DNA from: Hormoscilla sp.
Lineage (GTDB): Bacteria > Cyanobacteriota > Cyanobacteriia > Cyanobacteriales > Desertifilaceae
Direction of reading: 5' to 3'
DNA length: 26,897 nt
NCBI GenBank assembly: GCA_051439505.1
Contig: JBFRWI010000154.1
Span: 1 to 26,897, forward strand
Below the pieces are notes generated by a model. The model did no database searches. It was not told where the DNA came from and saw only the letters and a program-made list of their open reading frames with translations. Each line of letters starts with the position of its first letter. Position 1 is the first letter of the stretch. Shown here piece by piece: positions 1 through 26,897 of this stretch. Both the position numbers and the translations under genes were made by a program.

Positions 1-32
1 AATTCCGGTACTACGGGTGCGATCGGGTGCGG

Positions 33-229
33 GTGCGATCGCCTGCCAGTTGCGAGAAACCGGGTTGCTAGGAGACCGAACCCTAAAGGGCCCGGCTACA
101 GGTACAAAGCCCGCCTGCGCGGGCTATATGACCACACCCTTGTGCGATCGCCCGCCAGTTGCGAGAAACCGGGTTTCTGAGATATCCTCTAATCAAAGCG
201 CCAAAGTTGAAAAAATATTCCCGGTTTCT
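33..229. repeat. Repeat mosaic downstream of the kinase: 34-bp direct repeat (33-66, 142-175) starting at HIP1, a two-hairpin element, and an AGAAACCGGGTTTCT...CCCGGTTTCT palindromic unit
   Basis: GTGCGATCGCC(T/C)GCCAGTTGCGAGAAACCGGGTT occurs twice with one mismatch; AGAAACCGGGTTTCT at 163-178 and a degenerate partner near 220-229. Confidence 0.85.
76..125 (-). repeat. Two-hairpin GTAG-type REP-like element, copy 1
   Basis: Minus strand reads AGCCCGC-GCAG-GCGGGCT-N8-GTAG-CCGGGCCCT-TT-AGGGTTCGG; related copies at 7654, 16418 and 18628. Confidence 0.85.
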
Positions 230-247
230 GCTGCTGGGGGGTTGCAG

Positions 248-3200
248 TTAGGTTAAAGGAAGGGCGATCGCAAATTCCGCACCTTTTCCTGGCTCGGAGG
301 TCAAAGTCATTTTACCTCCATGTTTTTCTTCGGCAATTTGCCGGGAAATCGACAATCCCAATCCCGTGCCTTTACCTACCCCTTTGGTAGTAAATAAATG
401 CTGGAAAACTTTGGCTTTTACTTCCTCGTTCATGCCCATGCCATTATCTTTTATTCTGACGATAACTAATTCTTTTGCCTCATGGAATTCGGTAGTAATA
501 GCAATCCGATTCGGATCCGCTTTAATCTCATCAAAACTGCGCCCGATATTACCCTCCTCAAAAGCATCGATCGCATTAGCAATCAGATTCATAAACACCT
601 GATTTAACTGCCCAGGATAGCAATTTACTTCCGGCAAATTGCCATAATTTTTGATAATTTCTATTTCCGGTCGATTTTTGTTAGCTTTGAGTCGATGCTT
701 GAGAATCAATAAGGTGCTGTCGATGCCATCATGGATGTTAAAAGCTACCTTGGCGGCAGTATCGGCACGGGAAAAAGTGCGCATTGACTTGCTAATTTCG
801 GTAATGCGATTGGTTCCTGATTTCATCGAACCGAGCAGTTCGCGGAAATCAGTGAGCAAGTCATCCAATTCGATCTCCTCAATTTTCTCTTGAATGGTTT
901 CGCTATCATAAGCAAAGCCTTGTTGATAAAGCTGCAAAAGTTCGGCTAAATGTTCTATGTATTCGCTGGCGTAGTCTAAGTTGCCAGAAATAAAGCCCAC
1001 GGGATTGTTGATTTCGTGGGCGACACCGGCAGCTAGTTCGCCGATGGATGCCATTTTTTCGCTCTGTACCAGTTGCAGTTGGGTTTGTTCTAATTGTTGG
1101 GAGTAATTGCGAGATTCCCGATAGAGTCGAGCGTTTTCTAGGGAGATAGCAGCTTGAGAGCAAAGTAAAGTCAGCACTTCCACGCGATCGCCGGTAAATG
1201 CTCCGGCAACTCGATTGTTTTCCAGGTAGAGGATGCCGATGAGTTGGCGGCGATCCACCAGGGGCAGGCATAAAATTGACTTGGGTTGGTACTGTTGAAT
1301 GTAAGCATCTCCTGCATAAGCGGTTTCATTGCTGGCATTGTCGAGGGCGATGGGCCCTCCGGTGCGCTTGACTTTATTGACAATGCTCAAAGGCACTGCA
1401 TTGCTATTTTCGACCGGAATGGGGTCGATTTGAGGAGCCTCCTCGCCACAGACAAGGGCACTTAGCATTAAGACTTCCTCTTCAAACAGCATCAAAGCAG
1501 CGGTTTCGGCACCGGCATTTTCCATCGCTACTTGCATTAAATTGGCGATCGCTCTTTCTAATTCGATGTTCTCACTCAGGGTGCGCGAGGCTTTCATTAA
1601 TGTGTCTAAATCCAGTAATTCTCCCGTCCCCGTCGTCGTTTTCGACAAAGTTCCCTGAGTCATCGTTGCGAGAGTGGCAGTGGCAATCAAGCCTTCTTGT
1701 TGCCGTTGGAGAATAGGAGAGAGGAGGTGGGGATAGCGAGTTTCTAAGTCTTCAATTTTAGCTTTGGCACCCCAACGAGCGTAGCAGTAATAGGCTTCCT
1801 GCATATAAACTGCCGCCTCTTTTTCTCGCCCCCAATCAAGGTAGAATTTAGCAAACAGTTCGTTGGCGAGGGCTTCTTCTTGGATGTATTCGTTGGCTTT
1901 CGCTCCGGCTAGAGCGCGATCGTACAATTCAATGGCTTCTAAGTTTTGTCCCAATACCCGACATCTCTCCCCTGCGACTAAATCGACCTTATGCTGGTAA
2001 TTCATTGGTGCATAACTTGCCCATTGTTCTTGTAGTTGACTTTGATTTTGTGCGACGCGCTCGAATGCTTCAGTAATTTCCTCTGAGTGAGAATTTAACG
2101 ATGCTAAGACGATCAAAGAATCATAAAAGTAAAATGCCGGTTCGCCAACCAGTCCTGCCCCTCCCGCGAAATAACGCTTGATTTCGGCAGCATCATGCCG
2201 AGCCGATTCTATGTCCTCAAATAAATAAGCAAGTACGAGCTTATAGAGATAAAAGAAAAACAACCCAAAAAAGTCGTTTGCTTCTATCAAGTGGGGTAAA
2301 AGTTTTGTTTCTTGCAACGCCTCTCCCGACAAGATATTGGGGCGCTCGACGGGTTCTAGTAAATTTAAAATTGCTTGCCAGCAGATTCGACAGTAATTAG
2401 CGGTTGCCAATTGCTTCAATTGCACTAACCCGTTGCAATAAGCACGGGTCTCTTTTTCCAATTCTACTAAAGCTTGACCGCACCAAAAAGCATTAATACA
2501 AAAAATAGAAGCATTGCGTCCGGCGAAATCTAAATTTCCCACCTCTAAGCTAGTTGTATAGCCTTCTCGCGGTAACTGTAGCGTTTCTTTAGCATGATAT
2601 CGACGGTGAATCGCGAACAGCGCTGCTGTGGCAAAAACTTCGCTTTTGATCGCCTTGGCATCCAAGGCATTGAGTTGGTCGGCAAGTTGGAGTGCCAACT
2701 CGGCAAAATCTACCCCCGTGTTGACATCTCGAAGGAGATTGCAAGCCAGAATGCTATAGCTAGAGTAAGCAAAACCAGAAGCTGGGGTATTGCCATATTG
2801 AATCGATAGCTTAACTGGCAAGCAAATTAGGAAAGGAAACAAGGAAGCCCCCGTAATGTAAGCGGCAGGGGCGATGCTGTTAGAAATCTGGACGATGGCA
2901 ATTTTTTCCTCATCCGTCATTCGAGGCAGGCGAATCAAGTCTTTAATGGGGCGATCGCCTATGAGTTGCTGGATTTCTGCGATCGCCTGTCCAACATCTT
3001 TTTCCGTGGGGGAATCGGGAAAGGTGACTCCCAACTGTTGCAGGAGTCCGAGAGCGATTTCAAGGGCTTCAGTTTGCTGATTTTGAGAGAGCTTTGAGAA
3101 AATTCGGGTGCGGCAAACATGCACCCGTTCGAGTACGGTGCGCGAGCGGGCGATCGCGGTGTCTGCGAACTCTTCCATCGCCTCAAAGTCGCCGCATAAC

Positions 3201-5647
3201 ATTGCCAATTCTGCCGCTAAGTTATGGAAAGCGAGGGTCGCGTTATACTGCCCTGACCACCCCTGTTCTCCTAACAAAGACAAGCCAATGCTGGCATATT
3301 CGCGTCCGCCTTGATAAGCTGTCGCCGCCCTGGCTTTGCGACAGGCAATTAAATTCAGTTCTGCCAGAAAGTCCCGTTTGCTTTGCTCGGTAATTAAAGC
3401 CGTTCCATAATTTAATTGACTGACTAGCCCAAAAATTCGTTCTTCTCGCAGATCTGGGGGAATATTTTGCAGGAGCAGTTGTCCGATTTGGTAGTGAGTG
3501 GCCTGTTTTTGTTCGTCGGGAATCAAAGTATATGCTGCCTGTTGGACGCGATCGTGCAAAAAATTATAGCCCACCGAGAGACCTTCAGCCAAAGCATTTT
3601 CCTCTGGGTTGGCTTCAGAGAAAAGCTTGTAAATCTGGCTCTGGGGCAAAACTAATCCCTCTTGCAGCGCTACCCACAAATTTTCTGCCACTTCTAGTTG
3701 AGACTCTCCGCTGACGATCGCCATTGTCTCCAAATCGAACTGGTTGCCGATACAAGCTGCCAGTTTCAAAATCTCCTGAGTTGCTTCTGGTAGCTTGTGC
3801 AACCGAGTAGCCATAAACTCCACCACATCATCGGTCAGTGCCAACTGTCGTATCTGCGTCATGTTGCACTGCCAGTGACCGAGAGCGAAATTAAACTCTA
3901 TCCATCCATCTTCGTGCAAGGACTTGAGAAACTGGGTGGCAAAAAAGGGATTTCCCTTGGTCTTTTGATAAACCAATTTAGTTAAAGGCAATCCTAACTC
4001 TAAGGAGCAACAGAGAGTATCTGCTACTAAGGGATTGAGAGCTGCTTGATTCAAAGGAGCCAGAGTTATGGTATTAACAGTAGCTCCCAACTTCGCAATT
4101 TCATCCAAACTCAGCATCAAGGGATGAGCCGGAAACATTTCGTTATCCCGATAAGCACCCAACAACAACAGATAACCAGTTTCCGAATCCTCCATCAGCA
4201 GTTGCATCAATTTCAGCGAAGCCGAATCCGCCCATTGAAGGTCGTCAAGGAAGATAACTAAGGGGTGGTCAGGAGTGGTAAAAACTCGAATAAATTTGCC
4301 AAACAGCAGGTTAAAGCGATTAGTCGCCGCACTGCCGGAAAGTTCGATCGCCGGTGGCTGTTTGCCAATAATGCGCTCTAATTCTGGGATGACTTCAATA
4401 ATAACTTGGGAGTTTTCCCCCAAGGCATTGAGTATAGTCATTTTCCACATTTCCAGTCGAGGGTCGCTTTCGCCCTGGAGTTGCTCCATTAAATCGCGGA
4501 ACGCTTGCACTAGGGCGCTAAAAGGAATGTTGCGCTGGAATTGGTCGAATTTACCTTTGATGAAATAGCCTCGTTGACGGACGATGGGTTTGTGTACTTC
4601 GTTAACGACTACAGTTTTGCCGATACCGGAGAAACCTGCTACTAGCATCATTTCCGTGGTGCCTGCCCCTACTCTGTCAAAAGCATCCAGTAAGGTTTGT
4701 ACTTCTGCTTCCCTTCCGTAGAGTTTTTCGGGGATACAGAAGCGGTCTGAGATATCCCGCTCTCCCAACTCGAACTCAGCAATACTACCAGTTTCTTGCC
4801 ACTGCTGCCAGCACTTTTCTAAATCCTGTTTGATTCCTCGGGCGCTCTGATAGCGTTCTTCAGCAGTTTTCGCCATCAGTTTCATCACCAGAGCCGAAAG
4901 CGCCTGGGGAATTTCTGGTTTGACTGCATGGGGTGGAATGGGAGTTTTGGCAATGTGACAGTGGACTAATTCCATCGGGTCATCCGATTTGAACGGAAGT
5001 TCTCCCGTTAACAGTTGATAAAAGGTGACACCGAGGGAATAAAAATCGCTGCGATAGTCGATGCCTCGATTCATTCGCCCAGTTTGTTCTGGAGAAATAT
5101 AAGCGAGAGTCCCTTCGAGAATGTTGGGATTCTGTATTTCTTGAGTTTCCCTCGGTAACAGGGAGGAGATGCTGAAGTCGATGAGGAATATCTCTTTGGT
5201 TTCCGGGTTAATTAAGATGTTAGCCGGTTTGATGTCTTTATGGATGACTCGATTTCGATATAGGTCTTCGAGGATTTGAGAAAGTGCGAGCGCCACCTGC
5301 AAAAACTCTTCTCTGCCCAGGGGGCGATCGCCAACGTATTCCGACAGGGACACCCCACCCACATCTTCCATCACCAACACATAACCGTTACCGTCTTTTT
5401 CCAAGGCGATGGCTTTGATAATTCCGGGTAAGTCTAGGTTTTTACTGAGGATGTATTGATGGCGAAACTGCACCAGTTCTTTAAAGCTGGGATATTCTTG
5501 ACGCAGCTTTTTGAGAACCACCGGTTTTTCCTCGTCATTTTTGAACCCTCGATAAACCTGGGTGCGAGTGCCCTCGTAAATTAGGTCGGTGATTTGGTAT
5601 CCTGCTAAAGTCATCTTTTTCATTAAGTTTTGCTGAAGTTCTTCCAT
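248..5647 (-). CDS. Multidomain Ser/Thr protein kinase / AAA ATPase / GAF / sensor histidine kinase (HstK-like)
   Basis: 1799-aa ORF. Kinase motifs VVLKK, HKDIKPAN, DFS, GTLAYISPEQ; Walker A GFSGIGKT and Walker B LVIFLDD; GAF-like SILCLPL...GILYLEN; H-box AHEINNP; HATPase QVFMNLIANAIDA and GKGTGLGLS. The true start may be a later Met (MKKM or MTLAGY). Confidence 0.95.
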   Translation of the reverse strand: MEELQQNLMKKMTLAGYQITDLIYEGTRTQVYRGFKNDEEKPVVLKKLRQEYPSFKELVQFRHQYILSKNLDLPGIIKAIALEKDGNGYVLVMEDVGGVSLSEYVGDRPLGREEFLQVALALSQILEDLYRNRVIHKDIKPANILINPETKEIFLIDFSISSLLPRETQEIQNPNILEGTLAYISPEQTGRMNRGIDYRSDFYSLGVTFYQLLTGELPFKSDDPMELVHCHIAKTPIPPHAVKPEIPQALSALVMKLMAKTAEERYQSARGIKQDLEKCWQQWQETGSIAEFELGERDISDRFCIPEKLYGREAEVQTLLDAFDRVGAGTTEMMLVAGFSGIGKTVVVNEVHKPIVRQRGYFIKGKFDQFQRNIPFSALVQAFRDLMEQLQGESDPRLEMWKMTILNALGENSQVIIEVIPELERIIGKQPPAIELSGSAATNRFNLLFGKFIRVFTTPDHPLVIFLDDLQWADSASLKLMQLLMEDSETGYLLLLGAYRDNEMFPAHPLMLSLDEIAKLGATVNTITLAPLNQAALNPLVADTLCCSLELGLPLTKLVYQKTKGNPFFATQFLKSLHEDGWIEFNFALGHWQCNMTQIRQLALTDDVVEFMATRLHKLPEATQEILKLAACIGNQFDLETMAIVSGESQLEVAENLWVALQEGLVLPQSQIYKLFSEANPEENALAEGLSVGYNFLHDRVQQAAYTLIPDEQKQATHYQIGQLLLQNIPPDLREERIFGLVSQLNYGTALITEQSKRDFLAELNLIACRKARAATAYQGGREYASIGLSLLGEQGWSGQYNATLAFHNLAAELAMLCGDFEAMEEFADTAIARSRTVLERVHVCRTRIFSKLSQNQQTEALEIALGLLQQLGVTFPDSPTEKDVGQAIAEIQQLIGDRPIKDLIRLPRMTDEEKIAIVQISNSIAPAAYITGASLFPFLICLPVKLSIQYGNTPASGFAYSSYSILACNLLRDVNTGVDFAELALQLADQLNALDAKAIKSEVFATAALFAIHRRYHAKETLQLPREGYTTSLEVGNLDFAGRNASIFCINAFWCGQALVELEKETRAYCNGLVQLKQLATANYCRICWQAILNLLEPVERPNILSGEALQETKLLPHLIEANDFFGLFFFYLYKLVLAYLFEDIESARHDAAEIKRYFAGGAGLVGEPAFYFYDSLIVLASLNSHSEEITEAFERVAQNQSQLQEQWASYAPMNYQHKVDLVAGERCRVLGQNLEAIELYDRALAGAKANEYIQEEALANELFAKFYLDWGREKEAAVYMQEAYYCYARWGAKAKIEDLETRYPHLLSPILQRQQEGLIATATLATMTQGTLSKTTTGTGELLDLDTLMKASRTLSENIELERAIANLMQVAMENAGAETAALMLFEEEVLMLSALVCGEEAPQIDPIPVENSNAVPLSIVNKVKRTGGPIALDNASNETAYAGDAYIQQYQPKSILCLPLVDRRQLIGILYLENNRVAGAFTGDRVEVLTLLCSQAAISLENARLYRESRNYSQQLEQTQLQLVQSEKMASIGELAAGVAHEINNPVGFISGNLDYASEYIEHLAELLQLYQQGFAYDSETIQEKIEEIELDDLLTDFRELLGSMKSGTNRITEISKSMRTFSRADTAAKVAFNIHDGIDSTLLILKHRLKANKNRPEIEIIKNYGNLPEVNCYPGQLNQVFMNLIANAIDAFEEGNIGRSFDEIKADPNRIAITTEFHEAKELVIVRIKDNGMGMNEEVKAKVFQHLFTTKGVGKGTGLGLSISRQIAEEKHGGKMTLTSEPGKGAEFAIALPLT

Positions 5648-5739
5648 CTTAAACCAGATTTTTGGTTTTTGTCACCTCTTTATTTTTTCTTAACTTCAAG
5701 GAATCGCGATCTCCAACGCAAGTCCCTTTCCCCTCTGCT

Positions 5740-5831
5740 GACCGGTTTATCATCCCGCCCGTACTGCGATCTACTTCGGTGCGCGTTCCTTTGTAGAGGT
5801 TTTCACTGAATTTGTCCCCCTCAATAGTCAT
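5740..5831 (-). pseudogene. Relic N-terminus of a paralogous Ser/Thr kinase
   Basis: MTIEGDKFSENLYKGTRTEVDR aligns ungapped to the kinase start MTLAGYQITDLIYEGTRTQVYR (10/22 identical). After a frameshift, GAT GAT AAA CCG GTC (DDKPV) matches kinase EEKPV. Confidence 0.6.
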
Positions 5832-6214
5832 CACGGTCCTACTGTTATCTACTGTGTTCTTAAACGATCGCGGTTTTATCCCTCGTCTACATCCCTCTTT
5901 TTGCATATTTTTGCTGCCCGTCGCCAATTATTTTGTCCCTCACCAGAGTTGAAAAGCTATATTGCGATTTTTCGCCCAGCGTGGGGCGATCGGGGGTGCA
6001 GCAGCAAACCTCGTTATCTGAGCAAATTGCCATCACAGTGGTATGCTTATTTGCAGAGTAGAGCAGGAGCGATCGCCCGATGAAGTATTGGGCACCGCCC
6101 ACCTTCATATCTGGGGAATTTCCTCGTTTCCAGTCTCATACCTCTCAGACTGGGAACGAAATAATAGGCGATTAGTTGTTATCATAGAAGAATCAGCGCG
6201 AAAGGGCAATACTT

Positions 6215-6733
6215 ATGACGCAGGAACTCATGGACTTAAGAAATAGCATCCTGGAGGAACGCTATGAGGACGCTTTGGCGATCGTAGATGAGCTAGAGGG
6301 AATGGGTAAACAAGCAATTTTGCGAAATATCGAATCATTTCTGGTCAGGATGTTGATTCATTTAATCAAAAACCAAGTTGAGTCCCGTTTAACCAACTCG
6401 TGGGTAGCTTCAATTTCCGATTCTCTACTACAAATTAAAAGGCTAAATCTCAAGGACAATAAAACCTCTTACTATATCAAGTCAGATGAATGGCAGCCTT
6501 ATCTAGAAGATGCCTTAGCGGCAGCAATTCGTCCAGCGACGGCAGAAGTGCGGGGCGGTAAATTAAGGCCAGGGCAAATCTCAGAGATGATGGATGAAAC
6601 CCAGCTAATGCAGACGGCTGAAGAATTGTTGGCTCTGACTTATGTCCATAAAGTCAAGGATTTGCCGGATATCATCGACGAACATTTAGCGCAATTACCG
6701 GGTGGAAAAGATTGGCTTGAAGGTCGAACGTGA
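6215..6733 (+). CDS. DUF29 family protein
   Basis: 172 aa with the DUF29-like pattern DELEGMGK...ESFLVRMLIHLIK...SWVASI; collinear paralog at 11873-12394. Confidence 0.8.
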   Translation: MTQELMDLRNSILEERYEDALAIVDELEGMGKQAILRNIESFLVRMLIHLIKNQVESRLTNSWVASISDSLLQIKRLNLKDNKTSYYIKSDEWQPYLEDALAAAIRPATAEVRGGKLRPGQISEMMDETQLMQTAEELLALTYVHKVKDLPDIIDEHLAQLPGGKDWLEGRT

Positions 6734-6751
6734 TTGCACCATATCGCTAAT

Positions 6752-6979
6752 TTACCTGTTGAGAATTATTTGTTCGATCGCATCGATTTCTTCCTCAGAT
6801 AGACCTTGATAAACCCGAGCCGCTAATTCCAGCAAATCTGTAGATGCGATCGGGCAGCTTTGTGGCTCATCCATGCTGGTTTCCACCGTCAGTCGCACTT
6901 GCGTTCCCTCGGATATTGCTAAATTTTCCAGGGGACGGAAAACTCCCTTTTCATAGAGGGCGTTAATGGTCTGTTTCAT
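6752..6979 (-). CDS. Antitoxin-like protein, AF2212/DUF104 family
   Basis: N-terminus MKQTINALYEKGVFRPLENLAISEGTQVRLTVE matches the AxYExGVFxPL...EGxxVxxxV signature. Confidence 0.8.
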   Translation of the reverse strand: MKQTINALYEKGVFRPLENLAISEGTQVRLTVETSMDEPQSCPIASTDLLELAARVYQGLSEEEIDAIEQIILNR

Positions 6980-7039
6980 CTCATTTACTATCTACAAAAA
7001 ATATGGCGATCGGCAATTTTACTATTTTCTTATTTTGCA

Positions 7040-7174
7040 GATCCTCAAGTACGAGTTTTGATTGTTCCCCAAAAAGGTGGTAAAACAGTCAATAGAGTTG
7101 ACATCAAGAGAGTGGTTGAGTTGTTAAAATTAGAGACCTGGCAAGAGGAGATTGAAAGTGATGATGAAGGATAA
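7040..7174 (+). pseudogene. hicA: 5'-truncated hicA toxin remnant
   Basis: Frame 7040-7174 reads DPQVRVLIVPQKGGKTVNRVDIKRVVELLKLETWQEEIESDDEG*, resembling a HicA C-terminal half. Its stop overlaps the hicB start; no in-frame ATG or GSH motif is seen immediately upstream. Confidence 0.65.
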
Positions 7175-7562
7175 AGTTAATTTGGAACGGAAACCATTGG
7201 ATTATTACCTAAAATTAAACTATCCCATTACCGTTTATCCAGATATGGAAGAGGGTGGGTATGTTGCGGAGATTAAAGACTTGCCAGGATGTTTGACGCA
7301 AGGGGATACTTTAGAAGAGACAGTGAATAACATTGCGGAAGCACGCCAACTGTGGATTGAGACTGTTTATGATAGTGGTAGAGATATCCCTCTACCTAGC
7401 ACAGAGACTGATTATAGCGGTAAGTTGCTATTGCAGATGCCTAAATCTCTACACCGTCGTTTGGCAGAAACATCCTCTAGGGAAGGAGTTAGTCTTAACC
7501 AATATATTTTGTTTCTCTTGAGCAATGGGAATGACAACAATTTAGCTCCTGAAAAAAATTAG
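7161..7562 (+). CDS. hicB: HicB family antitoxin with C-terminal RHH domain
   Basis: YPITVYPDMEEGGYVAEIKDLPGCLTQGDTLEE...AEARQLWIE, then YSGKLLLQMPKSLHRRLAETSSREGVSLNQY. Start is ATG 7161 or 7164. Confidence 0.9.
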   Translation: MMKDKVNLERKPLDYYLKLNYPITVYPDMEEGGYVAEIKDLPGCLTQGDTLEETVNNIAEARQLWIETVYDSGRDIPLPSTETDYSGKLLLQMPKSLHRRLAETSSREGVSLNQYILFLLSNGNDNNLAPEKN

Positions 7563-7565
7563 TAC

Positions 7566-7718
7566 CACCGGGTTTCTTAATTCAAGAAGGGCGTGACCAG
7601 GGAGACCCTGGTCACGAGGGGTAGAGGGCGAAATCGCGATCGCCCGCCCTCTTAGCCCGCGCAGGCGGGCTTCGTTCATGTAGCCACACCCTTTAGGGTG
7701 TGGGTGTGGGTGTGGGTG
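7566..7718. repeat. Mosaic of palindromic units between convergent hicB and tenA
   Basis: CCGGGTTTCT fragment; CGTGACCAGGG-AGA-CCCTGGTCACG (7592-7616); GTAGAGGGCG...CGCCCTCT enclosing HIP1 (7621-7652); two-hairpin element copy 2 (7654-7703); about four GGGTGT units up to the tenA stop. Confidence 0.85.
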
Positions 7719-8339
7719 TTAGGGTGCAGCATTAAAGGCCATCTGCCAAAAATCCCGCTCCAGTTTAGCAACTTGCAGCCAGACATCTTCTGCTTGCTGC
7801 CGAACGGTTTCCGGAGCAGTCTGCAATGCCTCTTCAGCTTGAGATTGCAACAATTTTACATAGGCAGTAAAATCGAAATTTCCCCATCTGTCGGCAAACT
7901 CAGCATAGGGTTCTGGCATTTTACCGGGCAACTGCCAACCTTGATTATAAGCTAGCTCGATCGCCCAAAAAGCGGTAGCTTGGACAGCATAGGGCATGAG
8001 TCCGAGACCGGACATAAAATCGGAGTATGCTTGACAAGTAGCTTGTTTTTTGCTATCCAGGTTCAGGTGGCGTTCGGCAGCTTTTGCTTGAAACCAATTC
8101 AGTTCATCTTTCAGCGAGATCAGTCCCGCCAGGATAACATCAAAATGAGCGGTTGGTGCGGAGGCCAAGAGTCGCGCCACCATGCGGGTGAACTCCTGGG
8201 CAAACAGATAATCTTGCACTAACCAGGTATTAAATTGCTCTGGTTTAATCGTACCTAGTTGACATTGTTCTAGGAAGGGATGCACCGTGGCGGACTGCCA
8301 GGCGCGATCGTGTCTTTGCATCAAATGATTTAAATCCAT
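7719..8339 (-). CDS. tenA: TenA family thiamine-salvage protein, Cys-less TenA_E type
   Basis: AWQSATVHPFL...WLVQDYLF, TAFWAIELAY in place of the TenA_C catalytic Cys motif, RWGN and LERDFWQMA. Alternative starts at 8348/8351. Confidence 0.88.
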   Translation of the reverse strand: MDLNHLMQRHDRAWQSATVHPFLEQCQLGTIKPEQFNTWLVQDYLFAQEFTRMVARLLASAPTAHFDVILAGLISLKDELNWFQAKAAERHLNLDSKKQATCQAYSDFMSGLGLMPYAVQATAFWAIELAYNQGWQLPGKMPEPYAEFADRWGNFDFTAYVKLLQSQAEEALQTAPETVRQQAEDVWLQVAKLERDFWQMAFNAAP

Positions 8340-8352
8340 GTTATTCACCAAT

Positions 8353-10254
8353 TTAAGCGTCTCTTTCTGCTAGTTCCATCCAGCGATCGGTGGCAGAATC
8401 GATCGCCCCATTCAACTGGGACAACTGTTGATAGAGTTCTTGCACCTGAGTCACCTTTCCGGGAGGAGAATTATACAGAGTTTTTTCCACCTCAGCTTTC
8501 TCTGCTTCCAGTTTAGCAATTTTTTCTTCCAGTTGCTCGAACTCCTGCCGTTCCCAGTTAGAAAGTCGGCGGGGTTTGCTATTATTGGCAGGCTTTCTCT
8601 CCTTGACAGTCTTTTTCTCCGGTACCGCTGACTGCTGCTGTTCCTCCTCTTCAGCTTTCTTGAAGTCCAGATAAACAGAATAATTGCCCGGATACTGACG
8701 CAAGTTACCGCCGGGTTCAAAGGCAAAGATCTTGTCTACCACCCGATCGAGGAAATAGCGGTCGTGAGAAACCACGATCGCGCAGCCGTTAAAATCTTCC
8801 AGATATTCTTCCAGCACCGCCAGGGTTTGCACGTCGAGATCGTTAGTAGGTTCATCTAAGATTAGCAGATTGGGAGCAGAAAGGAGCACCCGCAACAGAA
8901 AGAGGCGACGTTTTTCCCCGCCGGAAAGCTTGTGGATGGGCAAATATTGCTGATTGCTGGGAAACAGGAAACGCTCTAGCATTTGAGAAGCGCTAATTTG
9001 CACGCCCTCGGCAGTCTTGACAAATTCTCCTTCTTCCTTGAGATATTCGATCACCCGCTGATTTTCATCGGAGATTAAACTCTCGGAATGCTGGTCGAAA
9101 TAGCCGATGTGAATGGTTTTGCCAATCTCCACAACTCCAGCATCAGGCTGCACCCGATCAGTGATCATATCCATTAAAGTGGACTTGCCAACCCCGTTAC
9201 CGCCGATGATGCCCACCCGGTCTTCCGGCTCGAAGGCATAGCTGAAGTTGTCGATTAAGGTGCGATCGCCATAGGCTTTGCTAACATCGATCAATTCAAT
9301 TACTTTCTTGCCGATGCGACGACCGGGGGTAGAAATCTCCACCTTCCCAAGGTCTTGCTTAAACTCAGTTTCTTGCATCTGTTCGATGCGCTGAATGCGG
9401 GCTTTCTGCTTGGTACTGCGGGCTTTCGGACCTTGCTTGAGCCATTCCAACTCCCGCCGCAGCACACCCCGATGCTTGCGTTGACTGCTGACTGAGGCTT
9501 CTTCTGCTTGGGCTTTCTTCTCCAAATAGTAACTATAGTTGCCAGCATAGGAGAAAAAGTCCCCCCGATCGATCTCAATAATCCGGTTAGTAACCCGATC
9601 GAGAAAGTAGCGATCGTGAGTAATCAGCAGCAGGGCCCCCCGATAGCGATGGAGATAACTCTGCAACCATTCTACAGAGAGAGCATCCAGATGGTTAGTC
9701 GGCTCATCCATCAGCAACAGATCGGGTTCGGATAGCAAAGCCGCAGCTAAAGCAATGCGCTTGCGGTAGCCCCCCGAAAGACTGGCGATCGGGGCATCAA
9801 AATCAGCAATCCCCAGTTTAGAGAGAATAATTTTCGCCTTCGTCTCCAGTTCCCAGGCCCCGAGGGCCTCCATCTGTTGGGTAACGGCAGACAGGCGGGC
9901 CAACAGTTGGCTATCGTCAGCACTGCGGGCGAGTTTGTGAGAAAGTTCCTCATACTCCCGCACCAGAGTCATCTGTTCGCCACTGTCAGCAAAAACTTGC
10001 TCCAGCACCGTCCGCTGCTCGTCCAAGTCCGGTTGCTGGGACAAATAGACCATCCGCACCCCCGAGTTAACCGACAGTTGGCCCCCATCAATGGGCTCCA
10101 AACCGGCAATCATCTTTAACAGGGTTGACTTACCCGAACCGTTGGTGCCAATTAAACCCACCTTATCCGTAGCATCCAGACTGAAGCTGGCATCTTTGAG
10201 AATTTCCTTAATCCCAAAGTCCTTTTTGACCGATCGCAGGGTAACGATGCTCAT
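8353..10254 (-). CDS. ABC-F family ATP-binding protein (Uup-like)
   Basis: Two ABC cassettes (GTNGSGKST/LSGGY/LLLMDEPTNHLD and GGNGVGKST/LSGGE/LILDEPTNDLD), linker PKARSTKQKARI, C-terminal coiled coil ending DRWMELAE; no transmembrane segments. Confidence 0.95.
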   Translation of the reverse strand: MSIVTLRSVKKDFGIKEILKDASFSLDATDKVGLIGTNGSGKSTLLKMIAGLEPIDGGQLSVNSGVRMVYLSQQPDLDEQRTVLEQVFADSGEQMTLVREYEELSHKLARSADDSQLLARLSAVTQQMEALGAWELETKAKIILSKLGIADFDAPIASLSGGYRKRIALAAALLSEPDLLLMDEPTNHLDALSVEWLQSYLHRYRGALLLITHDRYFLDRVTNRIIEIDRGDFFSYAGNYSYYLEKKAQAEEASVSSQRKHRGVLRRELEWLKQGPKARSTKQKARIQRIEQMQETEFKQDLGKVEISTPGRRIGKKVIELIDVSKAYGDRTLIDNFSYAFEPEDRVGIIGGNGVGKSTLMDMITDRVQPDAGVVEIGKTIHIGYFDQHSESLISDENQRVIEYLKEEGEFVKTAEGVQISASQMLERFLFPSNQQYLPIHKLSGGEKRRLFLLRVLLSAPNLLILDEPTNDLDVQTLAVLEEYLEDFNGCAIVVSHDRYFLDRVVDKIFAFEPGGNLRQYPGNYSVYLDFKKAEEEEQQQSAVPEKKTVKERKPANNSKPRRLSNWERQEFEQLEEKIAKLEAEKAEVEKTLYNSPPGKVTQVQELYQQLSQLNGAIDSATDRWMELAERDA

Positions 10255-10646
10255 AGCTATATCCCTCCAGCAGTTATTGGACCTCTGATTGCATTATCCC
10301 TAAAGGGTAGCAGAGGCTAGGACAGCCGGTTGAAGGTCGGCTATCCTCATAAGACTGGTGAAACTGCGATCGCTCGTAGGGTCGGGGGCCCGGAGCGTGT
10401 GGCGCAGCCATGGGATTTTGCTTCACCGGTTCTCTCCAGCTTTACTAAATTTAATCTTTTTCTCAGATTTCTCGCTTGCGGATGTGGCGATCCTTGAGCC
10501 TTGGGAGCCGCTTCCGGGTCAACTTGTTATCTACGTTACATTTAATAAATATCACCAAATCTTGACAAACTGTTAGACTATGTTGCAATTAATAAATAAA
10601 TGTAAAATTTCTAGTATAGGAAGAGCCTCATGGTTTAAACCTAATA

Positions 10647-10845
10647 AGGGAGCCTCAAGCAATAAATGCCTGAGGATTTCCTAGGCCAAATAAGTTCGCG
10701 CCCGTGAGGTGATAAGCTCATCTCACCAAGGTCATGACCTCTGGTAATTTACTTAAAGTGACCAGAGTCCAGGACGTTATTTGTCTTTGTCCGGAACAAT
10801 GGGTTTGATTCTGAATCTTGATATAGAGAAGGATACAGAGTCAAA
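10647..10845 (+). other. Candidate structured RNA leader or ncRNA (five consecutive stem-loops)
   Basis: Stems by eye at 10647-10682, 10704-10726, 10739-10767, 10768-10795 and 10804-10845, several with G-U pairs on the + strand; no known family recognised. Confidence 0.45.
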
Positions 10846-10862
10846 ATCACAACAATAAAGAG

Positions 10863-11231
10863 ATGGCAAAATCATCAAATTTTCAACTTATGTTTGGGAT
10901 CGAACAAGACAATCAAAGTAGTCTAGAAGAACCTGCCGAGTATATAAACCCAGCTAAGCAGCGGGTACGCTCTTTCGATTTACTGCGCCCCGTGCGTGCG
11001 TGGCTGGATGGGTGGCAAATTCACGATATATTCACGGCACGGTTAATCTCTAGACTGATTCCAGCGCAATGTCCATTTGAACGAGAAATAAAACTGTTTG
11101 GACGTACTTTAGTCCGCATTCCACCCCTTTGTAAACTCAACCCTCTTTACGATCAATTCGTGGGTTTGCGGTTTCGCGCCCTCTGCTTTCTAGTCGATGA
11201 ATGCGGTGAGGATATTCGTTCTTTCGTATAA
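10863..11231 (+). CDS. Mo-dependent nitrogenase C-terminal domain-containing protein (function unknown; not a nitrogenase subunit)
   Basis: DLLRPVRAWLD...IPAQCPFEREIKLFG...IPPLCKLNPLYDQFVGLRFRALCFLVDECGED, the characteristic cyanobacterial Mo-nitro_C sequence. Confidence 0.9.
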   Translation: MAKSSNFQLMFGIEQDNQSSLEEPAEYINPAKQRVRSFDLLRPVRAWLDGWQIHDIFTARLISRLIPAQCPFEREIKLFGRTLVRIPPLCKLNPLYDQFVGLRFRALCFLVDECGEDIRSFV

Positions 11232-11303
11232 TCACGCTATGGATCTTCACATGGTTCTGGAAGGCGAATCGTTTCCTTAGGTAACAGTCAATCAGCAGAA
11301 GAT

Positions 11304-11506
11304 GATGACAGGTGGTAGTACCGTCTGTCATCTGTTGTTATGGGAGGCGATCGCCTCCCATAACTTACTCGTTCCCAGGTTCTACCTGGGAACGCACAGT
11401 CGAGGCTCTGCCTCCCGGGTGGGTGGGAGCCGCTATACTGGTAATTATGTCATAGCTGCGAGCAACTGGAGGCAGAGCCTCAACCGGACGTGACCGGTCA
11501 CGAGGA
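11304..11506. repeat. Palindrome cluster and MITE/REPIN-like element between convergent genes
   Basis: GATGACAG...CTGTCATC hairpin (possible terminator); perfect 28-bp palindrome at 11337-11364 centred on HIP1; CGTTCCCAGGT-TCT-ACCTGGGAACG; GAGGCTCTGCCTCC...GGAGGCAGAGCCTC inverted pair; CGTGACCGGTCACGAGG. Confidence 0.8.
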
Positions 11507-11512
11507 ACATAA

Positions 11513-11818
11513 TCAACTTCCGTTCCTCATGCGGATAAGTTTTTCAACTTGGCTTTCAATATCCTCACCTACGGAGGCAATGTTACGTTCAATTCCTGCT
11601 TCCCGTAAAAGTTCCTTAAAACTTTCGACATCAACCCCAGCAATTTCTGCGCCTCGTGCCAGGGAAATCTTTTCCCGTTTGTACAGACCAAGTGCCAACC
11701 TACTGCGAAGTTCGGGTTTACTCCTGAGCAGCGATCGCATAGCATCTTGGAGTAAAGCTTCTTTATCTTTGTACAGCCCTTCTTCTATTAGAACATCCAA
11801 CTCCGATAAAACTGTCAT
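11513..11818 (-). CDS. UPF0175 family protein (antitoxin-like)
   Basis: LALGLYKREKISLARGAEIAGVDVESFKELLREAGI is the UPF0175 signature; the N-terminus GLYKDKEALLQDAMRSLL is RHH-like. Confidence 0.8.
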   Translation of the reverse strand: MTVLSELDVLIEEGLYKDKEALLQDAMRSLLRSKPELRSRLALGLYKREKISLARGAEIAGVDVESFKELLREAGIERNIASVGEDIESQVEKLIRMRNGS

Positions 11819-11872
11819 TTTTTTCTGCCCTCATTTTACTTGAAACAGTCACTTGACGATCTACAGGAAATC

Positions 11873-12394
11873 TTATTCGGGTCTACCTGCTTGCCAATCT
11901 TCCCCACCTGGAAACGCAGTTAAATGTTCATCGATGATTGCTGGTAAGGTCTTGGCGGAATGTTCATAAGTTAAATCCAACAGCCTCTTAGCAGCCATAA
12001 TTACCTGTTCTCGATCCACCAACTCTGATAGTTTAAATGGACTTAACCGCCCATTCAATACTTCTACGCTAGCAGGGCGAATTGCTGCCTCGATCGCCTC
12101 CTCCAGCATTTCCTCCCATTCATCTGACTTGATATAGTAGGAAGTTTTATTCTCCTTGAGATTCAAATCTTGAATTTGCAGGATTGAATCTGAAATTGAT
12201 GCGGCCCAGGAATTAGTCAATCTTTGCTCGACTTGGTTTTTAATCAGGTGAACCACCATTCTGATTAAAAATGATTTAATATTGCGGATCGTTCCCTTTT
12301 TACTCATCCACTCTAACTCGTCCACCAAGGTCAAGGCATCTGTATAACGCCCCTCCATAATACTAGCTCTTAAATCGATTAGCTCTTGAGTCAT
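11873..12394 (-). CDS. DUF29 family protein (paralog of 6215-6733)
   Basis: Start set at MTQELIDLR by ungapped alignment to the first copy (about 111/172 identical by hand count). Confidence 0.8.
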   Translation of the reverse strand: MTQELIDLRASIMEGRYTDALTLVDELEWMSKKGTIRNIKSFLIRMVVHLIKNQVEQRLTNSWAASISDSILQIQDLNLKENKTSYYIKSDEWEEMLEEAIEAAIRPASVEVLNGRLSPFKLSELVDREQVIMAAKRLLDLTYEHSAKTLPAIIDEHLTAFPGGEDWQAGRPE

Positions 12395-12429
12395 GCTCTT
12401 TTCTTCACAGTCTCCTCCCTGCTTTACCC

Positions 12430-12458
12430 AATATAGCAAATAACTGACTGACTGTCAA
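12430..12458 (-). promoter_or_regulatory. Sigma70-type promoter for the DUF29-UPF0175 pair
   Basis: Minus strand TTGACA-N17-TATATT, with the -10 box 35 nt upstream of the DUF29 ATG. Confidence 0.6.
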
Positions 12459-12528
12459 GGGGCGATCGCTTTAATTTATCTTTGGTAATTAATTATATCA
12501 TAAAAATTGCTCATCTACCTTTAATAAT

Positions 12529-12789
12529 ATGATAAGTACCACGTCATCCCCCGCACCAAACCCCGAACCAGCAACTGAGTGGGAGTTTGCGGAAATCTGG
12601 GCAGATCCGATCGTCTCTCCGCCCGATATTCTGATGTTAGTCAAATCCAGCACGGGTAAGTTTTGCATCCATAATCCCGCGCAAAACTATAAAACTGTCT
12701 TTTCCAGTTCTGACTATGAATCAGCTCAAATGTGGCTACTTGAAGATGAATATGAACGGGTTACAGGTCAGATATTACCACCAGAATAA
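12529..12789 (+). CDS. Small hypothetical protein
   Basis: 86-aa ORF with ATG start and globular-looking sequence (WEFAEIWADP...YESAQMWLLEDEYERV) filling an otherwise empty gap. Confidence 0.7.
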   Translation: MISTTSSPAPNPEPATEWEFAEIWADPIVSPPDILMLVKSSTGKFCIHNPAQNYKTVFSSSDYESAQMWLLEDEYERVTGQILPPE

Positions 12790-12864
12790 GGAATCTACAT
12801 CTTGATTCTCGGATCCTGTTAGCTAAATTATTCGCAAATTGCTGTCAAGGGGCGATCGCGATCC

Positions 12865-12888
12865 GTAGGACAGGCGTCTCGCCTGTCC
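12865..12888 (+). repeat. GTAG-tagged REP-like palindrome
   Basis: GTA-GGACAGGCG-TCT-CGCCTGTCC, a perfect 9-bp stem. Confidence 0.75.
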
Positions 12889-12960
12889 CTTTAGCACTTG
12901 CTTTCCTGGGGTTGATAATGTGCTAAAATTGTATAAATACAAAATTTACGACTACATCCC

Positions 12961-13971
12961 ATGACCAGCAAACCCCTGAAAATTATCGTAGATACGGACC
13001 CCGGTGGAGACGATACCTTCGCCTTATTGTGGTTGATGAGTTTGGCGAAAAAAGGTCTCGCCGAGATCGTCGCCATTACCACCGCAGACGGCAATGTCCG
13101 CCCTAATTATACCTTTGCCTCTGCTGGTAAAATCCTCAGCTTAGGTGGTTTCGATCGGGTGTTGTTAGGTCGCGGCATCCGCCACGAAAGCGAAATAGGA
13201 GATGCTGCCCACATTCACGGAGTTGATGGCATGGGCAACCTCTCCCCTACTTTACCAGCATCGCCCCATAAATTTGCAGAAGCTCCCTACTCTGACGAGA
13301 TTATTATCGACAAACTCAGTGCGGAACCGGGAGAAATTACCCTAGTGACGATCGCCCCTTTAACCAACTTAGCAGCAGCGGAAACGAAGCAACCGGGCAT
13401 TCTCAAGCAGGCCAAGCAAATTGTGACAATGGCGGGGGCATTTAATTGTCGGGGAAATGTCACCCCGGTTGCCGAATTTAACATCGCCTACAACCCCGAA
13501 GCAGCAGCAACTTTCTTTGCTGCCCGGGAGGAGATCGCAGTCATACCCCTAGACCTAACTCACAAGCTGATTTTTACCGATGGAATGGCATCCGATATTG
13601 CCCGAGTTAACCCAGAACATGACATTGCCAAATTCATTCACGCCCTGGCCGAGTTTATGATTAAAACCAACCTCGGTTATCGCGAGACCAATGGCATCAA
13701 GGGCTTTTTAGTTCATGATGCCGCAACGATCGCCTATTTGTTTTACCCCGAAACCCTGTTGCTACGTCGCGCCCAAGTCAGGATCGAGACCAAAGGCGAA
13801 TGGACAAGGGGGAAAACAATAATGGACGATCGGCACATCCCCAAGACAGATCCTAATGCCTTCGTAGCCTTGCAAGTAGACGCAGCAAACCTGTTATCTA
13901 TTTTAGTAGAAGACTTGAAATCCTTAATCCCTGCGGAGGGTGGGCATTGCCAAAAAGCGCCCCATAAATGA
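12961..13971 (+). CDS. Nucleoside hydrolase (IU-NH family)
   Basis: N-terminal DTDPGGDD, HIHGVDGMG, PLTNLA, GNVTPVAEFNIAYNPEAA and HDA motifs. The last 12 aa probably result from read-through (see findings). Confidence 0.93.
   Translation: MTSKPLKIIVDTDPGGDDTFALLWLMSLAKKGLAEIVAITTADGNVRPNYTFASAGKILSLGGFDRVLLGRGIRHESEIGDAAHIHGVDGMGNLSPTLPASPHKFAEAPYSDEIIIDKLSAEPGEITLVTIAPLTNLAAAETKQPGILKQAKQIVTMAGAFNCRGNVTPVAEFNIAYNPEAAATFFAAREEIAVIPLDLTHKLIFTDGMASDIARVNPEHDIAKFIHALAEFMIKTNLGYRETNGIKGFLVHDAATIAYLFYPETLLLRRAQVRIETKGEWTRGKTIMDDRHIPKTDPNAFVALQVDAANLLSILVEDLKSLIPAEGGHCQKAPHK
13893..13951 (+). repeat. 59-bp direct repeat, left copy
   Basis: GTTATCTATTTTAGTAGAAGACTTGAAATCCTTAATCCCTGCGGAGGGTGGGCATTGCC, 57/59 identical to 16309-16367. 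Confidence 0.95.
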
Positions 13972-15271
13972 TACCGCTCAAAGTTGCCATCACCACCACT
14001 AGACAGACAAAGACAATAGTTTTCTTCGTACCGATAATGCTGCGGATCGCGAGCATATTTGGCAAAGATAAAGCAGGTCCTGCAAGTAACAAAGCCAAAG
14101 CAGGCCCTTGTCCCATGCCATTGCCAATCAATCCTTGCAAAATTGGCACCTCCGTCAAGGTAGCAAAATACATAAATGCACCCGCAAGGGCGGCAAAAAA
14201 GTTAGAAAATAGAGAATTACCTCCCACGGCCCCAGCTACCCACTGGGAGGGAATTAAGGCTTCATGGTCGGGGCGACCTAATAAGGCACCGGCAATGAGT
14301 ACCCCAAACAGCAGTAAGGGCAAGATTTGTTTGGCATAATCCCAAGAAGATTCAAACCATTCTCCTGCCTCATCCTTATTAGTGCTAGCGAGCCAAGATA
14401 GACCCAGGGTTGCAAAAGAAAAAGGAATGAGAGGTTGGCTGCCAAACTGCCAGGAAAGTGCGGCGGTAACTACAACAATCAGGATAACCTTGCCTGCATT
14501 AAGGTGGAGCCAGGCTATACCAATGACAGCTAAAGCCAGGCCAAACAGTCCCGTTATCCACCATTTCACGGCATAAATGCCATACCAGAAGCCAGTAGCT
14601 GCCTCCGGTTGTGCCCAGTTAGCAAAAACCAGAATCCCCACCAGAACTGCAAAAAATAGGGCATTTTGCCAGAGAGGGCGGCTTTCTGACTCCTGGGGAA
14701 GCATGGTTTGTGCCTTTATCTTCTCCAGGTCCTCCTCGCGGAAGATAAACTCCATCGCCAACCCGATGATAATGCTGAAGATAATCGCTCCCAGGGCGCG
14801 GGCGATGCCCAGGGGCATTCCTAAAATGCGGGCAGTGACAATAATGGCGAGAACGTTTATCGCCGGACCCGAATAAAGAAAAGCGATCGCTGGACCGAGG
14901 CCCGCCCCCATCCGGTAAATGCTAGCAAATAAGGGCAATACGGTACAGGAACAAACAGCTAACAGGGTACCCGATACCGAGGCAACGCCGTAAGCGAGTA
15001 AGGGATTTGCTTTGGCTCCGAGATATTTAATTACCGAGTTTTTACTGACAAAAACTGCGATCGCCCCCGCAATAAAAAAGGCCGGTATCAGGCACAACAG
15101 GACGTGTTCTCGGGCGTACCAGCGAACTAAATATAGGGCTTCCCAAAAGGCATTTCGCAGCCTTTCCGACTGTTGCAGGGCTTCTATTGGAAGATCAAAG
15201 CAGAGGACAAAAGCGGTAACAATGAGAGCTAGAGGCTTCCACTGCTCCCGCCAAAAAGATGAAACTTGCAT
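13898..15271 (-). CDS. Permease, ArsP/DUF318-like family
   Basis: Highly hydrophobic 457 aa with motifs AREHVLLCLIPAFFIAGAI, AVCSCTVLPLF, GPAINVLAI, YFATLTEVPI and GPALSLP. Confidence 0.88.
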   Translation of the reverse strand: MQVSSFWREQWKPLALIVTAFVLCFDLPIEALQQSERLRNAFWEALYLVRWYAREHVLLCLIPAFFIAGAIAVFVSKNSVIKYLGAKANPLLAYGVASVSGTLLAVCSCTVLPLFASIYRMGAGLGPAIAFLYSGPAINVLAIIVTARILGMPLGIARALGAIIFSIIIGLAMEFIFREEDLEKIKAQTMLPQESESRPLWQNALFFAVLVGILVFANWAQPEAATGFWYGIYAVKWWITGLFGLALAVIGIAWLHLNAGKVILIVVVTAALSWQFGSQPLIPFSFATLGLSWLASTNKDEAGEWFESSWDYAKQILPLLLFGVLIAGALLGRPDHEALIPSQWVAGAVGGNSLFSNFFAALAGAFMYFATLTEVPILQGLIGNGMGQGPALALLLAGPALSLPNMLAIRSIIGTKKTIVFVCLVVVMATLSGIIYGALFGNAHPPQGLRISSLLLK

Positions 15272-15289
15272 GATTTCTTTCCTTCCTAA

Positions 15290-15532
15290 TTAAGCAGTTA
15301 AATAGGATTGAATTTTTTCGGAGGTGGCTACTTTGCCTTGACTTACGAGTTTGTCATTGACGACGAGGGCGGGAGTTGTCATTACGCCCTTTTCGGCAAT
15401 TTTCATGGGGTCGGTAATATGTAGCACTTCCGCATCCAGTTTCAGAGCAGCGATCGCCTCTTTAGCGTTCGCTTCGAGTTGCCGGCATTTTTTACAGCCC
15501 GTTCCTAAAACTTCTACTTTAATGGTACTCAT
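15290..15532 (-). CDS. Small thioredoxin-like redox-active disulfide protein (MTH895-like)
   Basis: 80 aa from the ATG at 15532 (AGGAG upstream): IKVEVLGTGCKKC...GVMTTPALVVND. The longer ORF-track start would run through the promoter. Confidence 0.9.
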   Translation of the reverse strand: MSTIKVEVLGTGCKKCRQLEANAKEAIAALKLDAEVLHITDPMKIAEKGVMTTPALVVNDKLVSQGKVATSEKIQSYLTA

Positions 15533-15563
15533 GGCTGAACTCCTTTTCTGTTTAACCATTTCC

Positions 15564-15595
15564 AGCTTAATCCCTATACCCAGGTATAATGTCAA
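15564..15595 (-). promoter_or_regulatory. MerR-type promoter/operator for the thioredoxin-permease operon
   Basis: Minus strand TTGACA-N20-TAAGCT with the dyad TATACC-TG-GGTATA inside the over-long spacer, the hallmark of MerR-family targets. Confidence 0.8.
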
Positions 15596-15773
15596 GGGGT
15601 TTTGAGTAAATTTTTTTTGAGGAGCTAAAATAATGTTTAAGTCGCAGCTGTATTTTGTTTTGGCAGGACTTTGCGTTGCTGAGGAGGCGGCTATTTGGTC
15701 TAGCTGTGGCTTAAAGAAGGGCCTAAGCTGTCGCGCATTTAAATTGCATGGATCCAAATGCTGAAGCCCTTGC

Positions 15774-15861
15774 TATCAATTATCAATTATCAATTATCAA
15801 TTATCAATTATCAATTATCAATTATCAATTATCAATTATCAATTATCAATTATCAATTATC
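15774..15861. repeat. Short tandem heptamer repeat (STRR-like), (TATCAAT)x12 plus TATC
   Basis: Twelve perfect units counted; the tract supplies the last codons and TGA stop of the MerR gene. Confidence 0.97.
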
Positions 15862-16241
15862 TCCAGTACAACGCATTCCTTATTGGAATCGAGATTGGCC
15901 CGACACAAAGCGATTAAAGGTACCAGTTCGTCCCGCAGCACTTCCATCTGTCGAATTTTTTCCTCAATTTCTCGAACTTTCTTGCTGAGTAGGTCATGGA
16001 CTGCTTGACAGGTGAGCGATCGCCCATCTTTCAAGGCTATAATTTCTTTAATCTCATCCAAAGTTAGGCCCAAGGACTTGGCCCGGACAATAAAGTCAAG
16101 GCGTTCCACATCCTCCTCGCTGAAGAGCCGATAACCGGCAGCGGTCCGTTGGGGAGATGGGATTAATCCAATGCGTTCGTAAAAGTAAAGGGTTTGTGGA
16201 TTGAGTCCCAAACGACGAGAGACTTCGCCCATTTGAAACAT
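15846..16241 (-). CDS. Heavy-metal-responsive MerR family transcriptional regulator
   Basis: ATG 16241 with GGAGGT upstream; HTH MGEVSRRLGLNPQTLYFYERIGLI...GYRLF...AKSLGLTLDEIKEI; Cys in LTCQAV and C-terminal C-X9-C. Confidence 0.92.
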   Translation of the reverse strand: MFQMGEVSRRLGLNPQTLYFYERIGLIPSPQRTAAGYRLFSEEDVERLDFIVRAKSLGLTLDEIKEIIALKDGRSLTCQAVHDLLSKKVREIEEKIRQMEVLRDELVPLIALCRANLDSNKECVVLEIIDN

Positions 16242-16308
16242 GGCCGTACCTCCATTACCAAAAAACCGGGTTTCAAGCCCTTTCAGGCTGACTTTTAAAA
16301 AATCTCTA

Positions 16309-16367
16309 GTTATCTGTTTTAGTAGAAGACTTGAAATCCTTAATCCCTGCGTAGGGTGGGCATTGCC
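16309..16367 (+). repeat. 59-bp direct repeat, right copy (holds the likely original hydrolase stop codon)
   Basis: Translates LSVLVEDLKSLIPA-TAG in the hydrolase frame and continues into an intact GTAG REP. Confidence 0.95.
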
Positions 16368-16478
16368 CACCTTACGACTTCATCTAGGGTAGGACATTGC
16401 CCACCTTACCAGTTTACAGCCTGCGCAGGCAGGCTTCGTTCGGAGTAGCCCCACTCTTTAGGGTGGCGGCGGTGGCGG
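16351..16478 (+). repeat. REP-like cluster: two GTAGGGTGGGCATTGCCCACCTTAC-type units plus two-hairpin element copy 3 (16418-16468)
   Basis: GTAGGGTGGGCATTGCCCACCTTAC (16351-16375), a degenerate copy at 16385-16409, then AGCCTGC-GCAG-GCAGGCT-N9-GTAG-CCCCACTCT-TT-AGGGTGG. Confidence 0.85.
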
Positions 16479-17780
16479 CTACTTAAGAGTCGCCATCACT
16501 TCTTTAGCAGCTGCCAAAGTCTTATCAATATCTTCCTCTGTGTGAGCCAGAGAAGTAAACCCGGCCTCAAACTGAGAAGGCGCTAGGTAGATACCCCGTT
16601 CTAACATCCCGTTATGGAAGCGCCCAAATTTATTGGTGTCCGACTTTTTAGCATCTTCAAAGTTGTGAACCGGGCCCTTGGTAAAGAATAAGCCAAACAT
16701 GGCGCTAATGTGACCCCCACAGGCTTCATTACCCGTTTCTTTGGCAATTGAGAGCAACCCATCAATCAGCTTTTTGGTAATCTGATTGAGTTGTGCGTAA
16801 GTACCCGGTTTTTGCAGCAACTCCAGAGTCTTGATACCAGCTGTCATGGCCAAAGGATTACCCGAAAGCGTCCCCGCCTGGTACATCGGACCTGCTGGTG
16901 CCACCATAGACATGATGTCTTTGCGTCCGCCATAGGCTCCTACTGGCAACCCGCCGCCGATGATCTTGCCGAAGGTCGTCAGATCGGGTTTGATGCCGAA
17001 TTTCTCCTGGGCACCGCCGTAAGCGATCCGAAAGCCAGTCATTACTTCGTCAAAGACCAGCAAAGCTCCATTCTCTTGGGTGATCAAGCGCAAGCCTTCC
17101 AGAAAGCCAGCATCGGGGGCAATAAATCCCGAATTACCCACTACTGGCTCCAGAATTACCCCCGCTATTTGCTCGGGGTTTTCGGCAAATAGGGCTTTCA
17201 CGGCTTCCAGGTCGTTGTAGGGAGCCGTGAGGGTGTTGGCAGTGGTAGACTTGGGAACGCCGGGGGAGTCGGGTAATCCCAAGGTGGCCACCCCAGAACC
17301 CGCTTTCACCAGGAACATATCGGCGTGACCGTGATAGCATCCTTCAAACTTAACGAGCTTGTCGCGCTTGGTGAAGGCTCGCATCAAGCGCTGGACGGAC
17401 ATGCAGGCTTCGGTGCCGGAGTTGACAAACCGCACCATTTCTATGCTAGGGACGGCATCGATGACCATTTTCGCGAGCACGTTTTCTAGTTCGCAGGGCG
17501 CACCAAAGCTAGTACCATTTTCTAGCGCCTTGCGCAGGGCCTCGTTCACTTCCGGATGGGCGTGGCCGCAAATGGCTGGTCCCCAGGTGCCTACGTAGTC
17601 GATGTACTGGTTGCCATCCACATCCCAGATGTAAGCGTCTTTTACCCGCGAGAACACTATGGGTTTTCCACCTACGGATTTGAAGGCTCGCACTGGCGAA
17701 CTGACGCCCCCTGGCATCAGTTTCTGGGCCGCTGCGAAAATCTCTTGTGATTTGGTGGTCTTGAGAGTAGTTGCTTTCAA
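16479..17780 (-). CDS. hemL: Glutamate-1-semialdehyde 2,1-aminomutase
   Basis: [56 protein letters not shown] lysine in [22 protein letters not shown]. Likely TTG start at 17780 behind AAGGAG. Confidence 0.97.
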
Positions 17781-17963
17781 AGTTGTTCTCCTTGGTTGAA
17801 TGCTCAACTATTGATTTGAGAATAGGCGTATTTATAGCACAAATTAACTATGTGCATCATCCTTTGTCCAGTTTATCCGTCTCACGCCCCGGGCCGGATG
17901 CCTGTCGGTGGGGCTGGCAATGCTATTCTAAACAAATGTTAAGAGAATATTACCCAACGCCTT

Positions 17964-18605
17964 ATGTCCCAAGCTGCTGTTACCCAACCCATCGAGATCG
18001 AGCAAATTCGCTACAATGAGCAAGGACTGGTGCCCGCCATTATCCAGGACTATCTGGATGGTACGGTGCTGATGATGGCCTGGATGAACCGGGAGTCCCT
18101 GGAAAAGACTCTCTCCACTGGCCAAACCTGGTTTTGGAGTCGTTCCCGTACCGAGTTGTGGCATAAGGGCGCTACTTCCGGACATTTGCAAAATGTGCGA
18201 TCGCTCCGTTATGATTGTGACAGCGACGCCCTGCTGATCGCTGTCGATCAAGTGGGTGACATTGCCTGTCACAAGGGCGAACGTAGTTGTTTTCATCAGG
18301 TCAGCGGTACGGTTACTCCGCCCCCGGCAGATACCCTCTCTCAACTCGAAGCTGTCATTCGCGATCGCCGCGACAACCCCAAGGAAGATTCCTATACCTG
18401 CAAGCTATTCGCAGGTGGGGATAACAAGATTCTTAAAAAGATTGGCGAAGAGTCCGCTGAAGTGGTAATGGCCTGCAAGGATGACGATAAAGAGGCGATC
18501 GCATCTGAGGCTGCCGACCTATTTTATCATACCCTGGTAGCCTTAGCACATCACAACGTTGATGTCAAGGATGTCTATCGCAAGTTGCAGGAACGCCGTC
18601 GTTAA
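17964..18605 (+). CDS. hisIE: Bifunctional phosphoribosyl-AMP cyclohydrolase / phosphoribosyl-ATP pyrophosphatase
   Basis: GLVPAIIQD...[18 protein letters not shown]...DCDSD...[10 protein letters not shown], followed by SYT...[10 protein letters not shown]...EAADLFYH. Confidence 0.97.
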
Positions 18606-18607
18606 CT

Positions 18608-21193
18608 ATGGACAACAACTACTCCCCCCGAACCCTAAAGGGTCCGGCTACAGGTTTAAAGCCCGCCTGCGCGGGCTTTAAACCTGGTTTATTCACTCTT
18701 AGAACCTGTCAGTTATTACTCTGTAGTTCCCTATTCCTGCTGGCTGTTGGGAAGAAAGTCCAAGGGCAAATTATCCCTGATCGCACCTTAGGCCCCGAAA
18801 GTTCAGTCGTCCGAAATAACGTCCCAGTCAGAGGGGAACCAGCAGACTTAATTGAAGGCGGGGCCATCAGAGGAGAGAATGTGTTTCACAGTTTCTCCGA
18901 ATTTAATGTCGGTCAATTGCAGAGGGTATATTTTGCCAATCCTGCGGGCATAGAAAACATTTTCAGTCGAGTCACGGGCAATAATATATCCCAGATTATG
19001 GGCCGCCTGGGAGTAGATGGCGGGGCTTCTATGTTTGTGATTAATCCCAATGGCATCATCTTCGGTCCCAATGCTAGATTAGATGTAGGTGGTTCATTTA
19101 TTAGTAGCACGGCCAATAGCGTCGAGTTCGATCGCTATCAATTCAGTGCGACAAATCCCGTAGCCCCACCATTACTCACTATCAATGTACCATTAGGTTT
19201 GCAGTACGGACCCAACCCGGGGGCAATTAGAGTAGAAGGATCCGGTCACAATATCATCCCATCTCCCACCCCAGGACTTTTACCAATCAATCGTCCACCG
19301 ACCGCAGATGGTTTGCAGGTTGGACCACTTCAAACCCTCGCCTTGATAGGGGGCGATGTTACCTTAGATGGAGGCACCCTGACAGCCGACTCCGGACGGA
19401 TTGAATTAGGAAGTGTCAGCAATGGTTTCGTCAGCCTCAAGCGGACTGAAATAGGATGGAATTTGGGCTATGAAGAATTCACTCAATACGGTGACATTCG
19501 GCTACAAAACGCCGCATTAGCAGATGCCAGTGGTGAGATTGGTGGAGAGATAATTGTGCGAGGAGGGAATCTGTTCATGTCCGGTGGTGCCTGGATTGGG
19601 ATTCAAGATCGAGGGTCACAACCATCGGGCAGCATCAGCATCAATATGTCGAACAACATAGACATGATTGGCATCTCCCCAAATGGGATTAATACTGCCG
19701 TGCGAACGGAAGCCTTGGCAGATGGTCGGGGTGGGAACATTTCGGTTTTGGCAAGAAACCTGAGTATAATCGATGGGGCATTTATAGCATCTTTTACTTT
19801 TAGTAACCTTGCTGGTGGTCGTGGTGGGGATATCGCCGTGTCAGTTGCTGAAGAGGTGCAATTCCTAAGATTTGCACGGAATAATCAAGTTAGCAGCATT
19901 TTCACTACAACTTTTGCTTCTCAAGATGCCGGAGAAACCCGATTGTTAACGAGACGAATGACACTTCAAGATGGAGGAGTATTGACATCTTCAAGCTTTG
20001 GGACTGGTAAAGGAGGAGACGTGACCGTAAATGCGGCTGAATCTATAGAATTGAGCGGAACGAATATCAACAATAATATTTTTCCTAGCGGGTTCGGTTC
20101 TATCGCTGGTAACGCTGGAGATGCGGGGGATTTAACAGTTAACACATCCGATTTGGTAGTGACCAATGGCTCGACGGTCTCAACTTCCAGTTTTGCGAGT
20201 GGGAATGCCGGAAATGTGACCATTAATGCCACCAATTCAGTCGAGATAAGTGGTGTAGGTCCCGGTTCGATCATTCCCGCTCAGGTGGACTCCTCTGCTC
20301 TCAGGAGATCCCAGTCTTTCCGAGACTTTTTAGGATTGCCAGATAGACCTTCGGGGAACTCGGGCCAGGTGACGATTAATACTCGAATTTTGAAAGTGAC
20401 AGATGGGGGGATTGTCAATGTTAGAAATGATGGCACGGGGGATGCTGGCACCATAGAGATTAATGCCGATGCTATTTTCCTGGACGACAAAGGTGAAATA
20501 ACTGCGGTGACAAGATCGGGCAACGGGGGAAATATTCAACTGCATGTTGCTGATGCTCTGATTTTGCGCTCCCTAAGTGCCATTACCGCTCGTGCCGGAA
20601 CCGAACTTAGCGGTGGAGGGGATGGGGGCAACATCACGATCGACAGTGGGACTTTAGTCGCCCTAGAGGGTAGCAATATCAATGCTAATGCCTTTGAGGG
20701 TAACGGCGGGAACATTCTGATTACTACCTCGGGTATCTTTCTAGCGCCTGATAGTCAAATCACGGCCAGTTCTCAACTGGGAGTAGATGGTACAGTAGAA
20801 GTTTCTACCCCAGATATGGACCCAGCTGCTGGGTTGGTAGAGTTAGGAAAACGGCCCATAGATGTAGAGCAACTGATTGGTAAAGACTTTTGCAAACTCA
20901 GTCGGGACAGTTCTTTTATAGCGACAGGCAGGGGTGGTTTACCGGAGTCCCCTCTAGAAGAACTTCAGCCCCATGTAGTCTGGCAAGATTTGCGCCTTAC
21001 ACCTCCTTTCCCCAGGGGGGATGAAACAAGTACTCCTATACAGCAAAGTCGGACAATTGTGGAGGCCCAAGGATTGGTAACGGATGCTAATGGGAATGCG
21101 GTACTGACTGCTTACCCGCCTGTGGTGACGCCTGTGGGGACTTGGTTACATCCTGTGGACTGTCAGATGTTGAGGAGTAATGGCGATCGGTGA
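18608..21193 (+). CDS. Filamentous-haemagglutinin N-terminal (TPS secretion domain) exoprotein
   Basis: Signal-like segment ending VQG/QIIPD; NVFHSFSEFNV, NIFSRVTG, INPNGIIFGPNARLDVGGSF; about ten GG/AG-[ND]-I-x-I beta-helix repeats; C-terminal SSFIATGRGGLP...IVEAQG tail. Confidence 0.92.
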   Translation: MDNNYSPRTLKGPATGLKPACAGFKPGLFTLRTCQLLLCSSLFLLAVGKKVQGQIIPDRTLGPESSVVRNNVPVRGEPADLIEGGAIRGENVFHSFSEFNVGQLQRVYFANPAGIENIFSRVTGNNISQIMGRLGVDGGASMFVINPNGIIFGPNARLDVGGSFISSTANSVEFDRYQFSATNPVAPPLLTINVPLGLQYGPNPGAIRVEGSGHNIIPSPTPGLLPINRPPTADGLQVGPLQTLALIGGDVTLDGGTLTADSGRIELGSVSNGFVSLKRTEIGWNLGYEEFTQYGDIRLQNAALADASGEIGGEIIVRGGNLFMSGGAWIGIQDRGSQPSGSISINMSNNIDMIGISPNGINTAVRTEALADGRGGNISVLARNLSIIDGAFIASFTFSNLAGGRGGDIAVSVAEEVQFLRFARNNQVSSIFTTTFASQDAGETRLLTRRMTLQDGGVLTSSSFGTGKGGDVTVNAAESIELSGTNINNNIFPSGFGSIAGNAGDAGDLTVNTSDLVVTNGSTVSTSSFASGNAGNVTINATNSVEISGVGPGSIIPAQVDSSALRRSQSFRDFLGLPDRPSGNSGQVTINTRILKVTDGGIVNVRNDGTGDAGTIEINADAIFLDDKGEITAVTRSGNGGNIQLHVADALILRSLSAITARAGTELSGGGDGGNITIDSGTLVALEGSNINANAFEGNGGNILITTSGIFLAPDSQITASSQLGVDGTVEVSTPDMDPAAGLVELGKRPIDVEQLIGKDFCKLSRDSSFIATGRGGLPESPLEELQPHVVWQDLRLTPPFPRGDETSTPIQQSRTIVEAQGLVTDANGNAVLTAYPPVVTPVGTWLHPVDCQMLRSNGDR
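18628..18686 (-). repeat. Two-hairpin REP-like element copy 4, inside the first codons of the exoprotein ORF
   Basis: 47/50 identical to 76-125; extended to a perfect 16-bp stem CAGGTTTAAAGCCCGC-CTGC-GCGGGCTTTAAACCTG (18651-18686). Confidence 0.9.
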
Positions 21194-21278
21194 CGATTGA
21201 AAATTGTGAATGTAAAATTGTGAATGGAGAAAGGTAGATTTATTTATCGAAAGAAACGAGAGAAATTCCCAATTAGCT

Positions 21279-23861
21279 ATGAGACGACTTACGAGATTAA
21301 TGACGATCGCCTGTTTGGGGCTAATCTTAAGCCTAGGCATTCATAATTTACCCCAAGTCAGGGCAGATCGAGGGCCTGAGATTTCAGTATCGGCTTTGGC
21401 GCAAAGGGGCAAACAGCATTATCATGCAGGACAGTTTGCCTCAGCAGCAGAAATGTGGCAAGAAGCTGCCCAGAATTATGCAGCGAATGGGGAAGTGCTC
21501 CAACAAGCTCGGATATTAAGTTTGATATCCTTGGCCCAACAGAAACTGGGGCATTTATCAGAAGCGTCGGCTGCTATTGATGCTAGTCTTTCCTTGTTAG
21601 CAACTTTACCAAAGGTGAATCCGCAAGTGCAAGCCCAGATTTTGAACGCCCAAGCAGAGCTGCAATTGGCCAAGGGTAACCCAGATGGGGCCTTCTCAAC
21701 TTGGAAAAATGTCGAACAACTCTATACTGCGGCAGGTGATGAAGTAGGAGCGATCGGGAGTATTATCAATCAAGCCCAGGCCCTACAATTGCTGGGGCTT
21801 TACCGTCAGGCTGAGAAACTCTTGAGGGCGATCGCGGCCCAGCTGAAGTCCCAACCTGATTCTACTGTCAAGATTGCGGGTTTGCATAATCTGGGTCATG
21901 TCTGGCAACAGGTGGGAGATTTACAGGCGTCGTCAGAGGTTTTGCAGACCAGCTTGGCAGTTGCCCAAAGATTGCAGGCATCCCCCCAATACCAGAGTCA
22001 AATCAGCTTGAGTTTAGCTAATACCGAACATAGTTTAGCAAAAAGATCGGCTTCCTTAAAGGACTCAACTGCGGCCCAATTCTATCGGCAAGAGGCGATC
22101 GCCCACTATCAACAGGCAGCAGCACAAACTACTTTACCCCTGACCCGCGTGCAGGCACAGCTCAATCTCTTTAGTCTCTGGATAGAGAGCGATCGATTTG
22201 AACTGGCACTAGCTTTATTGCCCCAAATTAAAGGGGCGATCGCGCATTTGCCAGCCAGTCGGGCTGCTGTCTATGCTAAAGTTAACTTAGCCGAGACCAT
22301 GATAGGATCGGTGATGCAGGACGTCCAAGAAACAAAAGAAGTTGAAAATATTTTAGCATCAGCAGTTGAACAAGCGCAAAGCTTAGCCGATCTCAGAGCC
22401 CAATCCTTGGCATTGGGCGTGATGGGCAAATTTTACGAACAAACAGAAAACTGGGGTCAAGGGAAAGTATTTACCCATCAAGCCATGCTGAGGGCCCAGC
22501 AGATTAATGCCCCCGACCTGGCCTATCAATGGCAATGGCAAATGGGACGAATACTTCAGGCAAACTTAAATAGTAGTCAGTCGGCAGATCCAGAAGCAAT
22601 TTTGTATTATCGCACGGCAGTGACAACCCTGGAGACTATCCGCCGCGACTTAGTTGCCCTCAATCCGGAAATTCAGTTTTCTTTTCGAGAAAACGTCGAA
22701 CCTCTCTATCGGCAGTTAGTAGATTTGCTCCTGGGCTCCGATCCCAGTCAAGAGGATCTCCGGCAAGCCAGAGAGGTAATTGAAAAACTCCAACTGGCAG
22801 AGATTGATAACTTCTTTCGAGAAGCTTGTTTGAATGCCCAGCCCCAACAAATTCACGAGATCGATGCTGGTGCCGCAGTCGTCTATCCGATTATCTTACC
22901 AGAACGGCTAGCAGTTATCCTCGAACTGCCCGATCGCACTCTGAGGTACTACCAAACTGCTGTACCCCAGCAGCAAGTAGAACGCATGGTGAGACGGATG
23001 CACAACTCTCTAAATCCGATCGCCTCTACCTGGAAGCGCTTGCAACTGTCAAAACAAATTTATGACTGGCTAGTGGGACCAGGTGAAACAGAACTTGCCA
23101 GCAAGGATGTTAAAACCCTAGTGTTCGTGTTAGATGGGGTAATGCGGAATCTGCCGATGGCCGCACTCTATGACGGCCAACAGTATTTAGTCGAGAAATA
23201 TAACATTGCCCTGACTCCGGGGTTAAACTTACTCGACCCGCAGTCCTTGAGACCGGAGGAGTTTAAGCTGTTAATGGCTGGGCTAAGTGAAGCCCGCCAA
23301 GGTTTTTCGGCATTACCCGCTGTCGAGTTAGAAGTGCAGCAGATTTCCGCTCTGTCCCCTGGGTCGGTGTTGCTGAATCAGACCTTTCTCGAACCAACGC
23401 TACAAAAACTGATAGACGAAGTTCCTTTTCCCATAATTCACTTGGCAACTCACGGTCAGTTTAGCTCCAACCCGGAAGAAACCTTTATTCTGACTTGGAA
23501 TGACAAAATTAAGGTCAAAGAGTTGGAAAAGCTACTCAAGCTCAGAGAAACAGCAGAGGACGTTCCCATTGAATTACTGGTTCTGAGTGCCTGCCAGACG
23601 GCCTCTGGGGACAACCGAGCGGCCTTGGGATTGGCGGGATTAGCCGTTCGTTCTGGGGCCCGCAGTACCCTCGCCACCCTGTGGTCGGTCAACGACCAAT
23701 CCACCGCTGACCTCATGGTTAAGTTTTATCAAGCACTCACCGGTGAGGGCGTCAGCAAAGCTGAAGCCCTCCGACAGGCACAGCTGGAACTTTTGCAGTC
23801 CCGCCGCTACCAGCATCCCTTCTACTGGGCACCCTTCGTTCTGGTGGGAAATTGGCTGTGA
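21279..23861 (+). CDS. TPR-repeat CHAT-domain (caspase/HetF-like) protein with N-terminal signal peptide
   Basis: Signal-like MRRLTRLMTIACLGLILSLG...VRA; Ala/Gln/Leu-rich TPR region; CHAT motifs LVFVLDGVMRNLPMAAL, IHLATHGQF (His), LVLSACQTA (Cys), ATLWSVND and HPFYWAPFVLVGNW. Confidence 0.93.
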   Translation: MRRLTRLMTIACLGLILSLGIHNLPQVRADRGPEISVSALAQRGKQHYHAGQFASAAEMWQEAAQNYAANGEVLQQARILSLISLAQQKLGHLSEASAAIDASLSLLATLPKVNPQVQAQILNAQAELQLAKGNPDGAFSTWKNVEQLYTAAGDEVGAIGSIINQAQALQLLGLYRQAEKLLRAIAAQLKSQPDSTVKIAGLHNLGHVWQQVGDLQASSEVLQTSLAVAQRLQASPQYQSQISLSLANTEHSLAKRSASLKDSTAAQFYRQEAIAHYQQAAAQTTLPLTRVQAQLNLFSLWIESDRFELALALLPQIKGAIAHLPASRAAVYAKVNLAETMIGSVMQDVQETKEVENILASAVEQAQSLADLRAQSLALGVMGKFYEQTENWGQGKVFTHQAMLRAQQINAPDLAYQWQWQMGRILQANLNSSQSADPEAILYYRTAVTTLETIRRDLVALNPEIQFSFRENVEPLYRQLVDLLLGSDPSQEDLRQAREVIEKLQLAEIDNFFREACLNAQPQQIHEIDAGAAVVYPIILPERLAVILELPDRTLRYYQTAVPQQQVERMVRRMHNSLNPIASTWKRLQLSKQIYDWLVGPGETELASKDVKTLVFVLDGVMRNLPMAALYDGQQYLVEKYNIALTPGLNLLDPQSLRPEEFKLLMAGLSEARQGFSALPAVELEVQQISALSPGSVLLNQTFLEPTLQKLIDEVPFPIIHLATHGQFSSNPEETFILTWNDKIKVKELEKLLKLRETAEDVPIELLVLSACQTASGDNRAALGLAGLAVRSGARSTLATLWSVNDQSTADLMVKFYQALTGEGVSKAEALRQAQLELLQSRRYQHPFYWAPFVLVGNWL

Positions 23862-23964
23862 CTTTTGCGTAGGGCGGGCGACAGGAGAGCCCGTCGGAGC
23901 AAGAGAACCCAGAAAAACTAGATTGATGCTAATATATAAGTAATGAGGTTACAGAGGTGCATCA

Positions 23965-24756
23965 ATGACTACTAAAAATGAGCGGAGATCGCTCCATTGT
24001 ATTTCTCTGGCCCTAGGCTTAGTAATGATGTTTTTCCCAGGCTTGTGGAAACTGGTACATGCCCAGTCATATCCAGAGCGTTATCGACAAGAGTTGCCGG
24101 GAATGGTCAAATTTGAACCGCCTCCAGAGAAGGGAGCACCAGAAGAAACAGTAATGGGAGGAAGTCGAGGGAATTGCAATTCACAGGGGGCAACATCTTC
24201 CGCAGCACAGATGACTTTATTGATGCCAGAAAATAACTACGGGTTGACCGTAGCAGCGCATCCAAAGTTATTTATTTATATTCCTGAAACGGCGGCGCGA
24301 GCATTATTTGTGAAGCTCAAAGATGAAAGCGATCGGGAGCATTATCAAAAGATTGTCCCCATCAAGTCCGGGATTGTCAACATCAGCTTGCCAAGGGAGG
24401 CTCCCCCTTTAGAGATAGGCAAAACTTATAAATTGTTTGCTGCGATGCTTTGTGGATATGACCCGGAATCCGAACAGCTAGACCCCGACCAGCCCTACTC
24501 GGTTAACGATCCTTGGACCCAGGCAGCAATTAAGCGCATTGCACCAAACTCAATTATCAGTGGTAACCTGGATAGCATCGGGGAACTGCAACAGGCGGCT
24601 TTGTATGCAGAAAATGGCATTTGGGTGGAAACTATAGCCATTCTAGCGGAACTCAGGCAAGCCAGACCTGCCGATGCAACCATAGCCAGGGAATGGACAG
24701 AACTGTTAACCTCCGTGGGCAGGGAAACCATTAGCGCCCAAAAATTTGCCGAATAA
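23965..24756 (+). CDS. DUF928 domain protein with signal peptide
   Basis: Hydrophobic N-terminus ending LVHA; FEPPP...GGSRG-x-[34 protein letters not shown] and WTELLTSVG. Confidence 0.88.
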
Positions 24757-24760
24757 TCAG

Positions 24761-26897
24761 ATGTGGCTAAAGCTGACAACACAAATTAGACAGGTCCGAG
24801 GCGTAATGGCGATCGCTACCCTGGTAACGGGAAGCATCACGGTCTTGGGATTGACTGGCAGTTTTCAACTGTTAGAATGGGCGGCCCTAGATGGAATGTT
24901 TCGCCTGGGTCCAGTGGAGTCAACGGACCCACGCATTATGATTGTGGCGGTGACGGAGCCCGATATCGCTAAAACCGGGCAATGGCCGATACCCGATGCC
25001 GTGCTAGCTCAATTGCTGAAAAAAATCAAAGCTCAGCAACCGAGAGCCATTGGCTTGGATATTGTGCGGGATTTGCCAGTGTCCCCCGGCACTAGGCAGC
25101 TAGCCTCGGTGTTCGAGTCTACTCCAAATCTGATTGCCATCGAGAAGGTTTCGGGCGATCGGGTTGGGTCGCCACTCCTTCTCCGTCTGCGGAACCAGGT
25201 GGCGATCGCGGATCTGATTGTAGATGCAGATGGCAAAATTCGTCGCAGCTTCCTGTCTATTAGACCCTCTGACGGTCGCACCAAATTAAGTTTGGGGGCG
25301 AAGCTGGCTTTGATCTATCTAGAAACCGCTGGTATTACTCGGCAAAGTCTGGATGTGAACAAGCAGCAATATGCATTGGGTAAAGCTATATTTGCACCCT
25401 TTGAAGGCAATGATGGCGGCTATGTCCGTGCTGAAGATCGCGGTTACCAAATCTTGTTGAACTTTCGCCGATCGCCAGAAAGGTTTCTGACTGTATCCAT
25501 GACTGAGGTACTGGAGAACCGCATTCCCCCAGACCTCATGGGCGATCGGCTGGTTTTAATTGGCACCAAAGCAGCGAGTGTCGGCGACTTTTTCTACCAT
25601 CCCTACGGTCGAATTGCGGGAGTGGAAATTCATGCCCATATTACCAGTCAGATATTGAGTGCCGCCTTGGATGGGCGACCGCTAATTCAAACCTTACCCG
25701 ATGTGCTAGAGTGGTTGTGGATGTGCTTCTGGTCTGGGTGCAGTGCCAGTTTCGGGTCCCTTTTCCTCAAGCGACAAAGGCTGGCCCTTGGTGGTATATT
25801 GATAGTCGGGGGTAGTGCGATCGTTAGTTCCTATCTGGCTTTTATGGGAGGCTGGTGGCTGCCTGTATTTTCTCCCCTGCTAGCCATTGCTGGCTCTGGG
25901 GTTTTGAGTATTGGCTACATTCTCTTGTTAAACCTAAAAAAGTCCTATCGGGAATTAGAAAATTATGCCCAGACCCTAGAAGCTAAAGTCAAAGCACGGA
26001 CAAGGGAATTAGAAGAAAAGAGCGATCGGCTGGCAGCACAAACTCGAGAACTCGCCCAAGCTAAAGCTGCGGCAGAAGTTGCCAACCAAGCCAAAAGCGA
26101 GTTCCTGGCTAACATGAGCCACGAACTTCGTACCCCCCTCAACGGCATTTTAGGTTATGCCCAAATTCTCGATCGGCAAAAAAGCCTTACCCCCAAGCAA
26201 AAACAAGGCATTGGCATTATTTACCAATCTGGAAGCCACCTGCTGACCCTGATTAACGATATTCTCGACCTCTCGAAAATAGAGGCGAATAAACTAGAAC
26301 TGTACCCCCAAGACATTAATTTTCCTTCCTTCCTACAGGGCATAGTAGAAATCTGCCGCATCAAAGCCGAAGAAAAAGGAATTACCCTTACCTATCAACC
26401 CCTAAACCAACTCCCCACCGAGATTAATGTCGATCAAAAACGCCTGCGCCAAGTCTTACTGAATCTTTTGGGTAATGCTATCAAATTTACCGATACGGGC
26501 GGCGTAACTTTGCAAGTGACGGCCCTCGATCGCAGTCACTTGCCAGAGGGAGAAAAAGAACGTTCGACAAGTACCAAAGTCAGATTTCAGATATCAGATA
26601 CTGGGGTCGGCATGACCCCAGCAGAATTGGAGAAGATATTTCTCCCTTTTGAACAGGTAGGAAAAAAATCCCGCCGTTCTGAAGGCACTGGATTGGGATT
26701 GGGCATTACCCAGAAAATCCTGACCCTCATGGGGAGTGAGATTCAAGTCGAGAGTACCCCCGGAATGGGCAGCACATTTTGGTTCGATGTTGACCTCAAA
26801 GCAGCATTAGCACCCATTACAACCCAGATGACATCAGCAAGCAATATCATTGGCTATGAATCTCAGGAACTGACGCAGAAAATCCTGATTGTTGATG
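24761..26897 (+). CDS. CHASE2-domain hybrid sensor histidine kinase (partial; runs off the window at the start of a receiver domain)
   Basis: Absent from the ORF track; translated by hand at three in-frame checkpoints from ATG 24761: [15 protein letters not shown]...[14 protein letters not shown]...WPIPD (CHASE2), hydrophobic helices, [38 protein letters not shown], ending KILIVD. Confidence 0.92.

What the first reader, a model, noticed from the sequence alone, without database searches (positions are those of the whole stretch)
13893..16367. Integrase-less 2.4-kb MerR-thioredoxin-permease cassette bounded by a 59-bp duplication of the nucleoside hydrolase 3' end
Seen: 13893-13951 and 16309-16367 are 57/59 identical direct repeats 2416 bp apart, enclosing exactly three co-oriented genes. 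The right copy encodes ...EDLKSLIPA-TAG and runs into an intact GTAG REP; the left copy breaks off inside that REP palindrome (GGGCATTGCC|AAAAAG). No integrase or transposase lies inside or elsewhere in the window. Established: att-like duplications of a gene end mark integrated elements, and REPs are substrates of HUH (RAYT/TnpA-REP) enzymes. Inference: a metal-response module entered at a REP by single crossover or REP-directed recombination and could excise as a 2416-bp circle.
Basis: partly seen in the sequence, partly recalled or inferred. Interest (0 to 1): 0.8.

Follow-up and report, generated by a model that had tools for sequence, protein, structure and literature searches.

The report
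Recombinase-less metal cassette duplicating gene tail
A 2.4-kb gene module that likely handles metal stress, nearly identical to one in distantly related bacteria, sits between two 59-base copies of a host gene's end that relatives carry only once, and it was likely put there (and would loop out) by the cell's own recombination rather than by a REP enzyme; the same kind of scar recurs at other gene ends of this genome.

Summary
The duplication is real: 57/59 identical, 2416 bp apart, and supported by independently assembled contigs. Three of 4 congeners show the empty site; 0 of 4 carry the module. Two MAGs (hemL 77% identical) hold the module at 94-97% without any repeat, so it moved horizontally. 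One contig from another study joins the right copy straight to the permease, the head-to-tail joint of a circle or tandem array (one low-depth contig). There is a fourth, broken gene (ynfA), and the permease stop lies inside the left copy. A cognate RAYT exists elsewhere in the genome, but the break lies inside the REP stem, and only 2 of 7 gene-tail duplications in this genome touch this REP. Seven of 22 sharp two-copy repeats duplicate an upstream gene's 3' end; 4 have congener empty sites, and the cobS unit is gained or lost as one piece. Best reading: host-recombination insertion-duplication of a 'gene tail + cargo' unit, like unconventional circularizable structures or the H47 island. The scan noted the same scar on other DNA before (five notes). 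Known kind, unusually well documented here.

The parts
12961..13971 (+). Nucleoside hydrolase (target gene). It now ends in an 11-residue tail because the left copy lacks the TAG stop.
   Evidence: PF01156 E 1.8e-70; ORF; joined to the right copy it would end at IPA-stop
13893..13951 (+). Left 59-bp copy (in-frame hydrolase end plus 5' part of the REP, GGAG variant). It also holds the permease stop on the - strand.
   Evidence: A at 13900 is shared with G001 and G003
13898..15271 (-). ArsP_1/DUF318 permease (SO_0444/SaoE/ArsP-like), 457 aa; last 17 codons come from the repeat
   Evidence: PF03773 E 1.7e-74; NF033936 and NF040736 below cut-off; 96.7% and 97.3% DNA identity to L153 and L154
15290..15532 (-). 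Small CxxC thioredoxin-like protein (MTH895/ArsE family)
   Evidence: PF13192; TIGR00412 93.3 bits over cut-off 62
15564..15595 (-). Predicted MerR-type promoter/operator: TTGACA, 20-nt spacer with a TATACC..GGTATA dyad, TAAGCT
   Evidence: The motif recurs beside homologous modules (18 regex matches in held loci, some of them the same place fetched twice) and once in the own genome; function inferred
15633..15711 (+). 5' relic of ynfA (UPF0060, SMR-like), divergent from the thioredoxin gene; cut off by a genus-wide repeat
   Evidence: matches the start of the intact 107-aa gene in L153; PF02694 and NF002586 over cut-off
15724..15860 (.). Genus-wide dispersed repeat (15724-15780) followed by a (TTATCAA)n array that replaced the ynfA 3' part and the merR tail
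   Evidence: 80+ hits in own genome; hits in congeners; absent at this place in L153, L154 and the X4, X12, X14 contigs
15846..16241 (-). Metal-sensing MerR-family regulator, 131 aa, with the three-Cys set (C78, C114, C123)
   Evidence: PF09278/PF13411; ZntR, CadR-PbrR, MerR and CueR models all below cut-off; Cys align with 4ua1_A, E 1.3e-25
16309..16367 (+). Right 59-bp copy (displaced hydrolase end with TAG stop), followed by the native downstream flank
16351..16409 (+). Two GTAG-type REP hairpins of a family with hundreds of copies
   Evidence: 449 complete and 15 broken matches to a strict pattern, both strands, so palindromic copies can count twice; cognate RAYT at G000:C230 (L070) with 5 REP copies around it
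16479..17780 (-). hemL (glutamate-1-semialdehyde aminomutase; name recalled from the protein), conserved right neighbour
   Evidence: PF00202; lies next to the hydrolase or its remnant in G001, G002, G004, G005 and G007

Best explanation
This is a recombinase-less insertion-duplication: a horizontally shared MerR-ynfA-thioredoxin-permease module, predicted to sense and export a metal, lies between two copies of the hydrolase 3' end, most likely because a unit made of the last 59 bp of the hydrolase/REP plus the module was integrated as a circle by a single crossover carried out by host recombination. Step 1 (inferred): the module was joined to host DNA by two illegitimate junctions with 1 to about 5 nt of overlap, one in the REP stem at the permease's last conserved codon and one 67 bp upstream of merR. 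Step 2 (inferred, supported by allele pattern and the X4 joint): the unit recombined into a second strain's empty site, with the exchange resolved in the last 15 bp, leaving copies of different ancestry. Step 3 (predicted): the direct repeats let the unit loop out or amplify head to tail without an enzyme of its own. MerR would activate thioredoxin and permease from the 20-bp-spacer promoter in response to a thiophilic metal (Zn, Cd, Cu or Hg; not resolved).
For: Empty site with one copy in G001, G003 and G004; hydrolase then hemL without the module in G005 and G007; module not found in 4 of 4 congeners. Donor-type copies without repeat or hydrolase: L153 aligns 13951-15711 and 15861-16309, ending at both repeat edges with 1 nt overlap; L154 overlaps the REP end at 5 of 6 nt. 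Module identity is 94-97% against hemL 77% in the same genomes. Head-to-tail joint 16352->13937 in run X4, another study, strain about 99% identical, carrying the right copy's T allele next to the permease. The left copy's A is shared with G001 and G003; the right copy's G is the G004/G005/G007 state. Recurrence: 7 of 22 sharp two-copy repeats duplicate an upstream gene's 3' end (random 2.3+-1.5, P=0.006; 5'-end control 2 vs 2.2), with no shared core seen by eye. Empty sites were seen at cobS, C220:6456 and C220:17721. At cobS, G004 equals G003 plus one 893-bp unit, G000 equals G002 plus the same unit, and G001 and G004 show the head-to-tail joint in assembled genomes. PF00589 was not found in G000 nor in 3 of 4 congeners, while all 14 controls rang. 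Precedent: PMC5426353 (abstract, introduction) and PMC7843796 (passages).
Against: The circle rests on one contig of depth 4.6 in one run. If that strain's two copies are identical and both flanks went unassembled, graph collapse would give the same joint; no hydrolase or right-flank contig was seen there to decide. Runs X1 and X2 (depth about 150-200) list no such joint, though contigs drop rare forms. A crossover confined to 15 bp is short for RecA (recalled), and the implied empty allele with GGAG was not observed. In that joint the permease would read in frame into merR, which does not look like a selected unit. A one-step insertion plus two later mutations gives the same picture. The enrichment test includes the focal case, and its 110-nt slack was set after I saw the list. 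Seven of the 10 other loci tested in congeners gave no clear empty site.
Confidence: 0.5

Rival explanations
1. One-step event without a circle: replication template switching at the REP hairpin, or homology-anchored illegitimate uptake of linear DNA whose far end rejoined 59 bp behind, made two identical copies. The left copy then gained two mutations, one giving the permease an earlier stop. The X4 joint is a later excision or amplification product, or an assembly collapse.
For: Both junctions have only 1-5 nt of overlap with donor-type sequence. Microhomology junctions, some at REPs, are reported for E. coli amplification (PMC1428787, passages). A at 13900 shortens the permease tail from 32 to 17 residues. 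X4 has T beside the permease, as expected if the copies began identical. HIP1 lies at the 5' edge of 2 of 7 gene-tail repeats.
Against: It needs two substitutions in one 59-bp copy, one of them matching the G001/G003 allele, while the cargo differs from X4's by only about 1-1.5%. The cobS unit sits in two different downstream backgrounds with the same junction, which fits unit-wise movement.
Confidence: 0.3
2. RAYT (HUH) cleavage and strand transfer at the REP made the left junction and perhaps the exchange, so that REPs act as entry points for foreign genes.
For: A cognate RAYT over the NF047646 cut-off with five REP copies around it. The X4 joint puts any exchange in the last 15 bp, the REP arm. 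Window, L153 and L154 all part at the same base, C|AAAAAG, and C|A is a reported site for one group 3 enzyme (PMC8266576). At C220:6456 the native gene end also runs into this REP.
Against: Reported cuts lie 5' or 3' of the hairpin, not in the stem. The target break is C|C and the 5' edge is T|G. G401 and G402 have 0 copies of the REP, so their junctions cannot be its work. Five of 7 gene-tail duplications lack it, and with hundreds of copies near gene ends 2 of 7 is not clearly above chance (not formally tested). Run X6's permease alignment stops one base short of the shared C.
Confidence: 0.1
3. Remnant of an integrase-encoding island, or a unit moved in trans by a host site-specific recombinase, with the 59 bp as the att core.
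For: A regenerated gene end plus a displaced fragment is the classic island signature. Nine resolvase-domain (PF00239) matches exist in G000.
Against: Donor-type DNA runs up to both repeat edges, leaving no room for att arms or an integrase scar. No PF00589 was found in G000 (93% complete). The seven target genes share no core seen by eye, and repeat lengths run from 41 to 127 bp.
Confidence: 0.07
4. Assembly artefact of the window.
For: The genome is a 232-contig assembly, and no single listed contig spans the whole left copy.
Against: Independently assembled contigs span the right copy and the REP|permease junction with 0 differences; depth is even over hydrolase, cargo and hemL; the copies differ at two sites.
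Confidence: 0.02

Closest known systems
Unconventional circularizable structures (UCS; Palmieri et al. 2013, seen only as cited in PMC7843796, passages read)
   Same: No recombinase; cargo between direct repeats; circle and empty site as reciprocal products.
   Different: UCS repeats are described as long and often hold resistance genes. Here the repeat is 59 bp of a host gene tail, and the circle is not shown by PCR.
E. coli H47 genomic island (PMC5426353, abstract and introduction read)
   Same: Small island without recombinase, imperfect direct repeats, host-supplied excision and re-integration at a matching site.
   Different: H47 is 13 kb and its mobility is shown and RecA-independent. 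Here the unit is 2.4 kb, the pathway is untested, and the repeats differ at only 2 of 59 sites.
Campbell-type insertion-duplication, and integrase islands that regenerate a gene's 3' end (recalled)
   Same: Target gene end regenerated, displaced copy on the far side followed by the native flank.
   Different: No integrase in the unit, and no PF00589 found in the genome; seven different target genes.
REPtron / TnpA-REP (RAYT) systems (PMC8266576, passages read)
   Same: GTAG-led short perfect hairpin family with a cognate RAYT in the genome; one junction lies in a REP.
   Different: The break is inside the stem at C|C; there is no REP at the other junction or in the donor-type genomes.
Shewanella SO_0443 (ZntR-like)-SO_0444 Cu/Zn efflux operon (PMC3219624, passages read); ArsP-ArsE pairs (NCBIfam names)
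   Same: Metal-sensing MerR regulator with a DUF318 permease; ArsE-family small thioredoxin.
   Different: The permease scores far below the SO_0444 and SaoE cut-offs (106 vs 300; 118 vs 325); there is an extra thioredoxin and a divergent ynfA; the metal is unknown.

Membership tests
UCS / recombinase-less circularizable island | No recombinase or transposase encoded | tested here: met
UCS / recombinase-less circularizable island | Cargo flanked by direct repeats | tested here: met
   59 bp, shorter than the long repeats described in PMC7843796
UCS / recombinase-less circularizable island | Empty site with one repeat copy | tested here: met
   G001, G003 and G004, where most of the hydrolase is deleted; G002 lacks the repeat region
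UCS / recombinase-less circularizable island | Circular form exists | tested here: inconclusive
   one head-to-tail contig in run X4; circle, tandem array and collapse are not told apart
UCS / recombinase-less circularizable island | Excision and integration by host functions | not testable with these tools
   needs genetics
RAYT/REPtron-mobilised DNA | GTAG REP family with a cognate RAYT in the genome | tested here: met
RAYT/REPtron-mobilised DNA | Breaks at C|T or C|A outside the hairpin | tested here: not met
   target breaks are C|C inside the stem and T|G, against PMC8266576; donor-side C|A noted
RAYT/REPtron-mobilised DNA | REP association across events | tested here: inconclusive
   2 of 7 gene-tail duplications touch the REP; 0 copies in G401 and G402
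Integrase-dependent genomic island | Integrase in the element or the genome | tested here: not met
   none in the window; PF00589 not found in G000 (genome 93% complete); serine-type domains exist elsewhere
Integrase-dependent genomic island | Regenerated gene end plus displaced fragment | tested here: met
   (the regenerated end has lost its stop)
Metal-sensing MerR operon (ZntR/CadR/MerR type) | Three-Cys metal site and long-spacer promoter with dyad | tested here: met
   no equivalog cut-off reached; the long-spacer rule is recalled
Metal-sensing MerR operon (ZntR/CadR/MerR type) | Metal induction and resistance | not testable with these tools
   needs assay

The most novel reading that the evidence does not exclude
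In a cyanobacterial genus that seems to lack tyrosine integrases, small 'gene tail + cargo' circles are a routine, enzyme-free class of homing elements that carry metal-resistance and toxin-antitoxin modules between strains, and the resident RAYT makes some of them by cutting inside its REP and joining foreign DNA to it, which would be the first natural footprint of REP-mediated gene capture.
Probability: 0.12. Interest if true: 0.8.

Novelty: new member of a known kind. Interest (0 to 1): 0.4.

Why it matters
It is a well-documented natural case of gene gain without mobility genes: donor-type copies, empty site, filled site and a head-to-tail joint are all in hand. The same architecture recurs at several gene ends of one genome, in a genus where the commonest integrase family was not found in 4 of 5 genomes. 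This suggests that host recombination on tails of 40-130 bp is an ordinary route for small stress modules in these mat and sediment cyanobacteria. It also gives a cheap, direct test of whether a RAYT ever captures foreign genes. The mechanism class itself is known, and this scan noted the same kind of scar in five other genomes.

Tried and rejected
The order-wide search matched 49 of 401 genomes, own included, none above 79% apart from the own genome. No flanking duplication was found around the module in L153 or L154, so long target duplication is not a property of the module. The idea that L153's neighbouring partial mfd copy is a matching duplication was dropped: G402 has a partial mfd copy too, away from the module. 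An integron secondary site was considered because the repeat starts with GTTAT (consensus recalled); rejected because that gives no 59-bp duplication and no integrase was found. My first reading of the X4 joint as a hybrid of both copies was wrong by one base and was corrected. The hemL tree did not resolve the congeners; closeness to G001 and G003 rests on one small gene (98.1% vs 95.9-96.3%). The promoter scan allows only 16-18-nt spacers and missed the MerR-type site. Loci C10, C81, C225, C77, C189, C2 and C228 gave no clear empty site. Missing cover of hydrolase and flanks in X4, and of trx/merR in X6, proves nothing on its own. Paper searches for this architecture in cyanobacteria (listings only, 0 papers) found no direct description, but the library misses most subscription journals. 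PMC2884548 (passages) added nothing specific. No supplements were opened.
Full report
Observation. The window (G000:C154) is from a likely cyanobacterium (HIP1 octamers throughout; label recalled). The 59-bp direct repeat is at the stated places, 2416 bp apart, with differences at 13900/16316 (A/G) and 13936/16352 (G/T). It has two full copies in the genome and the cargo is single-copy. The right copy carries the hydrolase's TAG, which is also the GTAG of an intact REP. The left copy has GGAG, so the hydrolase gains 11 residues, and it breaks three bases into the REP's 3' arm. Independently assembled contigs span the right copy (X3) and the REP|permease junction (X2) without differences, at even depth. 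These runs are one study and may be the source, and no listed contig spans the whole left copy.

Cargo. It holds MerR (131 aa, three Cys aligning with 4ua1_A; no equivalog cut-off reached), an ArsE/MTH895-family thioredoxin (over cut-off) and an ArsP_1/DUF318 permease. A TTGACA-20 nt-TAAGCT promoter with a dyad recurs beside homologous modules. The permease's stop lies inside the left copy, while 105 of 107 homologues end within three residues of the junction. By analogy with Shewanella SO_0443-SO_0444 (PMC3219624, passages) this is likely a metal-sensing efflux module; the metal is not known.

Empty site and donors. G001, G003 and G004 have one copy followed by REP and the same downstream DNA (hemL adjoins in G001 and G004; G003's contig ends), with most of the hydrolase deleted. 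G002 lacks the repeat region. G005 and G007 have a full hydrolase before hemL without the module. None of 4 congeners matched the module. Two MAG loci carry it at 94-97% DNA identity without repeat or flanking duplication, and no hydrolase was found in those genomes with this query. Their hemL is only 77% identical, so the module moved horizontally; the direction is inferred. L153 matches right up to both repeat edges with 1 nt overlap, and L154 overlaps the REP end at 5 of 6 nt. Contigs of runs X12 and X14 show similar repeat-free contexts and are not counted as independent. Run X6 has an intact hydrolase (95%) ending in the REP, and the permease (98.5%) with other flanks. Unexplained: window, L153 and L154 all part at the same base after the permease's last conserved codon.

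Head-to-tail joint. Run X4 (another study, cargo about 99% identical) has one 686-nt contig, depth 4.6, that goes from 16352 back to 13937. It carries the right copy's T directly before the last 15 bases and the permease. The window's own two copies could not collapse into this in a 31-letter graph (inference). A strain with identical copies and unassembled flanks could, so circle, tandem array and collapse are not told apart. In that joint the permease would read in frame into merR. The left copy's A matches G001 and G003, and the right copy's G matches G004, G005 and G007. This fits copies of different ancestry joined by an exchange in the last 15 bp, though two later mutations also fit.

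Recurrence. Of 22 sharp-edged two-copy direct repeats in the genome (30-200 bp, 0.8-30 kb apart; filtered from 236), 7 including this one duplicate the 3' end of the upstream gene. Random placement gives 2.3+-1.5 (P=0.006 in 2000 trials; 5'-end control 2 vs 2.2). The test used ORFs of 150 aa or more as genes, includes the focal case, and its slack was chosen after I saw the list. Of 10 other loci tested in congeners, 3 showed an empty site with the distal copy's flank (cobS in G002; C220:6456 in G003 and G004; C220:17721 in G001) and 7 were unclear. At cobS (gene name recalled), G004 equals G003 plus one 893-bp unit, G000 equals G002 plus the same unit, and G001 and G004 contain the head-to-tail joint. 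PF00589 was not found in G000 or in 3 of 4 congeners while 14 of 14 controls rang. Resolvase-domain genes exist, but the targets share no core that I could see.

REP and RAYT. The REP family is real (449 complete and 15 broken strict matches; 109-114 exact copies in each of three congeners). It has a cognate RAYT on C230. However, TnpA-REP is reported to cut at C|T, or C|A for one enzyme, 5' or 3' of the hairpin (PMC8266576, passages). Here the target breaks are C|C in the stem and T|G, the donor-type genomes lack the REP, and only 2 of 7 gene-tail duplications touch it. The REP may simply extend the shared homology past the stop codon or act as a fragile hairpin; REPs appear among microhomology joints in E. 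coli but, by the authors' reading, not preferentially (PMC1428787, passages).

Verdict. Shown: the duplication, the empty site, horizontal sharing of the module, the lack of a recombinase in the unit, recurrence of the architecture, and unit-wise gain or loss at cobS. Inferred: integration as a circle by host single crossover (0.5), against a one-step illegitimate insertion-duplication (0.3), RAYT action (0.1), a decayed or helper-driven island (0.07) and an artefact (0.02). It works like a UCS (PMC7843796, passages) or the H47 island (PMC5426353, abstract and introduction); the circle criterion is inconclusive. Eight paper searches (listings) found no description of this architecture in cyanobacteria within the library held. 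Five earlier notes of this scan describe the same kind of scar in other genomes (seen after my analysis, not checked). New member of a known kind; interest 0.4.

Noticed in passing
G000:C38:21410-22429 (L179); L184-L187: A 127-bp cobS 3'-end duplication brackets a two-gene UPF0175/PIN-like pair (names recalled). It is empty in G002, filled in G000, and has an extra head-to-tail unit in G001 and G004.
   Followed up: yes
G000:C220:6456-7578 and 17721-19501; C10:5741-12036; C81:24425-25601; C225:18763-23808: Further gene-tail duplications (41-126 bp) around small cargo. At C220:6456 the native stop runs into the same REP family. At C225 (plsY, name recalled) G003 and G004 hold a second copy with a different junction behind other cargo.
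   Followed up: partly
genus-wide: No Phage_integrase (PF00589) match in G000, G001, G002 or G004; only G003 has two. Odd for bacteria, if the loose first look did not miss them.
   Followed up: partly
L021:5130-5270; L023; L024; L022: The nucleoside hydrolase is being lost in the genus: G001, G003 and G004 keep only the last ~31 codons; G002 lost its 3' part.
   Followed up: no
L153:6043, L154:6043, window 13951: Three near-identical permease copies part at the same base after the last conserved codon, each with a different tail (REP arm, heptamer array, unique); a fourth (run X6) stops one base earlier.
   Followed up: partly
L153:2059-3502; L163; L164: Partial duplicates of the mfd 3' half in G401 and G402; in G401 the metal module starts 38 bp after it.
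   Followed up: partly
L071 (G000:C24) 1944-2178: A second RAYT-like ORF flanked by its own GTAG-led repeat family.
   Followed up: no
window 6215-6733 and 11876-12394: Two inverted DUF29-like paralogues (71% over 335 nt), beside HicB-like and UPF0175 genes; small toxin-antitoxin-type cargo is dense in this window.
   Followed up: no
G000:C208:3074-4424: A 30-bp tRNA-like duplication brackets a radC-like gene (names recalled) with no integrase.
   Followed up: no
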